Source: Patescibacteria group bacterium (GTDB lineage: Bacteria; Patescibacteriota; Patescibacteriia; UBA2591; UBA4787). Taken from it: a stretch of DNA of 64,000 nucleotides. The notes beneath the pieces were generated by a model, which ran no database searches, was not told where the DNA came from, and saw nothing but the letters and a program-made list of their open reading frames with translations. The stretch is taken from the NCBI GenBank assembly GCA_028715115.1, contig JAQUSN010000001.1, positions 3,314 through 67,313 on the forward strand, given 5' to 3'. A program made the translations under genes and the position numbers. Below, in pieces: positions 1-64,000 of the stretch. Numbering within the stretch: the stretch's first letter is position 1; each line of letters begins with the position of its first letter.

Positions 1-217
1 CAACCTGGGTTTGCGGGCGAAGCGGACTAACAACTCTAATCTTCTCTAATTTATTTTTAGGAGTTTTTATAGCCAGTGTTTCTTGAGCGGCAAACTCTCC
101 AGGCTGCGAAAGATCTCTTAATTTATTCAATTTATAGTTCACGCCAAATAGTTTTTCCAGGTCATGCTGTGACAAATGAACGTGCCGGGCGGAACTTTCA
201 ATAATAATTTTGGTCAT
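1..217 (-). CDS. PduL-like phosphate acyltransferase, N-terminal fragment (gene continues past window start)
   Basis: Minus-strand translation from the ATG at 215-217 gives MTKIIIESSARHVHLSQHDLEKLFG...SQPGEFAAQETLAIKTP...VRVVSPLRPQTQV. This matches the PduL N-terminal signature. It is truncated by the window edge and so is absent from the ORF track. Confidence 0.5.
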   Translation of the reverse strand, partial: MTKIIIESSARHVHLSQHDLEKLFGVNYKLNKLRDLSQPGEFAAQETLAIKTPKNKLEKIRVVSPLRPQTQV

Positions 218-221
218 TTTG

Positions 222-2642
222 TTAAAAATTTCTTAATTTAGCATTAAATTTATCAAATAATAATTTTACCAAATCATTAATAACCTTATCTATTTCCTGT
301 GAATTTAATGTTCTTTCAAATGATTGAAAAGTTAAATGAAAGGCGACATTAAGCACGTCAGCGCCTAATTTGTCTGACTCAAAAACATCAAATGCTTCTA
401 CTCCAGAAATTAAGGGATGAAAGTCCTTGATTGTTTTTAATAAGTCAGCTAAAACCGTCGACCTAGCCACAATAAAAGACAAATCTCTTAAAATCGGAGG
501 GTAATTGGAAATAGTTTTAAACATTGGCGTGGGCCTTTCGATTACCTTGAGGTTTTCTATATTAATTTCAAATAAACCAGCGCCGGAATTTATCTTTAAT
601 GAGTTTTTTAGAGCATCATCTAATTCTCCTGTGACGCCAATCAATTTTTTATCAACAAAAATGCCGATTATATTTTTAAGATATTGATACTGATGATTCT
701 TGCCAACTTGAAAAGAGATTCGTTCCGTACCAAAACCGGCTTTCGACAAAACCGTTTCGATTATTGATTTAATCGAATAAAATAATTTTTTATTCTTTTC
801 GATGATAATGCCCGAGCAATATTTTTCTTCTTTTACCAGCATTTCCTGATCCGGTTGATAGATTTTACCAACCTCAAAAATCCTAAACTGACCAAAAATT
901 GGAATATTCTTTAGGGCATTCTCCAATAAATAAGGAATTAAACTTATTCTTAAATATTTCAATTGCGGACTTAAGGGGTTGGCTAGGGACAAATGATCCT
1001 CGATCTTCAGCTTTAGCTGATTAATTAATCTATCTCCGTAAAATGAATAATTATAAGTCTCATCAAAACCACTGGCAACTAGGGTTAATTTAATATTTTG
1101 CTCAAGTTTAAAATCGTCATTATAAGAAACCGGCGTAATTTGACCCGTTAGCGGTTGCGGCATCAAATCGTCTAAACCATAAATACGCACAATATCTTCT
1201 ATTAGGTCTTCCGGCTGCTCCACGTCAGGCCTATACAAAGGAACGCTTACTGATATTTTTTTCTGGCTTATTTTTTTCACCCCAAAACCCAATGACTTTA
1301 AAATGCTTATTATTTTAGTTAAATTAATCGGAGCGCCAACTAAATCATGGACTCTTTTTACGTCTAAGGCGATGATTTTTTTGTTTTTTATTAAATTACT
1401 AATCTTAACACTCCGTAAATCATAAATCTGGCTGACTATCTTCCCGCCGGCTAATTCTTCTATTAATTCAACGGCTCTGGCGAGTCCTTGCTCGGAAAAA
1501 GTTACAGGTAAACCTTTTTCAAAACGCAAAACCGCCTCGGTTCGCAAGCCGGTTCGCCAAGAAGTACGACGAATAGCGGCTGGTTCAAAAAGCGCCGATT
1601 CGATTATGACAGTCTTGGTCTTGCTATCAATAGCTGAGTACTGGCCGCCGATAATGCCGGCCAAGGCTATTGGACCGCGGTTATCAGCAATAACCAAGTC
1701 GCCTTCCTGGCATTCGTAGGTTTTGGCATCAAGCGCTAAAATACGTTCGCTTTTTTTAGCCAAACGAACAAAAATATTTTTATTTTTTTCTGACGATACC
1801 TTGTCTAGCTTATCAAAATCAAAAGCATGAAGCGGCTGACCTCTTTCTAGTAAAACATAATTAGTAATGTCTACGACATTATTGATCGGTTTAATGCCCA
1901 AATTTCTCAATCTATTTTGAAGCCAAAGCGGCGAAGGGCCAATCTTAATAGAATCCATAATCACCGCCATATAGCGTGGACAGAGTTTATCGTTGCTAAT
2001 TTTAATGTTAACTTTTAGTAAACCGCTTTTTGTTTTTGGTAGTTTAAGCGGTATTTCTTTTATTTGCTGTCCTTTGATGGCTGCGATTTCTTTGGCAAAA
2101 CCTTCAACCGAGAATAAGTCAGGCCGATGAGTTAATGATTTATTTTCCACGTCTAAAATAGTATCGTCAAGCTCTAAAAGTTTAGTAATTGGTTCGCCGA
2201 CCCTTGATTTTTCGGGCAAAACTAAAATGCCGGTATGATCATCGCCCAAACATAATTCATCTTCGGCGCAAAGCATACCGATCGATTTTACACCCCTAAT
2301 AACAGCCTCTTTTATCTCCGCACCATTAGGCAATCGCGCACCGGGCAAGGCTAACGGAACTATCTGACCGGACTTGATATTAGGCGCGCCGCAAACAATT
2401 TCTAAGCGCTGATCTTGCCTGGTTTTTTTGTCGGGGAAAATAATGGTCGCGATTTTTAATTTATCTGCGTTAGGGTGCGGCTTAACTTCAACAATTTTGA
2501 CGGCAATAATCCGATCTAAATTTTTATTCAAAGATACCGTGCCCTCAACCTGCGCTACGCGCGTAGTCAAAAGTTTAGCCAAATTTTCTGGCGATTCGTT
2601 GAATTTTACTAACTTCTTGAGCCACTGATAAGATAATTTCAT
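222..2642 (-). CDS. pheT: phenylalanine--tRNA ligase beta subunit
   Basis: 806-aa product beginning MKLSYQWLKKLV (internal Met of the 826-aa ORF). PheT-like throughout, with B3/4 and FDX-ACB-like regions. Confidence 0.9.
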   Translation of the reverse strand: MKLSYQWLKKLVKFNESPENLAKLLTTRVAQVEGTVSLNKNLDRIIAVKIVEVKPHPNADKLKIATIIFPDKKTRQDQRLEIVCGAPNIKSGQIVPLALPGARLPNGAEIKEAVIRGVKSIGMLCAEDELCLGDDHTGILVLPEKSRVGEPITKLLELDDTILDVENKSLTHRPDLFSVEGFAKEIAAIKGQQIKEIPLKLPKTKSGLLKVNIKISNDKLCPRYMAVIMDSIKIGPSPLWLQNRLRNLGIKPINNVVDITNYVLLERGQPLHAFDFDKLDKVSSEKNKNIFVRLAKKSERILALDAKTYECQEGDLVIADNRGPIALAGIIGGQYSAIDSKTKTVIIESALFEPAAIRRTSWRTGLRTEAVLRFEKGLPVTFSEQGLARAVELIEELAGGKIVSQIYDLRSVKISNLIKNKKIIALDVKRVHDLVGAPINLTKIISILKSLGFGVKKISQKKISVSVPLYRPDVEQPEDLIEDIVRIYGLDDLMPQPLTGQITPVSYNDDFKLEQNIKLTLVASGFDETYNYSFYGDRLINQLKLKIEDHLSLANPLSPQLKYLRISLIPYLLENALKNIPIFGQFRIFEVGKIYQPDQEMLVKEEKYCSGIIIEKNKKLFYSIKSIIETVLSKAGFGTERISFQVGKNHQYQYLKNIIGIFVDKKLIGVTGELDDALKNSLKINSGAGLFEINIENLKVIERPTPMFKTISNYPPILRDLSFIVARSTVLADLLKTIKDFHPLISGVEAFDVFESDKLGADVLNVAFHLTFQSFERTLNSQEIDKVINDLVKLLFDKFNAKLRNF

Positions 2643-2689
2643 GCCAAAATTATTAAAAAATTTAGAGTGGAGCGAATAAATTTTTTGCC

Positions 2690-2850
2690 TGCCTGCCGGC
2701 AACTAAAATTTTGCCTGCCCGCCATAAGCCAGTCGAAATATTTTTGCCGTTTATTATTAGCAAGGTATGTCTAAATTTTATTTGCTATAACATCTGACAG
2801 GCGATGGCAGGCGGGTGCATCCCGTGAGTCCGACTATAGTCGGACTTTTA
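2690..2850 (-). promoter_or_regulatory. pheT leader containing a GC-rich inverted-repeat pair bracketing a 77-nt AT-rich segment, plus the 18-bp palindrome GTCCGACTATAGTCGGAC
   Basis: gcctgcccgccataagcc at 2713-2730 and ggcgatggcaggcggg at 2800-2815 can pair as a long-range stem with a 2-nt bulge. Palindrome at 2828-2845. Confidence 0.3.
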
Positions 2851-2921
2851 CGGGATAACCAAAAATTTATTACTAAAATTTTAGATTCGCCATCTGGCGA
2901 AGACAAAGAGAGATAACCCAA

Positions 2922-5348
2922 TCAACAATTATTATTATTATTGTGACTAGAATTAATATTGTTAACTGGTTTTTCTTTTTCGATTAACCTAACCCTCGCT
3001 TTAGCCACGTCTGACTTAGAAGGATCGTTAATTGAAGTGACCTGGATTGGGAATTCGTAAAATCTATTTTCTATAGCCTCTTCATTTTTGACGGAAATTT
3101 CTAATCTAACTTCTTTGGTTAAACCGCTGGCCAAGTTGCCGCTTTCCCAACCGGTTCCCAAAATTTGTGAAGTAATTTCATTTCCATCTTCTAGAATATT
3201 GAAAAATCTAATATTCCAATTTTTATCCGGATAAGCCTGAACTAAGAATTTATCCACGCCTCGCCCGTCGTTTTGAACTTTCAGGTGGAAAACCGCAGTT
3301 TGTTCAGCAGCAATTTCTTGTTCTTTGCTTTGACCTAGGCCATCTAAATTATAAATTGTATCTCCCAAGTATCGATCATCTGTTTCGTCGCCATTTTTAA
3401 TCTGCGCATCCGGTTGATAGGCTAGAATCTCTTGCTTGTAGAAAGCATCTTTCAGCTTCCAAATTAAAGCCACCAAGATGATAAAACCTATTAAGCCTAA
3501 AACCCAATATAAAACAATCAGCCACGCCGGCGTCTTTAATCCTAATAAAATATCTATTTTATTACCATCTTTACTTAAAGTAAAAATTGGAGACGCGTAT
3601 GGATTGAAATTCTCTTGATTAACTTTCAACCGATATGATCCGGCAGGTAGCATGAATTCATCATATACCCCGTTCTCGTCGGTTATGGTTGAAGCCATAA
3701 ATTGGCAACAGCCCTCGCCACATCGATATAAGTTAACCGTCACATTAGCCATAGGCTCATGATTTTTTTTCTTATAAACATGTCCGTATGGACTGACGAA
3801 AAATTGATTTTCCTGAAAAACCTTGCCATTGCCGATGGTTTGCAAATTATAACCACCAGGCTGAATTATCAAATCTTTATTGATTTGGAAAGTCAGCATG
3901 CCGTCTTTATTGGCCTGATAATTAAAAGGACTTTTATTGTCGGTGGCATTAATTAAATTAAAATTAATAGTTTGCTCTGGTAAAATAGTTCCAATAATGC
4001 TTTTCACCGGACCAGCAATAACAAAGTGGTCAGATTTTAATCCCGGCAAAATAAGTTTTGTATTTTCAACTATTGCTCCATCCCACAGCCCATCACCGTC
4101 AGTATCTTTTTCTTTAGGATTAGTCCCTAAAGTACACTCTTCCTTATTAATCACAAAGTCACCATCTAAGTCTAATTGAGCGTCACTTGGATCCTTTGGA
4201 TTAAGTCCATATTTAACCTCGCAAAGATCAGACATACCATCTTTGTCTAAGTCTGTATCAATATTTACTCTAACCTTAGCTGCATCTATCTTATTAACCG
4301 GATCATTGAGAGAATGGGTGGCAATACCAAATTCAGCGAAATCACCGGTCTGGACTGATTCGGGCACGCTAATTTCCATCTTAAATTCTAAGTTTTTATT
4401 GGGCTGTAAGCCGAATCGATAACCATTTAACATTTGCAGACTAATGTTGTCCCATTTATCACTATTTTTAACAAAATAACTAACCTGCCAATCCTTGGTT
4501 TCACTGCCCGCTTTAAGCACAAACGTATCAGCTTGGCTGCCGACATTAGTCACTCCCAGGTTAACGACCGCCGGATTAAAGGCGGCACTAGAAACTATGA
4601 TTTTAGATTGGATAACCACTGCGTCTGGTTTTTCATAAACTCCCAATCCGATATAATTTTGCTCGCCTGCTGTCTTAATTTCTAAATCAGGCTGTTGAGC
4701 AGTTGTCGGCGTAGTTGAACCGCCTCCACCGCCTTGGTTACCACCGCCAGGCTGACCCGGCTGACCAGGAGTAACACCACCGCCTTGGTTACCACCGCCG
4801 GCATTAGCACTATTGAAGCGTATGGTAATGACACCCCTAACTAAATCTTGATTACCGCTGGTAGCTGAACGAGCTCGAACGAAAAAGACGCTTTCCTGGC
4901 CGTAAAAAACATTTTCCGTCGGCGTCACATACATAAAAAATTCTTCCTGGCGATTATGCGGCAAAGAAGCCGTGCTCCAACCGCTTCCGGTGATGTTGCC
5001 GGTAATATCTCGGCCTGTAACGTCCTTATAAAGTATAGTCCAATAGCTATCAGTTGATGAACCAGTAATCACAAATTTATCTACTGGGTCACCGTCATTT
5101 TCTACTCTCAGACGATAACCAACCTGTTTATGCGCATCAATAATCTGATAAATAGTTTGATTAAAAGCAGTGTTGTTATAAATCCCACCGCCAGCATAAT
5201 TAGCCGTAGTGTCATAGCCGATCATTAAATCAGGCTGATAGTCCGGCGCCTGAGCTTTAACCACCGAAGAATCAAATGTTGGCAATAAAACAAAACTTAC
5301 TAAAATCAAACCGACTAAAAACATTTTTCTGATCGATGTTTTATTCAT
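2922..5348 (-). CDS. secreted/surface protein with signal peptide, Gly-rich low-complexity region, thrombospondin-type-3-like Ca-binding repeats, a CarbopepD_reg-like Cys-containing domain, a C-terminal TM helix and a poly-Asn tail
   Basis: 808-aa ORF. N-terminal hydrophobic signal. Repeated DxDxDG motifs (DTDLDKDGMSD, DLDGDFV, DTDGDGLWDG). TM segment AWLIVLYWVLGLIGFIILVALIW. Confidence 0.7.
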   Translation of the reverse strand: MNKTSIRKMFLVGLILVSFVLLPTFDSSVVKAQAPDYQPDLMIGYDTTANYAGGGIYNNTAFNQTIYQIIDAHKQVGYRLRVENDGDPVDKFVITGSSTDSYWTILYKDVTGRDITGNITGSGWSTASLPHNRQEEFFMYVTPTENVFYGQESVFFVRARSATSGNQDLVRGVITIRFNSANAGGGNQGGGVTPGQPGQPGGGNQGGGGGSTTPTTAQQPDLEIKTAGEQNYIGLGVYEKPDAVVIQSKIIVSSAAFNPAVVNLGVTNVGSQADTFVLKAGSETKDWQVSYFVKNSDKWDNISLQMLNGYRFGLQPNKNLEFKMEISVPESVQTGDFAEFGIATHSLNDPVNKIDAAKVRVNIDTDLDKDGMSDLCEVKYGLNPKDPSDAQLDLDGDFVINKEECTLGTNPKEKDTDGDGLWDGAIVENTKLILPGLKSDHFVIAGPVKSIIGTILPEQTINFNLINATDNKSPFNYQANKDGMLTFQINKDLIIQPGGYNLQTIGNGKVFQENQFFVSPYGHVYKKKNHEPMANVTVNLYRCGEGCCQFMASTITDENGVYDEFMLPAGSYRLKVNQENFNPYASPIFTLSKDGNKIDILLGLKTPAWLIVLYWVLGLIGFIILVALIWKLKDAFYKQEILAYQPDAQIKNGDETDDRYLGDTIYNLDGLGQSKEQEIAAEQTAVFHLKVQNDGRGVDKFLVQAYPDKNWNIRFFNILEDGNEITSQILGTGWESGNLASGLTKEVRLEISVKNEEAIENRFYEFPIQVTSINDPSKSDVAKARVRLIEKEKPVNNINSSHNNNNNC

Positions 5349-5375
5349 AATCCTTTAAATATATAATTTAAATAT

Positions 5376-6431
5376 TTAAAATTGTCTTAAAAACCTTAAA
5401 TCACCGCCATTAAACCATCTAATGTCATCAACTTTATGACGCATCATCACCAACCGATCTAAACCGATGCCAAAAGCAAAACCAGTATATTGAGGCTGGA
5501 CCTGCCTGCCGGCAGGCAGGTAGCCAGCAGCACGCAAAACATTGGGATGAATCATGCCACAACCGAGCATTTCGACCCAACCGCTTTGACCGCAAACAGG
5601 ACAACCCTGGCCACCACATCTAAGACAAGAAAAATCTAATTCAAAACTTGGTTCAGTAAAAGGAAAATAGCTTGGTCTAAGCCTAACTTCGACGTCGCGA
5701 CCAAATAAATAATGCAAAAAAGTCTTTAAAGTATGAAGTAGGTTAGCTACGGAAACGTTTTTATCAACCACAAATCCTTCAATTTGGTATAAACTATGTT
5801 CGTGTCTAGCATCCGTCGCTTCGTGACGATAGCATTTGCCGATAACGCAAACCTTGAGTGGCGGTTTTTGTTTCTCCATTACCCTAACCTGCATCGCCGA
5901 AGTATGCGCCCTTAAAAGCAATCTGCCATTTTTTGATGGTTGATGATTGAGCCAAAATGTATCCCACATGTCGCGCGCCGGATGATTAGCGGGAATATTT
6001 AAAACATCAAAATGATAATGTTCGTTCTCGACCTCTGGCCCCTCTAGCACCTGCCAACCCATGGAGTGAAAAATGTCAGCTACTCGCATCTTCATTTGCG
6101 TGTGTGGGTGTAAATGACCGAGCTTAATCGTCTGATCAGTTAAATTTAAATTCAAGTCCGGCAAATCGTCGACTTGTCGAGAATCAGCCACTGATAAATC
6201 ATTTTTTCTATTATTTATAGTTGACTCTAAAATATTTTTTACCTCATTGATAAGTCGTCCCATTTCTGCCTTCTCTTGTGGAGTCATATCTTTTATCTTT
6301 ATGCTAAAATTCCGCAATTGCCCGTTGCGTCCTAAATATTTGCGCCACAATTCTTCTAATGAATTAAAGCCGCCCGCCGTTCTAATTTCTTGCAGCGCTG
6401 AATTTTTTAAATTTTCCAAAGACTCTTTCAT
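5376..6431 (-). CDS. pheS: phenylalanine--tRNA ligase alpha subunit
   Basis: 351 aa with class II aaRS motifs (FTEPSFELDF, GCGMIHPNVL, GFAFGIGLDR). Confidence 0.9.
   Translation of the reverse strand: MKESLENLKNSALQEIRTAGGFNSLEELWRKYLGRNGQLRNFSIKIKDMTPQEKAEMGRLINEVKNILESTINNRKNDLSVADSRQVDDLPDLNLNLTDQTIKLGHLHPHTQMKMRVADIFHSMGWQVLEGPEVENEHYHFDVLNIPANHPARDMWDTFWLNHQPSKNGRLLLRAHTSAMQVRVMEKQKPPLKVCVIGKCYRHEATDARHEHSLYQIEGFVVDKNVSVANLLHTLKTFLHYLFGRDVEVRLRPSYFPFTEPSFELDFSCLRCGGQGCPVCGQSGWVEMLGCGMIHPNVLRAAGYLPAGRQVQPQYTGFAFGIGLDRLVMMRHKVDDIRWFNGGDLRFLRQF
5502..5521. repeat. perfect 20-nt GC-rich palindrome CCTGCCTGCCGGCAGGCAGG inserted in frame in pheS
   Basis: Encodes the extra residues (LPAGRQ) relative to the conserved PheS C-terminal alignment. 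Same GCCTGCC/GGCAGGC core as the other GC mini-elements. Confidence 0.6.
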
Positions 6432-6433
6432 GG

Positions 6434-6823
6434 TTATTCTAAATTTTTAATCGGGCGACGATTGGTTAAAATTAAAACCTCAATAATAATGACGAGCAGG
6501 GCAAACAAGGCGACATTCCACCAACGTAATAAGCGAAAACTTTGAAGCAATAAAGCAAAAATAATTATTAAAGCAATCCAAATTCCCTGACGGAAAGCAA
6601 TGCTGACTTGGGCAAAAATAGGGGTTTTGCCCAAACGAGCACGAATTAAAAATCCCACCAAGGCAGTACTGCCCAAAATCGCCAAAAATAAACTAAGATA
6701 AAATAAAACAAACCCTAATATGCCGGCGTTTTGCGGGTTGACCAGGAAGATCGATAAAACCCAAACGCCCCAACAAATTAAGGTGCAAATAAACATTAAA
6801 TTGAGATATTGTTTTAACGTCAT
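6434..6823 (-). CDS. small integral membrane protein (4 predicted TM), unknown function
   Basis: 129-aa hydrophobic ORF immediately upstream of pheS on the same strand. Confidence 0.5.
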   Translation of the reverse strand: MTLKQYLNLMFICTLICWGVWVLSIFLVNPQNAGILGFVLFYLSLFLAILGSTALVGFLIRARLGKTPIFAQVSIAFRQGIWIALIIIFALLLQSFRLLRWWNVALFALLVIIIEVLILTNRRPIKNLE

Positions 6824-6929
6824 AGATGTTAGTTATTTTAACAAAATTTAATAAAAAATCAAGCCCAGTTAGAACAACTTTACTAATGCCTTAGCCCCGC
6901 TAAGCGGGGCGTAAAGTTTAAGGGTAAGT

Positions 6930-9900
6930 CTATATTTTACGGTACTCACAAATATCCTTAAAATCGCAATACTTGCAAAGCATACTCGGCTTGGCCGGAA
7001 AATTACTGTGATGAATTTCGTCAAAAATTTTGGCGATTTTTTGTTTCATATCATCCAGCTCGCCCTCCGTCCCTAAAAAAGACAACTGGGAATTATCTTC
7101 TAAAAAAATATAAGTTAATTTTTTAATTTCTTTTTTGAACAAACCGGCCGCGGCTAATTGATAAATCAGTAATTGCTCTTTATCTTCGGCTGATAATTTT
7201 CCGTCTTTAACGGTACCGGTTTTATAATCAATAATTTCTAAACCGTCTCCCAAATCGTCTACCCGGTCAATTTTTCCCTTAATCGTGCAGTCGCCGACCT
7301 TAAAATTAAAATCTAACTCCACATATTGAACGTCTGGTTTCGAGGTGCTGAATTCCTGATAAAATTTCTTTAAACTCTTCTCTCCCTTTTGCCGATATTC
7401 TTCCCGCAACTTATCGTCCGGATACCATTCATCAATCCAGCACTCATCATAAATCTTCATTATCAAATCCTGGTTTGGCACGACAGGCTCTTCCTTTTTC
7501 GGCGTTTCAAATAATTTGCTTTGTACGACTTTCTTCTGCAATAAAACTTGCGACAAAAACTTTTGGAGCGTTAGATGCATAGTCTGGCCAAAACTAAATA
7601 CATAACGGCCGCGAACTGGAATACGCAAAATAAAACCGAATTTATATTGCAACGGGCAATTTTCAAAAGCGCGCAGTTGGCTAAAACTAATTTTGGCCGG
7701 CAAATTAAATTGAGTGATTACTTTTTTTTCTTCCTCTTTAAAAATCGGCAATTTTAAGACTTTTGTTTTTTTACCTATAGCCTCTTCTTTTATTAAACCT
7801 AATTCATATAAAAATCTTGAGGCCTTTTTCTTGCGGGCGCCACCGTAATCATCGGCTAAAGTTAAAAATAAATTATCTTTGGCGCGAGTTAGTGCCACGT
7901 AAAATAATCGCCGTTCTTCTTGTAAATGAATATCGCCTTCGGGAATTATCTCGCGAGTCAAGGCATCGGGCAATTCAACGCCTTCTTTGCGCTCTGAAGT
8001 AGGAAAACGGCGATCAACTAAATTAACTAAAAAAACCGTTTTAAATTCCAGGCCTTTAGCGCCATGAACGGTCATAATTTTTACCGTCTCCGGACCAACT
8101 TCAATAATATCAGTCGGCAACGAGCCCTCATCGCCAGCTTCAATAATAATATCGATCGTCTCAATAAAATTCTTTAATGATTTATCGGTATTGGTTAATT
8201 CGAATTCTTCTATTTTTTTGAAAAATTGGCTAACCCAGGCAACATTCTCTATATTTTCTAGGCCGCCTTTTTCAGCCTGCCGGGAAATACTTTTCAAATA
8301 ACCAGAATCTTCCAAGAAAGAATAAACTATTTTACCCGCGCCCTGCTGTCTGGCCATCTGGCTATGTTTTTCAATCCAGCCCAAAAGCTGATCAATGGCC
8401 GACGCGCCATCTTTGGAAATTTCTTGCAAAGAATGAATTGTTTTTAGTGTTTGATAAAGAGATTTTCCTTTGCGGCGCGCCGCATTTATTATGTTGACTA
8501 AGTCTTCGTTAGTTATTTTTCCGCCCGAGGCGTGAACCCTAGGCTCATCAGCCTTGGGCTGAGATCGGCCTGCCTGTCCGCTAGGCAGGCCCTGGGCCGA
8601 AAAAATCGGCGACGTTAAAATCCGATAAAGCGCTGTGCTTTCGTGATAATTAACTAATAATTTTAAATAGGCCAAAATGTCTAAAATAATCGGCTTAGAA
8701 AATAATCCGCTGTGGGCTAAAAATTGATAAGGCACATTGCGCCAACGCAAAGCCTGGCAAAATATTTCCGCCTGATTATTAGCCCGCACTAAAATGGCAA
8801 AATCGTTCCAACTGGCTTCCGGGTTTTTTTCTTTCATCTCGATAATTTTATCGACTACGGCTTTGGCCTCTTCGTCTTGAGTGGCACTTTGCAGTAAATC
8901 AATGTTTGCGCCATTACCGCGCGTAGCTTCAAGTTTTTTGCAAATTACGTTTTTGGGCAAATCGCCCACTCCGTCAAGCTGAGAAACCTGCGCCTCCAGA
9001 CGATTGGGATTATTAAGCTGAATAAAACGATAGGCCATATCTAATATCTCTTGTCTGGAACGATAATTTTTCACCAAAACAACTTCTTTGGTTTTGGGGT
9101 AATCTCTTTTAAACTGAATAACATTGTTATATGAAGCGCCACGGAATTTATAAATACTCTGGTCATCATCGGCCACTACGGTTAAATTATTCTTTGGAGC
9201 GCCTAATAATTTTAATAATTCATATTGCGACCAATTAGTATCTTGAAATTCATCAACCAAAACATATTTAAACTGTTCCCTGTATTTAGCTAAAACGTTT
9301 GGCCGATCTTTGAAAAGCTTGATCGTATAATTAATCAAATCACCAAAATCAAGCGCCGAATTTTCTAATAATAGTTGCTGGTAAGTTTGATAAGCCTCGG
9401 CGATTTCTTTGAGCCGGCCGGCTTCCTGATCTAAAAGTTTATGGCTGGTTACCGTATCCTGATCTAGGGCAATTTTCTCCGCGTAATTTAAATATTCTTC
9501 GGGTGTAATAAATTCGTCTTTAGCCCGAGAAAAATGCTTGATCAAATCTTGAATGAATTTAAACGGCGTACCGAGCGGCCGATAATAGTTTAGATTAAAA
9601 CGGCTAAAATTCTGGCGGACCAAAAGAGCCTGTTGGGCAGAATTAATGATTTTAAAATTAAGCGGGAGTCCAATTTCAATGGCGTGCTGGCGTAAAATTC
9701 TTTCGCAAAAAGAATGAAAAGTCGAAGCCCAAAGGTCAACATAACCATAAGGTAATAATTTATCAATGCGCTCTTCCATTTCTTCGGCCGCCTTATCAGT
9801 AAAAGTCAAAGCTAAAATTTCTTCGGGTTTGGCCTTTCCGGACAAAATCAGCCAGGCGATGCGCCGGGTAATAACCGTGGTTTTGCCCGTACCCGCTCCG

Positions 9901-9992
9901 GCGATAATTAAAAATGGACCGTCGCCGTGAATGACCGCCTGTTGTTGCTCTTGGTTTAAATCGCTGGTTATTTCTTCTAAAATCATAAGCAT
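6930..9992 (-). CDS. UvrD/PcrA-family ATP-dependent DNA helicase fused to a C-terminal RecB/Cas4-like PD-(D/E)XK nuclease with a Cys cluster
   Basis: Walker A GAGTGKT. UvrD motifs (LVDEFQDTN, VGDDDQSIY-like, TVHGAKGLEF). C-terminal nuclease motifs (DRVDDLGDGLEIIDYKTG) and CKYCDFKDIC. Confidence 0.85.
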   Translation of the reverse strand: MLMILEEITSDLNQEQQQAVIHGDGPFLIIAGAGTGKTTVITRRIAWLILSGKAKPEEILALTFTDKAAEEMEERIDKLLPYGYVDLWASTFHSFCERILRQHAIEIGLPLNFKIINSAQQALLVRQNFSRFNLNYYRPLGTPFKFIQDLIKHFSRAKDEFITPEEYLNYAEKIALDQDTVTSHKLLDQEAGRLKEIAEAYQTYQQLLLENSALDFGDLINYTIKLFKDRPNVLAKYREQFKYVLVDEFQDTNWSQYELLKLLGAPKNNLTVVADDDQSIYKFRGASYNNVIQFKRDYPKTKEVVLVKNYRSRQEILDMAYRFIQLNNPNRLEAQVSQLDGVGDLPKNVICKKLEATRGNGANIDLLQSATQDEEAKAVVDKIIEMKEKNPEASWNDFAILVRANNQAEIFCQALRWRNVPYQFLAHSGLFSKPIILDILAYLKLLVNYHESTALYRILTSPIFSAQGLPSGQAGRSQPKADEPRVHASGGKITNEDLVNIINAARRKGKSLYQTLKTIHSLQEISKDGASAIDQLLGWIEKHSQMARQQGAGKIVYSFLEDSGYLKSISRQAEKGGLENIENVAWVSQFFKKIEEFELTNTDKSLKNFIETIDIIIEAGDEGSLPTDIIEVGPETVKIMTVHGAKGLEFKTVFLVNLVDRRFPTSERKEGVELPDALTREIIPEGDIHLQEERRLFYVALTRAKDNLFLTLADDYGGARKKKASRFLYELGLIKEEAIGKKTKVLKLPIFKEEEKKVITQFNLPAKISFSQLRAFENCPLQYKFGFILRIPVRGRYVFSFGQTMHLTLQKFLSQVLLQKKVVQSKLFETPKKEEPVVPNQDLIMKIYDECWIDEWYPDDKLREEYRQKGEKSLKKFYQEFSTSKPDVQYVELDFNFKVGDCTIKGKIDRVDDLGDGLEIIDYKTGTVKDGKLSAEDKEQLLIYQLAAAGLFKKEIKKLTYIFLEDNSQLSFLGTEGELDDMKQKIAKIFDEIHHSNFPAKPSMLCKYCDFKDICEYRKI
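8577..8601. repeat. GC-rich inverted repeat GGCCTGCC-N9-GGCAGGCC inside the helicase ORF, within a roughly 100-nt GC-rich in-frame insertion
   Basis: Encodes the low-complexity insert SGQAGRSQPKADEPRVHASGG. Sharp local GC rise at 8520-8625. Confidence 0.5.
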
Positions 9993-10024
9993 ATTCTAGC
10001 AAATTTAATTTAAAAAGCCAACCC

Positions 10025-10053
10025 TTGACAAAAGAGAGAAAATATGATAACAT
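10025..10053 (+). promoter_or_regulatory. sigma70-like promoter TTGACA-17-TAACAT of GC-rich cassette 1
   Basis: TTGACA at 10025-10030, TAACAT at 10048-10053. AAGGAGG at 10086-10092 precedes the GTG start. Confidence 0.4.
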
Positions 10054-10098
10054 ATGGGTACTTAGCACAAAGGGCACTAATGCCCAAGGAGGTTCTAC

Positions 10099-10797
10099 GT
10101 GAAAGTTCGCAATCTCTGGCACCTGACATGGATCGTGCCTGTGACCGTAACGGCTGTGATTGGGCTCGGGACAGCAATCAAGCCCATCACCCACGGCATC
10201 AAGCAGGCGTACGCCAAAATGGGCCGAGTGGCCGGCGATTTCGCCGACAACACAGCCTGTGCAGCTATAAACCAGCTCAATGACGACACGCTCGACGCGA
10301 AGCGGCTGTCCAGGCGGCAACTACTCGACTCCCTCTACTACCTAAGAATGCGGGTCCAGGAACAGGAGTATGAGCTGACAGACCTGTACAACCAGCTCAA
10401 CACCAACCTGTACTACCAGACCGGCATCTTCCGGGTCGAGGCGGCGGAAATACAAAACGTCCAAATCAACGGCCTCTACGAAGAAGCCGATGGCCTGATC
10501 AACAGACTGATCCATACCTGTTACCTCGGTCGAAACGTCATGTCCGACTACCTGACAGCACCCAAGGGCGCCCAGGCAGACACCAAAGTCATGCTTGAGC
10601 ATGCGTTTTACCAGGTCATTCGACCTGCGTCGCGACGCATCATCCAGTACCTGCAGATCAAGCACTACAGGGACGGATGGACCAACAACCTGGGAATCGG
10701 ATGGCCGGAACTGAACGGGGAAGATCTGCGATGCCTTAACTGGGCAGTCGCGGTCAACCTAGACCAGCCAACAACCTGGCTCTACAGCGAACCGTAA
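10099..10797 (+). CDS. hypothetical secreted/membrane-anchored protein encoded in a high-GC island (GTG start)
   Basis: 232 aa. Strong GC3 codon bias (about 55-58% GC against a 38% background). AAGGAGG RBS 6 nt upstream. N-terminal hydrophobic segment. Confidence 0.6.
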   Translation: MKVRNLWHLTWIVPVTVTAVIGLGTAIKPITHGIKQAYAKMGRVAGDFADNTACAAINQLNDDTLDAKRLSRRQLLDSLYYLRMRVQEQEYELTDLYNQLNTNLYYQTGIFRVEAAEIQNVQINGLYEEADGLINRLIHTCYLGRNVMSDYLTAPKGAQADTKVMLEHAFYQVIRPASRRIIQYLQIKHYRDGWTNNLGIGWPELNGEDLRCLNWAVAVNLDQPTTWLYSEP

Positions 10798-10808
10798 CCG
10801 TTCCGAAA

Positions 10809-10850
10809 AAGGCCGGGCCCCGCAAGGAGCCCGGCCTTGACTTTTATCTA
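10809..10850 (+). terminator. intrinsic terminator with a GNRA-capped GC stem (AAGGCCGGGCCCCGCAAGGAGCCCGGCCTT) and a T tract
   Basis: 10-bp GC stem followed by GACTTTTATC. Overlaps the -35 box of the next promoter. Confidence 0.6.
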
Positions 10851-10864
10851 AAATATGCTATTAT
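10837..10864 (+). promoter_or_regulatory. sigma70-like promoter TTGACT-16-TATTAT, near-identical to the promoter at 32551
   Basis: ttgacttttatctaaaatatgctattat versus ttgacttttaaccaaaatatgctataat at 32551-32578. Confidence 0.45.
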
Positions 10865-10941
10865 ATAAAAGCAATCGTAGAAATACGAAGGCAAGAACGT
10901 CGCTGGACACAAGTCTAGCGGCACAAACTAAGGAGACAAGA

Positions 10942-11397
10942 ATGAAGACGCTTATTCCCTTAACGATAGTTATCCTGCTGCTCGGCTTCGGGGGCTGCAC
11001 CAAAACTGGCGCAATTCCCGAGGACAATCTGGTAGCAACCAGCATAACGGCCCCGCACGATTCCCTGGATGAACTCTCAACATCAGCGAAACAGCTGATA
11101 CGGGACGTCAAGGACGCCATAACAGACAATGACAACCCGCGCGACTTCTGGTTCTGGACGATCGGCAGGTCGTTGGCCAAGATGGCTGTGGCACTGCAAC
11201 GTGCCCCGACCGAACGACAGACGTTCTATCTGCCTATCCTGAAGAAGGAACTCGAAGTCTACAACCAGAAGTTCTGCCCTTGTGCCCGTTCCTACCGAGA
11301 AGACCAGGCAGTCCTGACCTGGGTAAAGCAATTCCAGGCGGAAGACTCGACTACCTGGACACCACCCGAAGTGCTCCTGCGCGGAGCACTCGAATAA
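10942..11397 (+). CDS. hypothetical lipoprotein (high-GC island)
   Basis: 151 aa. MKTLIPLTIVILLLGFGGC is a lipobox-like signal. AAGGAG RBS at 10930-10935. A 5' UTR hairpin CGCTGGAC-ACAA-GTCTAGCG precedes it. Confidence 0.6.
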   Translation: MKTLIPLTIVILLLGFGGCTKTGAIPEDNLVATSITAPHDSLDELSTSAKQLIRDVKDAITDNDNPRDFWFWTIGRSLAKMAVALQRAPTERQTFYLPILKKELEVYNQKFCPCARSYREDQAVLTWVKQFQAEDSTTWTPPEVLLRGALE

Positions 11398-11410
11398 CCT
11401 CCGCTGGAAC

Positions 11411-11450
11411 CAAAACCGGCCGCCTTCGGGCAGCCGGTTTTCCTTTTGCG
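11411..11450 (+). terminator. intrinsic terminator AAAACCGGCCGCC-TTCG-GGCAGCCGGTTTT plus CCTTTTG
   Basis: GC stem with a UUCG-type loop and flanking A/T tracts. Confidence 0.6.
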
Positions 11451-11460
11451 CAACAATCTA

Positions 11461-12330
11461 TTAAATACCAAATAATTTTTCGCTGTTTTCCATCGTCGCC
11501 TGTTCTACTTCTTCAAAAGAAGTATTTTTTATTTGCGCGATTTTTTCGATAATATATCTGACATGCCAAGGTTCACAACGCTGGCGCCGCACTGGCTGTG
11601 GCGATAAATACGGACAATCGGTTTCAACCAAAATTCTATCCAAGGGTGTTTTTGCCACCACCTCAAGTAAATTGTTCATAGCGACCCTCCTTCGTTCGTC
11701 TGACGAACGACGGGTTCTCGATTTTTCATCTTTGCTTTCAGCAAAGGAAAAATCGGAAGGATATGTAATGATTCCGGTAAAACCAAGATAAAATCCGCAG
11801 CTTAAAAATTTATGCGCGGTTTGCCAATCAGCTGAAAAGCAGTGCAATTCGCCTCGCGGCGCATAACCAAAATTATCTATTATTAACAATAGATCTTCAT
11901 AAGCCTGAAGCGGTCTATCTTTACCGCCCCGACAATGTAAAATAACCGGTAAATCAACCTCTTTGGCTAACTCTAAATGTCTTAAAAAAACTTCTTTCTG
12001 CCTATCATAATTCATAATTCCTGATTCATTATTCTGATGTTGATCCAAGCCTGTTTCGCCAATGGCTTTAATAAAATCATAATTATTTTTTACCAATTGG
12101 CAATATTGTTTTAAATCAAAACTCTCGTCTTTGACATGAATCGGATGAAGGCCAACGGCTGCAAAAACTCCGTCAAATTGCCGAGCAATCTGAATGGCCT
12201 TTTGACTAGTTAAGAAATTTGAACCGATATTAATAATTTTAGCCACGCCTTTGGCTTGGCTATTTTTTATTACCTCGGCATAATCGTCTTTGAACGCCTG
12301 AAAATTTAGATGGCTATGAACGTCGAACAT
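11461..12330 (-). CDS. TatD-family metal-dependent hydrolase (DNase) with an internal roughly 33-aa insertion
   Basis: MFDVHSHLNF, GLHP and ETD motifs. Insert TYPSDFSFAESKDEKSRTRRSSDERRRVAMNNL is encoded by DNA containing the hairpins CGTTCGTCTGACGAACG and TTTGCTTTCAGCAAA. Confidence 0.8.
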   Translation of the reverse strand: MFDVHSHLNFQAFKDDYAEVIKNSQAKGVAKIINIGSNFLTSQKAIQIARQFDGVFAAVGLHPIHVKDESFDLKQYCQLVKNNYDFIKAIGETGLDQHQNNESGIMNYDRQKEVFLRHLELAKEVDLPVILHCRGGKDRPLQAYEDLLLIIDNFGYAPRGELHCFSADWQTAHKFLSCGFYLGFTGIITYPSDFSFAESKDEKSRTRRSSDERRRVAMNNLLEVVAKTPLDRILVETDCPYLSPQPVRRQRCEPWHVRYIIEKIAQIKNTSFEEVEQATMENSEKLFGI

Positions 12331-12363
12331 GAAAAATAAAATATGAGAGATAAAAACTCGGTC

Positions 12364-13146
12364 TTATCTTTTTAATAAATATTTTAGCCAACTGGACGCG
12401 TGAATCCAGGTTATTTTTTTAAATAGGCCCAGCGGTTCAGCTGATAAACGCTGGTGATAATGATAAAACGGCGCTTCGGCTACGTACCAAACCTGCCAAT
12501 TATTTTTTTTCACCCGGCGGCATAATTCCACGTCCTCAAAATAAAGAAAGAATCTTTCATCCAGCCCGCCAATTTGCTCAACCGCCAACCGGTTTAACAT
12601 CATAGCTCCGCCCAAAACCCAATCAACTTCCCTATTTTCTTGATGATCCCAGTCTTTCATTAAATAATAATCAATTTGTTTTTTACCCCAGCCAAATCGG
12701 CCCAAAAAAGTACGCCGCAAAATTGGCATATACCACTTAGGAAAACGATAGGCCGAAAACTGAAGGGTTTTATCCGGATTTAAAAGTTTTGGCGCAGCAA
12801 TAGCGCAACGACCATGGCTCTTTATAAATTGATGCAGTTTTTCAACCGACCCGGGCAAAATAATAATATCTGGATTTAAAACTAAAACATATTGGCCAAT
12901 AGATTGTTTAAGACCTTGATTTACGGCCTTAGCAAAACCAAGATTAACAGCATTTAAAATTATTTGCGGTTTAATAGCGGGCTCGTTTTTAATGTCACTT
13001 AATAAGTCCCTCGTGCCGTCGGAAGAATTATTGTCGACAACAATCAATTCAAAATTTAATTTTATCTGTGCATTAATAATGTTCTGCCAGCATTGTTTGA
13101 GCAGATTTTTTTGATTGTAATTAACAATGATAATCGACAGGTCCAT
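12364..13146 (-). CDS. family 2 glycosyltransferase
   Basis: LSIIIVNYNQ...VVDNNSSDGT GT-A fold motifs. Confidence 0.8.
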   Translation of the reverse strand: MDLSIIIVNYNQKNLLKQCWQNIINAQIKLNFELIVVDNNSSDGTRDLLSDIKNEPAIKPQIILNAVNLGFAKAVNQGLKQSIGQYVLVLNPDIIILPGSVEKLHQFIKSHGRCAIAAPKLLNPDKTLQFSAYRFPKWYMPILRRTFLGRFGWGKKQIDYYLMKDWDHQENREVDWVLGGAMMLNRLAVEQIGGLDERFFLYFEDVELCRRVKKNNWQVWYVAEAPFYHYHQRLSAEPLGLFKKITWIHASSWLKYLLKR

Positions 13147-13147
13147 T

Positions 13148-14254
13148 TTAATTAATATATTTTCTTATTTTATCGCTCTTGATTTTAGCCCGAGAAAAAA
13201 TCTGCGCGCGTTTTTTAAACATTAAAATCTGCTTAGCATAAAATGATTTTTCGGCTTTTAATAAAACCCCTGGTTGAGTAAATAATAAATATAAAATTTT
13301 GATTGATTGGTAAAAGAAAATATGAAAAATATCTTTTAAAAAATTGGCGATGGGCTCATTTTTAATAAGCAACCACAAATGATTGCGATAGGATAAAAAA
13401 TTAACCCAGCTCGACTTGTTGAATCTTTTCATTGCCGACACTTGCCGAACATGATATGCTATCGCCTCTGGCACATATAAAGCACCCCAATTGCGCCACT
13501 TTAGTCGCCACGCCAAATCAATGTCTTCTTGGTAAGAATGAAAATCTTCGTCAAAATATTCATTTCTAAAAGCCGACTTGCGTCGCTCTCCCATAGAAAA
13601 ACGTGAAGCACTTGGTGCAGACGAATAATGAGAAAAAATTTTTAATTTTATATCATCTAAAGCCTTCCGTCTATACAAGACGCAAGCACCAGAAACGCCA
13701 AAAATATCAAATAATTTATCGTATTGTTTTTTATCGACTTCCCCTTCGCCGCGATCAACTACCCGCCTAGTTCTTCTAATAGCAAGGCCTGTGCTATCTA
13801 AAATATCGGTTTTAGTCACGCACCAGTCGGGGTTGATGGCTGCGCCAGCGCCTTGTTGCTCCTGGTGCTCGCCGTGATCAATATGAGAGAATTTCATCTT
13901 TAATAATTTTGGCGCAAAGCTGCCAATCTTCTTTTGTTTGTCAACTTCATTAATTATTTTTTCTAAAAAATCCGGCTCTAAAATAACGTCCGGATTTAAA
14001 ACCAAAACATATTCGCTATCTGTAGCCAAAATCCCCTGGTTGTGGGCTCTGGCATATCCGCAGTTGCGGGAATTTTTTAAAATTTTAACTTGCGGCCAAT
14101 TCCTAATTAAATAGCCGACCGAATGGTCAGAGGAGGCGTTATCGATAATTAAAATCGAAAAATCCCGAAAGGTTTGGTTAAATATCGACTCCAAACAATC
14201 AGGCAAAAACCTTAAAGAATTCCAAGTGACGATTTGTATTGAAACCTTGACCAT
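13148..14254 (-). CDS. family 2 glycosyltransferase
   Basis: VSIQIVTWNSLRFL...IIDNASSDHS. DxD-like motifs. Confidence 0.8.
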   Translation of the reverse strand: MVKVSIQIVTWNSLRFLPDCLESIFNQTFRDFSILIIDNASSDHSVGYLIRNWPQVKILKNSRNCGYARAHNQGILATDSEYVLVLNPDVILEPDFLEKIINEVDKQKKIGSFAPKLLKMKFSHIDHGEHQEQQGAGAAINPDWCVTKTDILDSTGLAIRRTRRVVDRGEGEVDKKQYDKLFDIFGVSGACVLYRRKALDDIKLKIFSHYSSAPSASRFSMGERRKSAFRNEYFDEDFHSYQEDIDLAWRLKWRNWGALYVPEAIAYHVRQVSAMKRFNKSSWVNFLSYRNHLWLLIKNEPIANFLKDIFHIFFYQSIKILYLLFTQPGVLLKAEKSFYAKQILMFKKRAQIFSRAKIKSDKIRKYIN

Positions 14255-14312
14255 CCTACCTACTAATTACGAATTAAAACTAATTGCGAATAATTTCTAT
14301 CTCCGATCAATA

Positions 14313-15713
14313 TTAAATAAAACTAATCATTAAAACTTGATAAAAAATTCCTAAAGGATGAAATAAAAATGGGCCGGTTAAATTAGCCACCATTAAAGAA
14401 ACAAAACCAACCGCTAAGCCGACGGAAAGATCTCGGGAAAAACGTGAAGCACCTTTAAGATAAGAAAAAATTAATTTGCCCGAAAAAGCCAGATAAACCA
14501 TTAGGCCCAACAAACCAAGCTCCAGCCACATCTCTAACCATCCCCAATCAGGATTCGAAGTTTTCGTGATTAAATTATTAAGCGGATTTAAAAAACTGAC
14601 CATAGAGCCCAGGCCAGGGCCAAAAATTGGATTCTGCTTTATTTGAAACAATAAATTGGGCAGAATTCTCAATCGCGTCAAAGAGCTTAATTCTTCTTCT
14701 GGTTGAGTAATAGTCCCCAAGCGTCCAGACAGAAACGTCAAACCAGCCAGCTTCCCGGTAGTTAGAAAATAAATCAAATTAAATTCTACTACAAAAACCA
14801 ATAAAATCAAGATGAAAGCTATTAACCAACGACGCCAAGATAAATTGAGCTTTAAAAGCATAAGTCCAGCTAAGATGCCTAAAAAATAACCGCGCGAAAA
14901 ATTAATCATTAAACTCAAACTAATGGCCACGGCTAAAATAATAAGATTCTTTCGTTCTCCACGGGAAACATTTCGGCCCAAGACAAGACTTAAAAGAACT
15001 AGAAGCAACGGCAACATCCATAAATGAGCCGGAAAAACAATGCGATAAAATCCGCTTCCCAAGTCAGTCACCTTGCCCACGGCTATTTGCCTCAACCACC
15101 AATAATAATTATCATGAACTTGGCTTAGGCCAGCTGAATAAATAAATAAGTTAGCCAAGGTAAGGATGCTTACGCCGATTACAGCCACGGCCAAAATTCT
15201 CGTCAGCCACGGCCAATAACTTTCTTTTCTAAAAAATTCGCTGAGCGGAAAAACTAACAAGAAAAAACCATAAGCCATGGCGTCTTGAATCACCAAAAGA
15301 GACTCATGGTTATTCCAAAATCCTCGCCCCACAGCCAGTAGAACCATTAGGGCTAAAACTAGCCAATAAACAGAAATAGATTGTTGAAAAAAAAGTATTT
15401 TTTCTTGCTTCACTATCTTTCTTGTTAACCAACCAATCAACAAAATTATCATCAAGGCTGAACGCAAAGAAATGTTTTGCCATTCGAGAAAATGCCCAGC
15501 CTGACCAAATAATAATTCTCCCAAAAATAATAAAATGGCGAAATCAAATCGCCAAATAACCAAACAGATCATTAAAAATACCAGCAACCAAAAGAAAACA
15601 ACCTGAACAATAAGGACATGAAAGCCTAAAAATGAAATTAAATTAAAAGCAAAAAAAATGGCCAAGCACAGCCAAAATCTTCGGTCAAACAAATTAGTAA
15701 CGGCGAGAGACAT
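14313..15713 (-). CDS. polytopic membrane protein, O-antigen ligase/Wzy-like polymerase family
   Basis: 466 aa with more than 10 predicted TM helices. Embedded in a glycosyltransferase cluster. Confidence 0.6.
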   Translation of the reverse strand: MSLAVTNLFDRRFWLCLAIFFAFNLISFLGFHVLIVQVVFFWLLVFLMICLVIWRFDFAILLFLGELLFGQAGHFLEWQNISLRSALMIILLIGWLTRKIVKQEKILFFQQSISVYWLVLALMVLLAVGRGFWNNHESLLVIQDAMAYGFFLLVFPLSEFFRKESYWPWLTRILAVAVIGVSILTLANLFIYSAGLSQVHDNYYWWLRQIAVGKVTDLGSGFYRIVFPAHLWMLPLLLVLLSLVLGRNVSRGERKNLIILAVAISLSLMINFSRGYFLGILAGLMLLKLNLSWRRWLIAFILILLVFVVEFNLIYFLTTGKLAGLTFLSGRLGTITQPEEELSSLTRLRILPNLLFQIKQNPIFGPGLGSMVSFLNPLNNLITKTSNPDWGWLEMWLELGLLGLMVYLAFSGKLIFSYLKGASRFSRDLSVGLAVGFVSLMVANLTGPFLFHPLGIFYQVLMISFI

Positions 15714-16581
15714 AATAATTCTTTAGCCAAGGATAAAACAATTGAACAAAAAACGACATTAATAAGCTTAGTGGCGTTAAGCAGGCTAGAAATATCGCCT
15801 GCCAAAACGGATGGTGCTTACGAAAATAATAAATCAAACTGCGATTATAAATTTTTTGTTTTTTTAAAGGTGAAATTTTGAAAAAACTTTGATGCCCTAA
15901 ATGCTTCACTTTTATTTCCGGATCATAAACAACCTGATAATTTAATTTTTTAGCTCGATAGCACAAATCAACTTCTTCAAACCACAAAAAGAATTTTTCG
16001 TCAAAACCATGCAATTTTTCCATTAACTCCCGCTTGATTAAAAGGCACGCTCCCATCACCTGATCCACGGCTTGTTGTTTTTGATAGTCAAAATCGGACA
16101 AAAAATATTTTTTAAAAACTTTAGTGCGCGGAAAAAGATTGTGTAGTTTCAATAAAATTAAGGCCTGTGAGAAAACGTCGGGAAAACTCCGTACCGAGGC
16201 CTGGGTTTCTTTTTCTTCGTCGATAATCTGTCCGCCCAAAATGCCAGCTGATGAATCTTTTTTAAGATGATCGATAGCAATATCTAATGAATTTAATAAA
16301 ATTTCGGTGTCAGGATTAAGGAAAAGTATTATTTCGCCTTTTGATTTTTTAAACCCCTGATTGCAGGCTCTGGCAAAACCAAGGTTTTGATTATTAAAAA
16401 TAATCTTAAGATTATCGAATTTTTTACTAATACTTTCTAAAAAATCCTGACTGCCATCGCGTGAATTATTATCAATAATAATAACTTCATATGGCATTGA
16501 CGGCTGGTTTTGCCAGATAGAATTCAAGCATCGCTCCAATAGCGATCTGACGTTCCAGTTAACAATGATAATAGACAGCAT
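15694..16581 (-). CDS. family 2 glycosyltransferase
   Basis: MLSIIIVNWNVRSLL...IIIDNNSRDGS. Confidence 0.8.
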   Translation of the reverse strand: MLSIIIVNWNVRSLLERCLNSIWQNQPSMPYEVIIIDNNSRDGSQDFLESISKKFDNLKIIFNNQNLGFARACNQGFKKSKGEIILFLNPDTEILLNSLDIAIDHLKKDSSAGILGGQIIDEEKETQASVRSFPDVFSQALILLKLHNLFPRTKVFKKYFLSDFDYQKQQAVDQVMGACLLIKRELMEKLHGFDEKFFLWFEEVDLCYRAKKLNYQVVYDPEIKVKHLGHQSFFKISPLKKQKIYNRSLIYYFRKHHPFWQAIFLACLTPLSLLMSFFVQLFYPWLKNYYVSRRY

Positions 16582-16620
16582 ATGGTAATATTATTGATAT
16601 ATCTGATATTTTATCATTTC

Positions 16621-16648
16621 TTGACAAAATGTCAAAAAATATTATAAT
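16621..16648 (+). promoter_or_regulatory. consensus sigma70 promoter TTGACA-16-TATAAT of GC-rich cassette 2
   Basis: ttgacaaaatgtcaaaaaatattataat. GGAGGTG RBS at 16668-16674. Confidence 0.5.
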
Positions 16649-16677
16649 TAAATCAAGCAACCTGTTTGGAGGTGTTG

Positions 16678-16914
16678 ATGACTAGAGAGCAAAGTGATTG
16701 GCTCGTAATAGGAATAGGGTTTGTACTTACCTACACGCTCTCCCTGTTCTTGCCCTACACGCCATTCTTCGTCCACGCCATCAAGATGTTCATCGTCAAC
16801 TTACTGTGGTGGGGAGTCGTCATGGGGCTGGCCGCTTCAGAAGGTCGACGCTTCGACGAAGAAACGAAGCAACGAGCCATACGACTGAGCATAACAAACG
16901 CCGGTCGCGCCTAA
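16678..16914 (+). CDS. small two-TM membrane protein (78 aa) encoded by high-GC DNA
   Basis: MTREQSDWLVIGIGFVLTYTLSLFLPYTPFFVHAIKMFIVNLLWWGVVMGLAAS... GC3-rich codons. The ORF track starts earlier at a TTG. Confidence 0.55.
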   Translation: MTREQSDWLVIGIGFVLTYTLSLFLPYTPFFVHAIKMFIVNLLWWGVVMGLAASEGRRFDEETKQRAIRLSITNAGRA

Positions 16915-16935
16915 GCGCGACCGGCTTCTATTTAT
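16892..16935 (+). terminator. intrinsic terminator CCGGTCGCGC-CTAA-GCGCGACCGG plus T-rich tail
   Basis: 10-bp GC stem that contains the stop codon in its loop, followed by CTTCTATTTATATT. Confidence 0.6.
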
Positions 16936-16956
16936 ATTATAAGTTTATTATAAAAA

Positions 16957-18594
16957 TTATTGCATCACTTGTCCATCCGGATACCATTCAGCGTCAGGAA
17001 TGGTATTAATGTTTGATTGTTTGTATTCCAGACGATTAAAAACATCCATACTGGGAATGGCGCGTTTAGTGCCGCCATCAATCACATAAATAGCCGGACT
17101 TGAAGCGTATTTAATTAAACTTCCGTCAGGTCGATTACCGCGGTATTTTCCGGCCGGCATATTTTCCGCCGATTGATTGCCTAAAAAATTAAAACTCTTA
17201 ATCATCATCTTAAAAGTTGTTTTAAAGTTCGCCTCTTGCGCCAAACCTAAATTATAAGTCAAGATATACATTTTATTATCCTTGCCCACATAAACATTTA
17301 AATGATCTGGGCTCCAAACTCCCGGCTGGCCGCTGACCACCGCGTCAGCCACCTGATCAGAGGCAACGTCGGTTGATTTTTTTAAATACCACTCGCGCGG
17401 CGTCAAGCGATCAAAATTATCTTCCACGGAAACTTCAAAAAATTCATCGGTGTTGGTAACGACCATCACTTGACTGTCGTCGGTTTCCGGCAAAGATTTA
17501 ACCAACCAATTACCCGGATAAAAAATCGTATAAGACCAAATCGAATTGGTAAAAACCTTTGTCAGGCCAGACATGGCTAGGGTGCCGTCGGTATGCAACG
17601 GATCTGACAGGCTGGCCACTTCTAAACCATCTTGTTGACCATCACCATCAGTGTCGGGATTATTTATGTTGGTTTGATAAATCGCTTCTTCGGTATCAGT
17701 TAACCCATCATTATCTTGATCGACAGTTGAAAAAATCTGCGGAGCCACCTGTACATCATTGGTAGCTGGTTGTATCTTATTTTTTTCTACAACCAAAGCA
17801 AAAGTATCGGCAGGAATAATATCTAAATTGATAGTTAAAACATTTGTAATCGTATCTGGTTGAGCCGATAAGGGCGTCCAAACTCCATCTTTAAGATAGG
17901 CCAACTTAATGTCTGCTTCCCAAGCTTTATCAACCGCTGAATCATGATAAGAGAAGGTTAAAATGGCAGCTTTTTTAAGCGCCGGAATAACCGATAATTT
18001 AAAAGCTTCGGGCGCTCTCGGCAATATTTGATAAGTATTATCGGTAATAGTCGAGGGCTCTGGAACAAGCACAATCGTCTGTCCTTGATCTAGAGCACCA
18101 GCGGGAAAATCAAATTCAGCTGTAATAATTTTAGGTTGCGGGTTCTGTGAACTAGCTAGATCGGTAATATCAGCGGTTAACTTTAACTCCGCCGATTGAT
18201 TTAAATTAGCCCTAGTTTGTGTGTTTGTTTGCGTATTAATATCCTTGGGCGCTTGCAGATAGTTCTTTGCCCAAAATAAAAAATAAAATAAACCGCCGAA
18301 GACAACCACTATCGTCAAGCCTATCGCGCCAATGGTAATTATTTTATTTTTTTTCTTTTTCGCCGTTAAAATCTCTTGGCTGTCAACGTTAAGACTGGCC
18401 GAACCTGACAAAATTGACGGCGCCGGCTTATTTTTTTTATAACGATTGGGCATCACTGAAATAAACTCCTCGTCTGACTCTACTGGCGGTTTCGTCGGAG
18501 TCGGTTGAGTAGAAGCTGATTGGGCTTGAGACGGTTGGACCGGAGTCGAGGATTGTGGCTGCGAAGATTGTGGAGTTGATAAATTATCAAACAT
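16957..18594 (-). CDS. secreted/anchored protein with an N-terminal Q/S/P-rich low-complexity region, one TM helix and thrombospondin-type-3-like Ca-binding repeats
   Basis: 545 aa. DQDNDGLTDTEEAIYQTNINNPDTDGDGQQDGLE. Confidence 0.6.
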   Translation of the reverse strand: MFDNLSTPQSSQPQSSTPVQPSQAQSASTQPTPTKPPVESDEEFISVMPNRYKKNKPAPSILSGSASLNVDSQEILTAKKKKNKIITIGAIGLTIVVVFGGLFYFLFWAKNYLQAPKDINTQTNTQTRANLNQSAELKLTADITDLASSQNPQPKIITAEFDFPAGALDQGQTIVLVPEPSTITDNTYQILPRAPEAFKLSVIPALKKAAILTFSYHDSAVDKAWEADIKLAYLKDGVWTPLSAQPDTITNVLTINLDIIPADTFALVVEKNKIQPATNDVQVAPQIFSTVDQDNDGLTDTEEAIYQTNINNPDTDGDGQQDGLEVASLSDPLHTDGTLAMSGLTKVFTNSIWSYTIFYPGNWLVKSLPETDDSQVMVVTNTDEFFEVSVEDNFDRLTPREWYLKKSTDVASDQVADAVVSGQPGVWSPDHLNVYVGKDNKMYILTYNLGLAQEANFKTTFKMMIKSFNFLGNQSAENMPAGKYRGNRPDGSLIKYASSPAIYVIDGGTKRAIPSMDVFNRLEYKQSNINTIPDAEWYPDGQVMQ

Positions 18595-18602
18595 AAAAAA
18601 CG

Positions 18603-19181
18603 TTAAAAATTATTAATGGCTTTTTGTAGATCAAATTGCGCGCCCGTAACCGGATCAATGCCGCGGCGGACCGAATCGCCATCGGAAATACCGTCATTGT
18701 TGGAATCGCCGCTTAAAGGATTGCTTTTATAAATTTTTACCTCTTCGTTATCTAATAGCCCGTCGTTATCGCTATCGGCTTTATTCGGATCAGTGGCTAA
18801 GCTTTGTTCTTCTTGATCGCTCAATCCGTCTTTATCCGAATCTAGAATCGTCGAAGGCTGTGAGGTGTCGTTATTGATTTTATTATTAACCACTTCTTGG
18901 ACTGGAGTTGGCTTGGTCGACTTCACTTCGGCTAATTTTGATTTTATAATCGGCCCAAATTTTCCATAAGCGTAATAACCGCCATAACCAACCAAAGCAA
19001 TAATAATAATAATTAAAATTATTTTTAAAAACTTGGTTGCTTGTCGCGGAGAGCCTTGACGTTTAACGGTCCGAGATAATGGATCGGTTTTGCCGGGTAC
19101 GGCTGCGACAGATTTGTTTGACTCGCCAGAAGCAAAAATATCCTCCGGTTCCTGGTTTAAGTTTGATTCATTAGCAAACAT
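18603..19181 (-). CDS. membrane-anchored protein with thrombospondin-type-3-like Ca-binding repeats
   Basis: 192 aa. TM helix LKIILIIIIIALVGYGGYYAYG. DSDKDGLSDQEE, DSDNDGLLDNEE, DSNNDGISDGDS. Confidence 0.6.
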   Translation of the reverse strand: MFANESNLNQEPEDIFASGESNKSVAAVPGKTDPLSRTVKRQGSPRQATKFLKIILIIIIIALVGYGGYYAYGKFGPIIKSKLAEVKSTKPTPVQEVVNNKINNDTSQPSTILDSDKDGLSDQEEQSLATDPNKADSDNDGLLDNEEVKIYKSNPLSGDSNNDGISDGDSVRRGIDPVTGAQFDLQKAINNF

Positions 19182-19239
19182 ATAAAATTATTTATTTACC
19201 ATTTTAAAATACTACCCACCCTCCTCCTAGAATCTATTT

Positions 19240-22200
19240 CTACTTTTGTGACTCTTGCTGTTGCTGCCCCCATTCTTGTTGATAATAATAAGTTTCTAAG
19301 TATTGCATGTTAAAACAGCTACAAGATGACGGACTACTGCAAGCATTACCGGTAAAGTTTAAGTCTTTTGCCTTACAGCTGCCATTAATCCAGGCGCACC
19401 AATTATGCTTGCTGCAGGTGCTTGTTTGATTATAGCTCGCGCAATTGTGTTGCCAATTATTCGGCTCTCTATACTCAAAATTACTATAAAGAGCATAGCC
19501 TTTATTGCCTTGGAAAAACTTATACATATATTGATAAACATGGGATCCGGCAACACACTCGTATTTTAATTTGTCTGGCGCAGAATTATAGCATCTGCCT
19601 TGGCATTGCGGATCGTTCACCGGACAATCAGCGCAACAGCTATAAGGTTTTTGGCCAGAACAATTATTTCTGTTAGCAAAAGTGTTAATCGGATCAATAG
19701 GCAAAGCTGAACCTAAGCTGTCTCCTAAAGTATCTTGCCAGGAGCTCCAGCGGCTAGTCGTCATGCCGGGCACATAAATACCAGAAATTAATTTTGGAAA
19801 ATCATTGTTGGCCGCGCGATATTGAGATAGCAACTGATTTAATTGATTAAAATTAACCAAACGGCTTAAGTCGTGAACCAAGCTCATTTTATCGCCACGC
19901 ACATTAATATTAAACGTCCAATATTTTATCAAATCATTGACGATTTTAATCGTCTCCTGACTGGCATTATCATTATAAGACAATAAGAAAATATTACTAT
20001 ACAACTTCGGCTGGCCGCCACCAATTAAACCAAAATCAACATTGGTAGCGCCGACATAAGTGGTTCGCCCGTCTTTTATCGCCTGATAGTCATCAACGCT
20101 AGGCGCGGCAGAAGGATTAGATTGCGAGTTAATTTTCACCTTATACCATTCGGCTGGCGTTAAGTGGTCAAAATTATCGTAAATCCTTAAGCCTATTACG
20201 TCCGAAGTGTTTGGTACATTAAATAGCCAACTAACCTTTAATTCGCTATCGGCCTTAGCCGCATTAACCGGATCGGGTAAGGCCGGCAAAAGCGGACTGC
20301 CATCGCGACAATAATTTAACTGGAAATTATAAAAATTAGTATCATTGGGCCGCGGATAAACCCATGGGTTTTCACAAATAAAAACCCTGACTGCTGCCGA
20401 GTTGGTGAACGACTGATTAAGAGAATCAACTGCTTCGGCAGTTAAAACCGTATCGCCATTTGTACTGCCAGCCACAGCCGCACCCCTAGAAGGATTGTCT
20501 TGATCTCCGGTAACCGTAATTAAATTATCCTTAACGGTCCACGCCCATGTCCAAGTATAGACGCCTGTGATCGGCGAAATCGGCTGGTTGTCTCTGGCAT
20601 AAGCTGTAGCAAAAAAATCATGACCCTTCCTAGCTTGGCTGAAAATATAACTTTGTGGAGTAATTTGAACTCTTTGAATTTGACAAATCTTGTTGCCGGT
20701 CGTAAACTGCCACGACTGATCTTGGGCCATCGACACCCCATATTTACTTTTTACTCCGTTGGGCCCGCCGACAATACGTATTTCATAGAGCCGCTGGCTG
20801 TCCAAGGCTGAACTAGGAACAAATCGCACTAATGTTTGTTTTTGCTGCGAATCCGAATCAATGCCGCCAATACTAATTACTTGGCTTTTGACTTCTCCGG
20901 CTATTTGAGTCCACTCTGATTTTGGTGGCCCTTGTGGTGCGGCCTGAGAAACGTTGATTAAATTATCTCTTAATTTTAAAACTAAATTCTTGAAAAGGTT
21001 CCACAAACTGCTGGTTGGACTGCCTTGATCCTGATTTTTGCCCCATAAAGTTACCGTAGTTGTAGTGGCCATGCTGGTATTAATAGTATTGAGATCCATC
21101 TCTTGGTCAAAAGTGAACAGAACAAATGCATTGCGACATATGTTAGTTGAATTTGGTGCCGGAAAACGGCTACTTGAGATTATAGTGGGCGCCGGAGAAA
21201 CCACTAAATACGCTTGATTGCTTTTGCCGCTAGTAGCAGCGGTAATGTTTGTTTCCCCCAACCCCTTAGCCGTAGCAGTTGTGGAATTATTCGGACCGGT
21301 CGGGCTAACAGTAGCTATTTTAGTATCACCAGAACTCCACTGCCAAGTATAGCTGCCGGTTAACATTTGACAGGCTTCTCCTAAAGCCTCTGAGTCAAAT
21401 TTTTGCGTATCATTAATATTTAAAAGCTGTGTTCTGATTGGCAAAACCGCCACTGATTCAACCGGACAGACCGAATCGTTTTTAGTTTTAAATTGCCAAA
21501 CATAATCCTGAGCCATGCTTGATCCATCTTCACCAATAACGCCCGCCTCTCCGCCAGGCACAATAACTTCATAATAAGTATCAGCTGATAAGTTTTGCGT
21601 GGGTTCAAAAACAAAAGCTTCTTTTTCTAAAGTAACCGGATAAACATATACGTCTTTTGCGCCTACTTCGGTTGGATGAGAACAGGTTTGATCCGAACCG
21701 CAATTATAAACTTTAATTAAATTGGTACCGTTAATGCGGCCATCATCCACATTTTTATTAAACCGGGCGCCAACTTTTATATTAAGACATGCTTGCTGAT
21801 AATTGGGTCGTGGATTTGGTGTAGAATAAATTTGGCTCGGAGGCTCACAAGTTGAATCTTCTTCAACGGCTAAATCAGTTAATTTGACAGTCAAAACGCC
21901 TAAACCAGTAATCTTTCGGCGTTGACCTAATTTACCGGGTATCTCTATCCAGGTTGAAGCAGAAATATTTGTTTGTCCTTGGCTTAAAGCGCTGGCCGTA
22001 GTTTCTAGCCCGGCAATTGGCTCTACGGTCGCCACCACCGGCGCGCTAGAGTCCCAATCAAAGCTAGCAACACAAACTGGTTGTTGATCATCATAAGCAT
22101 TAGCCGTATATCTTTGTTGAGCGCCGACCTTAACCATTTTATTGGCCGGATTAACATCTATTCTATCAATTTGGCAAAGCTCGTCGCCCGTCTGAAACAC

Positions 22201-25047
22201 CCAGCTATTCACGCCTAACATGGAAACGCCTTTATCTGAACGAACTCCATCGCCGGGTTGACCGTCTAATTTTTTACCGGTAACCATTATGCGATACCAT
22301 CTATTGGCTTCTAAGAGCGGATTGGTTAAACAGGGATTAATCGTAAAACCAGTCTTAGTAACCAGATCATTAATGGTTAATGTGGCAGGCACAGAGGTTC
22401 CGTTGGCACAATTATTATCGTCGCAAATTTCAAACTTTATATTATTCCAATTTAAGCTCGCTTCATCCATTTTTTGATTGAAAACCGCGACTAAAGCCGC
22501 ATTACGGCAAACTCCTATTTGGTTGTCATCTGGATTTTTTGACTCAATAATTGGCTGAGCATGACAACATTTATTTGTATCTAAAATGCCACAACCCATG
22601 CCGGTGCCACACTGCTCGTCTGTTTGACAGCCGCAACAAAGCCCTCGGCTACCGCCCGTACAAGGCGACTGATTGGCCATACATTGCAAACTGCCGGGAC
22701 AAGTATTTTGTTCGGTCGGGTTACAGCAACATCGGCAATCGGTATTGTTAACTCGACAAGTATAAGTCGGTTCGCCTTGGCATCGAGTTGATCCATTCGG
22801 ACAAACGTTTCCATCCGAACACACCTCGCCCGGACCGGGTAATTGTTCTAAAACCGTAAATGGCAAAGCATTGCTATTGCCGTTATTATTACTAACATAA
22901 ACGTCTCCTGTTCCCGCTAAGCTAGGCACTTTAAAATTATTTATTTTCGTATCACTCCAATTACAACCAGTACCAGGGCAGTTGCTCACCGCCGCTTCAT
23001 TATAAAATTTAACCGCATCCTTTTCGCCACCGCCATTGCCCAAACGAATACCATTTAATTCAATATTGGTTTTATCTCGATAGCCAGAACTGGGGTTAAT
23101 TACCCACAAGCACGGACCCTGGGCTGAACCGGATCGATCGATTGTGTAAGTCACGTCACTATTACTAGTTTCTTCTTCGCCGCTCGAACTATAAACGATC
23201 GTCAATCTTACCTTAGCTGCCACTGGCAAGTCTTCGCCGGTATCGGGTACAGTAGTGGTTAAATAATTATCACTGACATATTCTACTGGCGAATTAACTA
23301 CTGAGGGCCCGATTAAAAAACTGATTTGATTATTTTTGGGCGCAGCCGAATGGCTGGGCGTGCCGGTAAAACATTCTCCGAAAACGGTTATGCATTGACC
23401 ACTTGGGCCTTGAGCTGGACTCACGCGATTAATCCACGGCGCACACAAACAATTAGCCGCCGTAGTTGTTTTAAATGACCAAGTTTTTCCTAAGGTATCA
23501 CCCTTTTGATTTATAACCAGATCGCTTGTCATCTCGATTTGATAAGTTAGGTTGGGCGTCAAATCAACGCGCGGGTTTATGATAAAAACTTTAGTCTGGA
23601 GATCAGGGATCGTTAAATCGGCATATTGGTTACTGATAACTACCGGCCCTTTAATGTTTGGATTTTTATTAATCTCAAAAATCAAATTGTCGCCCTGCTT
23701 TACCCTAAAGAGGACTAAATTATTTTCCATCGAAGTGCCAAAAGTCAGACCAATATTGGTGCTGGAGCAAACTTTTTCGCCGGTTGGATAATATGAAGAG
23801 ATTCCCGGAGCATGATCGTTGGTCTGAAACTCCCATTCTACATTATCCGGATCCATGATATTGGAGCACAAATCTTTAATACCGGAAACATGAATGCGAT
23901 ACCAAGTAAATGGTTTTAACTGAACCGTATCGCGCAAATATATTTTAAAACCGGTGTCTTCTATGTCTACCAGCCAATCGGTCGCCGGAATTTGCTCAAC
24001 CACTAAACCGCCGCGGCCATCTAGGCGTGAGACCCAGATATTTGCAGCGATTGGATTATTATTACTATCCATTACCGTCGTAGCGTCAACTGGTTCGGAA
24101 AAATTAACGTCAATAAGCGGCGTTAAATCAACATTACGATCAGGATAGTTGGGGTCGTTCTGTTTTGAAATCGGATAACTACTGGTAATGTATGGTTTGG
24201 ACGTATCAGTGTGAATCCCGGTAGTAAAGCGCCAAGTAAAATCAGTGTCTGTTTCCGTACAGCCATTGCTGGCTTCACATTTTTTCAATGTCTTACCGCC
24301 ATTATCGCCAATTTGTTTTGGCAAATGCACGGTATAATCTGTCTCTGAAGCGAAGAGCGAATCGTGCTTAAAGACCAAGGCATTGCCTAAGACCTGCCAA
24401 GTGCCGGTAAATGTACCGCCGCTTTCTACTTTTAATAAATTATCCTGAACTAATTGTTGGATGTTGTCCGGCTTAACGCGATGATTAAAAATCGGCTGAA
24501 CGGCTGAACACAAATAAACGCTTTGATGATAGTTTTGCGGTGGACCTTCATGGGTAGTTAAAATTCTGCTTACCTTAAAATCATCTGGCAAGATTCCCGG
24601 ACCGCCAGGTTCTCCGCCATTACCAGCAATACCACTAATTATTTGACTAATGGCATTGATAATAAAAGAGGCAAAAGCATAAGCTAGAATAATAATAAGT
24701 AAACCAATAATACCAGCGGCCATTAATTTTTTAGCTCGAGTAATCTTTTCTTCGTTACCGCCCGAAGTCATCCAAATAAATCCGCCATAAACGACGATAA
24801 CCACGGCGATTAATCCCAAGAATCCCAAAATAAAACGAACTATACGGCCGATAATAATAGGCAATGGCGTAGATGGTAGTTCGGTAGTATTAGAAAACTG
24901 TTCCAGTCCTTCGTTCATCGGCGGCTGAGCATGAGCAACAGAAAATTGGCCGACTAAAATCAATAAAATAAAAAAGAGAAACGCTAGAGAAAAGAGTTTC
25001 TTAGTTCTTGCGCTAAAAAATAACTCTCCAAACTTTAGGTTTCTCAT
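19240..25047 (-). CDS. giant (1935 aa) surface protein: N-terminal signal plus double-TM pilin-like anchor, Big_2-type Ig-like domains, and internal and C-terminal Cys-rich modules
   Basis: Single uninterrupted ORF. Cys-rich stretch CRVNNTDCRCCCNPTEQNTCPGSLQCMANQSPCTGGSRGLCCGCQTDEQCGTGMGCG. Big_2-like ATVSPTG...ITAATSG. Probable adhesin. Confidence 0.8.
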   Translation of the reverse strand: MRNLKFGELFFSARTKKLFSLAFLFFILLILVGQFSVAHAQPPMNEGLEQFSNTTELPSTPLPIIIGRIVRFILGFLGLIAVVIVVYGGFIWMTSGGNEEKITRAKKLMAAGIIGLLIIILAYAFASFIINAISQIISGIAGNGGEPGGPGILPDDFKVSRILTTHEGPPQNYHQSVYLCSAVQPIFNHRVKPDNIQQLVQDNLLKVESGGTFTGTWQVLGNALVFKHDSLFASETDYTVHLPKQIGDNGGKTLKKCEASNGCTETDTDFTWRFTTGIHTDTSKPYITSSYPISKQNDPNYPDRNVDLTPLIDVNFSEPVDATTVMDSNNNPIAANIWVSRLDGRGGLVVEQIPATDWLVDIEDTGFKIYLRDTVQLKPFTWYRIHVSGIKDLCSNIMDPDNVEWEFQTNDHAPGISSYYPTGEKVCSSTNIGLTFGTSMENNLVLFRVKQGDNLIFEINKNPNIKGPVVISNQYADLTIPDLQTKVFIINPRVDLTPNLTYQIEMTSDLVINQKGDTLGKTWSFKTTTAANCLCAPWINRVSPAQGPSGQCITVFGECFTGTPSHSAAPKNNQISFLIGPSVVNSPVEYVSDNYLTTTVPDTGEDLPVAAKVRLTIVYSSSGEEETSNSDVTYTIDRSGSAQGPCLWVINPSSGYRDKTNIELNGIRLGNGGGEKDAVKFYNEAAVSNCPGTGCNWSDTKINNFKVPSLAGTGDVYVSNNNGNSNALPFTVLEQLPGPGEVCSDGNVCPNGSTRCQGEPTYTCRVNNTDCRCCCNPTEQNTCPGSLQCMANQSPCTGGSRGLCCGCQTDEQCGTGMGCGILDTNKCCHAQPIIESKNPDDNQIGVCRNAALVAVFNQKMDEASLNWNNIKFEICDDNNCANGTSVPATLTINDLVTKTGFTINPCLTNPLLEANRWYRIMVTGKKLDGQPGDGVRSDKGVSMLGVNSWVFQTGDELCQIDRIDVNPANKMVKVGAQQRYTANAYDDQQPVCVASFDWDSSAPVVATVEPIAGLETTASALSQGQTNISASTWIEIPGKLGQRRKITGLGVLTVKLTDLAVEEDSTCEPPSQIYSTPNPRPNYQQACLNIKVGARFNKNVDDGRINGTNLIKVYNCGSDQTCSHPTEVGAKDVYVYPVTLEKEAFVFEPTQNLSADTYYEVIVPGGEAGVIGEDGSSMAQDYVWQFKTKNDSVCPVESVAVLPIRTQLLNINDTQKFDSEALGEACQMLTGSYTWQWSSGDTKIATVSPTGPNNSTTATAKGLGETNITAATSGKSNQAYLVVSPAPTIISSSRFPAPNSTNICRNAFVLFTFDQEMDLNTINTSMATTTTVTLWGKNQDQGSPTSSLWNLFKNLVLKLRDNLINVSQAAPQGPPKSEWTQIAGEVKSQVISIGGIDSDSQQKQTLVRFVPSSALDSQRLYEIRIVGGPNGVKSKYGVSMAQDQSWQFTTGNKICQIQRVQITPQSYIFSQARKGHDFFATAYARDNQPISPITGVYTWTWAWTVKDNLITVTGDQDNPSRGAAVAGSTNGDTVLTAEAVDSLNQSFTNSAAVRVFICENPWVYPRPNDTNFYNFQLNYCRDGSPLLPALPDPVNAAKADSELKVSWLFNVPNTSDVIGLRIYDNFDHLTPAEWYKVKINSQSNPSAAPSVDDYQAIKDGRTTYVGATNVDFGLIGGGQPKLYSNIFLLSYNDNASQETIKIVNDLIKYWTFNINVRGDKMSLVHDLSRLVNFNQLNQLLSQYRAANNDFPKLISGIYVPGMTTSRWSSWQDTLGDSLGSALPIDPINTFANRNNCSGQKPYSCCADCPVNDPQCQGRCYNSAPDKLKYECVAGSHVYQYMYKFFQGNKGYALYSNFEYREPNNWQHNCASYNQTSTCSKHNWCAWINGSCKAKDLNFTGNACSSPSSCSCFNMQYLETYYYQQEWGQQQQESQK

Positions 25048-25067
25048 ACAAAATAATTTTACTTATT

Positions 25068-25523
25068 TTATTTGCTCAATTCTTCTTTGACTAAAGCGCT
25101 GACCTTGTTGCCGTCGGCTTTTCCTTTAGTTTCCTTAGAAACGGCGCCCATCACCTTGCCGAAGTCCTGCGGGCCAGCCGCGCTTAATTCTTTTATCTTG
25201 CTTTGAATTATAACTCTTAATTTTTCTTCTGACAATTGTTCGGGTAAATAAACAGATAAAATTTCTAATTCTTTTTTTTCTTTTTGAGCTAAATCCTGAC
25301 GGCCGCCTTTATCAAAAGCTTCTATAGATTCTTTGCGGCGTTTAGTTTCACAGCTGACGATTTCTATCGTCAATTCGTCGGTCAATTCTTTTTTCTTAGC
25401 CTTTAGTTCGATTTCAAGATTTTGTAAAGAAGCCTTCAGCATTCTCAAGGCCGAAACTTTTATTTCATCTTTCTTGATCATCGCCTGCTTTAAATCTTCT
25501 AAAATTTTCTCAAACAAAGTCAT
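25068..25523 (-). CDS. yqeY: GatB/YqeY domain protein
   Basis: 151 aa, YqeY-like throughout. Conserved neighbour of rpsU. Confidence 0.8.
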   Translation of the reverse strand: MTLFEKILEDLKQAMIKKDEIKVSALRMLKASLQNLEIELKAKKKELTDELTIEIVSCETKRRKESIEAFDKGGRQDLAQKEKKELEILSVYLPEQLSEEKLRVIIQSKIKELSAAGPQDFGKVMGAVSKETKGKADGNKVSALVKEELSK

Positions 25524-25543
25524 AAAAATTATTTTAATAATTT

Positions 25544-25765
25544 CTAGCTCTTCAAGGCGCCAGTTTTAATCAAAAACTCGCGCTTAGCCTGATCGCTCTT
25601 GCGTCGTAAAGCGCTAATTTTTCTCGCTCGCGAAGTAGTTGTTCGAGAACGAAAACGGCGGCCTTTCACTTCTTTGACTAGGCCACTGCGCACTACGCTT
25701 TGATTGAAGCGTCGAATCATTCCCTCGGTCGATTCGCCAGCTTTTTTCTTAACTTCGATTGTCAT
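25544..25765 (-). CDS. rpsU: 30S ribosomal protein S21
   Basis: MTIEVKKKAGESTEGMIRRFNQSVVRSGLVKEVKGRRF... -35/-10 TTTACA-17-TATAAT and an AGAGGTGA RBS upstream on the minus strand. Confidence 0.85.
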   Translation of the reverse strand: MTIEVKKKAGESTEGMIRRFNQSVVRSGLVKEVKGRRFRSRTTTSRARKISALRRKSDQAKREFLIKTGALKS

Positions 25766-25832
25766 AAAATTCACCTCTTATAGAAATTATAACGTAAAAT
25801 ATAAGAATGTAAATACATTATCCCCAGTTAAT

Positions 25833-25925
25833 AAAGAAAAACAGGTCCCAGCCGAAGCCGGGACCCGTAGGGGGTCAAAACCGCTCTCAGGACGAAAGCG
25901 GAGACCGAAAACTCGCCGCCTCCAC
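25833..25925 (-). ncRNA. candidate small RNA (about 90 nt, GC-rich) with its own promoter and an intrinsic terminator, divergent from glyA
   Basis: Minus-strand TTGACA (25954-25959)-16-TAAGAT (25932-25937). Terminator GGTCCCGGC-TTCG-GCTGGGACC (25844-25865) followed by TGTTTTTCTTT. No SD and no credible ORF. Confidence 0.25.
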
Positions 25926-25944
25926 CACAACATCTTAATATATT

Positions 25945-25973
25945 TTGACTTTTTGTCAATGGTGTGCTATAGT
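25945..25973 (+). promoter_or_regulatory. sigma70-like promoter TTGACT-17-TATAGT for glyA. Its -35 is part of the palindrome TTGACTTTTTGTCAA shared with the divergent minus-strand promoter.
   Basis: ttgactttttgtcaatggtgtgctatagt immediately upstream of the glyA ATG at 25981. Confidence 0.4.
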
Positions 25974-25980
25974 ACGTTCT

Positions 25981-27258
25981 ATGTTAAAAAACCTCAAAAA
26001 ATCAGACCCGATTATTGCCAAAATAATCCAAAATGAAATCAAACGCCAGCAAGACGGCCTGGTTTTGATTGCCTCGGAAAATTATGCTTCACCGGCAGTT
26101 TTAGAAGCACTCGGCTCGGCCTTGACCAATAAATATTCCGAAGGTTATCCGGGCAAGCGTTATTACGGCGGCAATCAATTCATCGATCAGACAGAAAATC
26201 TGGCCATTGAACGGGCTAAAAAATTGTTTTTGCCCAAAAATCAATGGACAAACTGGCAAGTTAACGTCCAACCCTATTCCGGTTCGCCGGCTAACTTGGC
26301 TGTTTATTTTGCCCTACTTCAACCCGGGGCCCTTGCCAAAGGGAATAAGGCAAGCAAAATCATGGGCATGAGTCTGGCCCAAGGCGGCCATTTGACTCAC
26401 GGCCATCCGGTTAACCTTTCCGGCAAAATATTTAAAATAATTCCTTACGGCGTTGACCAGAAAACAAATTTATTAAATTATAAAGAAATCGAAAAAATCG
26501 CACTAAAGAATAAGCCGCAACTTATCGTTTGCGGCGCTACGGCTTATTCCCGGGAAATAGATTTCAACGCTTTTAGAAAAATCGCCGACAAAGTCGGCGC
26601 GATTCTCATGGCTGATATTTCCCATATTGCCGGGCTTATTGCCGCTAAAAAACACTTGAGTCCCTTTCCTTATTGTGACGTTATTACAACCACGACCCAT
26701 AAAACCTTACGCGGCCCGCGCGGCGCTATGATTTTTGCCAAAAACGAATTGGCTGAACCGATTCAAAAAATGATTTTTCCCGGCACGCAAGGCGGACCGC
26801 ACGACAATAACGTCGCCGGTATTGCTGTGGCCTTGCAAGAAGCACTAAAACCTTCTTTTAAAAAATACGGGGCACAAATTTGTCTTAACGCCAAGATCCT
26901 AGCTCAAACTTTAAAACAAAATGGACTAAACATAATTACTGGCGGCACTGATAACCACTTGATTTTAGTTGACGTACGTAACGCCGAATTAAATGGCAAG
27001 GAAGCAGAAAAATTATTGGAAAAAGTCGGTATTTACGTTAACCGCAACACTATTCCTTTTGATCCTAATCCTCCCTTTAAGCCGTCTGGTCTACGACTCG
27101 GCACACCGGCTTTAACCACGCGCGGCATGAAAGAGAAAGAAATGAAAATTATCGGCCAATTAATCGCTAAGATAATTTTTGCGCCGCAGAATGAAGCAAT
27201 AAAAAAAACGGTGCGGCAAACCGTTAAAAAACTAACAAAAAAGTTTAAAATTTACTAA
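25981..27258 (+). CDS. glyA: serine hydroxymethyltransferase
   Basis: MLKNLKKSDPIIAKIIQNEIKRQQDGLVLIASENYASPAVLEALGS... PLP-lysine region TTTTHKTLRGPRG. Confidence 0.9.
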   Translation: MLKNLKKSDPIIAKIIQNEIKRQQDGLVLIASENYASPAVLEALGSALTNKYSEGYPGKRYYGGNQFIDQTENLAIERAKKLFLPKNQWTNWQVNVQPYSGSPANLAVYFALLQPGALAKGNKASKIMGMSLAQGGHLTHGHPVNLSGKIFKIIPYGVDQKTNLLNYKEIEKIALKNKPQLIVCGATAYSREIDFNAFRKIADKVGAILMADISHIAGLIAAKKHLSPFPYCDVITTTTHKTLRGPRGAMIFAKNELAEPIQKMIFPGTQGGPHDNNVAGIAVALQEALKPSFKKYGAQICLNAKILAQTLKQNGLNIITGGTDNHLILVDVRNAELNGKEAEKLLEKVGIYVNRNTIPFDPNPPFKPSGLRLGTPALTTRGMKEKEMKIIGQLIAKIIFAPQNEAIKKTVRQTVKKLTKKFKIY

Positions 27259-27263
27259 TCTTA

Positions 27264-27881
27264 TTATTCCGCTACAATATCATCAAAAATTATCGGAATT
27301 CTTTTTTTAAATTCAGCCAGAAGCGGAATGATAATTTCTCTCATTTGTGGGTGAGCCGCGGCAGACGTTCTTAGTTTGAAAAAATGCCGCCATTCACGTA
27401 AATTGAAGGTGGTGACGATTTCAGTTTTCAAGGAGTTCGGCAAAACACTGCGCGCTTCTTGCGGCGTCGCCCCCAGCTCGATCAATTTATTGTAGGCTTG
27501 TTCTGTATCTTCCATGGCCTTCTGCCAAGCTGCGTACTTCTCAGGGTTGCCAGCGAAGAAAAACGGCTCGATAACCTGAATGCTGCCTTTTTTATGGTAA
27601 TCACAATAGCGAGTTGACTCCTGAGAATAAGAAGCGAGGCGATGGCGGACTAATTCATGCGTCACGCCGCGATCGCAGATCAATCGCACCGTAACTTTCT
27701 CGTGCTCAATCACGCTCTCGTGCCCGCGTTTCAAAATATTAGCAATTAATTTTTCGGCCGACCCTTCGCAGATTTTGTCTTCGCTTTTATAACAGGTTCT
27801 AGCGTATTTTTCTAAATTTTTAAGAATTTTTTTACCATCAACTTCGTCTTCTATTATAAAGCTCGGCTTAATAACTTGCAT
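27264..27881 (-). CDS. thyX: flavin-dependent thymidylate synthase
   Basis: ThyX motif RHRLASYSQESTRY. 205 aa. Confidence 0.85.
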   Translation of the reverse strand: MQVIKPSFIIEDEVDGKKILKNLEKYARTCYKSEDKICEGSAEKLIANILKRGHESVIEHEKVTVRLICDRGVTHELVRHRLASYSQESTRYCDYHKKGSIQVIEPFFFAGNPEKYAAWQKAMEDTEQAYNKLIELGATPQEARSVLPNSLKTEIVTTFNLREWRHFFKLRTSAAAHPQMREIIIPLLAEFKKRIPIIFDDIVAE

Positions 27882-27895
27882 AAATTTTATTTAAA

Positions 27896-28702
27896 ATGGT
27901 TAAATTACTTCTCGGAAAACCCGGCGCTGACAAAGTCCTCTCTTCTGTTAAGAGAAAGATTTCTCATAACCGGAAACGACCATGCCTAAGCGCGATTTTG
28001 GTCGGCCACGACAAGGCCTCTCTCACTTATGTTAGAATAAAAGAAAGAGCTTGTCAAAGGGTGGGTATTGATTTTAAAAAATATTTATTGCCCGAAAATA
28101 TCTCGGAAAGTAAAATTGCCAAATTGATTAAAAAAATCAATAATGATAAGCGTATTAACGGCCTCATTATTCAATTGCCTCTACCGCGGCACCTTAATCA
28201 AGAAAAAATTACCAGACTGGTTTCGCCGGAAAAAGATGTTGATGGCTTTGTTGTTGGTACCCAATTTGTTTCACCGGTTTACCAGGGTATAATTTTTCTA
28301 ATTAAACAATCCGGATTAAAATTAAAAAACAAAAAGGCAGTTATTCTGTCTAATAGTTATACTTTCGCCGACCCGCTGGCTAAAATTCTTTTGAAGAAAA
28401 AAGTTTCAACCGATATCATTGTCGTTAAAAAACTAAATCCTGGTGATAAAAAAATTATCAAAAAAGCTGACATTATTATTAGCGCCTTGGGCAGGTCCCA
28501 TTTTATAAAACCAAATTTAATTAAAAATAAATCTTTAATCATCGACATAGGCTTTAGTCACTCGCACGGTAAGCTCTGTGGCGACGCCAGTCCGTTCTGC
28601 CAAATGAAAGCCGGTTTTGTCTCGCCCGTTCCCGGCGGCATTGGTCCGCTAACCGTGGCGTTTTTATTAAAAAATTTAACGACGCCCTCTAAAACTAAAT
28701 AA
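27896..28702 (+). CDS. folD: bifunctional methylenetetrahydrofolate dehydrogenase/cyclohydrolase
   Basis: FolD-like throughout (LSAILVGHDKASLTYVRIKERAC, GGIGPLTVAFLLKNL). Confidence 0.85.
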   Translation: MVKLLLGKPGADKVLSSVKRKISHNRKRPCLSAILVGHDKASLTYVRIKERACQRVGIDFKKYLLPENISESKIAKLIKKINNDKRINGLIIQLPLPRHLNQEKITRLVSPEKDVDGFVVGTQFVSPVYQGIIFLIKQSGLKLKNKKAVILSNSYTFADPLAKILLKKKVSTDIIVVKKLNPGDKKIIKKADIIISALGRSHFIKPNLIKNKSLIIDIGFSHSHGKLCGDASPFCQMKAGFVSPVPGGIGPLTVAFLLKNLTTPSKTK

Positions 28703-28822
28703 AGGGCGGGGTCCTTCGAAGCTCTTATATTTAAAAAATAATTAATAAAACTCTCTTTGCTGGATACCTAAATTTAAATCCATAAAATCATCCAGCGAAG
28801 GAGGATTTCTTAAAATTTTTTT

Positions 28823-29698
28823 ATGAACAATATCGAATCTAGCCTTGATCCATCTTCATCCGTACCAACAAACAATCCAGAGTCGGAACAAAAAAAGCAG
28901 ACAAAAGAATACGAACAAGAATCCCGGCCAGATAATAGTTTTTTGATGGTTTTTGAACAACGATTTAACCTTTCAGAAAAAGTTTTAAAATTAATTCCTC
29001 CCTTTATCACCAACCGTACCCTGATGCATACTGGCTTTATTGCCGCATGTTTAACGGGTCTTTCTTTTTTTCTAACCACTTTTAACAAAACCTGGTTTCT
29101 ATCTGCGGCTTTCTTTTTACTAGTATTTCTTTTTTGCGATCGTTATGACGGACGAATTGCCCGCGCCAAAGGGGTTATTAGTAAGCGCGGCTACTTTGCT
29201 GACCATATGTTTGACGGTCTCTCCTTGTTTATTTTTTTCGTCGGCTTGGGTTTTTCGCCAGGTATGCGCTTATCAATAGCCCTCGGTATTGTTTTGTTTT
29301 ATTATATTTTGGCTATTAATACTTTTTTGATGACCTATATTACCGGAACGTTTGCCACTACTTATTATCGGTTCAGCCCGGCTGAAGCAATTTTAATTTT
29401 AGTTATAGTTTGCGTTATCAGCTTCCTTTTGCCCTACCCCTACATAGTTTTTCAAACAAATATCCGCGGATTAGAAGAAGTAACCCTCTTGGACTTGTTG
29501 GGAACTATTTTTATGATACTTTTTGCCGCCTTGGCGATCAGCGCTACGATAAAAAACTTTTTCTTCGTGGAAAGGTTTGAAAAGCGTTATCCAGCTGACA
29601 CGATTTGGATGTATTTGCGCAAAAGACAATTAGTAAAAAACGAATATGTTGATCAAATTCTCGACGATTTAGATAAACTATTCAATAATAAAAAATAA
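28823..29698 (+). CDS. CDP-alcohol phosphatidyltransferase family membrane protein with an N-terminal polar extension
   Basis: Motif DRYDGRIARAKGVISKRGYFADHMFDGLS (D-G-x2-A-R-x8-G-x3-D-x3-D). Multiple TM helices. Confidence 0.7.
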   Translation: MNNIESSLDPSSSVPTNNPESEQKKQTKEYEQESRPDNSFLMVFEQRFNLSEKVLKLIPPFITNRTLMHTGFIAACLTGLSFFLTTFNKTWFLSAAFFLLVFLFCDRYDGRIARAKGVISKRGYFADHMFDGLSLFIFFVGLGFSPGMRLSIALGIVLFYYILAINTFLMTYITGTFATTYYRFSPAEAILILVIVCVISFLLPYPYIVFQTNIRGLEEVTLLDLLGTIFMILFAALAISATIKNFFFVERFEKRYPADTIWMYLRKRQLVKNEYVDQILDDLDKLFNNKK

Positions 29699-29699
29699 T

Positions 29700-30584
29700 A
29701 TGGCTTATGGCGACGCTAATTTAGAAAAACCAAAAGAAGAAATTATTATATCCGATCCGGAAAGATTAGCTGAATTAGAGCAAGCGCTAATAAAAGGCGG
29801 GCCACAAAACCTGCACATTCTTTCTGACTTTGACAGAACCTTAACAAAGGCTTTTATTGATGGGCAATATATTCCATCGTTAATTTCTGTTTTACGAGAC
29901 CATGGCTATCTAACTCCTGATTATCCGGAACAAGCCCATGCGCTCTTTAATAAATATCATGCCATTGAGCTTGATCCCAAGGTTTCTTTAGCTGATAAAA
30001 AAAGAGCTATGCTTGAATGGTGGACGGCTCATTTTGATTTGTTGATTAGATCGGGATTAAACAAAAAAGACCTAAGCGACGTAGTCGAATCTAACCAAAT
30101 TGTTTTGCGGGATGGATTTAAGGAATTTAGCGAACTTCTAAAAGCGCAAAATATTCCATTAGTCGTGCTCTCTTCGAGCGGATTGGGCGGTGAAATTATT
30201 GCTATGCTTTTGGCTAAAGCCGGAGCATTATCAAGCAACGTGCACATTGTTTCCAATGAATTTGAATGGGATGCCGAGGGCAAGGCGATTGGCGTTAAAA
30301 AGCCCATAATCCACTCGATGAATAAAGATGAAGCTGCACTTAAAGATTTCTCGTTTTTTAAAGATATAAAAGACAGAAAAAACGTACTGCTAATGGGTGA
30401 CAATTTGGAAGATACGGCTATGATCACCGGCTTTAGTTATGATAATTTAGTCAGAATCGGATTTATGAACGAAAGAACTAAAGAAAATTTAGAACATTAT
30501 CAACAAAAATATGAGGTGGTAGTTTTAAATGACGGCTCGCTGGCTTATGTGAATGATTTGCTGAAAAAAATTAATCAGAGTTAA
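29700..30584 (+). CDS. HAD-superfamily hydrolase, pyrimidine 5'-nucleotidase (UMPH-1)-like
   Basis: Motif I DFDRTLT. 294 aa. Confidence 0.55.
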   Translation: MAYGDANLEKPKEEIIISDPERLAELEQALIKGGPQNLHILSDFDRTLTKAFIDGQYIPSLISVLRDHGYLTPDYPEQAHALFNKYHAIELDPKVSLADKKRAMLEWWTAHFDLLIRSGLNKKDLSDVVESNQIVLRDGFKEFSELLKAQNIPLVVLSSSGLGGEIIAMLLAKAGALSSNVHIVSNEFEWDAEGKAIGVKKPIIHSMNKDEAALKDFSFFKDIKDRKNVLLMGDNLEDTAMITGFSYDNLVRIGFMNERTKENLEHYQQKYEVVVLNDGSLAYVNDLLKKINQS

Positions 30585-30597
30585 AAAAAACAAAAAA

Positions 30598-30636
30598 TCG
30601 CGAAGCTAAAACTCGCGATTTTTTTATTTTAGTTTA
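30598..30636. terminator. bidirectional intrinsic terminator between convergent genes
   Basis: AAAAAATCGCGAAG-CTAAAA-CTCGCGATTTTTTTATTTT. A tract before and T tract after. Confidence 0.5.
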
Positions 30637-30733
30637 CCCCATCAGAGATTTAAGCAAATGAGATTTAAGAAATAAAAAATATGATAAAATTTGTCTAACA
30701 TTTCTTTATTCTAATTAAGATAATCTCTAAGGG
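30621..30733. repeat. 19-bp imperfect inverted repeat (AGTTTACCCCATCAGAGATT / AATCTCTAAGGGGTAAACT) flanking about 70 nt of AT-rich DNA
   Basis: Arms at 30621-30640 and 30711-30733. MITE-like, or a long stem-loop. Confidence 0.35.
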
Positions 30734-30738
30734 GTAAA

Positions 30739-31206
30739 CTATCTTGATTCGATTATTTTATACAGCGCGATAGCCGCAGCCGTAGAAACATTAAGCGATT
30801 CTTTAATACCAGCCATGGGTAATTCGATTATTTTATCAGCGCGTTTTAATAAACCCTTAGAAACACCATTAACTTCGTTGCCAATAATCAGGGCCAGAGG
30901 AAATTTTGGTTTAAATTTTAAATAAGAAATGCTTTTGGGTGTCTGCTCCAGAGCTACAATTTGATAGCCCTGTTTTTTTAATTTATCGACTTCGCGCCAA
31001 ATCGACCAATAATGTTCGAAAGGCACGCTTTTTTCCGCCCCCAAAGAAACCTTATCGATTTTGGGCTGCGGCGGCCTGCCAGTAATGCCACCCAAATAAA
31101 TCTCATCTACTCCGGCACCGTCAGCTAAGCGAAACATCGAGCCGACGTTAAACAAACTTCTGATATTATCCAAGATTAAAACTAATTTTTTATCTTTCTT
31201 CGCCAC
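30739..31206 (-). CDS. SpoU/TrmH-family RNA 2'-O-methyltransferase (TrmL-like)
   Basis: 155 aa. LVLILDNIRSLFNVGSMFRLADGAGV. Confidence 0.8.
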   Translation of the reverse strand: MAKKDKKLVLILDNIRSLFNVGSMFRLADGAGVDEIYLGGITGRPPQPKIDKVSLGAEKSVPFEHYWSIWREVDKLKKQGYQIVALEQTPKSISYLKFKPKFPLALIIGNEVNGVSKGLLKRADKIIELPMAGIKESLNVSTAAAIALYKIIESR

Positions 31207-31224
31207 TATCTTTAAATAAAATAT

Positions 31225-31521
31225 TTAATGTATCATCTGCTTAAGTCTCTCGGCTTCTTGCTCGACCACTGCACCGCTATATTCTCCATTGTGGGCATGC
31301 GCGCCGTCATAAGACGGTTTTTTTTGGTCTAAATGTAGATTATAAATTATCTGATCGGCCTTCTGTTCGATATAAATATGAAATCGCGGATAAAAAAATC
31401 CGCGCAGACGACGAACAAAACTGGTTTGGTGGCTTATCGGATCTTTAAATTCAGCATAACCGCAGCGCTTCAATTTAACTATCGCTTCGGCCAAACTTAG
31501 ATTTTTAAAAATAATTTTCAT
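31225..31521 (-). CDS. hypothetical protein
   Basis: About 98 aa from the internal Met MKIIFKN. The longer ORF overlaps the upstream gene. Confidence 0.4.
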   Translation of the reverse strand: MKIIFKNLSLAEAIVKLKRCGYAEFKDPISHQTSFVRRLRGFFYPRFHIYIEQKADQIIYNLHLDQKKPSYDGAHAHNGEYSGAVVEQEAERLKQMIH

Positions 31522-31523
31522 GA

Positions 31524-32480
31524 TTATTTTTTTGCTTTTTTGAATCGTTCGACGCGAATCAAGCCGGAACAAGAAATGATTTTTATGCCTTGTTTAGCTA
31601 ATTCATCTAAGAATAAATTCATGCCCAAGGAATCCGAAGCCATATGGCCAGCCACCACCACGTTAATATGCGCTTTTTCCGCTTCCTTACGGTGCTCTTC
31701 GCTCATGTGCATGGCTACTACCGTGCCAATGCCGACTTGGGCTAACTTTTCAAATATTAGCGGTGAGCCCTCGGTACCACCGGTTAATTCAGTTAAGGCT
31801 ATTTTACCGCAATGATTTTCCGGACGGCCGGAAAAAAGACGCGGACCAGCATTAAGTTTAATCGCCTCTTTGTACTCGGGAATGCTTTTCAAGAGTTTTA
31901 ATAAATCTTCGACATATTCTGGCTTTTCTTTTTTAATCATCTTATCTAAAAATGAAGCGACGAAATTGTCGGCCGGAGTATGTACGCACATTAAATTCAT
32001 TTTCAATAACTTAGCTGCATCAACCACTTCGTTATGATTAGCCGGAGACAGCTTACGGCTCACCTCGTCAATTCTAATTTTGACTAAATTTTCGGCGATA
32101 TTAATCGGCACACCATACATACTTAAAACATCGGCCTGTAAATGCATCACATCGTCTAATCCGGCTAAGCCAATCCCCTCAGGGTGATGGGCTAAAACTA
32201 AATCAACACCACCCAATTTATCGGCTAATAATAATTCTCCCACGCCAATATCCACACCAGTAAGAATCTTTTTTATTTGTTTTTTATCGTCAACCAAAAC
32301 CCGAGTATCAGAAAAAGGATTAATCAATCTTTCTTTGTCGAACTCCTCTTTTTGATCTTTTGATAACTCTTCATATTTTTTCTTTAAATGGGTCAACATT
32401 TTGCTAACCGTGGCTTTTCCGCGTAAGTCGGCTTCAGTGCCTAGTTTAATGGCTAATTGATAAATTTGTTGCGCGTTCAT
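31524..32480 (-). CDS. Nif3-like dinuclear metal centre protein (putative)
   Basis: 318 aa. HHP and GH...E-type motifs (VLAHHPEG, VVAGHMASDSLG). Confidence 0.5.
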   Translation of the reverse strand: MNAQQIYQLAIKLGTEADLRGKATVSKMLTHLKKKYEELSKDQKEEFDKERLINPFSDTRVLVDDKKQIKKILTGVDIGVGELLLADKLGGVDLVLAHHPEGIGLAGLDDVMHLQADVLSMYGVPINIAENLVKIRIDEVSRKLSPANHNEVVDAAKLLKMNLMCVHTPADNFVASFLDKMIKKEKPEYVEDLLKLLKSIPEYKEAIKLNAGPRLFSGRPENHCGKIALTELTGGTEGSPLIFEKLAQVGIGTVVAMHMSEEHRKEAEKAHINVVVAGHMASDSLGMNLFLDELAKQGIKIISCSGLIRVERFKKAKK

Positions 32481-32550
32481 AGGGTTATAATTATGGAGTT
32501 AATTTCTCTAGTTTAACAAAATATAGATAAAAATCAAGACTTTCTAGGGG

Positions 32551-32578
32551 TTGACTTTTAACCAAAATATGCTATAAT
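32551..32578 (+). promoter_or_regulatory. consensus-like promoter TTGACT-16-TATAAT of GC-rich cassette 3
   Basis: ttgacttttaaccaaaatatgctataat. AAGGAGG at 32593-32599. Confidence 0.5.
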
Positions 32579-32603
32579 TTAAAAACAAACTAAGGAGGAA
32601 ATC

Positions 32604-32966
32604 ATGCTGATTGTGATTGTGATCTGGGCCGTCCTGATGCTGGCCTATCCCGTCCTTCCCGTTGTTCTTTCGGGAATCTTACCGCCCCTGGTCTTTCTGA
32701 TCCTGTCCCTGATCTCAAACGAGGACTCTGTGTTCTCGACTCTGTGGACGGTCTTCATCATCTGCGGTATAGTCGGCGCCATCCTGAGCATCTTCTTCGT
32801 CCCGCAAGAGATCTTTTCGGCCAAAGACCCTGTGGTGCTGTATTTCCGGTTCACGAGGATGTGTGGCCTAATCGCCGCCTACGCAGTCACGATTGTCGTG
32901 GCTATTGTGAAAGTCATCAACTTAATCGAGACAAGGGCAAGAGCAAGGGCCGCAACAACCGTCTGA
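32604..32966 (+). CDS. small polytopic membrane protein (120 aa) encoded by high-GC DNA
   Basis: MLIVIVIWAVLMLAYPVLPVVLSGILPPLVFLILSLI... GC3-rich. About 4 TM helices. Confidence 0.55.
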   Translation: MLIVIVIWAVLMLAYPVLPVVLSGILPPLVFLILSLISNEDSVFSTLWTVFIICGIVGAILSIFFVPQEIFSAKDPVVLYFRFTRMCGLIAAYAVTIVVAIVKVINLIETRARARAATTV

Positions 32967-32974
32967 TCAGCAAC

Positions 32975-33012
32975 TGGGGCGCTCGCACATCGCGGGCGCC
33001 TCTGACCGTTTT
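32975..33012 (+). terminator. GC-rich hairpin (GGGCGCTCGCACATCGCGGGCGCC) plus T tract
   Basis: Follows the stop of the 32604 ORF. Followed by TCTGACCGTTTTAG. Confidence 0.45.
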
Positions 33013-33940
33013 AGAAAAATTCTACCAAAAATTCTATATTCTTATCTTGATATTTTTGGTTCATATATTTTTTAATCAGGCCTTCGGCCAATTTGATTAA
33101 TTCATTTTTAACGGCCCGATCAAGCGTCTTCTTGAAACGAATTAAAACTGTCGGGCCGGCCACATTGTCGGGCTCAACTAAAATATCTTTGGTTCGGCTT
33201 ATTTTTTTTAATTGCTGATTTTCTTTATGATTACGGCCGACTACACACAAGACATCTTCATGCCAAAAATTACGGCCCACTTTTAATAATTCCATATCTT
33301 CAATGTCGGCCTGCGGCCATTTATTAAACATTTCTTTGAGCCGCTGACCAAATGCCGGATCAGTTAACAGACATCCGCCGGCTGGCGTCGGATAATCCTC
33401 AAGATTATATTGCTGCGCTAAAGCCATTTGTTTCTGTCGCGAGCGACCGCTGATATCCATTAATTTATCTCTACCAACAATACTCCTGTTTTCGGCAATG
33501 GTCGACGCTAATAATTTAGCCGATAAGGGCCTTAGCAAATAACCTTCGAGGCTCGATTTTTTTTCTAATAATTTTAGAGCGGATTCATTTTGCGAAAACG
33601 GCCGTTCACCTAAAACCTCGCCGGTAGCGACGAAATCAAAGCCCTCCCGCCGCATCATCTCGCCAGCTTTTTTAAGCATCATTAAATGGCAATCAAGGCA
33701 CGGATTCATATTCTTGCCATAACCATATCGCGGATCTTTTACTATTGTTAGATGTTCTGAAGAAATATCAACTACTCGTAAAGGTAAGGAAATTTTAGCG
33801 GCCATTTTTTCTGGTATTGTAGCGTTAAAAAAACAACTGACAAACGTCAGTCCGGTCACCTTTATCGCTTGCTCTTGTAAGAGTTTAACCGCTAAAATCG
33901 AATCAAGCCCGCCAGAAAATAAACAAAGGGCTTTAGCCAT
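33011..33940 (-). CDS. PP-loop (adenine nucleotide alpha hydrolase) ATPase, ThiI/TtuA-like tRNA thiolation enzyme (putative)
   Basis: SGGLDS PP-loop at the N-terminus. Cys motif NPCLDCH. ATGEVLGERPFSQ. Confidence 0.5.
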   Translation of the reverse strand: MAKALCLFSGGLDSILAVKLLQEQAIKVTGLTFVSCFFNATIPEKMAAKISLPLRVVDISSEHLTIVKDPRYGYGKNMNPCLDCHLMMLKKAGEMMRREGFDFVATGEVLGERPFSQNESALKLLEKKSSLEGYLLRPLSAKLLASTIAENRSIVGRDKLMDISGRSRQKQMALAQQYNLEDYPTPAGGCLLTDPAFGQRLKEMFNKWPQADIEDMELLKVGRNFWHEDVLCVVGRNHKENQQLKKISRTKDILVEPDNVAGPTVLIRFKKTLDRAVKNELIKLAEGLIKKYMNQKYQDKNIEFLVEFF

Positions 33941-33960
33941 GAAAATTATTTAATCTTTAT

Positions 33961-34191
33961 TTAATAGTAATATTTTAAAACTAAAGCCATGCTAATTGCG
34001 CCCCAAAATAGAGATAAAATCATCAACCATTTTCCGTCATTTTTAAGTCCTGGTTCCCGCCACAAAGCATAGCCATAAATTAATCCGGCAAAAAATGGAT
34101 TAAGAATAGTAACCAAAAGGCCAACAATTATCCATTTTTGTTTTGACACAACAATCTTGTCCGAGTCTTTATTTCTTACCTCGGTTATCAT
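33961..34191 (-). CDS. small membrane protein
   Basis: Two hydrophobic helices. Start moved to an internal Met to avoid overlap. Confidence 0.4.
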   Translation of the reverse strand: MITEVRNKDSDKIVVSKQKWIIVGLLVTILNPFFAGLIYGYALWREPGLKNDGKWLMILSLFWGAISMALVLKYYY

Positions 34192-34210
34192 AAAAAATAA
34201 TCTACTCAAA

Positions 34211-34468
34211 TTATCCTTCCACTTTAAAAACAATGTCGCCGGGCTTGACCATTTGGTCAACCTTCATGCCTACAGCATCGCCAGCTTTAGCTTCTTCGAT
34301 AGTTTGATGTTCGACCTGCATTGAATCCACAATTTGAGTAAAATCTCGACCACCGCCAACGATGTGAATGGTTTCGCCGGCTTTTAAACTGTCGGTTAAT
34401 TCTAAAACGGCTACGCTGATTTTGGCAAAATAATGCGTTATTTTGCCGATTTGTTTTTCTTCGGCCAT
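34211..34468 (-). CDS. small beta-barrel protein resembling EF-Tu domain 2
   Basis: 85 aa. GKITHYFAKISVAVLELTD...GDAVGMKV pattern. Confidence 0.45.
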   Translation of the reverse strand: MAEEKQIGKITHYFAKISVAVLELTDSLKAGETIHIVGGGRDFTQIVDSMQVEHQTIEEAKAGDAVGMKVDQMVKPGDIVFKVEG

Positions 34469-34580
34469 AAATTTATAACAAACTAATTAATATATAAATT
34501 ATAAAGGGTATCTTGATTCAAAGCAAGCTTTGAAATTATTTGCTTTCCTGATTAAAAAATCGGTTATTATCTGTAGATAA

Positions 34581-35264
34581 TTAAATAACGTATCGACCGC
34601 CCTTGATTTGATCGCCGATAACCATGCCGTGATCTAAGGTAATTACTCGACGTTTTAATAAATTAACAATTTCTCGATTATGACTCACCAGTAAAATAGT
34701 CGTACCGAATTTATTAATTTTTAAAAGCAAATCAATTATATCTCTGGTATTAATGGAGTCGAGATTGCCAGTCGGCTCATCGGCAATTAAAATTTTTGGC
34801 TTATTGGCAATGGCTCGGGCAATAGCTACGCGCTGCGCCTCGCCAGCCGATAATTGATGAGGCCAACGATTGGCCTTACTTTCTACGCCAACAATGCGTA
34901 AAATTTGCGGAACCATAGCTTTTATTTTTTTTTCCGGAGTACCGACTACTTCAAGGGCAAAAGCAACGTTTTCGTAAACGTTTTTTTTGGGCAATAATTT
35001 AAAATCCTGAAAGACCACACCCACCTGACGGCGTAAATATGGTATTTCTTGACTATTAATATCAGTGATATCCCAGCCGCCAATGATGATTTTGCCCTGG
35101 GTGGCCTTTTCTTCGGCAATAAGCAATTTTATAACCGTGGTTTTGCCGGCACCTGATTGGCCAACCAGGGAAACAAACTCGCCCGCCTCAACACTAAAAG
35201 AAACATTACGCAAAGCATGCGTATTTGGCGGATAGAATTTACTAATGTTGATTAATTTAATCAT
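34581..35264 (-). CDS. ABC transporter ATP-binding protein (FtsE/LolD-like)
   Basis: Walker A GQSGAGKTT, signature LSAGEAQRVAIARA, Walker B ILIADEPT. Confidence 0.8.
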   Translation of the reverse strand: MIKLINISKFYPPNTHALRNVSFSVEAGEFVSLVGQSGAGKTTVIKLLIAEEKATQGKIIIGGWDITDINSQEIPYLRRQVGVVFQDFKLLPKKNVYENVAFALEVVGTPEKKIKAMVPQILRIVGVESKANRWPHQLSAGEAQRVAIARAIANKPKILIADEPTGNLDSINTRDIIDLLLKINKFGTTILLVSHNREIVNLLKRRVITLDHGMVIGDQIKGGRYVI

Positions 35265-35276
35265 TTAATTTTTTTC

Positions 35277-35332
35277 TGGAGCCGAGGGTGAGGATCGAAC
35301 TCACGACCTATGGTTTACGATACCGTTGCCCC
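35277..35332 (-). pseudogene. 3' remnant of a tRNA-Thr-like gene (D-stem 3' side through CCA, anticodon CGU)
   Basis: rc = GGGGCAACGGTATCGTAAACCATAGGTCGTGAGTTCGATCCTCACCCTCGGCTCCA. Its acceptor 3' strand CCTCGGC matches the isolated 5' fragment GCCGAGGTAGCTC at 35625-35637. Confidence 0.5.
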
Positions 35333-35347
35333 GCCTGCCATCGCCCT

Positions 35348-35420
35348 AGCCCGCGGTCGGAATCGAACCGACAACCTACGGTTTACGATACCGTTGCTCT
35401 ACCAGTTGAGCTACACGGGC
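35348..35420 (-). tRNA. tRNA-Thr (anticodon CGU)
   Basis: rc = GCCCGTGTAGCTCAACTGGTAGAGCAACGGTATCGTAAACCGTAGGTTGTCGGTTCGATTCCGACCGCGGGCT. 7-bp acceptor, loop ATCGTAA. Flanked by GGCGATGGCAGGCGGGG (35329-35346) and CCTGCCCGCCATAG (35426-35439). Confidence 0.85.
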
Positions 35421-35444
35421 TCAGGCTATGGCGGGCAGGTCTAC

Positions 35445-35528
35445 CCTACTTCGAGCTTATTAATTAAGCTCGAACGGGCCGTCCAGTTTTTTTCAAAAAC
35501 TGGAATAGGCCAATTGAGCTATCTGGGC
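35445..35528. repeat. conserved double-hairpin repeat (TTCGAGCTTA-N-TAAGCTCGAA, CGGGCCGT, CCAGTTTTT-N3-AAAAACTGG, AATAGG) fused to a 19-nt tRNA 5' fragment (GCCCAGATAGCTCAATTGG on the minus strand)
   Basis: About 80% identical to 41280-41358. The hairpin core is also at 40671-40690. Confidence 0.7.
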
Positions 35529-35624
35529 AAAAGTGGCGGGGCAAGGCTGCCCCGACGTTTTAGTCGGTCCGATGACTCCGACGAGTATCGGACTCCGTCG
35601 GAGGACTCCGACTGTAACGTCGGA

Positions 35625-35637
35625 GAGCTACCTCGGC
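35625..35637 (-). pseudogene. isolated tRNA 5' fragment GCCGAGGTAGCTC (identical to nt 1-13 of tRNA-Thr(UGU) at 40605-40617, plus 2 nt of its upstream flank)
   Basis: rc of gagctacctcggc. Followed on the minus strand by hairpin-rich sequence homologous to 40690-40760. Confidence 0.5.
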
Positions 35638-35820
35638 ATTAACACTCAGTCAGCCTATTAATATAATACACTAGGCTGAAAATTTTTCAATTGGAGCGGG
35701 TAACGGCCTGCCTGCCCTGACTGCCGTCAGGCGGGCGGTAGGCAGGGAATTGAATCTTTACTTGGGAAGTCCTAAAAGTTTTTGCAATCCGCCAAATTGC
35801 GGAGAAGTAGTGAATTTTTG

Positions 35821-35895
35821 TGGAGCGGGCGACCGGATTCGAACCGGCGACCTTCTGCTTGGGAAGCAGACATTCTACCACTGAACTACGCCCGC
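35821..35895 (-). tRNA. tRNA-Gly (anticodon CCC), CCA encoded
   Basis: rc = GCGGGCGTAGTTCAGTGGTAGAATGTCTGCTTCCCAAGCAGAAGGTCGCCGGTTCGAATCCGGTCGCCCGCTCCA. Confidence 0.85.
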
Positions 35896-35936
35896 TTAAT
35901 CAAAAGGGATATATCTTGGCTCGCAAAAAACCGGAT

Positions 35937-35968
35937 CCTCGAAAAAGATATTCACTGCCAACTGGCAG
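35937..35968 (-). terminator. putative intrinsic terminator downstream of def (CTGCCAGTTGGCAG plus TCTTTTTCG)
   Basis: 14-nt perfect palindrome at 35955-35968 followed by a U-rich tract on the minus strand. Confidence 0.35.
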
Positions 35969-36020
35969 ATCATTCTTTTCCGGGAGACGCATTCTGCCGT
36001 TGAACCATACCCGCCTAAAA

Positions 36021-36635
36021 TTATTTTTTAGAGCTATTCTTAATTTTTTTTAATTGTCCTCTTAATTTGGCTTTTTGATAAAAACTTAGTCTATCAATCA
36101 ATAATTTACCGACTAAATGATCCATCTCGTGTAAAATTACTCTAGCTAAAAGATCTTCAGCCCTAATAATGGTTTTTTGTCCGCTAGAAAAATCTATATT
36201 TTCAATTTCTATTTTTTCCGGCCGTTTGACTAATACGGATACTCCTGGCACGCTTAAACATCCTTCTTCTAATTTTTTGCATTTTTTTGACTTCTTAATT
36301 ATTTTGGGATTAATTAAAATAATCGGTCCTTCGCCAATATCAACGATGGCGATTTTTTTAGCCACTCCCACTTGATTAGCGGCTAGACCAACTCCATCAG
36401 CATCGCCTAAAGTCGCCAGCATATTGGCAATTAGTTTTCTCGCCTCATCGTCAATAGCTAAAACCGACTTAGCCGTCTGACGCAAAACTGGATGCCCATA
36501 AGCTACAATATCTAAAATTTGCGAGGTAAAATTTTTTATCTCGCTATTAATTATCGGTATAGCATTGATTCTCTTGCCTTTTGAGGATAAAGTCATAAGT
36601 AAATAATATATTAGCAAAATCTGCCGATTTGTCAA
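36021..36635 (-). CDS. def: peptide deformylase
   Basis: GLAANQVGV, EGCLSVPG and HEMDHL motifs. Confidence 0.85.
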   Translation of the reverse strand: MTNRQILLIYYLLMTLSSKGKRINAIPIINSEIKNFTSQILDIVAYGHPVLRQTAKSVLAIDDEARKLIANMLATLGDADGVGLAANQVGVAKKIAIVDIGEGPIILINPKIIKKSKKCKKLEEGCLSVPGVSVLVKRPEKIEIENIDFSSGQKTIIRAEDLLARVILHEMDHLVGKLLIDRLSFYQKAKLRGQLKKIKNSSKK

Positions 36636-36699
36636 AATTAGTTAGACAATTATCGACGTTGGGTATATACTTAAACTATTAAATAGTAATATAGATTTT

Positions 36700-37260
36700 A
36701 TGATTCTCTTTTGGGTCATTTTAATTGTCGTTGTTTTGTTTATTCTTTGGCTGATTGGCGTTTTTAATTCGTTGGTTATGGCTAAAAACCGAACCAATGA
36801 AGCTTGGGCTGACATAGAAGTACAATTAAAACGCCGCTATGATTTAATCCCCAATTTAGTTGAAACCGTCAAAGGCTATGCGACGCACGAACGTGAACTT
36901 TTTGAAAAGGTTACCTTGGCCCGCACTAAAGCTATGGGCGCACAAACCCTTAAAGAGCATGGCGAAGCGGAAAATATGCTAACCGGCACGCTGAAATCTT
37001 TATTCGCCGTAGCGGAAAATTATCCAGACCTTAAGGCCAACCAAAACTTTTTAGAATTACAAAGAGAATTAGTTGACGCTGAAGATAAAATCCAGGCTGC
37101 TCGCCGATTTTATAACAGCAACGTCAGAGACTTTAACACAAAAATAGAAATCTTCCCGAATCGCATTGTGGCTGGTTGGTTAAAATTCACTTCTCGCGAC
37201 TTCTTTGAACTGGGCGAAAATGACGCAGCCGCCAAAGAACCGGTTAAAGTAAAATTTTAA
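36700..37260 (+). CDS. lemA: LemA family protein
   Basis: N-terminal TM. NEAWADIEVQLKRRYDLIPNLVETVKGYATHERELFEKV. Confidence 0.8.
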   Translation: MILFWVILIVVVLFILWLIGVFNSLVMAKNRTNEAWADIEVQLKRRYDLIPNLVETVKGYATHERELFEKVTLARTKAMGAQTLKEHGEAENMLTGTLKSLFAVAENYPDLKANQNFLELQRELVDAEDKIQAARRFYNSNVRDFNTKIEIFPNRIVAGWLKFTSRDFFELGENDAAAKEPVKVKF

Positions 37261-37264
37261 TCAC

Positions 37265-38173
37265 ATGAATCTCTATAACAATATTTCTTCCAATATTCGC
37301 AAGACATGGTTGCTTATGACAATTTTTTTGATTTTGATTATCGGTATCGGCTATTGGTTGTCCTATGTTTATAATTCTTATGATATTTTGATTATTGCCG
37401 TTATTTTTAGCGTAGGTACCAGCTTTCTTTCCTATTGGTATTCTGATAAAATCGTGTTGGGCTTAAATAAAGCGCAGGAAATAAAAAAACAAGACGCACC
37501 CGAGCTTTATCGCTTGATTGAAAATCTCTGTATTACTGCCGGTTTGCCGACGCCAAAAGTATATGTTCTTGAAGAACCAGCTATGAATGCTTTTGCCACC
37601 GGACGAAATGCCCAACACGCGGTTATTGCGGTTACTCGCGGCCTATTAGAAAAGCTAGACAAAACCGAATTAGAAGGGGTTATTGCTCATGAATTATCAC
37701 ATATTGGCAATCGCGACATGTTACTGCAAACTGTAGTGGTAATTCTGGTTGGCATGCTTACTATGGCTTGTAATTTATTTTTTAGATTGAGTTTTTATGG
37801 GGGCCGACGGCGCTCTGACAATAACGAAGGTGGCGCGGCCGGCGCGATATTTTTAGTCTTGGGTTTGATTGCTATTATTCTAGCGCCGATTTTAGCCAGA
37901 TTGCTTAGTTTAGCTATTTCGCGCAAGAGAGAGTTTTTGGCTGACAGCTCCGGCGCCATGCTTACTCGCTATCCTGACGGCTTAGCCAGCGCTCTAGAAA
38001 AAATAGGCCAAGATCAAGCGCCGCTTAAAGTCGCTAATCCAGCTATGGCCCATCTTTACATCGACAATCCGTTTCACAATCAGCAAAAAATAAATTGGTT
38101 TAACAAGCTATTCCTGACTCACCCGCCGATGGAAGATCGAATCAGGGTTTTAAGGCAAATGAATATTCAATAA
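37265..38173 (+). CDS. htpX: M48 zinc metalloprotease HtpX
   Basis: HELSHIGNRDM (HExxH). Four TM helices. Confidence 0.85.
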   Translation: MNLYNNISSNIRKTWLLMTIFLILIIGIGYWLSYVYNSYDILIIAVIFSVGTSFLSYWYSDKIVLGLNKAQEIKKQDAPELYRLIENLCITAGLPTPKVYVLEEPAMNAFATGRNAQHAVIAVTRGLLEKLDKTELEGVIAHELSHIGNRDMLLQTVVVILVGMLTMACNLFFRLSFYGGRRRSDNNEGGAAGAIFLVLGLIAIILAPILARLLSLAISRKREFLADSSGAMLTRYPDGLASALEKIGQDQAPLKVANPAMAHLYIDNPFHNQQKINWFNKLFLTHPPMEDRIRVLRQMNIQ

Positions 38174-38265
38174 GGTGACCCTCCGACTCGCAAACTCGCT
38201 CCGGGTTATTTTAGCTCCGCTTAATACCCGCTGACTTGGCATTGAAGCTAAAATAAAAAATATAA

Positions 38266-38306
38266 AGTAAAACAAAAATCCTGAGTTAATCGGGATTTTT
38301 TGTTTA
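38266..38306 (+). terminator. intrinsic terminator after htpX
   Basis: AAATCCTGA-GTTAA-TCGGGATTT followed by TTTTGTTT. Confidence 0.45.
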
Positions 38307-38527
38307 GAAAATTTCTGGCGGGATAAACTTCGTTTCACTACACTTATCTCATCTTTCTGCTGTTAAACTTCACCAACACCTCATTAAGCGAAGTGTTAGC
38401 GGAGTTTAATGGCGAGACGTTCGGGTTAAGCGCCCCGATAGCAAAACTTTATAAGGGTATTTTAACGTTATTTTTGCTGAGATCCTAATGTTTACGGGTC
38501 GCAGCTAAAACAGAAAGAATATAAATA

Positions 38528-39256
38528 TTATAAGTTATCTTGAAATAATCCCGTTTTAAGTTGCATAATATATCTTTCCACAAGATCTATATTTTCCTTT
38601 GTCGCGATTATACTAGTGGGTGAGAACTTATAAATCTGGGATCTATTACTTAAAAGCTGGTTGAATAAATTTGACAGCTCTCTCGGTATGTTGTTATTTT
38701 TAGCTTCAATATTGACTAAAGATTGGGTGGCGCCGTGAGTTTTCGCACCTTTTATATTATTACCTTGTAGAGGATTTTTAAAAAGTGTAGCATGTAAAGC
38801 CTGTTCGAGAGCTTGAAATAAATTATATGCTTTAACCTTTTCGGTACTTACGGCCTTAGCGGACTTGATAAAATCTTCGGCTAATCTTATCTTTTCACAT
38901 GCATTTTTTTTGTTCGGGATAAAGTTAAAATAAATTGTCCAGTATTTGTTTATGGTGACCACAGCAATAAAACCAAAGTTGTCAAAAATTTCTTCAGGAA
39001 CCGATATATTCTTTATTTTATGTTTTGCTAGTTCTTGAGCGGTAATAGGAGCGCCGGGCACTAAAGGGCCACCCACCGAGGGATCAATAGTGATTTTAAG
39101 TTCGGTTTCTCCATTCAGGCGAATTTCTGTTTTTTCCGGTCTAAATATTATTAAAATTGCGTAAATAGGATCGGTAAAGTTGCGACGAGCAACTTCAGGC
39201 ATAATCCACAATTCATGGATTTGTCTGATTAAATTTTGAGTAGCGATAGTGTTCAT
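38528..39256 (-). CDS. hypothetical protein
   Basis: 242-aa ORF with host-like AT-rich composition. No recognisable motifs. Confidence 0.5.
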   Translation of the reverse strand: MNTIATQNLIRQIHELWIMPEVARRNFTDPIYAILIIFRPEKTEIRLNGETELKITIDPSVGGPLVPGAPITAQELAKHKIKNISVPEEIFDNFGFIAVVTINKYWTIYFNFIPNKKNACEKIRLAEDFIKSAKAVSTEKVKAYNLFQALEQALHATLFKNPLQGNNIKGAKTHGATQSLVNIEAKNNNIPRELSNLFNQLLSNRSQIYKFSPTSIIATKENIDLVERYIMQLKTGLFQDNL

Positions 39257-39335
39257 GTCCTAATTAACTACTGCGCCATGGAAAAAAATAATATTTAAAA
39301 ATAAAGATTCGGGTCATGCCGATAAAAAATTTTAA

Positions 39336-39409
39336 TGGCGGGGGTGGCAGGAATCGGACCCGCATTATCGGTTTTGGAGACCGGTGTTCTACCACTGAAC
39401 TACACCCCC
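39336..39409 (-). tRNA. tRNA-Trp (anticodon CCA), CCA encoded. Atypical T-loop TCCGATT and one C-A mismatch in the anticodon stem.
   Basis: rc = GGGGGTGTAGTTCAGTGGTAGAACACCGGTCTCCAAAACCGATAATGCGGGTCCGATTCCTGCCACCCCCGCCA. Confidence 0.7.
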
Positions 39410-39805
39410 GTATTTGATGGTTTTGCCTACCTGCCGCAGGAGACTAGTGCTCTGCTTCACCCCACCTAAACAAGCCGGGCAAATTTAACTACGCCCCCAG
39501 GCTGGTAGTACACTGTTTATTTAGTTTCCTTGTGAACAATATGCTTTCGGCAAGAACGGCAATATTTTTTCAATTGCAAACGCTCTTTGACGTTTTTTTT
39601 ATTTTTCGTGGAAAAATAATTAAGCCGATGGCATCCCGTACATTCTAATTTTATCAAATTTTCTTGACTCATAGAAAAATGGTTATGTATTAATAATATT
39701 TTCTAAAACTAAACCGTCCCCCTTAATTAAAGTAAAGCTCCGGAAAAATCATCTCGAGATTACTCGCTCGACCACCTCTCTTGAATTTTAGGACAAGTAA
39801 TATTC

Positions 39806-40459
39806 TTATTCTTTCTCGGGGTTAAAAATTTCTTGCGAGCCAGCTTCTATTTGGTTGTCCGGAGGGAAAGATCGAGAAAATTCAATTTGCTTACCAAGAA
39901 TATTGGCGAGCCTTTGTTTCCCATCTTCTGTAAAACTGCCCGTAAACCCCACCTTCCCTTTGTCCGCCTCTATTCCACGCAGTTCACCGAGATCACCGAA
40001 TTCGTAAACCTCCTTTAGCTTTTCCTCGGGTATGCCCAAAAGGAGAAACAGCTTCTCTACTTGCATTGTTTTAATCTTACCGGGGCCACCTGATGGTATA
40101 TGCACGGAATTGTATTCTGGAAAAACAAAAGCTCTACAAGGAACGCCAACCTTGGCGCTAGCCCGAAGATCGTCTAGAAACTTCTGGTCTTTCGCTTCTT
40201 CTTTTGCAATCCACTCTTCAGCAGCTTCATAATCTCTTTTTGTCGGCTGAGCGTCTTTATTTAGCGAGCCAATCGTTTTGTAATCAAACACTTTTCCGCT
40301 TGCTTCAACCTCCATTCTAACTGCCGCGAACGATCTTGCTATGGTTTCTACCCTCTTTTCTCTCGGCACTTTATACCATGGTACTATATTGGGTTCAGGC
40401 CTTCTGACCGTGTTCTCTGGTGATGATACCGCCTCATGTTTTCTAAAAGGATTAAACAT
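39806..40459 (-). CDS. hypothetical protein with intermediate GC (about 46%), located between tRNA genes
   Basis: 217-aa ORF. Composition differs from both the AT-rich host genes and the 55% GC cassettes. Confidence 0.5.
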   Translation of the reverse strand: MFNPFRKHEAVSSPENTVRRPEPNIVPWYKVPREKRVETIARSFAAVRMEVEASGKVFDYKTIGSLNKDAQPTKRDYEAAEEWIAKEEAKDQKFLDDLRASAKVGVPCRAFVFPEYNSVHIPSGGPGKIKTMQVEKLFLLLGIPEEKLKEVYEFGDLGELRGIEADKGKVGFTGSFTEDGKQRLANILGKQIEFSRSFPPDNQIEAGSQEIFNPEKE

Positions 40460-40544
40460 AGATTTAATAGTTTGATATTAATTTATAACTTCAACCTGGT
40501 CTATCTTATATTTCGACCTTTAAAATTAACATGCCCTTCCCATT

Positions 40545-40617
40545 AGCCGAGGGTCGGAATCGAACCGACAACCTATGGTTTACAAAACCATTGCTCTGCC
40601 TATTGAGCTACCTCGGC
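40545..40617 (-). tRNA. tRNA-Thr (anticodon UGU)
   Basis: rc = GCCGAGGTAGCTCAATAGGCAGAGCAATGGTTTTGTAAACCATAGGTTGTCGGTTCGATTCCGACCCTCGGCT. Confidence 0.85.
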
Positions 40618-40639
40618 ATAGTCAGCTCAGACTAAGGCG

Positions 40640-40760
40640 GACGGGCAGAGCCACTACCGCCCAGTTTTAAGAAAAACTGGAATAGGCTGTTGTCCCGACG
40701 TTTCAGTAGAAAAGTCGGGTCTCCGACCGAAAGCGTCGGAGAGCTAGGGCGGCATGCTCG
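40640..40760. repeat. copy B of the tRNA-associated repeat: hairpin CCAGTTTTAAGAAAAACTGG, hairpin-rich CCCGACG/GTCGGAG segment, and a tRNA-like 5' fragment GCCGCCCTAGCTC
   Basis: Homologous to 35483-35637 (shared CCCGACGTTT, GTCGGAGAGCTA, GGCAT). Degenerate CCTGCCCG-CCGCC motif directly upstream of the tRNA. Confidence 0.55.
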
Positions 40761-40832
40761 CGGTTACAAATCGCGTAACTATTTTTTTCTAGCCAATTTT
40801 CTTGTTTCCTGAATTATACCCATATAAATTCT

Positions 40833-40918
40833 GGTGGGCGGGGCAGGATTTGCACCTGCGAAGGCCGGAGGCCAACAGATTTACAGTCTGCTGCATTTGA
40901 CTACTTTGCTACCCGCCC
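40833..40918 (-). tRNA. tRNA-Tyr (anticodon GUA), class II with a long variable arm, CCA encoded
   Basis: rc = GGGCGGGTAGCAAAGTAGTCAAATGCAGCAGACTGTAAATCTGTTGGCCTCCGGCCTTCGCAGGTGCAAATCCTGCCCCGCCCACCA. Confidence 0.8.
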
Positions 40919-40931
40919 CAATTAACATCTA

Positions 40932-41004
40932 AGCCCGAGGTCGGATTTGAACCGACGACCTACTCCTTACCATGGAGTTGCTCTACCAGCTGAGCTACCC
41001 GGGC
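40932..41004 (-). tRNA. tRNA-Thr (anticodon GGU)
   Basis: rc = GCCCGGGTAGCTCAGCTGGTAGAGCAACTCCATGGTAAGGAGTAGGTCGTCGGTTCAAATCCGACCTCGGGCT. Confidence 0.85.
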
Positions 41005-41256
41005 ATGTTGTAAATATTGTTTTAAAATTTTCTGCTTTAATTTGGCGCTATATAAACTTTTAAAGTATTTTTCTTGTTCCATCGCTTCAACTCGTGTATC
41101 AAATGATTCTTGATGAATAACAATAAACGGCCTTCTATTTTTTGTCGATATTACCTGCCCACTATTATGTTTTTTAACTCTCGCCACTAGGTCATCAGTT
41201 TGCCCAACATATAATTTTTTATCTTTCAGGCTATATAAGATATAAACAAAATACAT
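40960..41256 (-). CDS. GIY-YIG domain endonuclease (small, URI-type). The 3' end of the ORF runs into the tRNA-Thr(GGU) gene.
   Basis: FVYILYSLKDKKLYVGQTDDLVARVKKHN...E matches GIY / YIG / R / H-N / E spacing. The last roughly 15 codons are tRNA sequence. Confidence 0.65.
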   Translation of the reverse strand: MYFVYILYSLKDKKLYVGQTDDLVARVKKHNSGQVISTKNRRPFIVIHQESFDTRVEAMEQEKYFKSLYSAKLKQKILKQYLQHARVAQLVEQLHGKE

Positions 41257-41279
41257 ATTTTGCTACTTGCTTTACCCTA

Positions 41280-41358
41280 ATTCGAGCTTATTAGATAAGC
41301 TCGAACGGGCCGTCCAGTTTTAAGAAAAACTGGAATAGGCCAGCTGAGCTACCCGGGC
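41280..41358. repeat. copy C of the tRNA-associated repeat plus an exact 19-nt duplicate of the tRNA-Thr(GGU) 5' end (GCCCGGGTAGCTCAGCTGG, with 2 nt of upstream flank)
   Basis: ttcgagcttattagataagctcgaacgggccgtccagttttaagaaaaactggaataggccagctgagctacccgggc. Confidence 0.7.
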
Positions 41359-41401
41359 ATAAAAACATGATTAAAAATTATAGCAGATATTCGTTAAAAA
41401 A

Positions 41402-41668
41402 TCAAGAGGTTTTCTTAGAAAAAACTTTCTTACAAAAAGCAGCAAATTTTGAACAACCGACTCTTGTATCCTTAAAAAATTTTTGCCACCAAGCTGCCCA
41501 CTCGCGCATAAACCTTTGCTGCATTAAATTCTTTTTAATTTCCGCTTGTAGTTCTGATCTGGTATCTAGCGGGATAGAGGCAACTAAAGGCAGTTTTTTG
41601 AAAATTATTGCCCAAATAATAATTAGCGCTCCAACTAAAATTATTAATAATAGAATATTGAAAATCAT
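41402..41668 (-). CDS. small membrane protein (N-terminal TM, basic C-terminus), co-directional with tpiA
   Basis: 88 aa. The overlapping antisense ORF 41367-41672 is judged spurious. Confidence 0.45.
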   Translation of the reverse strand: MIFNILLLIILVGALIIIWAIIFKKLPLVASIPLDTRSELQAEIKKNLMQQRFMREWAAWWQKFFKDTRVGCSKFAAFCKKVFSKKTS

Positions 41669-41678
41669 ATAATAATTA

Positions 41679-42461
41679 TTAAGAAATTATTCGGCACAAA
41701 CGAATGAATTCAGTGGGGTTCAGGCTGGCCGCTCCAACTAAAATTCCATCAATAGTGTCTTGTTCTAAAAACTTTTTAATGTTGTTGTGATTGATATTCC
41801 CACCGTAAACAAAATTGATATTATTGCGAACTATCGGCAAAGGATATAAATCAATCATCTTCTGCTTAATAACTCGATTAACGTATTCTGCTTCGTCGGC
41901 CAGAATGGTTTGCCCTGAACCGCTAACCCAAACCGGCTCATAGGCTAAAATTAATTTTTGGTGAACTTTTAATTTTACTCCATCCAACGCTTGGCCGACC
42001 TGCTCCATTATCTTATAATCACGAGCCCCGCTTTGTCTTTCGGTAAAGGTTTCGCCCACACAGACAATCGGTGTTAAGTCGTTATTAAGGGCGATTTTTA
42101 TTTTTTTATTAATCATTTCGCTCGTCTCTCCTAAATATTCCCGACGTTCAGAATGACCTACTAACACATACTGACAACCGATCTGTTTTAAAAATAACGG
42201 CGAAGTTTCACCGGTATACGATCCTCGTTCTTCCCAAAAACAATTTTGTGCGCCCAAAGCGATATTTAAACCGCCAATTTTGTTCTTTTTTATAATATTT
42301 TGCGCGCTAATTAAAGAAATAAGGTCGGGACAAAAAACTAAATCAAAATTTTTAATACTTTTGTTCTTTTTTAATTCTTTTAAAATATCGGCCAGTAAAA
42401 AATCCGTTTCCTTTGAAGAAATGTTCATCTTCCAATTCGCAATAATTATGGGTTGTTTCAT
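41679..42461 (-). CDS. tpiA: triosephosphate isomerase
   Basis: IIANWKMN, VGHSERR, GGASL-like motifs. Confidence 0.9.
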   Translation of the reverse strand: MKQPIIIANWKMNISSKETDFLLADILKELKKNKSIKNFDLVFCPDLISLISAQNIIKKNKIGGLNIALGAQNCFWEERGSYTGETSPLFLKQIGCQYVLVGHSERREYLGETSEMINKKIKIALNNDLTPIVCVGETFTERQSGARDYKIMEQVGQALDGVKLKVHQKLILAYEPVWVSGSGQTILADEAEYVNRVIKQKMIDLYPLPIVRNNINFVYGGNINHNNIKKFLEQDTIDGILVGAASLNPTEFIRLCRIIS

Positions 42462-42471
42462 AATAAATTAA

Positions 42472-43371
42472 TTATTTATTCTCAGCCGCCCAAACAGTCA
42501 AACCCTTAACCTCCTGAGCTCTATCTTGCTCGCTATTGGCGCCCAATAAAATAACTATAAAATCATTTTTTTGATATTCAGTAATGCCGGCAAAACAATA
42601 GCCCGCTTCTTCGAGATAACCAGTCTTACCCAAATTAACCGTTAAAAAACTATTCAAAAGCTTATTAGTATTTTTAACCTGATATGATTTGGTCCCTCCG
42701 CTGAGCGTAGTTTTAAAACTATATATTTTATTAGCTAAAGCTTCGGTTATCTCTTTTTTATCTTTTACTTCCATAATCAATTTGGCTAAATCTTGCGCGC
42801 TGGATAAATTGCCGGAATTAAGACCGGTTGGTTCGATAAAAATAGTTTGTTTCATTCCTAATCCTCCGGCCTTCTGATTCATCTGCCCGACAAAATTATT
42901 ACCGCAGCAAAATGGCGTTTGGCGAACTATGGTTTTAATAACATTATTGGCTGATTTAACCAGGGCGGCAGTAAACAAATCCTTTAAATTTATTTTCTCT
43001 CCGTCACTAAAAGCAATTTGCGACGGTTCCAAAGATTTGCCTTTTTGCTCTGAATCAGTATTATCTTCTTTTTTGTATTCTATCTGTAACGACCAATCGG
43101 GATTAGTCCCTAAAAAAATATCGGCAGTCATCAGTTTAGTTAAACTGGCAATCGGCAAAGGTTGTTCGATATTCTTGGCAAATAAAACTTTATTGGAAGA
43201 TAAGTCGATAACCAAAGCGCTTTTAGCAGTCAAATCAATGCCCAAACTCACGGGCTTATCTTCTATTTTATCAAAGCTGATGACTTGATTGACGAGCGTC
43301 GGTTGCGGCAATTGAGTCGATAAGTTCAGGGTTAGTAAACTGGCTAAAAAAAATAACAACATAATTAACAA
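42472..43371 (-). CDS. D-alanyl-D-alanine carboxypeptidase (S11 serine peptidase, PBP5/6-like)
   Basis: Signal peptide. SLTKLM (SxxK), KSANN (SxN), KTG-like motif. Confidence 0.8.
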   Translation of the reverse strand: MLIMLLFFLASLLTLNLSTQLPQPTLVNQVISFDKIEDKPVSLGIDLTAKSALVIDLSSNKVLFAKNIEQPLPIASLTKLMTADIFLGTNPDWSLQIEYKKEDNTDSEQKGKSLEPSQIAFSDGEKINLKDLFTAALVKSANNVIKTIVRQTPFCCGNNFVGQMNQKAGGLGMKQTIFIEPTGLNSGNLSSAQDLAKLIMEVKDKKEITEALANKIYSFKTTLSGGTKSYQVKNTNKLLNSFLTVNLGKTGYLEEAGYCFAGITEYQKNDFIVILLGANSEQDRAQEVKGLTVWAAENK

Positions 43372-44765
43372 ACAGATAAATGCTTTTCGAAATAAACTTT
43401 TAATTCGTCAGCTTTAATTAATTCCTGCTTCATACTATCTCTGTCGCGAATCGTGACCGTGCCTTTTTCTAAGGTATCGAAGTCAACGGTAACGCAATAC
43501 GGCGTGCCGATTTCATCTTGGCGGCGATAGCGCTTACCGATATTGCCATTGTCGTCGAACTCGCACATATATCGTTTTTTTAAATCTTCATAAATGGAGC
43601 GAGCTTTGGCTACTAATTCCGGCTTATTTTTCAGAAGCGGAAAAACAGCAATTCTAATCGGGGCTATCTTTTTATCAAATTTCAAAACTATGCGCGTTTC
43701 ATCTTTTACTTTTTCTTCATGATAAGCGGCATCAACAAACATTAAAAATAACCTAGTTAAGCCAACCGACGTTTCAACCACGTGTGGAATGAATTTTTCT
43801 TTTGTTTCTGAATCAAAATAGGTCAAATCAACTCCGGAAAACTCAGAATGCCTGGATAAGTCCCAATCGCCGCGAGCATGCACCCCCTCAACCTCTTTAA
43901 AGTCGCCTAGCGCCTTAAAATCATATTCAATATCACAGGCTTTAGAAGCATAATGCGCTAGTTTCTCATGCTCGTGCCAACGAATTTGTTTTTTGTCTAT
44001 ACCGTTTTCTAAATACCAATTCCAGCGAATTTCTCGCCACATTTCATAAGCTTTTTTTACGTCTTTGGGATTTAAAAAATATTGCATTTCCATTTGCTCA
44101 AATTCTCTGGTGCGGAAAATAAATTGCCGGGCCACTATTTCGTTGCGAAAAGCTTTGCCGACCTGGGCTATGCCAAATGGCAATTTAGGGTGTAGGGAAT
44201 CAAGCGTATTTTTATATTCCAAATAAATACCACCGCAAGTTTCTGGACGCAAATAAACGACATTCTCTTCGGTCAGCGCTTCAGTTGGCGAACCGAGGTT
44301 TGATTTAACCATTAAAGAAAATTGTTTGGCTTCGGTTAAATCCGTACTGCCGCAAACCGGACATTTTAATTTGCCCTTGGCTCTTAATTTGTTTATTTCT
44401 TTATTGATGAAGTCGAGCGACTCCTTGTCAGTCTTAACTCCCAGCGGTTCAAGTAAATCTTCGGCAGTGGTGCGATTCTTACATTTACGGCAATCAATCA
44501 TCGGATCGCTAAAGCTCGCCACATGCCCTGAGGCAACCCAGGTTTTTGGATGCATGAAAATAGCGCTATCTAGACCCAAGACATCGTCGCGCCGCTCAAC
44601 CATCGCCTTCCACCAGGAATCGCGAATATTATTTTTAAGCATTACACCATAATGACCGTAGTCGTAAATGGCCGACAATCCCCCATAAATTTCCGAAGAA
44701 GGAAAAACAAAACCGCGGCGTTTACAAAGCGAAACTATTTTGTCCATTATTTCCTGATTTGCCAT
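43365..44765 (-). CDS. glyQS: glycine--tRNA ligase (dimeric class II type)
   Basis: 466 aa, GlyRS alpha2-type throughout (MANQEIMDKIVSLCKRRGFVFPSSEIYGG...). Confidence 0.9.
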   Translation of the reverse strand: MANQEIMDKIVSLCKRRGFVFPSSEIYGGLSAIYDYGHYGVMLKNNIRDSWWKAMVERRDDVLGLDSAIFMHPKTWVASGHVASFSDPMIDCRKCKNRTTAEDLLEPLGVKTDKESLDFINKEINKLRAKGKLKCPVCGSTDLTEAKQFSLMVKSNLGSPTEALTEENVVYLRPETCGGIYLEYKNTLDSLHPKLPFGIAQVGKAFRNEIVARQFIFRTREFEQMEMQYFLNPKDVKKAYEMWREIRWNWYLENGIDKKQIRWHEHEKLAHYASKACDIEYDFKALGDFKEVEGVHARGDWDLSRHSEFSGVDLTYFDSETKEKFIPHVVETSVGLTRLFLMFVDAAYHEEKVKDETRIVLKFDKKIAPIRIAVFPLLKNKPELVAKARSIYEDLKKRYMCEFDDNGNIGKRYRRQDEIGTPYCVTVDFDTLEKGTVTIRDRDSMKQELIKADELKVYFEKHLSVC

Positions 44766-44799
44766 AGATAATATAAAAAATTAAATAATATAGTATTGC

Positions 44800-44915
44800 C
44801 AAGGGAGCGACCTGCCCGCCTATTGCCTATCCAAGAGTTAATCTAAACAAGAATTAAAGAAACAATATTCTTTCTAGGTTTTAACTCCATGGGACGGCGT
44901 TGGCAGGCGGGGCGA
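44800..44915 (-). promoter_or_regulatory. glyQS leader carrying the same GC-rich inverted-repeat pair as the pheT leader (CCTGCCCGCC-TAT ... GGCG-TT-GGCAGGCGGGG) around a 75-nt AT-rich segment. Upstream -10 TATAAT abuts the palindrome GGATGTTATACATCC.
   Basis: Arms at 44808-44820 and 44896-44912. Palindromes at 44973-44987 and CCGCCAGCCGGCGG at 44945-44958. Confidence 0.3.
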
Positions 44916-45059
44916 TAAAGAAAAATTAATTTTTCTTTTCCGATCCGCCAGCCGGCGGAGTTGGCAACAATAGGATGTTATACATCCTATTATAATATAA
45001 ATAATAAAAAAGAAAAGCCAAAAACCTGGCTTAAAAGCGGTAAAGTATTGAGTTGGTTT

Positions 45060-45665
45060 TTAAATATCCTGGGCTCGTTTGATCACGATAATGCCCATGG
45101 CCTGAGCCAAAACCGACAATGATTTATCACGGGTTAATAAATATATTTTATCATTTTCCGTCCTTTTTAAGGATAAACAAGAAGCAATAATACGCAGGTC
45201 TGTCGTGCCGATTAAGTCGCGTAAAGCGGTGGCGTGTGGATCAGAAATCGGGGCTAAGTTTATTTTTTCTCGTTTTAAATTCCACTCTCGTTTATTTTTA
45301 CGGAAAATATTTCTTAACTGCTCGGCGGTGTTAGTGTCAAATTCGGCCAAAGTTTTGTTCTCGATTGATTGTAAAAGTCCGGAGCGAGACGAGCCGGCCA
45401 CGTGCCATTTCCTGTTTAATATCTTCTGCAAAATAATAATCTGGATAATGAAAAATATATTATAGTGCATATTTTCGTCCTCTTCTTTCTCCTTTTGCAA
45501 CCCCATACGCAGCACTTGTTCTAAAACGGCGCGAGGGATATAAATATTTTTCAAATATTTTAATCGTTCGCGATCCTGACCGCTCAATAAAACACAGGTG
45601 TCAACCACCACGTTTTTTTTCTTTCGGCTTAACCCCCAAAAATATAGTCGTATCTTTTTAAACAT
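45060..45665 (-). CDS. PIN-domain nuclease (putative)
   Basis: VVVDTCVLLSG N-terminal PIN motif. Acidic residues in the C-terminal half (TDLRIIAS..TRDKS). Confidence 0.5.
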   Translation of the reverse strand: MFKKIRLYFWGLSRKKKNVVVDTCVLLSGQDRERLKYLKNIYIPRAVLEQVLRMGLQKEKEEDENMHYNIFFIIQIIILQKILNRKWHVAGSSRSGLLQSIENKTLAEFDTNTAEQLRNIFRKNKREWNLKREKINLAPISDPHATALRDLIGTTDLRIIASCLSLKRTENDKIYLLTRDKSLSVLAQAMGIIVIKRAQDI

Positions 45666-45708
45666 GTAGATATTATAATCAAAATCAAATAAAAAGTCAA
45701 TTCTTCTG

Positions 45709-46836
<1,128 letters not shown>

Positions 46837-47547
46837 TTATCCTAAATGCCATTTAAAGAAGCGATTTATAACTACTTTGGCACGACGAAAATCAGCTTTT
46901 ATGAATTTACTTCGCTCTAATTGATCAAAACGACGATACAATAATTGACGCAAAACTTCGGCCACGGCCGGACTAATTGAGATGGCCGCGGCATGTTTTT
47001 TTACCAAACATTTTTCACACACCAAACCGCCATGAGACACATCAAAAAATATTTTTTCACCCGCCTTGGGCTGCCGATGGCAAAACAAGCATTTTTTTAT
47101 TTCCGGCTGATAACCCAATAAAGACAAAAACTTTAGTAAAAAGGCGTAAAAAAATATTTCTTTATCGATTAAGGTGCGCCGGTTCAGGCTTTCTAAAAAT
47201 TTTACTATTAAATCGAAAACTTGACGATTAATTTTTTCCGGTTTGATGATTTCATCCAGCGTTTTAAATAAGCGCGCCAAGAGCCAAGTCTTGTCGTAAC
47301 TAGATAAAATATTTTTGAAATACTTTTTTATTTCACCGCCGATTAAATGATAATGATTTCTGCCTGATTCAAGTGAAAGACTTAGTATAGCATAAAATCC
47401 GCTGGTCAGCGGAGCTAATTTGCTATTTGATTTTTGAGCGCTGCGAACCAAAATATCAACCTTACCGAGTTCACGGGTATAACAAGTAATTATCCGGTCG
47501 TGTTCTTTATGCACTCTCGACCGTAAAACTATGGCATTAAGAACCAT
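46837..47547 (-). CDS. recO: DNA repair protein RecO
   Basis: N-terminal OB fold. C-terminal zinc finger CLFCHRQ...CEKC. Confidence 0.8.
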   Translation of the reverse strand: MVLNAIVLRSRVHKEHDRIITCYTRELGKVDILVRSAQKSNSKLAPLTSGFYAILSLSLESGRNHYHLIGGEIKKYFKNILSSYDKTWLLARLFKTLDEIIKPEKINRQVFDLIVKFLESLNRRTLIDKEIFFYAFLLKFLSLLGYQPEIKKCLFCHRQPKAGEKIFFDVSHGGLVCEKCLVKKHAAAISISPAVAEVLRQLLYRRFDQLERSKFIKADFRRAKVVINRFFKWHLG

Positions 47548-47553
47548 ATTGAA

Positions 47554-50406
47554 TTATATAAACAATATTATTTCTGCTCCATCAATATCGGCTTCTTTAG
47601 AAAACTTCGCTTCTTTGGGTTGGCCAAGAATAAAATTATTGCTTAATGTTTCGGTTTTAATCTTATCAGAAAAATTATCGATAACGCCTCTTAAGCCTTC
47701 GTCGCCGGTGCCATAATATAAATCGATTTTATCTTTAATGGTCAATTTAGCTTCCTTGCGGAACGAATTTATTTGACGAACCAACTCACGCACCTGTCCC
47801 TCGGCTTTTAATTCAGGAGTAATGATCGTATTAAGAGCAACTCTGTCTTCGGCGCTCACCCAGCCGTCGCCGCTCGATAATTTTTCGACAATCGTCGTCT
47901 CTTTAACGTTTAATTCTTCTCTGATGATTCCCAGAAGTTCTACCGGAACCTGACATGATTTGGCAATTTCTAAACGGCCAAGCGGTTGGCGGACTTTAAC
48001 GCCACTCGAAGCTCGCAAACTGTGAGCCAAAGCGCAGATATCAACGACTGCCTTCATCTGGCTAAGTAATTTCTCGTCAATTAGAGATTTATCGGCTATC
48101 GGCCAATCGGATAAATGAACCGAATCGGCTTTATTGGTTAGTTGCTGATAAATTTCATCGCTGATAAACGGCGTAAATGGCGCTAATAATTTAGCTATGC
48201 CTAATAAAACATAACCTAAAACCTGGCTTTCGTTAGGATTTTTTTTGAAACGATCGCGTGAACGGCGAATATACCATTGCGACAATTCGGTGATAAAAGC
48301 TTCGATGTCGCGGCCGGCAGTCGTTATATCATACTTATCTAATCTTTCGGTAACGTTTTTGACCAAAAAATTATATTTTGCCAAAAGCCATTTATCTAAA
48401 ACATTTGATGATTTATTTGCTTCAATATTAGACGGCAAAGAATGACCGGTTAATTTATAAAACTCCAAGCAATTCCAAAGTGTCAGAAGCATGCGTTGCA
48501 CGACTTTTTTCACACCTTCAGTATCAAACAGTTTGCTTTCGCCAGGCTGATTGACGGTATACAAATACCAACGCAGGGCATCAACGCCGTATTCGTTGAT
48601 CACGCTCATCGGCGCGATGACATTACCCACGTGCTTGGACATCTTCTGTCCCTTTTTATCTAAAATATGACCCAAACAGATCGCGTTTTTATAGCAAGCG
48701 CCTTGATCTAAGAGCGTCGAAATACCGAGCAAAGTATAAAACCAGCCACGCGTCTGATCAATGGCCTCGGAAATATATTCAGCCGGATAGTTTATGCCTT
48801 TATCGATTCTCTCTTTATTCTCAAAAGGATAATGCCACTGGGCAAAGGGCATGGCGCCGGAATCAAACCAACAATCCATCACTTCGGCTACGCGGGTCAT
48901 TTTTTTGCCACACCCAGGGCAGTTCCAGGTGTAATCATCAATATATGGTTTATGCGGATCAAAAGGCTCAGGTAATTGTTTACCGGCTTTCTCTGATAAT
49001 TCTTTATAAGAGCCTAAACATTCTCTGTGTTGGCAGCCCTTACATTCCCAGATCGGAATCGGTGTACCCCAATAACGTTCACGCGAGATCGCCCAGTCTT
49101 TAATGCCGCTTAACCATTCACCGAAACGTCCTTCTTTGATGTGGGCCGGCACCCAATTTATTTCCTTGGCATTATCCAATAATTGTTTTTGCAGTTCGGT
49201 CATTCTGATAAACCAGGATTTTCTCGAATAATATAAAAGCGGTGAATCGCAGCGCCAGCAAAAAGGATAATCGTGCGCGTATAATTCCGTACCAAAAAGA
49301 ATGCCTCGTTTTTTCAAATCTTCCATAATGTCCGCATCAGCATCTTTGGCAAATTTCCCCTTGCCCGGCACATCAACTACCAGCTTGCCCTCCAAATCAA
49401 GTGTCAGCATTTCCGGAATTGGCAGTTTATCTTGAATAAATAATTGATAATCTTCTTCGCCGTAATGAGGCGCGATATGAACCATGCCCGTGCCGTCTTT
49501 AATAGAAACGAAATCAGCCGCGTAAACTTTAAAATAAGTTGGATCATCGTAAATCTTGTACATCGGTTCATAGCGCCAGCCAATTATCTTATCGCCCTTA
49601 AATTCTTCGACAATTTCATAGCCATGCGCGCCCAAAACTTTATCTACTAAATTTTTAGCTAAAATATAAAAATCTTGGCCTGACTTAGCTTTGACATATT
49701 CTATTCGTTCACCGGCGGCTACGGCCAAATTTGACGGTAAAGTCCAGGGCGTAGTCGTCCAAACTAATAAATAGGTATTTTCCTGACCGACAACTTTTAA
49801 TTTCAAATAAACTGATTGCTCTTTGACGTTTTTATAACCCTGGGCCACTTCATGCGAAGACAAGGCCGTGCCACAACGCGGACAATATGGCACCACTTTA
49901 TAGGCTTGATAAATCAAACCCTTGTCCCAAACTTGTTTAAAAATCCACCATAGAGTTTCAATATATTCTTTCTCATATGTGATGTAGGGATGTTCGAGGT
50001 CCAACCAGAAACCGATGCGCCGAGTCATATCTTCCCACTCTTTTTTATATTTCCAAACGTTTTCCTTACATTTTTCATTGAATTTGGCCACGCCGTATTT
50101 CTCAATGTCCGGCTTGCCGGAAACGCCGATTTGTTTTTCAACTTCAAGCTCAACCGGCAATCCTTGCGTATCCCAACCAGCCTTACGTTCAACAAAATAT
50201 CCCTGCATGGTCTTATAGCGCAAAATGATATCTTTAAAAATTCGGGCTAAAACATGATGAATGCCGGGCAGACCGTTGGCGGTCGGCGGACCTTCAAAAA
50301 ACACAAAATTGCCCTTGGGCGATTTTTTCGCCAAAGATTTGGCAAAAGTTTTGTCCTTATCCCAAAAAGCCAGGATCTTTTCTTCAATTTTAGAAAAATT
50401 TATCAT
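47554..50406 (-). CDS. ileS: isoleucine--tRNA ligase
   Basis: HIGH-like PGIHHVLARI, KMSKHVGN, IleRS signature WTTTPWTLPSN. 950 aa. Confidence 0.9.
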   Translation of the reverse strand: MINFSKIEEKILAFWDKDKTFAKSLAKKSPKGNFVFFEGPPTANGLPGIHHVLARIFKDIILRYKTMQGYFVERKAGWDTQGLPVELEVEKQIGVSGKPDIEKYGVAKFNEKCKENVWKYKKEWEDMTRRIGFWLDLEHPYITYEKEYIETLWWIFKQVWDKGLIYQAYKVVPYCPRCGTALSSHEVAQGYKNVKEQSVYLKLKVVGQENTYLLVWTTTPWTLPSNLAVAAGERIEYVKAKSGQDFYILAKNLVDKVLGAHGYEIVEEFKGDKIIGWRYEPMYKIYDDPTYFKVYAADFVSIKDGTGMVHIAPHYGEEDYQLFIQDKLPIPEMLTLDLEGKLVVDVPGKGKFAKDADADIMEDLKKRGILFGTELYAHDYPFCWRCDSPLLYYSRKSWFIRMTELQKQLLDNAKEINWVPAHIKEGRFGEWLSGIKDWAISRERYWGTPIPIWECKGCQHRECLGSYKELSEKAGKQLPEPFDPHKPYIDDYTWNCPGCGKKMTRVAEVMDCWFDSGAMPFAQWHYPFENKERIDKGINYPAEYISEAIDQTRGWFYTLLGISTLLDQGACYKNAICLGHILDKKGQKMSKHVGNVIAPMSVINEYGVDALRWYLYTVNQPGESKLFDTEGVKKVVQRMLLTLWNCLEFYKLTGHSLPSNIEANKSSNVLDKWLLAKYNFLVKNVTERLDKYDITTAGRDIEAFITELSQWYIRRSRDRFKKNPNESQVLGYVLLGIAKLLAPFTPFISDEIYQQLTNKADSVHLSDWPIADKSLIDEKLLSQMKAVVDICALAHSLRASSGVKVRQPLGRLEIAKSCQVPVELLGIIREELNVKETTIVEKLSSGDGWVSAEDRVALNTIITPELKAEGQVRELVRQINSFRKEAKLTIKDKIDLYYGTGDEGLRGVIDNFSDKIKTETLSNNFILGQPKEAKFSKEADIDGAEIILFI

Positions 50407-50469
50407 ACCAAATTTGTCGAAATCAAGGTTGGTTAATAGAAAAATAATACCACAAAATTAATCGTTGTC

Positions 50470-50502
50470 AACAAAAAACGCCTAAATCAGGCGTTAATCG
50501 GA
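50470..50502 (-). terminator. hairpin AACGCCTGATTTAGGCGTT followed by TTTTTGTT on the minus strand (terminator or ileS-leader attenuator)
   Basis: Lies between the GT1 gene end and the ileS start. Confidence 0.35.
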
Positions 50503-50537
50503 GCTTATGGCGTTGTTATTAACAATTATTTAATATC

Positions 50538-50566
50538 TTGACATTTTCTTAAAAACGTGCTATAGT
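50538..50566 (+). promoter_or_regulatory. promoter TTGACA-17-TATAGT of GC-rich cassette 4
   Basis: cttgacattttcttaaaaacgtgctatagt. AAGGAGG at 50583-50589. Confidence 0.45.
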
Positions 50567-50594
50567 ATAATTACCAATTAATAAGGAGGCTCCG

Positions 50595-50765
50595 GTGAGC
50601 GATTTCTTGAAGATATTGATCGGCTTAGTAATGCTGATCGGAGGCGGACTACTGAGCTATACGGCGTTCTGCCCCATCGTCCTGTGCATTGCCGGAGCAG
50701 GCGCCATCATAGCGCTTTGGTCCGCTTATGTCATGGCTTGCCGGTCTTGTCACATAGCAGGCTGA
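50595..50765 (+). CDS. small (56 aa) Cys-containing hydrophobic protein, GTG start, high GC. Absent from the ORF track.
   Basis: VSDFLKILIGLVMLIGGGLLSYTAFCPIVLCIAGAGAIIALWSAYVMACRSCHIAG. GC3-rich. Perfect SD spacing. Confidence 0.5.
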   Translation: MSDFLKILIGLVMLIGGGLLSYTAFCPIVLCIAGAGAIIALWSAYVMACRSCHIAG

Positions 50766-50795
50766 CTTCGGTCAGCCTGCTTCTGCTTTTATTTA
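50756..50795 (+). terminator. intrinsic terminator GCAGGCTGAC-TTCG-GTCAGCCTGC plus TTCTGCTTTTATTT
   Basis: 10-bp perfect stem with a UUCG loop that overlaps the stop codon. Confidence 0.65.
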
Positions 50796-51985
50796 ATTTT
50801 TTCTTTTATTTTTAATATTATTTCGTCAACCTTGCTTTGCCAAGAATTTTCTCGGGCCGCTTCGATTCGCAGTCTTTCCCGTTCAGCGTCATTTTCGGCC
50901 AGAGCTTTTTCTATATTTTGCTGAAAACCGGCATAATCCTGGGCAAAATAAATCAAATGTGAAAATTTGCCCAAGGCCGGCATCGGCGTACTGACTACCG
51001 GCTTACCACAAGCCAGATAGTCATAAAGTTTCATCGGGTTCATCGACATAACAAACTCATTGACTTGATGGGGAATAATGGCTACATCAAATTGATGAAT
51101 ATAATTTGGCGCCGCATCATAACCCTTACGGCCCAAAAAATAAACGTTTTTATACTTTTTTAATTGGCGAATTTCTGAGGGCGCCTTTCTGAAGGAACGG
51201 AAAAATTGCGGCCAAATCGGCCCAACTAAAACCAGGGATTTGTCCGGATTTTTTTCGGCCACATATTCTAATAAATTAAAATCTAAACGATCTTGAATAA
51301 TGCCCAAATATCCGATAATCGGATGTTTTATTTTTTTCATATCAAACGGCACTTTATCGGCGCCGATAAAGTGCGACGCATCAACGCCGTTAGGCAGCCA
51401 ATAAATGTCCTTGTTCCGCCCCAGCTGCCGAAACAAATCAACCAACGAATTGGCAACGGTAAAAATTAAATCGGCCTTTTGGCTGATAATTTGATAATTT
51501 CTTTTTAAAATTTCTTGATATTTAATATAAGAGGGGTGGGCCAACCAATTATCCACGGCCTCAAAAACATTTAAATCCTCGTTTAACCGACCAAAATATT
51601 CAATAAACATCGGGAAATAGGAAATCACCACTCGCTTCATTTGTTTTGGTCCGTCGTTTAATTTTTCTAAAATAGAATTTAATTTTTTTATTACCAATTT
51701 TTTTGAAAAAAAAGAATCAATGGTGGAAAAAACTATTAATTTTTCATTAATTTGCCTAACTCGCGTGGTCGGATCGCTATAAATCAACTCTTGCTGGGGA
51801 GCGCCGATAATATTTTCTATCCAATTTCGAATCGCTCGATGAAATGTAAAAGGCAAAAAATCAACAACTACAATTCTTTTAATTTCGGGGCTGGCCAATA
51901 ATGAATTTAAAATATGAAAATTACGATTATTGGTGCCGCGCTGCCACTCTGAATACGAAGACATGTTAAACATTATCAGCTCCAT
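50789..51985 (-). CDS. family 1 (GT4-like) glycosyltransferase
   Basis: C-terminal GT-B motif region (KLYDYLACGKPVVSTP). Confidence 0.8.
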   Translation of the reverse strand: MELIMFNMSSYSEWQRGTNNRNFHILNSLLASPEIKRIVVVDFLPFTFHRAIRNWIENIIGAPQQELIYSDPTTRVRQINEKLIVFSTIDSFFSKKLVIKKLNSILEKLNDGPKQMKRVVISYFPMFIEYFGRLNEDLNVFEAVDNWLAHPSYIKYQEILKRNYQIISQKADLIFTVANSLVDLFRQLGRNKDIYWLPNGVDASHFIGADKVPFDMKKIKHPIIGYLGIIQDRLDFNLLEYVAEKNPDKSLVLVGPIWPQFFRSFRKAPSEIRQLKKYKNVYFLGRKGYDAAPNYIHQFDVAIIPHQVNEFVMSMNPMKLYDYLACGKPVVSTPMPALGKFSHLIYFAQDYAGFQQNIEKALAENDAERERLRIEAARENSWQSKVDEIILKIKEKIK

Positions 51986-51990
51986 ATCTT

Positions 51991-53433
51991 TTAGCGATTA
52001 GTTTTAAAAAATTTGGTCAAGTTTTTTAAATATTGAATATCGGCTGCATTAATAAGTCCCATAATCCAAACGCCTAAAGCATAAATACCAACGCCAATGA
52101 TGGCCACCACCCACCAAGGAAAAAGCGAATTTAATAAAACCATAATTAAGCCCATGACTACGCTGATAACTAAAACCTGGACGAATTTACTTAAAAGCGA
52201 ACGAAGTGGAATAAAAATTACTTTCTGCGTTCCGAGCCAACCCAAAACAACCAGCAAAATAAAACTTAAAACAAAGGCAATAGAAGAACCTATCTGTTGT
52301 AGTAAAGGAATTAAAAGCAAGTTAAAAATAATTATTACTATCATGGCTACGGCTCGATTAAAAACATTGCGTTTTTCTTGGCCGATGGCGTTTAAAACGG
52401 TAAAAAATACATAATCCAAGAAAACAAACAACATACTCCAGCTTAAAATTTTTAAAGCCGGCACGGCCGATAAGAATTTATCACCGAAAAGAATTAGAAT
52501 CGCCGGTTCGGCTAAAACCCATAAGCCCACCGCCAGCGGTACGGTAAATAAAATAATATAGAAAATAATTTGTTCTAAAATTCTTTTTAATTCTTCTTTA
52601 TTGTTTATAAAATAAAAACAAGCCGCCGGATAAAGCGCCGAAACCAGAGCAATCGGGAACATCCTCAGCCCTGCCGGAATCTTGCCGGCCGCCGAATAAA
52701 ATCCAACTGCCTGATCATTAGCCAAGCGCGACAAAAGCACAACATCAATATAAGAAAAAACCGTGCCGAATAAACCAGACCAAAAAAATGGCAAAGAGAC
52801 TTTAATCATTCCTCGAATAGTCGCCTTGTCTAGTTTTAGGCTTATCTTAATTGATCTTTTTTTGCGCAAAAAAAACATTCCGTTTAAAAAATTAAAGATT
52901 GAAGCTAAAATTAACGGAATGATTAAATATGGCAAAGGTAAATGGGCGAATAAAATCACCAAACCAGTTGCTAAAACGATTACTTGATAAATTCCCAAAC
53001 CCAGACCTTCATATTTTAAGTTTTGCCAACCGCGCAACACCGAATAGTTGGTATTGGCAAGATTCTCTAAAACAATAACCAAGCCGGCCAAATAAACTAA
53101 TTGTCGAGTAATCTCCGGATAAGGTAGAAGCTTAACCGCGATAACTATTAAAAGATAAATAATCGCCGAGGTGATCAGCTTAACCGAAATAATATTGTAA
53201 AAATAACCTCTAGCCTTTTCTTCGTCACGAGCGGCTTCGCGTATTAAAAATTGGTTTAAGCCCAAGTCGATAAAAATAGAAAAAATCGCCGCAAAAGAAA
53301 TGGCGAAAGTGTATTTACCGACTGAGTCAGGCCCTAAAAATCTGGCTAAAAAAATAAAATAGACAAAGGCCAGTATTTTCTGAACAACCGACCCGCTAAG
53401 TAAATAAATACTATTGCGAGATATACTGGCCAT
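51991..53433 (-). CDS. polysaccharide biosynthesis protein / Wzx-like oligosaccharide flippase (MOP superfamily)
   Basis: 480 aa with about 12-14 TM helices. Adjacent to the GT1 gene. Confidence 0.7.
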   Translation of the reverse strand: MASISRNSIYLLSGSVVQKILAFVYFIFLARFLGPDSVGKYTFAISFAAIFSIFIDLGLNQFLIREAARDEEKARGYFYNIISVKLITSAIIYLLIVIAVKLLPYPEITRQLVYLAGLVIVLENLANTNYSVLRGWQNLKYEGLGLGIYQVIVLATGLVILFAHLPLPYLIIPLILASIFNFLNGMFFLRKKRSIKISLKLDKATIRGMIKVSLPFFWSGLFGTVFSYIDVVLLSRLANDQAVGFYSAAGKIPAGLRMFPIALVSALYPAACFYFINNKEELKRILEQIIFYIILFTVPLAVGLWVLAEPAILILFGDKFLSAVPALKILSWSMLFVFLDYVFFTVLNAIGQEKRNVFNRAVAMIVIIIFNLLLIPLLQQIGSSIAFVLSFILLVVLGWLGTQKVIFIPLRSLLSKFVQVLVISVVMGLIMVLLNSLFPWWVVAIIGVGIYALGVWIMGLINAADIQYLKNLTKFFKTNR

Positions 53434-53457
53434 ATGACTATTAATTTATATAGCTCT

Positions 53458-54000
53458 TTAGCGTTTAGTCCATTGTGGAGCGCGTCGAGCTCGCTTTAAA
53501 CCTGGTTTCTTTCTCTCTTTCTTTCGAGAATCACGGCTTAACAATCCTAATGGTTTTAAGGTTTTTCTAACTTCAGCATTAAAAATCACCAAAGCACGGG
53601 CAATACCAAGACTAACCGCTTCGGCTTGCCCCATGATGCCACCGCCATTAACTTTAACATCAAAAGTTCCTTTCTTGTCCCATCCGGCCGCGGAAATTGG
53701 TCTTTCAACTGTTTTTTGCCAGTCAAAATATGAAAAATATTTACTAATTGGTTTGCCGTTAACCGAAATCTCCCCTTGGCCATCGGTAAAAAACTTTACA
53801 CGAGCCACTGAGGTTTTTCGTTTGCCGGTCGCTAAAATGAATTTATTTTCGGCCGCATGGCGAACCGGCGCGGTTTTAACAACCGGTTTCTCTATTTTGT
53901 GTTCGATCGCTTTGTGTTCTAAATGAACTGCGGCTGGTTTTTTAACGGCCGTTTTTTTGATAGTTTTTTTAGTAGCTGGTTTTTTAATTTTAGTGGGCAT
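53458..54000 (-). CDS. rpsI: 30S ribosomal protein S9 with a roughly 50-aa Lys-rich N-terminal extension
   Basis: ATGKRKTSVARVKFF...RDSRKKERKKPGLKRARRAPQWTKR. Confidence 0.85.
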   Translation of the reverse strand: MPTKIKKPATKKTIKKTAVKKPAAVHLEHKAIEHKIEKPVVKTAPVRHAAENKFILATGKRKTSVARVKFFTDGQGEISVNGKPISKYFSYFDWQKTVERPISAAGWDKKGTFDVKVNGGGIMGQAEAVSLGIARALVIFNAEVRKTLKPLGLLSRDSRKKERKKPGLKRARRAPQWTKR

Positions 54001-54001
54001 A

Positions 54002-54367
54002 TTACTTCTTTATTTCAAAGGCTAATCGCTTAAGCATTGGTTTTCTTAATTTATTTTTGGGCAACATGTGAGATACGGCTCTTAAAAGAACTTTTTGCGG
54101 TTCTTTAATAAAAACTTCTCCCATTAGCTTGGATTTCATGCCACCAGGATAATTACTATAATGGAAATATTTTTTTTGGGTTAATTTATTGGGCCAAATC
54201 TTCATTTTATCAACATTTGAAACGATCACACGATCGCCGCATTCTTTATAAGGAACATAACTGGCTTTATGCTTGCCAATTAAAAGGGTGCTGATTTTAG
54301 TCGCCAATCGGCCCGGAGTTTCACCACTAGCGTCAAGATGATGTGTTTTGATTTTATTTTCTGCCAT
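54002..54367 (-). CDS. rplM: 50S ribosomal protein L13
   Basis: MAENKIKTHHLDASGETPGRLATKISTLLIGKHK. Confidence 0.9.
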   Translation of the reverse strand: MAENKIKTHHLDASGETPGRLATKISTLLIGKHKASYVPYKECGDRVIVSNVDKMKIWPNKLTQKKYFHYSNYPGGMKSKLMGEVFIKEPQKVLLRAVSHMLPKNKLRKPMLKRLAFEIKK

Positions 54368-54413
54368 AATTTTTTAAAATGCGAGCATCCCGTCTCGGTG
54401 GGACAACCCATAA

Positions 54414-54764
54414 TTAGATAAATTCGAGCACGGCAACCTTGGCCGCATCGCCCTTTCTTTGTTTTAATTTTACTACGCGAGTATAACCACCCGGCCTGCT
54501 GTTATAGCGAGGACCAAGTGTCTCTAGTAATTTTTTGGTGGCTGTCTGATTATTTAAGTAAGATAAAATTTTTCGACGGCTTGATAAATCATTTTTTTTA
54601 GCCATAGTCACTAATCTTTCGGCTAAAGACTTAACGGTTTTAGCTTTAACTTCGGTAGTTTTAATCTTTTCAGCTAAAATAAAATTAATAGCCAAGCCCC
54701 TTAACAAGGCCCTGTGTGGACTGCTCTTTCTATCAAGGGTTTTTTTATTTTTTCTATGTCGCAT
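54414..54764 (-). CDS. rplQ: 50S ribosomal protein L17
   Basis: MRHRKNKKTLDRKSSPHRALLRGLAINFI. Confidence 0.9.
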   Translation of the reverse strand: MRHRKNKKTLDRKSSPHRALLRGLAINFILAEKIKTTEVKAKTVKSLAERLVTMAKKNDLSSRRKILSYLNNQTATKKLLETLGPRYNSRPGGYTRVVKLKQRKGDAAKVAVLEFI

Positions 54765-54766
54765 AA

Positions 54767-55588
54767 CTACTTCTTTGATTTAGCTTTAACAACTTTCTTC
54801 TTAATGACCTTTTTAACCGTTTTAACTTTTGCCTTGGCTTTCTTAGCCTTAACCGTCTTTTCTTCAGATTTAATATCCATTCCTTGGGCAATGGTTCTTG
54901 CCTGGCCGGTTAAAAAGGCAAATTGACTATTTAACAAATCGGCTGCTTCGACAAAAGCTGCATAAGGAGTAATAGTGCCATCGGTTTCGATGGTTAATTT
55001 TAGTCTGTCATAATCAGTACGCTTACCAACGCGCATGTCTTCAACGTCAGAGGCAATCTTAACGATTGGGCTAAAAATTGAATCCAGAACAATAGTACCA
55101 AGGTCTAAGCCAGTACGATCTTTTTCTTCTGATGGAATATAGCCGAAACCCTTGCTAATATTAATTTCAATTTCTAATTCTGCCTTTTTGTCGGTTAAGG
55201 TTGCCAAATGCAAATCAGGGTTAACTATTTCCACGTCGGCTGATTTTTCGATATCTTTGGCGGTGACTTCTTTTTCTCCTTTTACCGATAATTTAAGCTG
55301 GATCGGCTCTTCTCTAAAAACCTTAAATCTTAGTTGTTTAAAATTTAAAACTAAATGCAAAATATCTTCTTCAACGTGGGGTAAAGTTGAAAATTCGTGG
55401 CGACCGCCTTTAATTTTGATCGAATCAACGGCTGCCCCGGGCAAAGACGATAGAAGAACTCTTCGTAAAGCATTGCCCCAAGTAATGCCGTAGCCCGGAT
55501 AACATGGCTCGATAGTAAAATAACCCTTATTTTTGTTTTCGGGATCGGCCTGGTATTCAATTTTATTCGGTAAAATTATTTGCTCCAT
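54767..55588 (-). CDS. rpoA: DNA-directed RNA polymerase alpha subunit, N-terminal domain only. The alpha-CTD is replaced by a Lys-rich tail.
   Basis: NALRRVLLSSLPGAAVDSIKI. 273 aa ending KAKKAKAKVKTVKKVIKKKVVKAKSKK. No HhH/alpha-CTD sequence. Confidence 0.85.
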   Translation of the reverse strand: MEQIILPNKIEYQADPENKNKGYFTIEPCYPGYGITWGNALRRVLLSSLPGAAVDSIKIKGGRHEFSTLPHVEEDILHLVLNFKQLRFKVFREEPIQLKLSVKGEKEVTAKDIEKSADVEIVNPDLHLATLTDKKAELEIEINISKGFGYIPSEEKDRTGLDLGTIVLDSIFSPIVKIASDVEDMRVGKRTDYDRLKLTIETDGTITPYAAFVEAADLLNSQFAFLTGQARTIAQGMDIKSEEKTVKAKKAKAKVKTVKKVIKKKVVKAKSKK

Positions 55589-55613
55589 AAAATATGTTTT
55601 ATTTTTTAATATT

Positions 55614-56249
55614 TTATCGACTATAAAATTCGACGACTAATTTGGTATTAAAATCTTTCGGCAAATCTTCGGCGCCCGGCAATTTGATGACTTTAATCTC
55701 CGGCTTGGTTTCATCAATCAACAGCCAAGGAACACACCTTTCTCGGCGCTCTTTAGAGGCAACGGAACCGGTTAAAGCTTCCTGAACTTTTTTTGTTAAT
55801 TTTGTGTTTGATTTTAAAGCAATCACGTTATTAACCCTTACTTTAAAAGAAGGAATACTGACTTTACGTTTATTAACCGTAACATGGCCGTGATTAATCA
55901 TTTGCCTGACACCATAGCGAGACGTGCCGAATCCGGCATTAAATACTACGCTATCTAATCTGGTTTCAAGCATTCTGATTAAATCAATTTCGGTATTACC
56001 AGTTTTCTTTTTAGCCTTATTAAAATAATTTTTTAATTGCCGCTCGGAAATATTATAAAATCTTTTAATTTTTTGTTTTTCGCGCAATTGAATGCCATAA
56101 CCGGTCATTTTTGGATAGCCCTTTTGACCATGGATTCCTGGCGGATATTTTCTTTTAACTATTTCGCATTTAGTCGTATAACAACGATCGCCTTTTAGAA
56201 AAAGTTTGGTTCCTTCGCGGCGACAAATTCTGCATTTTGGACCTAACAT
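55614..56249 (-). CDS. rpsD: 30S ribosomal protein S4
   Basis: MLGPKCRICRREGTKLFLKGDRCYTTKC zinc-ribbon N-terminus. Confidence 0.9.
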   Translation of the reverse strand: MLGPKCRICRREGTKLFLKGDRCYTTKCEIVKRKYPPGIHGQKGYPKMTGYGIQLREKQKIKRFYNISERQLKNYFNKAKKKTGNTEIDLIRMLETRLDSVVFNAGFGTSRYGVRQMINHGHVTVNKRKVSIPSFKVRVNNVIALKSNTKLTKKVQEALTGSVASKERRERCVPWLLIDETKPEIKVIKLPGAEDLPKDFNTKLVVEFYSR

Positions 56250-56264
56250 AGATGTTTTAAAAAA

Positions 56265-56675
56265 TTAGACTCGTCTGACTTTTGCCGGCCGACAACCGTT
56301 ATGCGGTACCGGAGTCAAATCTTGAATCGATAAAATATTTAAGCCATTGGCATGGAAAGCTCGAACCGCGCCTTCACGTCCAGCACCAACGCCTCGAATA
56401 AAAACTTGAACTTCTCTCACGCCATATTTGGCGATTTTATCCAATAAATCTTTAACCACTATTCCGGCGGCATAAGGAGTAGCCTTTTTCGGTCCACTAA
56501 ATCCCATTTTGCCCGCTGCTGACCAGCCCAAAACATTACCTTGCAAATCGGTCACATTAATAATGGTATTATTATAAGTAGCATGAACATAAGCCCGCCC
56601 GCGCGGGACCTGAGTCACCACTTTATTGGACTTTCTCACTTTTTTTACTTTTTCGGCTTTTATTGCTTCGGCCAT
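56265..56675 (-). CDS. rpsK: 30S ribosomal protein S11
   Basis: GRAYVHATYNNTIINVTDLQGNVLGWSAAG. Confidence 0.9.
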   Translation of the reverse strand: MAEAIKAEKVKKVRKSNKVVTQVPRGRAYVHATYNNTIINVTDLQGNVLGWSAAGKMGFSGPKKATPYAAGIVVKDLLDKIAKYGVREVQVFIRGVGAGREGAVRAFHANGLNILSIQDLTPVPHNGCRPAKVRRV

Positions 56676-56692
56676 ATTAATTTAAATTAAGA

Positions 56693-57079
56693 TTAACCTT
56701 TAGTGACGGCGCGACGACCGCTACCCATGGTATGGCGAACATTGCCGCGGACTGTGCGCGAATTAGTTTTGGTTCGTTGTCCGCGAACCGGCAAATGTTT
56801 GGCATGTCGAGATCCACGATAAGAACTGATTTCTTTCAATCGTTTAATATTCGCGGAAACATCGCGGCGCAAATCGCCTTCTACGCGATAAGTATTCTCA
56901 ATATGAGATTTTAGACTATCGATTTCTTTATCGCTTAAATCTTTAACTCTTTTTTCTCCGTCAACGTTAGTTTTGTTTAAAATTTTTTTAACCGTAGTTG
57001 GGCCAATGCCAAAAATATAGGTTAAACCTATTTTAACCTTTTTCTGCGGGGGAAGATTGATACCGGCAATTCTAGCCAT
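56693..57079 (-). CDS. rpsM: 30S ribosomal protein S13
   Basis: MARIAGINLPPQKKVKIGLTYIFGIG. Confidence 0.9.
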   Translation of the reverse strand: MARIAGINLPPQKKVKIGLTYIFGIGPTTVKKILNKTNVDGEKRVKDLSDKEIDSLKSHIENTYRVEGDLRRDVSANIKRLKEISSYRGSRHAKHLPVRGQRTKTNSRTVRGNVRHTMGSGRRAVTKG

Positions 57080-57098
57080 AAAAATTAAAAATTAATCG

Positions 57099-57215
57099 TT
57101 ATCCCTGTCTTTGTTTATGCTTGGGGGTAACTTTACAAATAACATAAACTCGCTTGCCCCGACGGACAAGTTTACAATGTCGACAAATTGGTTTTACAGA
57201 TGTTCGAACCTTCAT
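57099..57215 (-). CDS. rpmJ: 50S ribosomal protein L36 (38 aa). Absent from the ORF track.
   Basis: Minus-strand translation [38 protein letters not shown]. Canonical infA-rpmJ-rpsM order. Confidence 0.85.
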
Positions 57216-57298
57216 CAAACCTACGAATTACGAATAATGAGTGAATTCTTTAAGAATTATAATTTGTATTCGGCAACTGGCGGAAATTTATCTATAGC

Positions 57299-57517
57299 TC
57301 AGAACCTATAAGTTACTCTGCCCTTGGTTAAATCGTATGGACTCATCTCTATTCTCACTCTATCTCCCAATAAAATCCTAATCTGATTCATTCTTAAACG
57401 CCCAGACAAATAAGCCAGAATTTCTCGGCTATCGTCTAGTTTGACTTTAAAAGTCGTGGACGGCAGCACTTCTTCGACTACACCCTCGACTTCTAAAAAA
57501 TCTTGTTTTTTTCCCAT
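57299..57517 (-). CDS. infA: translation initiation factor IF-1
   Basis: 72-aa S1-like protein ([35 protein letters not shown]). Confidence 0.9.
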
Positions 57518-57559
57518 ACGTAGTAAAAGAAAACAATGTTTAATTATTATAATGGAAAG

Positions 57560-58225
57560 CTAAATTATGTCAAGTCTAATTTTAATTCTTTCCCCAGAGG
57601 CTGGCAACCTGGCCTTCTGGCTCCAGGAGTTGATTATTTTTGAGCTTTGTAAGTTGGGTAGAGTTCGCAAATAATCCTTTGCTTCGTCAACCGTCTTGTT
57701 CACTAATTGATTTTTTATTTTCGCAAAATCATAAACGGGAATTACCTCATTAGTGACAAAAAATGTTACTATCGCCGTCTCTTTCACTGGATCAAAGGCC
57801 GTAACCTGAGAACTATAAATAACGAATTTATCCTTTAACGGCGCCCGATCTCCATATGTGGTGTCGATTAGCTTCTGTTTGAATAAGGCATCCAAATCAG
57901 ACAAACGGCAGGTTAAAAGTCGATTAGTCTGCGGGTCAAATAGCTTGTCACTCAAAAAATATCTTCTAGTATTAATCTTTTGACCGCGGACAACTATACC
58001 GGGGACAGTGTCCAGCTGATAAATACCTTCTTTTATAGAAGAGTCTATTCTAACTAATTGTTCCGCACCATACGGCTCTCTGTTCACCCGTAAAATAACC
58101 TGCGCTGAAGGTAAAAAAAATAAACCCGCCACTATTAAAAGGATAACAAATAATCCCAAAAAAACAAGGGCGATAAAACGATGGTGCTGAAATTGCGTTT
58201 CCGATTTAATGGCCTTATTAAGCAT
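57560..58225 (-). CDS. membrane-anchored hypothetical protein (FtsQ/DivIB-like by position downstream of murB, not by sequence)
   Basis: Single N-terminal TM helix. 221 aa. Confidence 0.4.
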   Translation of the reverse strand: MLNKAIKSETQFQHHRFIALVFLGLFVILLIVAGLFFLPSAQVILRVNREPYGAEQLVRIDSSIKEGIYQLDTVPGIVVRGQKINTRRYFLSDKLFDPQTNRLLTCRLSDLDALFKQKLIDTTYGDRAPLKDKFVIYSSQVTAFDPVKETAIVTFFVTNEVIPVYDFAKIKNQLVNKTVDEAKDYLRTLPNLQSSKIINSWSQKARLPASGERIKIRLDII

Positions 58226-58227
58226 AA

Positions 58228-59151
58228 TTAGATTATCTCCACCTCTTCTTTTATTTTAATTTTAAATTTTTTAAAAACCGCTAATTTGGCCAGCTTAATC
58301 ATCCTCAAAACATCCCTAGCCTTGCCTTGACCTAAATTTACTATGAAATTGGCATGCTTGGGACTAATCTGGATTTGCCCGATTTTTTTACCCTTAAGAC
58401 CAGATTTATCTATTAGCCAAGCCGCGGGAATGAGACCAGTTTTAGTGATATTAACAAGCTCTGGATATTTTTTAAGTAAGGGCTGATGTTTTCTCGAAAA
58501 GGTAATATTTTTAAAAATACAACCGGCGCTGGGCTCGCAAGGCTGGCCAGATCTTTTGAATAAAATTTCGTGAATTTGTTTTTTGATTAAATTCTTATCG
58601 CCCCCTTTAAGCTCTATCTCTACCTCTAAAACAATAAGCAAACGATTTTGTTTAAAAATACTATCTCGATAAGAAAACCTGCACTCTTTATTGGAAAAAT
58701 TTTTTTTCGCTAATTTAGGATCAATAATTAAAACTCTTTTTACCACGTCGGCCATCGAACCGCCAAAAGCGCCAGCATTACCGCGAATCGCTCCGCCCAC
58801 CGTGCCCGGGATCCCGGCCGCCCACTCTAAACCGCTTAATCCGTTTTTAGCCGCCAAGCTTACTAATTGCGCCAAAGGCATATTAGCGCCAACTGATAAT
58901 TTTTTGCCCGATATTTTATTTTCGTTTAATTTAATCTTAATTACCAAGCCGTTAAATCCTTTATCAGGAACCAATAAATTGCTTCCACCGCCCAAAATAA
59001 AATGTTTTAATTTGTTTTTCTTGGCCCATTTAAGGGCGTTAATCAGTTCATTGGCTGATTTTGCCAGAAAAAAATATTTGGCCGGTCCGCCAATTTTAAA
59101 AGTAGTATAATGTTTTAAATCGACGTTTTGATTAATCTTTAGATTGGCCAT
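58228..59151 (-). CDS. murB: UDP-N-acetylenolpyruvoylglucosamine reductase
   Basis: FAD-binding N-terminus FKIGGPAKYF...ILGGGSNLLV. Confidence 0.85.
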   Translation of the reverse strand: MANLKINQNVDLKHYTTFKIGGPAKYFFLAKSANELINALKWAKKNKLKHFILGGGSNLLVPDKGFNGLVIKIKLNENKISGKKLSVGANMPLAQLVSLAAKNGLSGLEWAAGIPGTVGGAIRGNAGAFGGSMADVVKRVLIIDPKLAKKNFSNKECRFSYRDSIFKQNRLLIVLEVEIELKGGDKNLIKKQIHEILFKRSGQPCEPSAGCIFKNITFSRKHQPLLKKYPELVNITKTGLIPAAWLIDKSGLKGKKIGQIQISPKHANFIVNLGQGKARDVLRMIKLAKLAVFKKFKIKIKEEVEII

Positions 59152-59295
59152 TCAAACAAAAAATTGTTTAGTTATTAAATTATAGCGAAAATTTTTAAAA
59201 AATCAAATCCTTTATCCACAAGAAATTGGGACTATTGGCAAAATTAAAATTTAGCATATAATCAAGAAGGATACTTAACATTAAAAACCATATTT

Positions 59296-60228
59296 ATGGA
59301 CCATCCTTCAACCGTTCAAAAAATCGAGGGAAACGGCATTAGCTGGATTAACGTCTCTAAGATCGGTTCAGAAGAAATGAAGTATTTGGAAAAAACTTTT
59401 AATTTCCGTCCACTTCATTTAGCTGATTGTTTTTCACCGCTACAACGCCCTAAGGTTAATCTTCAAAATGATTACTTGTTTATGGTGTTGCTTTTCCCTG
59501 TTTATCGGCGCAAGACCAGGGAAATTATCACGGCCGAATTAGACGTTTTTATTGGTAAAGATTACTTGGTCACAGCTCATAATAATGACTTGTCTCCGTT
59601 GATTAATTTGTTTAACCTCTGCCAAATCAACGAAAACCAACGGCAAAAATATTTTAAAAATAATCCAACCTTCCTAATTTACGAAGTCCTTAATCGCCTT
59701 TGCTGTTATTGCCAACCGATTTTAGATGACATGCAACTGGCCACGGCCAGTATTGAAGAGCATATTTTCCGCGGCTATGAACGCCGCATGGTCAGGGAAA
59801 TTCTAATCGTTAAAAGAAACATAATTAATTTAAGACAAATCACGCGAGTTCATGAATCTGTTTTAAGCCAATTCGTCACTAAAGGAGAAAAGTTCTTGGA
59901 TTTTAGCGGTATTAAAGCTAATTTTTTAGAACTTATCGAAAGTACCGGCGACATGTGGAATCTTCTAGAAAACCTTTATCAAAATATCGAAGCCTTAGAA
60001 GAAACCAACAACTCTCTCGTTTCTTTTCGGCTTAACGATATCGTAAAAATTTTAACCACCATTTCCGTTCTAGCCCTGCCAATTACAATCGTTACCAGCC
60101 TTTTCAGCATGAATATCCATCATAGTCCGCTTATCGATTATCCGGCCGCTTTCTGGATCTTAATCAGCGGCATGATTATACTTTTCGCCTTCTTGCTTTT
60201 TTACGTTAAAAGAAAAAAATGGATTTAA
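59296..60228 (+). CDS. corA: CorA-family Mg2+/Co2+ transporter
   Basis: Two C-terminal TM helices with an SMN (GMN-variant) motif FSMNIHHSP. Confidence 0.75.
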
Positions 60229-60229
60229 T

Positions 60230-61615
60230 ATGCAACTATTTAATACTTTAACTAGAAAAAAAGAAGAATTTACTCCCATCAAACCGCCTTACGTCGGTAT
60301 GTATACTTGCGGACCGACGGTTTATAATTTTGCTCACATCGGCAATTTACGCGCCTATCTTTTTGAAGACTTATTGAAAAAAACCTTATCTTACAACGGC
60401 TATCAAGTTCACCATGTAATGAATATTACCGACGTTGGCCACCTGATCTCTGATTCAGATGCTGGCGAAGACAAAATCGAAAAAGCCGCGAGCGAAAAAA
60501 AACAAAGCCCACAAGCAATTGCCGAATTTTACACCAAGGCTTTTCAAAAAAATCTGTGCGACTTAAACATTGCCGACCCCGATATTTGGTGTAAGGCTAC
60601 CGAACACATCCAAGAGCAAGTCGAATTAATAAAAAGACTAGAAAAAAATGATTATACTTATATTGGATTAAGCGGAAATGTTTATTTCAATGCCTGCAAA
60701 TTTAAAAATTACGGCGACTTGGCTAAATTAAATCTGGAAGAACAGAAAGCTGGCGCGCGAACGGAGATAGATTCAGAAAAAAAACATCCACACGATTTTG
60801 TCTTGTGGTTTTCGGTCAACGGTTCAAAGTTTAAAAACCACTTATTAAAATGGCCATCGCCCTGGGGTGAAGGTTGGCCCGGTTGGCACATTGAATGTAG
60901 TGCCATGAGCATGAAATATTTAGGTGAACAGTTTGACATCCACTGCGGCGGGATTGATCATATACCCGTTCATCATACTAATGAAATAGCGCAGAGCGAA
61001 GCGGCTACTGGCAAAAAATGGGTTAATTATTGGCTACATAACGAATTTCTTTTGCTAGATAAAGAAAAAATGGCCAAATCAGCCGGCGGATTTATTACCC
61101 TGGAAAACCTAATAAACAAGGGCTTTAATCCACTGGCGTATCGTTATTTATGTTTAACTGCTCATTATCGTTCACAGCTAAATTTTTCTTGGCAATCTTT
61201 GGAAGGAGCGCAAAATGCCTTGAACAAACTTTACCAAACTATCGCCAATTTTGATAAGGCCAATGGCGTTGATCCGGAATATAAAAAAGAATTTGTGGAA
61301 GCGATTAGCGACGATCTTGATTCGCCCAAAGCCGTGGCCCTGGCCTGGGAATTACTGAAAAGCGATTTGCCCGAAGAGATTAAACTGGGCACATTATTTG
61401 ATTTTGATAAAGTTTTAAGTTTAGATTTAGAAAAAAAATGGCGCGAAACTAAAAACATTCCTCAAGAAATAAAAGATTTAGCCAAAGAACGAGAAAACGC
61501 TCGCGCAAATAAAGACTGGGCTAGGTCTGATGACTTGCGAAAAAAAATACAAGAACTCGGTTACTCGGTTGAAGACACGCCTGACGGCAACTTGGTCAAA
61601 AAGATGAACCAATAA
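60230..61615 (+). CDS. cysS: cysteine--tRNA ligase
   Basis: [17 protein letters not shown] (HIGH), KMAKS, Zn ligand Cys. Confidence 0.9.
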
Positions 61616-61617
61616 AA

Positions 61618-61649
61618 ACGCATATTTTCTCGGCCGAGAAAATATGCGT
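61618..61649. repeat. 32-nt perfect palindrome ACGCATATTTTCTCGG|CCGAGAAAATATGCGT immediately after the cysS stop
   Basis: 16-bp perfect arms. Followed by a separate canonical terminator. Confidence 0.5.
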
Positions 61650-61660
61650 CATAATATAAA

Positions 61661-61697
61661 AACAGCTCTCAGAATTACGGGAGCTGTTTTTTATATT
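61661..61697. terminator. bidirectional intrinsic terminator AACAGCTC-N12-GAGCTGTT plus TTTTTTATATTTT
   Basis: Lies between the convergent cysS and HD-domain genes. Confidence 0.55.
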
Positions 61698-61705
61698 TTA
61701 AAAAA

Positions 61706-62271
61706 TTATTTAGAAATAGCCTGAAAAACCAGGTTTTTTATTTTCTTATTTTTGAATTTCATTTTTTTGACAATATTTTGGCCCTTTTTTGATAACCGAA
61801 AGTACATAAAAGCGATCTTCTTTAATGCTCTTTCTTGCCCGTTTCTTTTTAAAACCGACGGAATATTGTAAGCAAAAAAGGCTAAACTATCGGCATTTTT
61901 TAAAATGTCGGTGTTTCGATCTCCTCCAACTTCATGTTTCTTAATCAAAGCTACAGCATCTTTAATCAAAAATGATTGATAATGATGTTTTTTAATAAAT
62001 CAGCGGTAATTTTGGCTGATCGCAGGGCATGAGCCTTTTTGAATTGATTAATCTTTGAATAATCTTTAAGATCCCTCTCTGTAATTCCCGTAACCGCTCG
62101 CTCGATATCGTGTGTAATGGCCGCTATTTTAAGTGCGTCATTGGCTTTCGGGTTTAATTTTAAAACATATTTTAAAACCAAACGAGAATGCATAACCTCA
62201 AAATCAATTGGTGATTTAACTAAATTTTTTTCTACTTCTTTTCTAAATGAATTAAATTTTTTAATATCCAT
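61706..62271 (-). pseudogene. HD-domain phosphohydrolase split into two overlapping frames (61966-62271 and 61706-61969). This is either a frameshift/pseudogene or a TTG-initiated coupled pair.
   Basis: N-terminal piece has the H...HD motif (ITHDIERAV). The C-terminal piece begins at TTG overlapping the upstream TGA (TTTTTGATTAAAG). Combined length about 188 aa is typical of HD hydrolases. Confidence 0.4.
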
Positions 62272-62274
62272 AAT

Positions 62275-62499
62275 CTATTTTTTATTTAGAATCAACGCAA
62301 ATACAGCGGCGAGTAAAGCCAATAAATTCAGCGAAGCAATCATACTAATACCAGTGCGATAACCGTCAACAACAAGTAAGAGCACCCCCAAAGCATAACC
62401 AGCCACGAATAAATTTTGTAGATTATGATTTTTCTTTAAAAGCATTACTAATTGATAAAGCCAGGCCAAAACAATGATCACTAAACCAATAGTTGTCAT
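62275..62499 (-). CDS. small two-TM membrane protein
   Basis: 74-aa hydrophobic ORF. Confidence 0.4.
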   Translation of the reverse strand: MTTIGLVIIVLAWLYQLVMLLKKNHNLQNLFVAGYALGVLLLVVDGYRTGISMIASLNLLALLAAVFALILNKK

Positions 62500-62560
62500 A
62501 AATTTAAAATTAACTAATTAGATACCGACAATTTTAGCAAATCCAAAAATTTATTCAAGT

Positions 62561-64000
62561 TTAAAATTTAGCCAAGCGATACCAACGCATTGATAGAGCG
62601 TTTAGAACCACGCTTACCGAAGAAAAAGCCATAGCTGCCGCGGCCAGAGCTGGATTTAAAAGCCAGCCGGTTATAGGGTATAATATGCCAGCGGCCACGG
62701 GTATAGTAATCGTATTATAAAACATAGCCCAAAACAAATTTTGTTTAATTTTTCTAAGCGTATAGCGCGATAAACTCATAGCTCTCAACACGTCTTTCAA
62801 GTCATCCTTAATTAAAACTATCTCGCCCGTTTCTAGCGCTACGTCCGTACCAGAACCCAGGGCAATGCCCAAGTCTGCTTGCGCTAAGGCCGGCGCATCG
62901 TTTATCCCATCGCCGACCATGGCAACGACAAATCCTTGATCTTGAAGCTTTTTTATTTCTAAAGATTTATCTTGCGGTAAAACTTCGGCCAATATATTAT
63001 CAATGCCTAATTTTTGGCCAATTGCCCCAGCTGTTAATTGGTTGTCTCCGGTAATCATCGCTATCTTTATGTTTTGTTTTTTTAAAGCAGCGACTACATT
63101 ATTGGCGCTCGGTTTTAATTCGTCAGCCAACAAAATAACTCCTACTATGCCTTGTTCTTGCGTTACAAATAAATACGTGCCTATGGAATTTAACTTGTTA
63201 ACAAAAGAATTATCTAGCCCAACTAATAATTTCTTATTACCAAGCATGATTTTTTTATTTTTATTATCAAAGCCAATAATTCCTTGCCCTTCGATTTCTT
63301 GAAAATCTTTCACGGGGAATGTCTCTATCTTTTTTTCTTGAGAGTAAAGAGCAACAGCTTGCGATAACGGGTGATTAGAATTTTTCGCTAAAGAAGCAGC
63401 TATTTGAATAATTTCTTTCTCATTAAAACCAAGCGACGGATTAATGACAACTTCCTGCACTTCGGGCTCGCCTTTAGTTAAGGTTCCTGTTTTATCAAAA
63501 ACAACAAAATTAACTCTGCGACTAATTTCCAGCGCCTTGGCGCTTTTAATTAAAATGCCATTTTTCGCCGCCAAGCCTGTCCCCATCATTACAGCCGTCG
63601 GCGTAGCCAGGCCTAGGGCGCAAGGGCAGGCAATAACCAAAACTGCGACAAAAACCGTTAAAGCAAAAGACAAAGGATAACCTATAATTAGCCAAATAAA
63701 TAAGGCTAATAATGCAACTCCAATAACTGCTGGCACAAAATAAAAAGAAATTTTATCGGCCAAAAGCTGAATGGGCGCCTTAGAGCCCATGGCTTGTTCG
63801 ACAACTTTAATAATCTGGGCCAACATTGTGTCTTGACCTATCTTAGTAGCCCGAAATTTTAAAATGCCATTTTTATTAATCGTGGCGCCAATAATAGTGT
63901 CTCCTGCTTTTTTTTCTACTGGCAAACTTTCGCCAGTAATCATTTTTTCGTCGACACTCGAAGCTCCTTCGATAATTATCCCATCAGCCGGAACCCTTTC
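62561..64000 (-). CDS. heavy-metal-translocating P1B-type ATPase (CopA/ZntA-like), C-terminal part. The gene continues past the window end.
   Basis: CPCALGLATP (CPC), DKTGTLT phosphorylation site, GDGINDAPAL hinge. Confidence 0.85.
   Translation of the reverse strand, partial: ERVPADGIIIEGASSVDEKMITGESLPVEKKAGDTIIGATINKNGILKFRATKIGQDTMLAQIIKVVEQAMGSKAPIQLLADKISFYFVPAVIGVALLALFIWLIIGYPLSFALTVFVAVLVIACPCALGLATPTAVMMGTGLAAKNGILIKSAKALEISRRVNFVVFDKTGTLTKGEPEVQEVVINPSLGFNEKEIIQIAASLAKNSNHPLSQAVALYSQEKKIETFPVKDFQEIEGQGIIGFDNKNKKIMLGNKKLLVGLDNSFVNKLNSIGTYLFVTQEQGIVGVILLADELKPSANNVVAALKKQNIKIAMITGDNQLTAGAIGQKLGIDNILAEVLPQDKSLEIKKLQDQGFVVAMVGDGINDAPALAQADLGIALGSGTDVALETGEIVLIKDDLKDVLRAMSLSRYTLRKIKQNLFWAMFYNTITIPVAAGILYPITGWLLNPALAAAAMAFSSVSVVLNALSMRWYRLAKF

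Follow-up and report, generated by a model that had tools for sequence, protein, structure and literature searches.

Organization of the region upstream of pheT

The pheT gene in the window, as the whole 64-kb stretch of DNA analysed here is called (39.5% GC), is preceded by a long spacer with several inverted repeats. This raises the question whether the spacer is a cis-regulatory RNA of an aminoacyl-tRNA synthetase (aaRS) gene or an insertion. On the minus strand the genes are arranged in the order pheS (5376-6431), an 808-aa ORF (2922-5348) and pheT (222-2642), which is confirmed by Pfam. The 808-aa ORF, a surface-protein gene, possesses a CarboxypepD_reg domain according to Pfam. The spacer of 279 nt (2643-2921, minus strand) extends from the surface-protein stop (2922) to the pheT ATG (2642). 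It is identical in L001 and L002, and as L002 is a Logan contig from a second, independent assembly, the leader is not an assembly artefact. The evidence given below makes it highly probable that these 279 nt form a mosaic, specific to this lineage, of small hairpin modules which are mobile and GC-rich and were recently put into an ancestral 2-nt junction. The mosaic would be a passenger at pheT, with its main module belonging to a family which replaces tRNA genes.

Read in the direction of pheT, the first module of the spacer is a small GC hairpin, TTCGCC-AGAT-GGCGAA (2886-2901, minus strand), of the CGCC-N3-5-GGCG type. It is overlapped by a promoter-like match, TTGTCT-17-TAAAAT (2878-2906, minus strand), which is a weak consensus match only, and five promoter-like sites were counted in the pheT leader region against 2.3 expected. 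It is followed by a 36-nt hairpin, TCCCGT-AAAA-GTCCGAC-TATA-GTCGGAC-TC-ACGGGA (2820-2855, minus strand), the outer stem of which is similar to the conserved linker CATCCCGTTAGAAG of one clamp subfamily. The tip of this hairpin is an 18-bp perfect palindrome, GTCCGACTATAGTCGGAC (2828-2845, strandless), of the TCCGAC-loop-GTCGGA module type, which is single-copy in the window even with up to three mismatches allowed (expected 0).

The main module is a 102-nt clamp element (2714-2815). The ends of such elements are 16-nt imperfect terminal inverted repeats, CCCGCCTGCCAWCGCC and GGCWWTGGCGGGCAGG, which are complementary at 13 of 16 positions and enclose a cargo of about 75-85 nt. At pheT, the left arm is CCCGCCTGCCATCGCC (2800-2815, minus strand) and the right arm is GCTTATGGCGGGCAGG (2714-2729, minus strand), with the core GGCGGGCAGG(C) at 2714-2723. 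The cargo of 76 nt (2724-2799, minus strand) is AT-rich with 29% GC, is not tRNA-like and shows no significant fold of its own (z = -0.86). The closing helix has a second possible register with the 16-nt ends paired and the mismatches C3xA and T7.G conserved. Past the right arm a shortened copy of the 20-nt palindrome CCTGCCTRCCGGYAGGCAGG, here TTGCCGGCAGGCAGGCAA, is found at 2685-2702 (minus strand), which gives a weak terminator-like match; the full CCTGCCTRCCGGYAGGCAGG palindrome is situated at an equal distance past the right arm in L076 and L081. The spacer ends in an AT-rich segment immediately before the pheT ATG, CGCTCC...TAATAATTTTGGC (2643-2674, minus strand). The last 43 nt before the ATG show 84% identity to L010 5082-5124, which precedes another ATG, and the AT-rich segment may be a proximal promoter or start module.

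The palindrome, the arms and the long leader reported in an earlier note on this DNA are thus all present, although the enclosed segment has 76 nt and not 77. Its inventory of hairpins included the 18-bp palindrome but missed the 36-nt hairpin, the hairpin at 2886-2901 and the shortened CCTGCCTRCCGGYAGGCAGG copy. The pheT leader is predicted to fold with -88.5 kcal/mol (z = -5.6 against shuffles), and the opposite strand folds nearly as well (z = -5.0). As both strands fold strongly, the structure is to be attributed to palindromic DNA, not to a particular RNA strand.

The spacer in orthologous junctions

The junction was read on contigs which encode the closest PheT relatives. On the contig of P0001 (78% PheT identity), gene coordinates give a 2-nt gap from the surface-protein stop to the pheT ATG. 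In L006/L007 (63% identity) and L008/L009 (62%) the junction is TAA-TC-ATG, and in L010/L011 (59%) it has 15 nt. The earlier note had proposed that orthologous leaders which lack the element in an unchanged context would speak for passive insertion over regulation, and this is the situation in the four relatives. Judged by these junctions, the 279-nt spacer is lineage-specific and new in this lineage, not an ancestral leader. All 279 nt differ from the relatives, so the clamp at pheT has no clean empty site of its own. A PheT search of genome contigs returned distant relatives only. Among GlyRS relatives, glyQS is preceded by a plain 74-nt promoter spacer and no clamp.

The order pheS-surface protein-pheT was also seen in L008 and L010; therefore the pheS/pheT split is old and unrelated to the clamp element. 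The earlier note was right that the 808-aa gene parts pheS from pheT, but the element, which it had also held responsible, is not a cause of this ancestral order.

Copies of the clamp in the window and in metagenomes

The 16-mer left arm occurs at three sites of the window with 0-1 mismatch and at five with up to three mismatches (0.24 expected). Apart from the pheT copy, these three sites are 35330-35345 (plus strand), which is identical, and 44896-44911 (minus strand), with one mismatch. A right arm follows 75-84 nt downstream in 3/3 window copies. The second element (44811-44911, minus strand) contains a 75-nt AT-rich cargo and is positioned 45 nt upstream of glyQS. It shows 77-80% identity to L013 and L081, neither of which adjoins glyQS, and its cargo is unrelated to that of the pheT copy. 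The third element (35330-35439, plus strand) has a complete tRNA-Thr(CGU) as cargo (35347-35421, minus strand). It splits another, outer tRNA-Thr(CGU), the 3' two-thirds of which (35277-35329, minus strand) abut the left arm and a D-arm remnant of which abuts the right arm. The 5' pieces of the outer gene are found at about 35440-35450 and at 35625-35637 with further insertions between them, its 5' end being about 200 nt off. The alternative offered in the earlier note, an insertion of the family seen at tRNA-Thr(CGU), is borne out by the three window copies together with at least 100 in metagenomes.

The metagenome copies were obtained by an exact-pattern scan of JGI metagenomes with GCCTGCCANCGCC-N60-90-GGCGGGCAGG, which gave at least 120 loci. 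The pattern needed exact arms, and arm conservation in this set is partly ascertainment. Among the 125 matches listed, about 105 with the full CCC-prefixed arm are true copies and the rest are GC-rich chance matches. The neighbouring proteins bear the source labels Candidatus Kaiserbacteria, Buchananbacteria, Paceibacterota and 'Patescibacteria group'. One AT-rich subfamily is nested inside the apex of another in L076, L081, L106 and L120. Arrays of arms are found in L021 and L045, and L010 contains 30-nt clamps without cargo. In the literature on CPR tRNA introns and nested or disrupted tRNA genes, and under the arm sequences, no description was found. The clamp family is widespread in Patescibacteria and apparently undescribed, and the pheT feature is classified as a putative miniature mobile palindromic element of this new family.

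A phage or plasmid origin was rejected, as the phage and plasmid collections contained no clamp match and the IMG/VR scan gave only two GC-rich, chance-like matches. All-against-all clustering of 2164 ORFs from 96 loci revealed no recurrent enzyme family beside the elements, GIY-YIG genes were confined to 5 of about 120 loci, at distances of kilobases, and a linked transposase, recombinase or nuclease was rejected on this basis. No long-range arm pairs were seen among the loci. Because no enzyme is consistently linked, mobility is inferred from insertion patterns alone.

tRNA cargo and replacement of tRNA genes

A complete tRNA is enclosed in 44 of the matches listed (about 40% of the copies), and its orientation with respect to the arms does not vary among them. 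Arg-CCU (12), Thr-CGU (8), Arg-UCU (5) and Arg-CCG (3) are represented along with Val, Cys, Pro, Ala, Thr-UGU and Gly. When exactly CCCGCCTGCC...GGCGGGCAGG (CCCGCC...GGCAGG) is cut out in silico, 25 loci give back an outer tRNA, and no base of the target is duplicated. Most insertions lie in the D-loop (at about positions 19-24) or within the anticodon loop (34-37), with few at other places. Comparison of a nested copy with an empty subfamily copy likewise revealed no target duplication. By these reconstructions the clamp is shown to insert precisely, without target-site duplication, at loop-coding positions of structured DNA, namely tRNA D-loops, anticodon loops and the apex of other copies.

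The anticodon is common to inner and outer tRNA in 19 of 23 pairs. The two tRNAs show only 60-90% identity and differ by compensatory stem changes; therefore they represent separate functional lineages and not a local duplication. In the orthologous loci L047, L091, L117 and L126, a single base is all that varies in the inner tRNA-Arg(UCU), and the arms have single-base changes only, in L117 and L126. The linkers change, and the outer exons carry different deletions. As the inner tRNA is kept while the outer exons decay, the element is interpreted as an insertion which replaces its target and not as an intron. Replacement of the split tRNA target by the cassette is thus shown in one set of four orthologous loci. 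A tRNA intron, either group I or BHB, was rejected as a description of the clamp from the decay of the outer tRNAs and the fragmented outer tRNA-Thr of the window, as far as sequence comparison can tell.

Copies with AT-rich cargo

Non-tRNA cargo of 61-90 nt is present in 61 metagenome copies among the matches listed and in two copies of the window. These copies are intergenic and lie beside unrelated housekeeping genes, among them lysS, groEL, nusA, eno, a miaB-like gene, metG and rpoB. One AT-rich subfamily precedes the start codons of unrelated genes at a distance of exactly 14 nt from the ATG, in an orientation opposite to the pheT and glyQS copies. The pheT element with its downstream flank (leader 106-242) aligns with L076 1711-1854 at 69% identity over 153 nt. 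The alignment covers the clamp, the cargo, 12-13 nt and then the CCTGCCTRCCGGYAGGCAGG palindrome, and the L076 locus adjoins a miaB-like gene. These comparisons show the pheT copy to be an AT-rich-cargo variant of the clamp family.

The folds of AT-rich cargos are not significant, with a mean z of -0.5. The cargo as a long MITE hairpin was rejected on this value and on the -0.86 of the pheT cargo, which leaves the clamp as the sole structural part. Of 45 AT-rich cargos scanned for sigma-70 sites in the two orientations, 8 and 5 contained a match against 6.7 and 5.7 in shuffles, and the cargo as a portable promoter was rejected.

Regulatory RNA, tRNA relic or insertion

The leader could be a dedicated cis-regulatory RNA of pheT, such as a riboswitch or a non-T-box attenuator with the clamp helix as anti-terminator and the hairpin downstream of it as terminator. 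The length and high stability of the leader (z = -5.6) fit such an RNA, as do the promoter-like site at the 5' end and the weak terminator-like hairpin at 2685-2702; a clamp is also present upstream of a second aaRS gene, glyQS. But the spacer is absent in 4/4 orthologous contexts, the antisense strand folds about as well, and the copies adjoin unrelated genes in either orientation, the two at aaRS genes having unrelated cargos. An aaRS-specific association was rejected, the genes neighbouring the copies being diverse. The terminator-like palindrome has no T-run in its full-length copies. With Rfam, no match was found in the window at the gathering threshold and none, T-box (RF00230) included, in 2550-3000 at E <= 10; relaxed thresholds gave nothing in the glyQS leader. 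The earlier observation that a canonical T-box is lacking was correct, and a T-box or any other known RNA family was rejected. In 12 AT-rich-copy loci nothing reached the gathering threshold; the best match below it, Lacto-rpoB in the single AT-rich cargo of L129 (36.5 bits against 40) and not in the window copy, was judged to be AT-hairpin noise. The non-T-box regulatory reading raised in the earlier note is not upheld, and a dedicated regulatory RNA at pheT is regarded as very improbable. If the 76-nt cargo were a small-RNA gene or a decayed tRNA pseudogene, the pheT copy having begun as a tRNA cassette that drifted to AT, this would account for AT-rich cargos (70-88 nt) being nearly as long as tRNA cargos (81-90 nt) and for the linker YWGGCWWT by the right arm, which is common to tRNA-carrying and AT-rich copies. 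Against it, no tRNA-like signal was detected in the pheT and glyQS copies at E <= 10 or in the 12 AT-rich loci at E <= 1, and ARAGORN finds nothing in AT-rich copies. Between genomes, the AT-rich subfamilies keep 70-80% conservation in their AT-rich form, which points to the spread of AT-rich master copies and not to independent decay. There is hardly any probability left for such a drifted tRNA cassette.

An inserted element could also have come to act in the transcript. Its GC clamp would then be an insulating or processing helix which lets the cargo fold without interference from the flanks and which might be a target of RNase III, for example. At pheT it would part the surface-protein and pheT cistrons. 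The arms are invariant in the window (0-1 mismatch) despite unrelated cargos, and in L047/L091/L117/L126 they are nearly as conserved as the inner tRNA while linkers and outer exons change. An inner tRNA within homologous outer exons would plausibly need the clamp to fold correctly, and a conserved U.G pair is part of the helix in the left-to-right register. However, in the metagenome set the search pattern itself dictated conserved arms, the orientation of the pheT and glyQS copies relative to the transcript is opposite to that of the tRNA-carrying copies, and the cargos are unstructured on average (mean z = -0.5). An insulating or processing role is therefore considered unlikely, though the clamp itself could be under selection where it sits or could have acquired a function at pheT.

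Comparison with known elements

Correia (CREE/NEMIS) and ERIC MITE-like repeats resemble the clamp elements in being non-coding, multi-copy and about 100-150 bp long with terminal inverted repeats. They likewise occupy intergenic co-transcribed positions, form a long hairpin, show presence or absence at orthologous sites and can alter the expression of neighbours. Among the features that define MITEs, the clamp elements are short, non-coding and multi-copy (three copies in 64 kb and at least 100 in metagenomes) and have terminal inverted repeats, but no target-site duplication was found at 25 loci and a nested copy. Correia elements duplicate a TA target. The clamp further differs from the Correia/ERIC type as only its 16-nt ends are conserved with a freely exchangeable interior, it enters tRNA-gene loops and other copies, many copies carry a functional tRNA gene and no parent IS was found in 96 loci. 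No standard IS/MITE mechanism fits terminal inverted repeats without target duplication.

REPINs are inverted pairs about 70 nt apart which form a hairpin. The REP/BIME/REPIN elements, mobilised by RAYT (IS200/IS605-like Y1 transposases), are similar to the clamp as GC-rich extragenic palindromes in an AT-richer genome, without target duplication and with a presumed single-stranded hairpin intermediate. The clamp arms, in contrast, are C-rich or G-rich half-sites and not palindromes, and have no GTAG-type head; REP elements are not known to carry tRNAs or to target tRNA loops. No RAYT/TnpA/Y1-like ORF cluster was present in the window or the loci clustered. Integron attC sites and gene cassettes share with the clamp imperfect inverted repeats, conserved ends, a centre that is variable and of comparable length, a polarity given by unpaired conserved bases, precise insertion without duplication and exchangeable cargo. 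However, the clamp lacks the R/L-box consensus (GTTRRRY), its cargo is inside the hairpin and not beside it, and its targets are tRNA loops and not attI. No integrase was found among the window ORFs checked or the metagenome loci, and there was no attI platform. As the clamp shows no target duplication, non-palindromic arms and no attC core or integrase, it fails defining features of Correia/ERIC, REPIN and attC.

Tested against tRNA-disrupting elements, namely bacterial group I introns in tRNA anticodon loops, archaeal BHB introns which transpose among tRNAs and genomic islands which restore the 3' end of the tRNA they split, the clamp is similar in its precise entry into D-loops or anticodon loops without duplication. 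It also invades the same tRNA family repeatedly and, as islands do, compensates for damage to the target. The clamp element has only about 105 nt, with no ribozyme core or BHB geometry and with the helix flush with the junction; its outer tRNA decays, and a whole replacement tRNA is carried instead of a 3' fragment. T-box and other aaRS leaders, such as the pheST attenuator, resemble the pheT spacer as long structured sequences in front of an aaRS gene, but the spacer contains no specifier, T-box or antiterminator, is not conserved in orthologues and belongs to a family which is not aaRS-specific. The clamp family differs from MITEs, REPINs and attC in carrying and replacing tRNA genes.

Proposed mode of spread and its implications

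The elements probably move via a folded single-stranded hairpin intermediate. A trans-acting enzyme which is not encoded beside the element would recognise the conserved asymmetric clamp (C3xA, T7.G). At pheT, the insertion would be a passenger by which pheT has lost its tight coupling to the preceding gene. For its expression, pheT would rely either on read-through of the very stable array of hairpins or on the AT-rich module that directly precedes the ATG. Neither Phe nor tRNA-Phe would be sensed by the insertion.

Taken jointly, the observations allow a tentative reading, held at somewhat less than an even chance, in which the clamp elements form an undescribed class of miniature mobile cassettes in Patescibacteria. 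Folded hairpins would insert at loop positions of tRNA genes and bring in a complete replacement tRNA with the same anticodon, resulting in serial overwriting of resident tRNA genes by elements which compensate for the damage they cause. The AT-rich copies would be intergenic derivatives, and a dedicated enzyme would read the asymmetric 16-nt clamp.

For pheT, a false lead is removed, as no new aaRS riboswitch needs to be postulated. The streamlined genomes of Patescibacteria would hold an active population of tiny GC-rich hairpin elements which remodel operon junctions, enter essential genes in frame and overwrite tRNA genes with cassette copies. This bears on the turnover of tRNA repertoires by horizontal transfer in CPR bacteria and would account for 'extra' or fragmented tRNA calls in MAG annotation. 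The 16-nt signature offers a handle for finding the enzyme that moves the elements.

Companion hairpin modules

The other hairpins of the pheT spacer also have relatives elsewhere. The TCCGAC-loop-GTCGGA module is present three times in the window (2829, 35607 and 40722; 0 expected), and the copies at 35607 and 40722 sit in decayed tRNA-Thr loci. A CGCC-N3-5-GGCG hairpin is found beside the glyQS copy (44946-44957) and inside split tRNA exons of L021, L040, L042 and L092. The 20-nt palindrome CCTGCCTRCCGGYAGGCAGG is widespread. From this distribution, the hairpin modules related to the clamp are interpreted as mobile too. Rickettsia palindromic elements and yeast mitochondrial GC clusters are GC-rich palindromic modules which spread in an AT-rich small genome, including in-frame coding insertions. 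They resemble the companion mini-hairpins in pheS and in a helicase gene and not the clamp, with no sequence relationship. In pheS, this 20-nt palindrome of the spacer, here CCTGCCTGCCGGCAGGCAGG (5501-5520, strandless), adds a net 18 nt in frame. Within the gene of the UvrD-like helicase, three GC hairpins, the 20-nt palindrome and two others, form an in-frame insertion of about 75 nt (8515-8590, minus strand).

Clamp elements upstream of protein-coding genes

A subfamily of the clamp elements, whose imperfect terminal inverted repeats form a left and a right arm, was found at thirteen metagenome loci (L015, L016, L022, L046, L055, L062, L068, L071, L088, L089, L100, L107 and L114). After the left arm comes a conserved extension of 11 nt (14 nt in all with the GGG of the arm itself included, GGGCTTCTAACGGG), and an ATG follows directly, at a fixed distance from the arm. 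The ATGs belong to unrelated genes, among them lysS, a Nramp transporter and dehydrogenases as well as a small RHH-like protein and a holB-like protein, the last two assigned by eye. In its behaviour this subfamily resembles a portable 5' untranslated region.

Arm arrays and clamps without cargo

At the tRNA-Arg(CCU) locus of L021 (about 5740-6430, minus strand), the left arm is present twice and the right arm at least nine times, with spacings of 70 nt and 37 nt; this indicates serial self-nesting or tandem amplification of cassette pieces. L010, a relative in which the pheT insertion is absent, carries 30-nt clamps without any cargo, CCCGCCTT(C/T)GCCAAGGCTATGGCGGGCAGG, at about 3617-3646 and 5806-5835; possibly these are elements that are empty or have collapsed. 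One AT-rich cargo, that of L129 (212-269, minus strand), scored 36.5 bits against the Rfam family Lacto-rpoB, for which the gathering threshold is 40; this is probably a coincidence of AT-rich hairpins.

GC hairpins within protein genes

A perfect 20-nt palindrome, CCTGCCTGCCGGCAGGCAGG, is present in pheS (window 5501-5520). It represents a net in-frame insertion of 18 nt, giving LPAGRQVQPQ in place of the PKGK of two orthologues. The UvrD-like helicase gene possesses a 75-nt in-frame insertion (window 8515-8590) composed of three GC hairpins, CCTGCCTAGCGGACAGGCAGG, TCAGCCCAAGGCTGA and CGCCTCGGGCG, which is absent from the L010 orthologue.

Interrupted tRNA genes

The tRNA-Thr(CGU) locus (window 35230-35660, minus strand) is a "graveyard" of accumulated tRNA pieces. 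The split outer tRNA-Thr(CGU) surrounds an intact clamp-borne tRNA. Its other interruptions are a TCCGAC/GTCGGAG hairpin block, a 19-nt piece of the 5' end of another tRNA, GCCCAGATAGCTCAATTGG, and a two-hairpin module, CCTATTCCAGTTTTT..AAAACTGG..TTCGAGCTTA..TAAGCTCGAA. Upstream of tRNA-Thr(UGU) (window 40650-40760, minus strand), three features look like the remains of an older cassette: a sequence resembling a degenerate right arm, CTGCCCGTCCGCCTTAGTCTGA, a 13-nt fragment of a tRNA 5' end, GCCGCCCTAGCTC, and one more TCCGAC...GTCGGAG hairpin.

In the region 40960-41352 of the window (minus strand), a 98-aa ORF encodes a GIY-YIG nuclease (PF01541, E = 1e-16) and runs into tRNA-Thr(GGU). Upstream, at 41270-41352, a 19-nt copy of the tRNA-Thr(GGU) 5' end is followed by the same two-hairpin module as at tRNA-Thr(CGU). 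The arrangement has the appearance of a free-standing homing endonuclease gene that has entered a tRNA D-loop.

The T-loop TCCGATT was noticed in tRNA-Trp (window 39336-39409) and in several other tRNAs, the outer, clamp-split ones of L047, L050, L069 and L091. It places C at the position of U55, a residue nearly universal in tRNA T-loops.

Follow-up and report, generated by a model that had tools for sequence, protein, structure and literature searches.

What is a perfect, GC-rich 20-nt palindrome doing within the reading frame of an essential gene, and where did it come from? In the window (the whole stretch of DNA that we analyzed, 64 kb), the gene pheS, which encodes the alpha subunit of phenylalanine--tRNA ligase (351 amino acids), lies on the minus strand at 5376-6431. 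By exact search, the palindrome CCTGCCTGCCGGCAGGCAGG, which we will call PAL, lies inside pheS at 5501-5520 (with no strand assigned). The first-pass annotation had correctly described a perfect 20-nt palindrome here but had placed it one base off, at 5502-5521. If the flanking A and T are included, this becomes a perfect palindrome of 22 nt (5500-5521). The coding (minus) strand of pheS reads TAC CTG CCT GCC GGC AGG CAG GTC at this site, which confirms the earlier claim that the residues LPAGRQ are encoded by the palindrome; the protein sequence that spans the insert is AGYLPAGRQVQPQYTGF. As had also been stated, the frame is preserved and the catalytic motifs are intact, as are all of the conserved motifs of PheS. 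The protein is 100% identical to a protein from a Patescibacteria MAG in NCBI, and it contains the Pfam domains PF01409 and PF02912. The palindrome did not appear in any of 100 shuffles of the window that preserved its dinucleotide composition (0/100), and the 10-nt arm occurs 15 times in the window with at most one mismatch, versus 1.6 occurrences expected. The presence of the palindrome in pheS is confirmed, and the interpretation that the first-pass annotation attached to it is partly supported.

The six residues are absent from the relatives of this protein. The loop from HPxV to GFAFG has 18 amino acids in the window's PheS but 12 in 109 of 112 homologues, and a length of 18 was found nowhere else, so the earlier claim of six extra residues before GFAFG holds. 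All 28 of the homologues that we aligned lack the six residues (28/28), including syntenic relatives at 68-78% identity, and alignments to solved PheS chains from the PDB show the same six-residue gap. The closest relative of this PheS, P0002, is 78% identical, and the closest one that was compared at the DNA level is 71% identical. None of these relatives encodes the same six residues with non-palindromic DNA, which is the finding that would have spoken against an insertion. At the corresponding site, the relatives' DNA does not contain a half-palindrome that could serve as a template. Three further assemblies (two MAGs from NCBI and one Logan assembly) contain this pheS DNA with 0 mismatches, so the insertion is not an assembly artefact. 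LPAGRQ lies just before class-II motif 3. In the AF2 model, residues 302-315 of PheS form a coil between a helix and the motif-3 strand (pLDDT of 71), so the inserted residues are predicted to occupy a loop.

We propose that pheS contains a copy of a tiny palindromic mobile repeat with a conserved sequence, and we consider it highly probable that this repeat spreads by copy-and-paste within and between the genomes of bacteria and phages. PAL appears to be among the smallest mobile DNA elements observed to date. In species-representative genomes, we found over 120 loci with PAL arms separated by 0-30 nt, and the gap was exactly 0 at about 100 of about 125 sites. When gaps were counted over PAL-arm sites, 164 had a gap of 0, versus 13 or fewer for any other gap. 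PAL's hosts include Patescibacteria, Bacteroidota, Omnitrophota, Planctomycetota, and proteobacterial MAGs; at least six phyla are represented, and the flanking sequences are unrelated. The sequence is also present in the genomes of isolates (Winogradskyella, Flagellimonas, Longitalea, and Flavivirga). In viral contigs, there were 45 exact PAL sites and no sites for either of two composition-matched controls (a palindrome with the arms swapped and a palindrome based on CCGT). The chance expectation for a 20-mer in DNA of around 40% GC is well below 1. The identity of PAL across phyla could partly reflect our searching for exact matches, but scans with paired Ns argue against this: at the two paired positions tested, there were 45 exact copies, versus 10 and 4 for all other combinations of bases. 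So the earlier suggestion of a type of repeat that inserts into ORFs was right: PAL is a dispersed palindromic family, and it is found in other ORFs as well. In the literature that we searched, there was no match to the 20-mer, to its 14-15-mers, or to the peptides LPAGRQ, PACRQAG, or CLPAGR, and searches by concept gave analogues only.

Three loci show the insertion directly. In L105, L010, and L037, the occupied copy is longer by a clean 20 nt than an empty paralog within the same locus, and there is no target-site duplication at any of these three sites. PAL is also nested inside older copies of itself (L025, L052, and L028). At 59 of 101 PAL sites, there are no abutting direct repeats, although flanking direct repeats of at least 7 nt are more common at PAL sites (17%) than at control positions (5%). 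The base at -1 of PAL, on either strand, is A 41% of the time, versus 25%. A putative trans-acting, sequence-specific enzyme might recognize the PAL hairpin or palindrome, and this would be why the same 20 letters are found across phyla. More broadly, one short sequence that is unchanged across distant phyla implies a conserved recognition machinery that is shared horizontally. And if PAL is truly mobile as a 20-bp unit, then transposable sequences can be smaller than the limit known so far.

We considered three more specific descriptions of the target and rejected each of them. A target-site duplication of fixed length does not fit, as abutting repeats of 7-14 nt are present at just a few sites and the sites with paralogous empty copies have none; we attribute the few repeats to insertion into tandem arrays. 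A target motif of ANA/ or /TNT (the slash marks the insertion point here and below) showed weak enrichment (20% vs. 14%), with a clear signal only for the A at -1. Insertion at the tip of a pre-existing hairpin was also rejected: flanking stems of at least 5 bp were present at 6% of sites, versus 2.4% of controls, and most of these were nested PALs.

PAL is over-represented near or inside tRNA genes and their fragments, and within short tandem repeats. A tRNA lies within 300 nt of 12 of 146 PAL sites, and there are further tRNA fragments besides. Within tRNAs, PAL is found at GA/GC (L022 and L046), at TA/GAGC (L107 and L157), and also in L123 and L269. In-frame copies that read LPAGRQ are present in FtsK, RmlB (a nested copy of 42 nt), ribosomal protein S6, a ScpB-like protein, and membrane proteins. 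In real ORFs, PAL is nearly always in the stop-free frame x-LPAGRQ-x, and the copies within ORFs are accompanied by small adjustments of ±1-2 nt. At a glance, the other ORFs that adjoin PAL sites look like a mixed and ordinary set of housekeeping genes. Some viral contigs have multiple copies of PAL (L146, L153, L154, and L132), and their ORFs may be phage structural genes, judging by their size and layout.

How might PAL have entered pheS? pheS has gained a net 18 nt, although the inserted unit is 20 nt at all other sites, so a compensating loss of 2 nt has to be inferred. In our proposal, the 20 bp would have entered between the second and third bases of a tyrosine codon (TA/T), just before a four-residue loop that directly precedes motif 3. 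The frame would then have been restored by the loss of 2 nt somewhere in the 10 nt that follow, for a net change of +18 nt and +6 amino acids, and the loop LPAGRQVQPQ would have replaced something like PAGQ. The enzyme presumably tolerates the longer loop, and the insertion may have become fixed in this population as a passenger with little or no effect on fitness. The 10 nt that separate the palindrome from the conserved TAT ACT GGT (5490-5499 on the minus strand; coding strand CCAGCCTCAA) are currently translated as (V)QPQ. With the 20 nt taken out, this region reads TAT CCA GCC.., or Y-P-A, which matches the family consensus of GY-P. From this, we infer that 5490-5499 is the ancestral loop, now in a different reading frame and with the compensating deletion of 2 nt. 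The path of 20 nt in and 2 nt out is thus suggested by one restored codon and by a proline that matches the consensus. If correct, pheS would be a concrete and datable case of an essential enzyme, PheRS, absorbing selfish DNA, with a frameshifting insertion that was rescued by a nearby 2-nt deletion.

An alternative is that PAL does not have a dedicated transposase and is instead a filler or repair scar, copied from another PAL at double-strand breaks. The breaks would be made by nucleases such as the small stand-alone GIY-YIG proteins that are found by tRNA genes, and the insertion in pheS would be due to an off-target cut at TGGCTA/T. We consider this unlikely, but several observations fit it. 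The site in pheS resembles sites in the D-loops of tRNAs (TGGTA/G and TGGATA/G), and both the missing target-site duplication and the adjustments of 1-2 nt beside PALs in ORFs are as this explanation would have it. Of the nine GIY-YIG ORFs (PF01541) in the loci that we fetched, five are within 170 nt of a PAL, versus about 0.4 expected. L046 and L157 share the same layout: a 5' tRNA fragment with PAL in its D-arm, a GIY-YIG gene 18-19 nt further on, and then an intact tRNA. The window itself has a tRNA fragment and a GIY-YIG gene in this layout (41358-40932), but with a different hairpin insert, so the insert in the D-arm beside this GIY-YIG gene is something other than PAL. Furthermore, most PAL sites do not have a GIY-YIG gene nearby, and the association might arise because both favor "junkyards" of tRNA genes. 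Also, one would not expect 20 letters to stay invariant in a repair scar. Statistical proximity to small GIY-YIG genes is the only link between PAL and a protein-coding gene that we noticed, and neither a transposase nor a RAYT gene came up in connection with PAL.

It is quite improbable that the insertion was kept because it is useful, either because a hairpin in the mRNA pauses or regulates the translation or processing of pheS, or because the LPAGRQ loop gives PheRS a new interaction. As RNA, the pheS palindrome does form a stable hairpin, with a 9-bp stem and a CCGG loop, extended by GCUGG/CCAGC (-24.9 kcal/mol, z = -2.4). The insertion is also fixed in four assemblies, and the same LPAGRQ frame recurs in other proteins. 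However, we attribute the recurring frame to purifying selection against the frames that contain Cys, and no relative of the window's PheS has the LPAGRQ loop. The distribution of the same 20 nt is that of a passenger, as they also lie between genes, in the remains of dead tRNAs, in tandem repeats, and in unrelated proteins.

The first-pass annotation had viewed the pheS palindrome as a zero-cargo version of a GC-clamp element. The window contains three such clamps. The clamp at 2714-2815 (plus strand; arms CCTGCCCGCCATAAGCC and GGCGATGGCAGGCGGG) and the clamp at 44811-44911 (plus strand) carry cargo other than tRNA. The cargo of the latter is homologous to that of the metagenome locus L176. 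Rfam gave no match for the cargo of 2714-2815 and no credible match for the cargo of 44811-44911. The third clamp (35330-35439, minus strand) carries an intact tRNA-Thr(CGT) (35347-35421) and was inserted at GTAGA/GC, in the D-stem of an older tRNA-Thr(CGT) gene that is now broken, with its 3' part at 35329-35280. Besides the window, we found GC-clamp cassettes at over 120 metagenome loci. Of 125 clamps, 48 carry a complete tRNA as cargo; for 25 of these 48, deleting the clamp reconstitutes an interrupted outer tRNA, and 20 of those 25 are cognate (with the same anticodon).

PAL and the clamps appear to be related. The PAL arms (CCTGCCTGCC and GGCAGGCAGG) and the clamp arms (CCTGCCCGCC and GGCAGGCGGG) are identical at 9 of 10 positions on each side. 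Both have an A directly 5' of the element: the left flank of the clamp ends in A in at least 88 of 125 cases, with CTA as the third commonest ending, and the pheS site is CTA/PAL. Both target the D-arm of tRNAs, at tRNA positions 20-25. Other PAL copies do lie at tRNA positions 20-25 or 33-37, while the pheS copy itself is outside of any tRNA. They also share contigs, as 0.8 Mb of clamp loci contained 17 copies of PAL or PAL-like sequences (up to 2 mismatches), including one within a clamp arm. On the other hand, the arms of clamps are 16 nt long and consistently asymmetric, and clamps carry 70-90 nt of cargo, while PAL measures 20 nt and carries none. The clamps' 6-nt arm extensions (AT.GCC and GGCGWT) are missing from PAL. 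So the relatedness implied by the earlier description stands, but PAL does not have the clamp's arms, as one base differs in each and the extension is absent. PAL is an independent and extremely homogeneous unit, and "related minimal member" of the clamp family fits it better than "deletion derivative."

In particular, it is very improbable that a full GC-clamp inserted into pheS and that its interior was later deleted so that the arms abutted. Clamps with such similar arms are present in the same window, and clamp hairpins with short cargo exist (L181 and L201). However, the arms in pheS are the pan-phylum PAL arms, with T at positions 7 and 14, rather than this genome's clamp arms, and the extended clamp arms (ATAGCC and GGCGAT) are missing. 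The 20-mer with a gap of 0 is by far the commonest form, and this route requires the essential pheS gene to first tolerate an insertion of about 105 nt.

More speculatively, PAL and the clamps might form one undescribed class of mobile elements that is shared horizontally by Patescibacteria, Bacteroidota, Omnitrophota, Planctomycetota, and phages. Their ends, A/CCTGCC(Y)GCC...GGC(R)GGCAGG, would be recognized by one conserved enzyme, possibly one of the small GIY-YIG nucleases. No autonomous unit of transposition smaller than the 20-bp form would then be known, and the form with cargo would act as a self-rescuing gene-replacement drive that brings a substitute tRNA into the cognate tRNA gene of the chromosome. 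We view this broader scheme as tentative. Either way, PAL ties into a larger and unexplored phenomenon, in which clamp cassettes insert a foreign tRNA into the host's gene for the cognate tRNA.

Two other explanations for the palindrome in pheS can be dealt with briefly. It is barely credible that it was born locally, by template switching or by quasi-palindrome correction, with the likeness to sequences elsewhere being a coincidence. The site in pheS is flanked by a pre-existing 5-bp inverted repeat (GCTGG..CCAGC), and such a stem is found at just 2.4% of control positions, but the relatives offer no half-palindrome as a template there, and a local origin is effectively refuted by the recurrence of PAL with unrelated flanks across genomes and at 45 viral sites, while the control palindromes gave no matches. 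A perfect GC-rich palindrome in a genome of 39.5% GC does look artificial, and some types of libraries use palindromic junction adapters, but the idea of an artefact from sequencing or assembly (an adapter or chimeric junction, for instance) has next to no chance of being correct and is refuted for practical purposes, as the same pheS DNA is in three other assemblies that were made independently, PAL is also in isolate genomes, pheS is contiguous on both flanks with its frame kept, and there are decayed copies, nested copies, and in-frame derivatives with an extra nucleotide.

If PAL is a mobile repeat, as we propose, then how does it compare to known repeats? Its closest analogues are the Rickettsia palindromic elements (RPEs) and the SDRs of cyanobacteria, but PAL is a member of neither family (for SDRs, the comparison is by description). 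RPEs (Ogata et al. 2000, 2002; summarized in PMC10969869) are around 100-150 bp, are found in Rickettsia only, and encode a peptide of around 30-50 amino acids per family. RPEs and PAL are alike in that they are palindromic, they insert in frame into unrelated housekeeping ORFs and add a peptide at tolerated positions, and neither has a known transposase. In contrast to RPEs, PAL is 20 bp and adds 6 amino acids, its host here is a Patescibacteria MAG, it is identical across at least six phyla and phage contigs, and it requires an adjustment of ±1 or 2 nt to keep the frame. As for the cyanobacterial repeats, SDR1-8 are reportedly dispersed, hairpin-forming sequences of 21-27 nt from a single subgroup, the heterocystous cyanobacteria, and they are said to often lie in short tandem repeats, to be nested within themselves, and to be without an associated protein. 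SDRs and PAL share a size of about 20-27 nt, the potential to form hairpins, dispersal, self-nesting, and the presence in short tandem repeats. Unlike SDRs, PAL is a perfect palindrome, crosses phyla, is found in essential ORFs and in tRNA genes, and has clamp relatives that bear cargo. There were no cyanobacteria among the titled genome matches to PAL.

The first-pass annotation had likened the pheS insert to RPEs or to Correia/REP-type repeats. The likeness in the mode of action stands, but membership does not, given the size, the flanks, and the taxon. REPs and REPINs are extragenic, genome-specific, and imperfect, with a conserved 5' GTAG and a RAYT gene in the genome (PMC3116915). Like PAL, REPs are short GC-rich palindromes of similar size, 20-40 nt, that lack target duplications, and by analogy it is plausible that both spread via a trans-acting enzyme that recognizes a hairpin. 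Unlike REPs, PAL is identical across phyla and its pheS copy is intragenic, and its flank shows only the preference for A at -1, with nothing like GTAG. REP-type repeats number in the tens to hundreds per genome, and they flank the gene for RAYT, a Y1 HUH transposase. MITEs and Correia elements are 100-400 bp, have terminal inverted repeats and target-site duplications, and derive from insertion sequences, while PAL is 20 bp and shows no duplication at the three sites with an empty paralog. The GC clusters of yeast mitochondria are short GC-rich elements that form hairpins. Sponge mitochondria have RHEs, which are short, repetitive, and hairpin-forming (PMC2800124). Like PAL, these mitochondrial elements have repeatedly invaded compact, AT-rich genomes, mostly between genes but sometimes within them. 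However, they are organellar, specific to a family, and usually 30-60 nt or longer, while PAL is invariant and is found in bacteria and phages.

Finally, besides the one exact PAL, the window contains about four variants. A truncated PAL (2688-2701, plus strand) comprises the first 14 nt (CCTGCCTGCCGGCA) and lies 13 nt upstream of a clamp element. A composite hairpin that resembles PAL, CCTGCCTGCC ... GGTAGGCAGG, lies at 35704-35747 (with no strand assigned) and encloses another, nested hairpin. The neighboring gene for a UvrD-like helicase (6930-9992) contains a 21-nt derivative of PAL (8569-8589, minus strand; coding strand CCTGCCTAGCGGACAGGCAGG), which is read as LPSGQAG. This derivative is part of a GC-rich, in-frame insertion of 75 nt, or 25 amino acids (8523-8597), and its +1 "GGA" variant recurs in L136. 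For annotation, PAL explains the recurrent peptides LPAGRQ and SGQAG in the proteins of uncultivated bacteria, as well as odd tRNA calls with long variable arms or that appear to be "broken."

An exact search of the window places the 20-nt palindrome (PAL), CCTGCCTGCCGGCAGGCAGG, at 5501-5520, one base below the coordinates in the first-pass annotation (5502-5521). A flanking A and T extend it to a perfect 22-nt palindrome (5500-5521). The window has a GC content of 39.5%, so PAL is a sharp GC island, and the string occurred in 0 of 100 dinucleotide-preserving shuffles of the window. It lies within a minus-strand open reading frame of 351 aa (5376-6431) whose product contains PF01409 and PF02912 and is 100% identical to the annotated PheS of an NCBI Patescibacteria MAG. 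The coding strand reads GGC TAC CTG CCT GCC GGC AGG CAG GTC CAG CCT CAA TAT ACT GGT. In the translation, G Y L P A G R Q V Q P Q Y T G, the LPAGRQ segment is thus encoded by the palindrome, as had been proposed. Two further MAGs and one Logan assembly have identical pheS DNA; this sequence is real and is fixed in this population.

The first-pass annotation suggested aligning PheS with relatives that lack the insert. All 28 aligned homologues are short-looped, with four residues (PKGK, STGK, QTGK, or similar) where PheS from the window has LPAGRQVQPQ. Across the 112 homologues with both landmarks locatable, the spacing from HPxV to GFAFG is 12 amino acids in 109, and it is 18 only in PheS from the window. 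Alignments to solved PheS chains (4p71 from P. aeruginosa, 2rhq from S. haemolyticus, 3pco from E. coli, and others) have the same six-residue gap; the T. thermophilus chain is longer than that of E. coli over the whole C-terminal stretch (65 vs. 56 aligned residues). The AF2 model (pLDDT 71) has residues 302-315 as coil, preceded by a short helix and followed by the strand of motif 3. Syntenic relatives share the gene order helicase, 129-aa membrane protein, pheS, and large surface protein. At the loop, a syntenic relative with 71% identity has GGC TAT TCG ACG GGT AAA TAT, one with 68% identity has GGT TAT CCC AAA GGT AAA TAT, and there are no traces of a palindrome at the loop of either.

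If the 20-mer is deleted in silico, pheS reads GGC TAT CCA GCC TCA A TAT. The usual Tyr codon is then back in place, followed by Pro as in the family consensus AGY-P, and the frame is 2 nt short. The simplest route, which we consider somewhat favored, starts from an ancestral loop like TAT CCA GCC GGT CAA TAT (Y-PAGQ-Y, which would fit the pattern x-x-G-K/Q), with 20 nt entering at TA|T. Loss of 2 nt from the adjoining 10 nt (5490-5499) would then have restored the frame, with V-Q-P as the remnant. Alternatively, 18 nt might have been inserted after TAC into a VQPQ loop, but that ancestral loop would resemble no homologue, and an 18-nt insert is seen nowhere else. The original proposal of an in-frame insertion by a mobile palindrome is largely right; what changes is that the unit is 20 nt and needs a 2-nt compensation. 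The predicted mRNA hairpin is strong (-24.9 kcal/mol), but we see no sign of function. The simplest view of the copy in pheS is that of a passenger which the host tolerates.

Some other Patescibacteria PheS proteins (P0005, P0006, P0012, P0068, and P0069 in our alignment) have an insertion elsewhere, in the loop that separates 'DTFY/W' from 'LLLRTHTS' (alignment columns about 225-265). It too is in frame and repeat-like, but its sequence differs (…RINADxxADQRGxISxNxRxSA…). PheS may thus be a recurrent landing site for small elements in these bacteria.

We scanned one genome per species for both PAL arms separated by 0-30 nt and found matches at no fewer than 120 loci of species-representative genomes. 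Among the matches listed, the gap is exactly 0 at about 100 of about 125 sites; with one mismatch per arm allowed, a gap of 0 occurs in 164 cases and no other single gap length in more than 13. Titled matches include Patescibacteria of many classes (Parcubacteria, Saccharibacteria, WWE3, Doudna-, Davies-, Uhr-, and Wolfebacteria), Bacteroidota including isolates (Winogradskyella echinorum, Flagellimonas yonaguniensis, Longitalea luteola, and Flavivirga), Omnitrophota, Planctomycetota, and uncultured gamma- and delta-proteobacteria. The host loci are mostly 35-50% GC, where fewer than one chance occurrence of this 20-mer, by a wide margin, is expected in the whole collection, and the flanks are unrelated from locus to locus.

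In IMG/VR, there are 45 PAL sites on 35 stretches, and neither an arms-swapped palindrome nor a composition-matched CCGT palindrome had any matches there. When we left one pair of complementary positions open, the 45 exact copies compared with just 10 for all 15 other base combinations at positions 7/14, and 4 at positions 3/18. PAL copies are thus remarkably homogeneous. Selection for any hairpin would not be enough to account for this; it points to a constrained master sequence whose spread is recent or still under way. The commonest variant in the clamp loci described below (L222, L227, L234, L248, L263, and others) is the asymmetric CCTGCCTACCGGCAGGCAGG, with 9 copies in 0.8 Mb. On the other strand it is CCTGCCTGCCGGTAGGCAGG. 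A G·T pair forms on one strand only, which hints that PAL may act as a single-stranded hairpin of defined polarity. Separately, one viral contig ends in a tandem array (L159, 3926-4142) in which the PAL variant CCTGCCTGCCGGTAGGCATGG is repeated every 21 nt, at least 10 times, up to the contig end.

At three loci (L105, L010, and L037), PAL lies in a duplicated 5' fragment of a tRNA gene, and the intact tRNA a few nt away serves as the empty site. Filled and empty sites differ by exactly +20 nt, with no target duplication. PAL copies are also nested: PAL is found near the centre of another PAL (L025 and L052), inside an older, decayed copy (L028), and, as a variant, within a clamp arm (L248). 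Position -1, on either strand, is A in 41% of PAL half-sites and T in only 9%; the context in pheS is A|PAL|T. A shared word of 7 nt or more is found on both sides at 17% of PAL sites vs. 5% of controls, which we interpret as PAL having entered short tandem arrays; the Bacteroidota matches are typically of this kind. A tRNA is predicted within 300 nt of 12 of 146 PAL sites, and additional copies lie in tRNA fragments. The recurrent target is the 3' side of the D-loop/D-stem, as GA|GC (L022 and L046) or TA|GAGC (L107 and L157). PAL is also found in a T-loop (L283) and in the variable loop of a phage-encoded tRNA-Met (viral contigs L150, 2239-2330, and L127). The 92-nt product is accepted by ARAGORN as a long-variable-arm tRNA and may still be functional. 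Together, these patterns show copy-and-paste of a fixed 20-bp palindrome without target duplication. It prefers a 5' A, favors tRNA-gene DNA and tandem repeats, and can itself be interrupted at the centre by a further copy.

PAL is stop-free in every reading frame, and where it lies in a long, convincing ORF the reading is x-LPAGRQ-x. Examples are FtsK from a Saccharibacterium, RmlB (with a nested 42-nt insert), ribosomal protein S6 from a Daviesbacterium, a ScpB-like protein, several membrane proteins, and a 1120-aa Bacteroidota protein. By alignment to PDB structures, the insertions fall in variable regions. Since 20 is not a multiple of 3, surviving copies need a fix of ±1/2 nt. A 21-nt '+A' derivative, …GCCGGACAGGCAGG, is read as AGQAG or SGQAG and is present in L136 and in a UvrD-like helicase gene (6930-9992) two genes from pheS. 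The helicase has a GC-rich in-frame insertion of 75 nt, or 25 aa (8523-8597, minus strand; AQGLPSGQAGRSQPKADEPRVHASG), which contains the 21-nt '+1' derivative and further hairpins and is missing from a 73%-identical orthologue (L001). In a Thermodesulfobacteriota MAG (L074, 3861-4160), PAL is followed by an in-frame GIY-YIG domain, and both have inserted into the central conserved region of an HsdS-like ORF (type I R-M specificity).

The window also contains a truncated PAL (2688-2701), a composite PAL-like hairpin (35704-35747), and three GC-clamp elements, longer cassettes with the common arms CCTGCCCGCC-AT.GCC … GGCG(A/T)T-GGCAGGCGGG. The clamp at 35330-35439 (minus strand; region 35280-35640) has an intact tRNA-Thr(CGT) as cargo and splits an older gene for tRNA-Thr(CGT) in the D-stem, at GTAGA|GC. 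The others (2714-2815 and 44811-44911) have AT-rich, non-tRNA cargo of about 70-80 nt. Homologues of these cargos are found in metagenome loci, for example in L176 for 44811-44911 and in L177, L178, L184, and related loci for 2714-2815, the latter with conserved flanks (..TTCCTA|..|TCTCTAACGGGA). Neither cargo has a match in Rfam, so they may be unknown small RNAs or decayed cargos.

Searching metagenomes for the window-type clamp (26 specified bases, gap of 70-100 nt) gave at least 120 loci (L175-L294). Among the matches listed, elements are about 100-121 nt long (mode 109), and a complete tRNA (Arg, Thr, Val, Cys, Pro, Leu, or Ala) is present in 48 of 125. In 25 of these 48, deleting the element rebuilds a complete outer tRNA across the junction, with the same anticodon as the inner tRNA in 20 of the 25 and a junction at tRNA position 20-25 or 33-37 in 23. 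Identity between the inner and the outer tRNA is typically about 65-80%, reaching about 90% in three cases, so the inner copy is foreign and not a local duplicate. The clamp family is thus widespread, and its members behave as cassettes by which the host's gene for a given tRNA receives a foreign version of that tRNA. The tRNA-bearing clamp looks like a self-rescuing tRNA-gene replacement cassette; we found no literature on such cassettes.

PAL and the clamp arms have 9 of 10 bases in common per arm. Both have the 5' A (at least 88 of the 125 clamp left flanks listed end in A) and D-arm target positions, and CTA, the left flank in pheS, is the third commonest clamp left flank among the matches listed. 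They also share contigs: 0.8 Mb of clamp loci contain 17 PAL or PAL-like copies. What sets PAL apart is the absence of the 6-nt arm extensions and of the fixed C/T asymmetry seen in clamps, and the bare 20-mer is far commoner than any form with spaced arms. We therefore regard PAL as the minimal relative of the clamp family. The differences also led us to reject the idea that the pheS copy arose from a clamp by cargo loss in pheS: of the original "zero-cargo GC-clamp" description, the relatedness stands, and PAL is better described as a sister of the clamp than as its deletion product.

The first-pass annotation also compared PAL to known small-repeat families, and this is accurate for behavior and not for membership. 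RPEs are in-frame palindromes in housekeeping ORFs (PMC10969869). PAL behaves the same way but differs from RPEs in size and taxon. Unlike REP/REPIN, it has no GTAG, the pheS copy is not extragenic, and we noticed no RAYT gene with it; unlike MITE/Correia elements, it has no target-site duplication, and its size differs. Cyanobacterial SDRs are reportedly 21-27 nt, nested, and embedded in tandem heptamers. PAL resembles them in nesting and in its tandem-repeat settings but not in taxon. Mitochondrial GC clusters and RHEs, which are mitochondrial repeats (PMC2800124), are organellar analogues. We place PAL among the very small palindromic mobile repeats, a known kind, of which it appears to be a new form. 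Its sequence and peptides were absent from the literature we searched, which was incomplete, so an earlier description is possible. Its unusual traits are its minimal size, its invariance across phyla and in phages, and its kinship to tRNA-carrying cassettes.

PAL is presumably moved by a trans-acting, sequence-specific enzyme. Among known enzymes, those of the HUH/Y1 classes (IS200/IS605 and RAYT) mobilise DNA with hairpin ends and leave no target duplication. In the fetched loci, 5 of 9 ORFs for stand-alone GIY-YIG proteins (about 80 aa; PF01541) are within 170 nt of PAL, which makes these proteins a lead as a candidate mobilising factor. One architecture recurs: the 5' part of a tRNA gene, its D-arm interrupted by a hairpin insert, is followed by a GIY-YIG gene and then by an intact tRNA. 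The insert is PAL in L046 (WWE3, tRNA-Lys) and L157 (viral contig, tRNA-Asn). The window's version (41358-40932, minus strand) comprises a tRNA-Thr(GGT) 5' fragment (41358-41340), a two-hairpin 65-nt insert in its D-loop (41339-41275), a stand-alone GIY-YIG gene (41256-40960; PF01541), and an intact tRNA-Thr(GGT) (41004-40932). In L097, the GIY-YIG gene abuts tRNA-Met. Because the window's insert is a different 65-nt element, the association of PAL with GIY-YIG genes may reflect only a shared preference for tRNA neighbourhoods.

That 65-nt element belongs to a second small repeat family, CCTATTCCAGTTTTT…AAAACTGGACGGCCCGTTCGAGCTTA..TAATAAGCTCGAA.TAGGG, which forms two hairpins. Another full copy is at 35509-35444 and a partial one at about 40690-40650, all on the minus strand; both full copies are in orphan 5' fragments of tRNA genes, where they separate GG from TA in the D-loop. 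Another GC hairpin family, (T)CCGCC-loop-GGCGG(A), for example TCCGCCAGCTGGCGGA, is present at 44940-44961 and in L018, L023, L081, L199, L206, and L270. These hairpins are found in several phyla, near PAL or clamp sites and within dead outer tRNAs. Finally, repeated hairpins of the form (A)GTCCGAC-loop-GTCGGAC(T), at about 2827-2846, 35560-35625, and 40700-40745, cluster next to clamp cassettes and tRNA fragments.

Follow-up and report, generated by a model that had tools for sequence, protein, structure and literature searches.

Putative promoter-to-terminator cassettes carrying GC-rich, envelope-targeted genes recur in an AT-rich Patescibacteria chromosome

We identified a GC-rich segment of ∼1.43 kb between two housekeeping genes of an AT-rich Patescibacteria chromosome that consists of two adjacent putative expression cassettes (Table 1), and found at least five cassettes of the same design at four separate intergenic sites in the window (i.e. 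the whole 64-kb stretch of DNA that was analysed). With some reserve, we lean towards the explanation that these are recurrent, moron-like accessory cassettes, each running from promoter to terminator, which encode variable envelope proteins, move within the Patescibacteria and persistently remain GC-rich. The Patescibacteria (CPR), a large group of bacteria of which most are uncultured, live attached to other cells, and the make-up and variation of their surface repertoire are largely unknown. We found no literature on such cassettes, and the class is apparently undescribed.

Table 1. Features of the island, its flanks and the further cassettes of the window (positions in the window)
Feature	Position	Strand	Remarks
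UvrD/PD-(D/E)XK helicase-nuclease	6930-9992	-	left flank
Promoter-like site of the host helicase	9993..10021	-	TTGGCT-17-TAGAAT with TG; promoter scan; left edge of host DNA
Island segment	10022-11450		two adjacent cassettes, opposite in orientation to the flanking genes
Cassette 1 promoter	10025..10053	+	predicted; TTGACA-17-TAACAT, TRTG-type extended -10 (AAAATATGATAACATAT); 10/12 with TG
Cassette 1 5'UTR hairpin	10072..10092	+	GGGCA-CUAA-UGCCC, followed directly by the SD; centroid fold
Cassette 1 SD	10086-10092	+	AAGGAGG, 6 nt before the start codon
ORF1	10099-10797	+	232 aa, GTG start; strict ORFan
Terminator 1	10809..10848	+	predicted; 13-nt arms (12 paired), GCAA loop, interrupted T tract
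Cassette 2 promoter	10837..10864	+	predicted; TTGACT-16-TATTAT, extended -10; 10/12 with TG
Cassette 2 5'UTR, including the SD	10875..10935	+	fold, -21.2 kcal/mol, z = -5.1
Cassette 2 SD	10930-10935	+	AAGGAG, 6 nt before the start codon
ORF2	10942-11397	+	151-aa lipoprotein precursor, ATG start; lipobox LGFGG/C19
Terminator 2	11412..11450	+	predicted; 13-nt arms (12 paired), UUCG loop, A tract 5', T tract 3'
TatD	11461-12330	-	right flank
C5	16621..16936	+	between minus-strand genes; design match
C3	32551..33002	+	between minus-strand genes; design match
C4	50538..50790	+	between minus-strand genes; design match

The island differs sharply in composition from its surroundings (GC ∼0.56 versus ∼0.39). 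In 200-nt windows the GC content is 0.385–0.465 at 9900–10199, rises to 0.55–0.58 at 10100–10799 and 11000–11399, and is back to 0.445 by 11400–11599; the 1-kb bin with the highest GC content in the window (0.527) is 10001–11000, and the top tetranucleotide-distance outlier (z = 6.7) is 10151–11550. GC contents by codon position are 0.59/0.37/0.73 for ORF1 and 0.57/0.43/0.66 for ORF2, with strong three-base periodicity, whereas all the other 45 window ORFs of at least 150 aa have a GC3 between 0.28 and 0.46. CTG and CTC make up 82% of the leucine codons in the island genes versus 12% in host genes. A jump from about 38% to about 56% GC and GC3-biased codons had been noted in the initial annotation of this DNA, and the sliding-window and tetranucleotide analyses agree with it. 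The ribosomal-protein genes of the host keep the host codon pattern rather than that of the island, as do its DnaK and membrane-protein genes, so that neither high expression nor membrane targeting requires the bias; we therefore rejected both codon optimisation for high expression and a need for these codons in membrane-targeted proteins.

Both flanking genes lie on the minus strand, as first annotated, and both borders of the island are identical in four assemblies (two NCBI MAGs and two Logan assemblies, with three or more read sets or MAGs behind them), which makes a misjoin, a possibility raised at the outset, very unlikely. In two related genomes (L008 and L009) the helicase ortholog follows the TatD ortholog on the same strand after ∼30–110 nt with no island in between; the 1.43-kb segment is therefore an insertion, although these nearest empty-site genomes are distant (48–49% identity to the TatD and 56–58% identity to the helicase of the window). 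The insert begins ∼3 nt beyond the promoter-like site of the helicase (position 10021), and the -35 element of cassette 1 starts at 10025; the left junction could not be fixed to the base, as the region upstream of the helicase and the empty sites are too diverged to align informatively. No target-site duplications, direct or terminal inverted repeats or att-like repeats were found at the island borders, and no integrase, recombinase, transposase or phage gene within 10 kb of the island or in the annotated window. The island neighbourhood contains only housekeeping genes, and the nearest tRNA gene is 24 kb from the island.

The promoters of cassettes 1 and 2 are the two best sites in the promoter scan, and the -35 element of the second coincides in part with terminator 1 (3' arm and T tract). 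Terminator 1 (arms 10809–10821/10826–10838) has a folding energy of -25.7 kcal/mol (z = -3.9; none of 200 shuffles was as stable) and terminator 2 (arms 11412–11424/11429–11441) one of -24.0 kcal/mol; the latter could be bidirectional, also ending the convergent TatD transcript. The initial annotation had read from this DNA two promoters (the second overlapping the T tract of the first terminator), a perfect Shine–Dalgarno sequence ahead of each start codon (one of them GTG), terminators with GNRA or UUCG loops, a secreted 232-aa protein and a 151-aa lipoprotein with no recognised motifs, and we recovered all of these features, with the qualification that the hydrophobic N-terminus of the 232-aa protein may be a signal peptide or a signal anchor. 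Searches against Pfam, PHROGs, NCBIfam and PADLOC returned nothing significant for ORF1, ORF2 or the ORF2 homologs, and no family is recognised for either protein; PDB sequence searches gave no match, and nothing was found for either protein in IMG/VR, INPHARED phages or PLSDB plasmids.

ORF1 matched only itself, both in a word-indexed search of 5.8e9 proteins and in an exhaustive phmmer search against 1.84e9 representatives. With no homolog to compare, ORF1 is a putative gene by its length, codon periodicity and Shine–Dalgarno sequence rather than by conservation, and for its composition 238 codons without a stop are unusual to a moderate degree only (reached by 5 out of 1000 shuffles). The protein has one N-terminal hydrophobic segment (KD19 = 1.86) and is predicted to be all-helical, but its AF2 model was unusable (pLDDT 43). 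The 5'UTR hairpin of cassette 1 is not significant alone (z = -0.45). We did not accept paralogy of ORF1 and ORF2, which share a weak C-terminal resemblance over 24 residues (E ∼0.06–0.09).

ORF2 has only two relatives, P0003 and P0004 (44% and 40% identity), both in another AT-rich lineage (lineage B), which we infer indirectly to be Patescibacteria-like; JGI metagenome contigs contained no ORF2 relative beyond the known one. All three proteins match a PROSITE-like lipoprotein signal/lipobox rule (MKTLIPLTIVILLLGFGGC in ORF2), the lipobox cysteine is invariant in the family alignment, and a C-terminal motif is kept (...Y.EDQAVL.W.KQ...D.TTW.PP.VLLRGALE). Comparison of ORF2 with its homologs gives a dN/dS of ∼0.3 or lower, indicating purifying selection at the protein level. 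In the AF2 model (pLDDT ∼90 over residues 41–145) mature ORF2 is a compact bundle of four to five helices on a flexible tether of ∼20 residues, and structure searches matched this fold to generic helical bundles only. No lgt or lspA was found among the annotated genes of the 64-kb window, which is part of a 479-kb contig.

The relatives in lineage B are located at a different site (dnaK/DUF8128 rather than TatD/helicase), where they form islands of GC 0.55–0.60 in AT-rich genomes. Their promoter, 5'UTR hairpin and terminator are homologous to those of cassette 2. The 5'UTR of cassette 2 has a 5'-proximal hairpin (10875–10888) and a 10-bp hairpin (10899–10922), and the latter recurs in lineage B (L005 and L013), with compensatory changes in the alignment (GUCGCU/AGCGAC versus GUCACU/AGUGAC). 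Lineage B thus carries an ORF2-type gene as a complete unit of promoter, UTR, CDS and terminator, without ORF1, and the single two-gene island from an outside donor that was originally proposed is not supported as such. Of the proposal of an exogenous module, one part stands, i.e. inserted DNA of foreign composition with two putative expression units (from the empty sites and codon usage), and the outside donor is not supported: the relatives of ORF2 are only in an AT-rich, Patescibacteria-like lineage, their high GC3 persists and the design is recurrent.

Synonymous sites are saturated between the window and lineage B (pS 0.68–0.77), yet all three members of the ORF2 family have a GC3 of 0.64–0.69, next to promoters and UTRs with a GC content of 0.37–0.40; the cassette therefore stays GC-rich over the long term, and this is not the fresh signature of a donor, as far as a family of three members in two lineages can tell. 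This argument fails if an unsampled pool recently supplied each lineage with the whole cassette together with its AT-rich promoter. The two lineage-B alleles, which are both present in one sample, have a dS of 1.9 in the N-terminal half of the gene, 0.34 in the C-terminal half and 0.21 in the flanking gene; this is mosaic replacement or exchange between alleles.

Three further cassettes of the window (C3, C4 and C5) were assigned to the class by their sequence design. C5 has a perfect promoter (TTGACA-16-TATAAT, 12/12), a GGAGG Shine–Dalgarno sequence and an ATG at 16678, and encodes a 78-aa membrane ORFan (GC3 0.62) with a hairpin (GCCGGTCGCGC-CTAA-GCGCGACCGGC) spanning the stop codon. In C3, a promoter (GGGGTTGACT..AAAATATGCTATAAT) and AAGGAGG precede an ORF at 32604–32966 that encodes 120 aa with three to four TM segments (GC3 0.71) and is followed by an 11-bp GC hairpin at 32976–33002. 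C4 (TTGACA-17-TATAGT with TG, AAGGAGG, GTG at 50595) encodes a 56-aa membrane peptide (GC3 0.63), and its hairpin with a UUCG loop (50757–50780) again spans the stop codon. The promoter motif TTGAC-N8-11-AAATRTGNTA has three matches in the window, all of them in cassettes (0.00 expected); the cassettes may have converged on the consensus instead of inheriting this promoter from a common ancestor. Cassettes also own four of the six strongest plus-strand GC-hairpin terminators of the window, and a signal peptide or TM segments are predicted for all eight cassette products. One further cassette with the same design and codon bias is found in lineage B. Separately, L008 has a promoter of the same type upstream of a putative small RNA.

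A two-gene island acquired once and recently from some unsampled, non-Patescibacteria organism of high GC (e.g. the host of the episymbiont), and not yet ameliorated, would also account for the sharp composition step, the inverted codon usage, the empty site in relatives and an ORF1 that is an ORFan. We consider it unlikely: searches of ∼15 billion proteins and of the phage, plasmid and IMG/VR collections turned up no high-GC donor, and no homolog beyond AT-rich, Patescibacteria-like contigs; the ORF2-type cassette occurs alone in lineage B; the AT-rich promoter and UTR, of a type seen in these genomes, have accompanied the GC-rich CDS while divergence reached saturation; and imports would have had to recur to give five cassettes at four sites in 64 kb. 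The genes could instead be native and vertically inherited, with GC-rich codons purely selected (e.g. for very stable mRNA, or for slow translation that helps proteins to insert into the membrane), no mobility, and an apparent insertion that reflects loss in relatives. GC3 kept at saturated dS beside an AT-rich promoter fits this reading, as do predicted signals that are all optimised for strong expression and products that are all envelope-targeted. It is nevertheless doubtful, as the ORF2 family is extremely rare and occupies different chromosomal sites in two lineages, the genes are absent from both relatives with TatD–helicase synteny, host genes for ribosomal proteins, DnaK and membrane proteins lack the bias, and mosaic allele replacement was directly observed.

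Decayed prophage morons or other mobile-element remnants (genes for lysogenic conversion or superinfection exclusion) are quite improbable. Their definition (extra DNA of different GC with its own promoter and terminator) suits the architecture, and small membrane proteins and lipoproteins resemble exclusion proteins, but the surroundings lack phage, integrase and transposase genes and att-like repeats as described above, PHROGs, INPHARED, IMG/VR and BFVD gave no matches, and the cassettes are single, lying between housekeeping genes at four sites. An artefact, whether a chimeric assembly, a contaminant fragment or ORFs wrongly read from a GC-rich structured RNA, might be suggested by the abrupt composition change and the frequency of RNA genes among the GC-rich islands of AT-rich genomes, but we give it next to no credence. 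The junctions recur in the four assemblies, and the AT-rich promoters of the island resemble those of these genomes; the structured-RNA reading was rejected because the island has no Rfam match, its codons are periodic and ORF2 is under purifying selection.

Under the preferred reading of recurrent accessory cassettes, two of them would have entered a Patescibacteria chromosome where TatD was ancestrally followed by the helicase, in an orientation opposite to these genes. In members of the class, a promoter of sigma-70 type, close to the consensus and with a TRTG extended -10, would be followed by a short leader and a strong Shine–Dalgarno sequence (which the leader hairpin adjoins in cassettes 1 and 2), then by a GC-rich, envelope-targeted ORFan whose codon usage is opposite to that of the host, and finally by a terminator made of a long GC hairpin capped by a tetraloop. 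Transcription of each unit would be strong and independent of the neighbouring operons, and hairpins would probably shield both ends of its mRNA. ORF1 may enter or cross the membrane by its N-terminal hydrophobic segment, and ORF2, once exported, would carry a lipid at Cys19 and present its small helical bundle on a flexible tether. Whole cassettes could move between lineages of Patescibacteria, and alleles could be exchanged, by recombination without an integrase of their own; the products would be strain-variable envelope proteins, most plausibly acting at the interface with host cells or phages. The GC-richness of the class may be kept by selection at the mRNA level or by biased recombination, rather than being left over from a recent high-GC donor. 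A bolder form of this proposal, which we put forward only tentatively and would not bet on, is a genome-wide class of cassettes of inverted composition, mobile unit by unit with no mobility genes of their own and with a GC content actively maintained against the AT bias of the genome, that forms a fast-evolving accessory surface repertoire of the episymbiont; the active maintenance might come from selection on the stability of the mRNA or on the kinetics of its translation, or from biased gene conversion at recombination-prone loci.

The signature of a TRTG promoter, a GC3-rich ORF and a tetraloop terminator would allow candidate proteins of the host or phage interface to be listed from MAGs. 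The puzzle is a gene that stays GC-rich through saturating divergence in an AT-rich genome, beside its own AT-rich promoter, and its answer matters for models of amelioration, for ideas on GC-biased conversion in bacteria and for the routine practice of taking composition as a sign of recent horizontal gene transfer (HGT). Should the cassettes represent no more than ordinary HGT of ORFans, they would matter only for annotating these genomes.

Among known systems, the cassettes come close to phage morons, a concept of Hendrix and Juhala for extra DNA relative to related genomes, which differs from its neighbours in GC content and holds one gene with its own promoter and factor-independent terminator (PMC3594210). 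Like morons, the island is extra DNA at a syntenic position (compared with L008 and L009) with deviant composition (GC 0.56 versus 0.39; GC3 0.73/0.66 versus 0.28–0.46). Strong sequence signals predict a promoter and a terminator for each of its genes. The products of morons are also often membrane or surface proteins from which the carrier profits. Unlike morons, which reside within phages or prophages, the cassettes lie between chromosomal housekeeping genes at several sites with no phage matches, share a promoter type and codon bias although their genes are unrelated, and stay GC-rich through saturating divergence. Classical genomic islands and islets are likewise compositional outliers with ORFan content that are missing from the syntenic site of relatives; the cassettes differ from them in their size (0.3–0.8 kb per unit), the separate insulation of each gene, the lack of an integrase or recombinase (within 10 kb), tRNA target (24 kb away) and border repeats, and detectable relatives that all appear to belong to the same phylum and have the same regulatory ends. 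Integron cassettes are promoterless ORFs with attC, arrayed by intI, whereas here each unit has its own predicted promoter, the hairpins consist of a plain GC stem, a tetraloop and a T tail, and no integrase is found in the window.

With its predicted lipobox, flexible tether and compact helical bundle, ORF2 resembles the small surface lipoproteins with helical bundles that host-associated bacteria make (e.g. DbpA, OspC or Vsp of Borrelia), and the allelic mosaicism of the ORF2 family is concentrated in one part of the protein, as in Borrelia surface lipoproteins. This is an analogy, with no sequence similarity; DbpA is the top Foldseek match of ORF2 but is not significant (E = 1.5, TM 0.33). 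Matus-Garcia et al. reportedly described, in 2012, 'mobile promoters' that propagate upstream of unrelated genes. The cassettes are similar in that a near-identical promoter (GGGGTTGAC...AAAATRTGCTAT) precedes non-homologous genes of one genome, but differ in that this promoter is always accompanied by a CDS rich in GC and by a terminator with a tetraloop.

All elements listed in the initial annotation, which had described a horizontally acquired or otherwise exogenous two-gene island, were found at the coordinates it gave. GC content rises from ∼0.39 to 0.55–0.58 across about 10050–11450, and no other part of the 64-kb window deviates as strongly in composition (1-kb GC profile; tetranucleotide z = 6.7). 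GC content at codon positions 1/2/3 is 0.59/0.37/0.73 in ORF1 (the gene of cassette 1) and 0.57/0.43/0.66 in ORF2 (the gene of cassette 2), and GC3 is 0.28–0.46 in all 45 remaining long ORFs of the window. Each cassette has a promoter-like site (10/12, with TG extension), the two scoring highest in the region, and a Shine–Dalgarno (SD) sequence 6 nt upstream of its start codon. Both terminators have 13-nt arms (12 paired): terminator 1 has a GCAA loop (−25.7 kcal/mol) and terminator 2 a UUCG loop (−24.0 kcal/mol). The length of ORF1 by itself is only moderately unusual at its composition (reached in five out of 1000 shuffles).

Features of the island, of further cassettes and of side observations (window positions unless a contig is named; L013 and L017 are lineage-B contigs, L008 is a related genome)
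Feature	Position	Strand	Description
ORF1	10099–10797	+	GTG start, 232 aa
ORF2	10942–11397	+	ATG start, 151 aa
Island flanks		−	UvrD/PD-(D/E)XK helicase-nuclease and TatD
Helicase promoter	10021–9993	−
Further cassette	16621–16936	+	78-aa membrane ORFan, between minus-strand genes
Further cassette	32551–33002	+	120-aa multi-TM ORFan, between minus-strand genes
Further cassette	50538–50790	+	56-aa membrane peptide ORFan, GTG start, between minus-strand genes
Second lineage-B GC-rich cassette	L017 about 1340–2085 (same gene as L013 4612–5199)		between epimerase gene and hrcA
In-frame insertion in TatD	11683–11754		24 codons
In-frame insertion in helicase	8520–8594		25 codons, GC 0.68
Large serine recombinase	L017 14953–16560	−
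Putative small RNA	L008 2311–2110	−	upstream of cytidine deaminase and TatD

The 1.43-kb segment is a true insertion. Using TatD as an anchor, we searched GTDB species genomes. In the two closest genomes (L008 and L009; TatD 48–49% identity, helicase ortholog 56–58% identity) the helicase ortholog directly follows TatD on the same strand, with a spacer of 30–110 nt; the junction is therefore ancestral, and the segment sits inside it in reversed orientation. Both junctions and the exact proteins recur in two NCBI MAGs carrying the label Patescibacteria group bacterium, as well as in Logan assemblies built from separate runs. All of these match the window at a DNA identity of at least 99.99%, so that they represent one population, though assembled independently. 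The segment occupies nearly the entire helicase–TatD gap: the helicase promoter stops 3 nt short of the −35 element of cassette 1, and about 10 nt lie between the end of terminator 2 and the TatD stop codon. No direct or inverted repeats were found at the island borders. Integrase, transposase and phage genes are missing within 10 kb of the island, and the window's annotated genes include none either; the island has no match in Rfam. The closest tRNA gene is 24 kb off. Elsewhere, the window contains a duplicated tRNA-Thr region (35347–35521 and 40545–41351): the tRNA-Thr(CGU) and tRNA-Thr(UGU) genes share 60 nt at 88% identity, and an 80-nt repeat (41273–41351 versus 35442–35521, 89% identity) adjoins the tRNA clusters.

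ORF2 has only two relatives, P0003 (44% identity) and P0004 (40%, via profile iteration), both from a second AT-rich lineage (lineage B), which is known from at least 13 contigs spread over many JGI and ENA samples. Their gene is invariably located between dnaK and a DUF8128 gene, as an island of GC 0.55–0.60 in a background of 0.30–0.45. In DNA alignments of cassette 2 with lineage B, homology extends past the CDS to the promoter (GGGGTTGAC..AAAATRTGCTATnATATA), a leader of roughly 75 nt and the terminator (AAACCGGCCGC..CGGTTTTyCTTTT); the leader hairpin immediately 5′ of the SD shows a compensatory change (G:C to A:U). The unit of homology is the cassette, from promoter through terminator. 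Lineage B probably also belongs to Patescibacteria, because one of its contigs encodes a serine recombinase from a protein cluster (90% identity) whose names come from several classes of Patescibacteria. This cluster has 444 members, among them proteins named from Harrisonbacteria, Shapirobacteria, Pacebacteria and other Patescibacteria; such spread across classes suggests that a mobile element has been shared widely, and very recently, within the phylum.

Synonymous sites are saturated between ORF2 and the lineage-B genes (pS 0.68–0.77), with dN/dS no higher than about 0.3, indicating that ORF2 encodes a real protein under purifying selection. GC3 is 0.64–0.69 in ORF2, P0003 and P0004, and the GC content of promoter plus leader is 0.37–0.40. 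At such divergence, the retained GC3 and AT-rich promoter indicate that a sharp AT/GC boundary has been co-inherited for a long time, which is not predicted by a simple recent import that has not yet ameliorated. High expression in itself does not account for the GC bias, and nor does membrane targeting, as host genes for highly expressed proteins (S4, S9 and RpoA; DnaK in lineage B) and for membrane proteins show ordinary AT-biased codon usage. Candidate causes are selection favouring mRNA that is stable or slow to be translated, GC-biased conversion at a locus prone to recombination, and an unsampled GC-rich pool carrying whole cassettes.

The cassette design recurs. The second GC-rich cassette of lineage B has a promoter nearly that of the lipoprotein cassette, an AGGAGG SD and a UUCG-loop terminator, and encodes an unrelated 195-aa secreted beta-rich ORFan with a cleavable signal peptide (cleaved between ..VQA and YT). 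Three further cassettes in the window came to light among its other GC peaks and small ORFs of high GC3; in those encoding the 56-aa and 78-aa products the terminator hairpin covers the stop codon. The motif TTGAC-N8-11-AAATRTGNTA has exactly three matches in the window (0.00 expected), all in cassettes, and is present in every lineage-B cassette. Cassette terminators are four of the six strongest plus-strand GC-hairpin/T-tail sites in the window. Codon bias is inverted in all eight cassette CDSs (CTG+CTC make up 38–83% of Leu codons, versus 11% in the host), with NNC:NNT ratios of about 1.3–6.5:1 (pooled about 2.8:1) versus 1:3 in the host; none of the eight has a Pfam family.

In L008, a promoter of the cassette type (TTGACT..AAATATGCTATATT) precedes an ORF-less stretch of about 170 nt closed by a terminator hairpin, a putative small RNA. 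It has no Rfam family (best hit BTnc231, 29 bits, below the 80-bit cut-off), and its promoter indicates that this promoter type is native to these bacteria, not imported. The window has a strong strand bias: the minus strand carries 37 out of the 44 ORFs of at least 150 aa that we assigned to the host, and GC skew stays negative along the whole window. The five GC-rich cassettes all lie on the plus strand, and thus head-on to the inferred replication direction. Lineage-B cassettes share the orientation of their neighbours, so the head-on placement may be coincidence. Both TatD and the helicase carry an in-frame insertion of palindromic DNA absent from the L008 and L009 orthologs, recalling Rickettsia palindromic elements within protein genes; no repeat family was found for them inside the window. 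Comparable odd GC-rich stretches are seen in the epimerase and HrcA proteins of lineage B.

The two lineage-B alleles have flanks that are 93–100% identical, and differ by replacement of the upstream spacer and the N-terminal half of the mature protein: dS is 1.9 for the N-terminal half, 0.34 for the C-terminal half and 0.21 for the neighbouring gene. One sample contains both alleles. This mosaicism is the product of recombination with a pool of divergent alleles, a pattern typical of proteins exposed on the surface. An indel of about 300 nt also distinguishes versions of the spacer that separates dnaK from the lipoprotein cassette (L005 250–550 versus L013 8990–9100). The version on the L005 contig has a perfect inverted repeat of 18 nt (ATACCCTGTTTTTCACGG/CCGTGAAAAACAGGGTAT) as well as a GC-rich stretch following a TTGACA box, and may be another small element or RNA.

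Both island products carry envelope-targeting signals: ORF1 has a single hydrophobic segment, at its N-terminus, and ORF2 fits the lipoprotein signal/lipobox rule. The F-x-G-C lipobox is kept in ORF2, P0003 and P0004, which also share the core WF.T.GRSLA..AVALQ.AP and a nearly invariant C-terminus (..EDQAVL.W.KQ...D.TTW.PP.VLLRGALE). An AF2 model of ORF2 from the three-sequence alignment confidently predicts a 4–5-helix bundle (residues 41–145, pLDDT about 90) behind a disordered N-terminal tether. In fold searches the only matches were to generic helical bundles; Foldseek ranked the Borrelia lipoprotein DbpA first, though not significantly (E 1.5). ORF1 is a strict ORFan: no protein but itself was recovered by a word-indexed search (5.8e9 proteins) or by exhaustive phmmer (1.84e9 representatives), it had no match in Pfam, PHROGs, NCBIfam, PADLOC or PDB, and it gave an unusable single-sequence AF2 model. 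The C-termini of ORF1 and ORF2 resemble each other weakly and not significantly, and we did not accept the two as paralogs.

The initial annotation holds for an insertion with foreign composition, but not for an outside source: recent import from an outside high-GC donor is unlikely, as it fits neither the distribution of relatives nor the native AT-rich promoter nor the saturated dS. We find it similarly improbable that these are native genes with purely vertical inheritance, given that chromosomal sites differ between lineages, relatives have empty sites and the family is rare. A decayed prophage or other element has no gene or match in its support, and is very unlikely; an assembly artefact or an RNA gene is hardly credible, since the assemblies are independent, codon periodicity is present and selection acts at the protein level.

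The reading with the best support is that the island is a pair of neighbouring cassettes from a recurrent class: insulated, strongly expressed accessory units that encode envelope ORFans and circulate within Patescibacteria from promoter to terminator. Each cassette would be transcribed strongly and in isolation, and its terminal hairpins may stabilise the mRNA. ORF2 would be lipidated and displayed on the surface, and cassette products may act at a host or phage interface; cassettes could spread by recombination after DNA uptake. A literature search found no paper describing such cassettes. Phage morons are defined as extra DNA of different GC content with its own promoter and terminator (PMC3594210). 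The cassettes share this architecture, with predicted promoters and terminators, but the defining phage context is missing. They are moron-like or islet-like accessory genes with unusual and apparently unreported traits: they recur, share a promoter, keep an inverted composition and are restricted to Patescibacteria.
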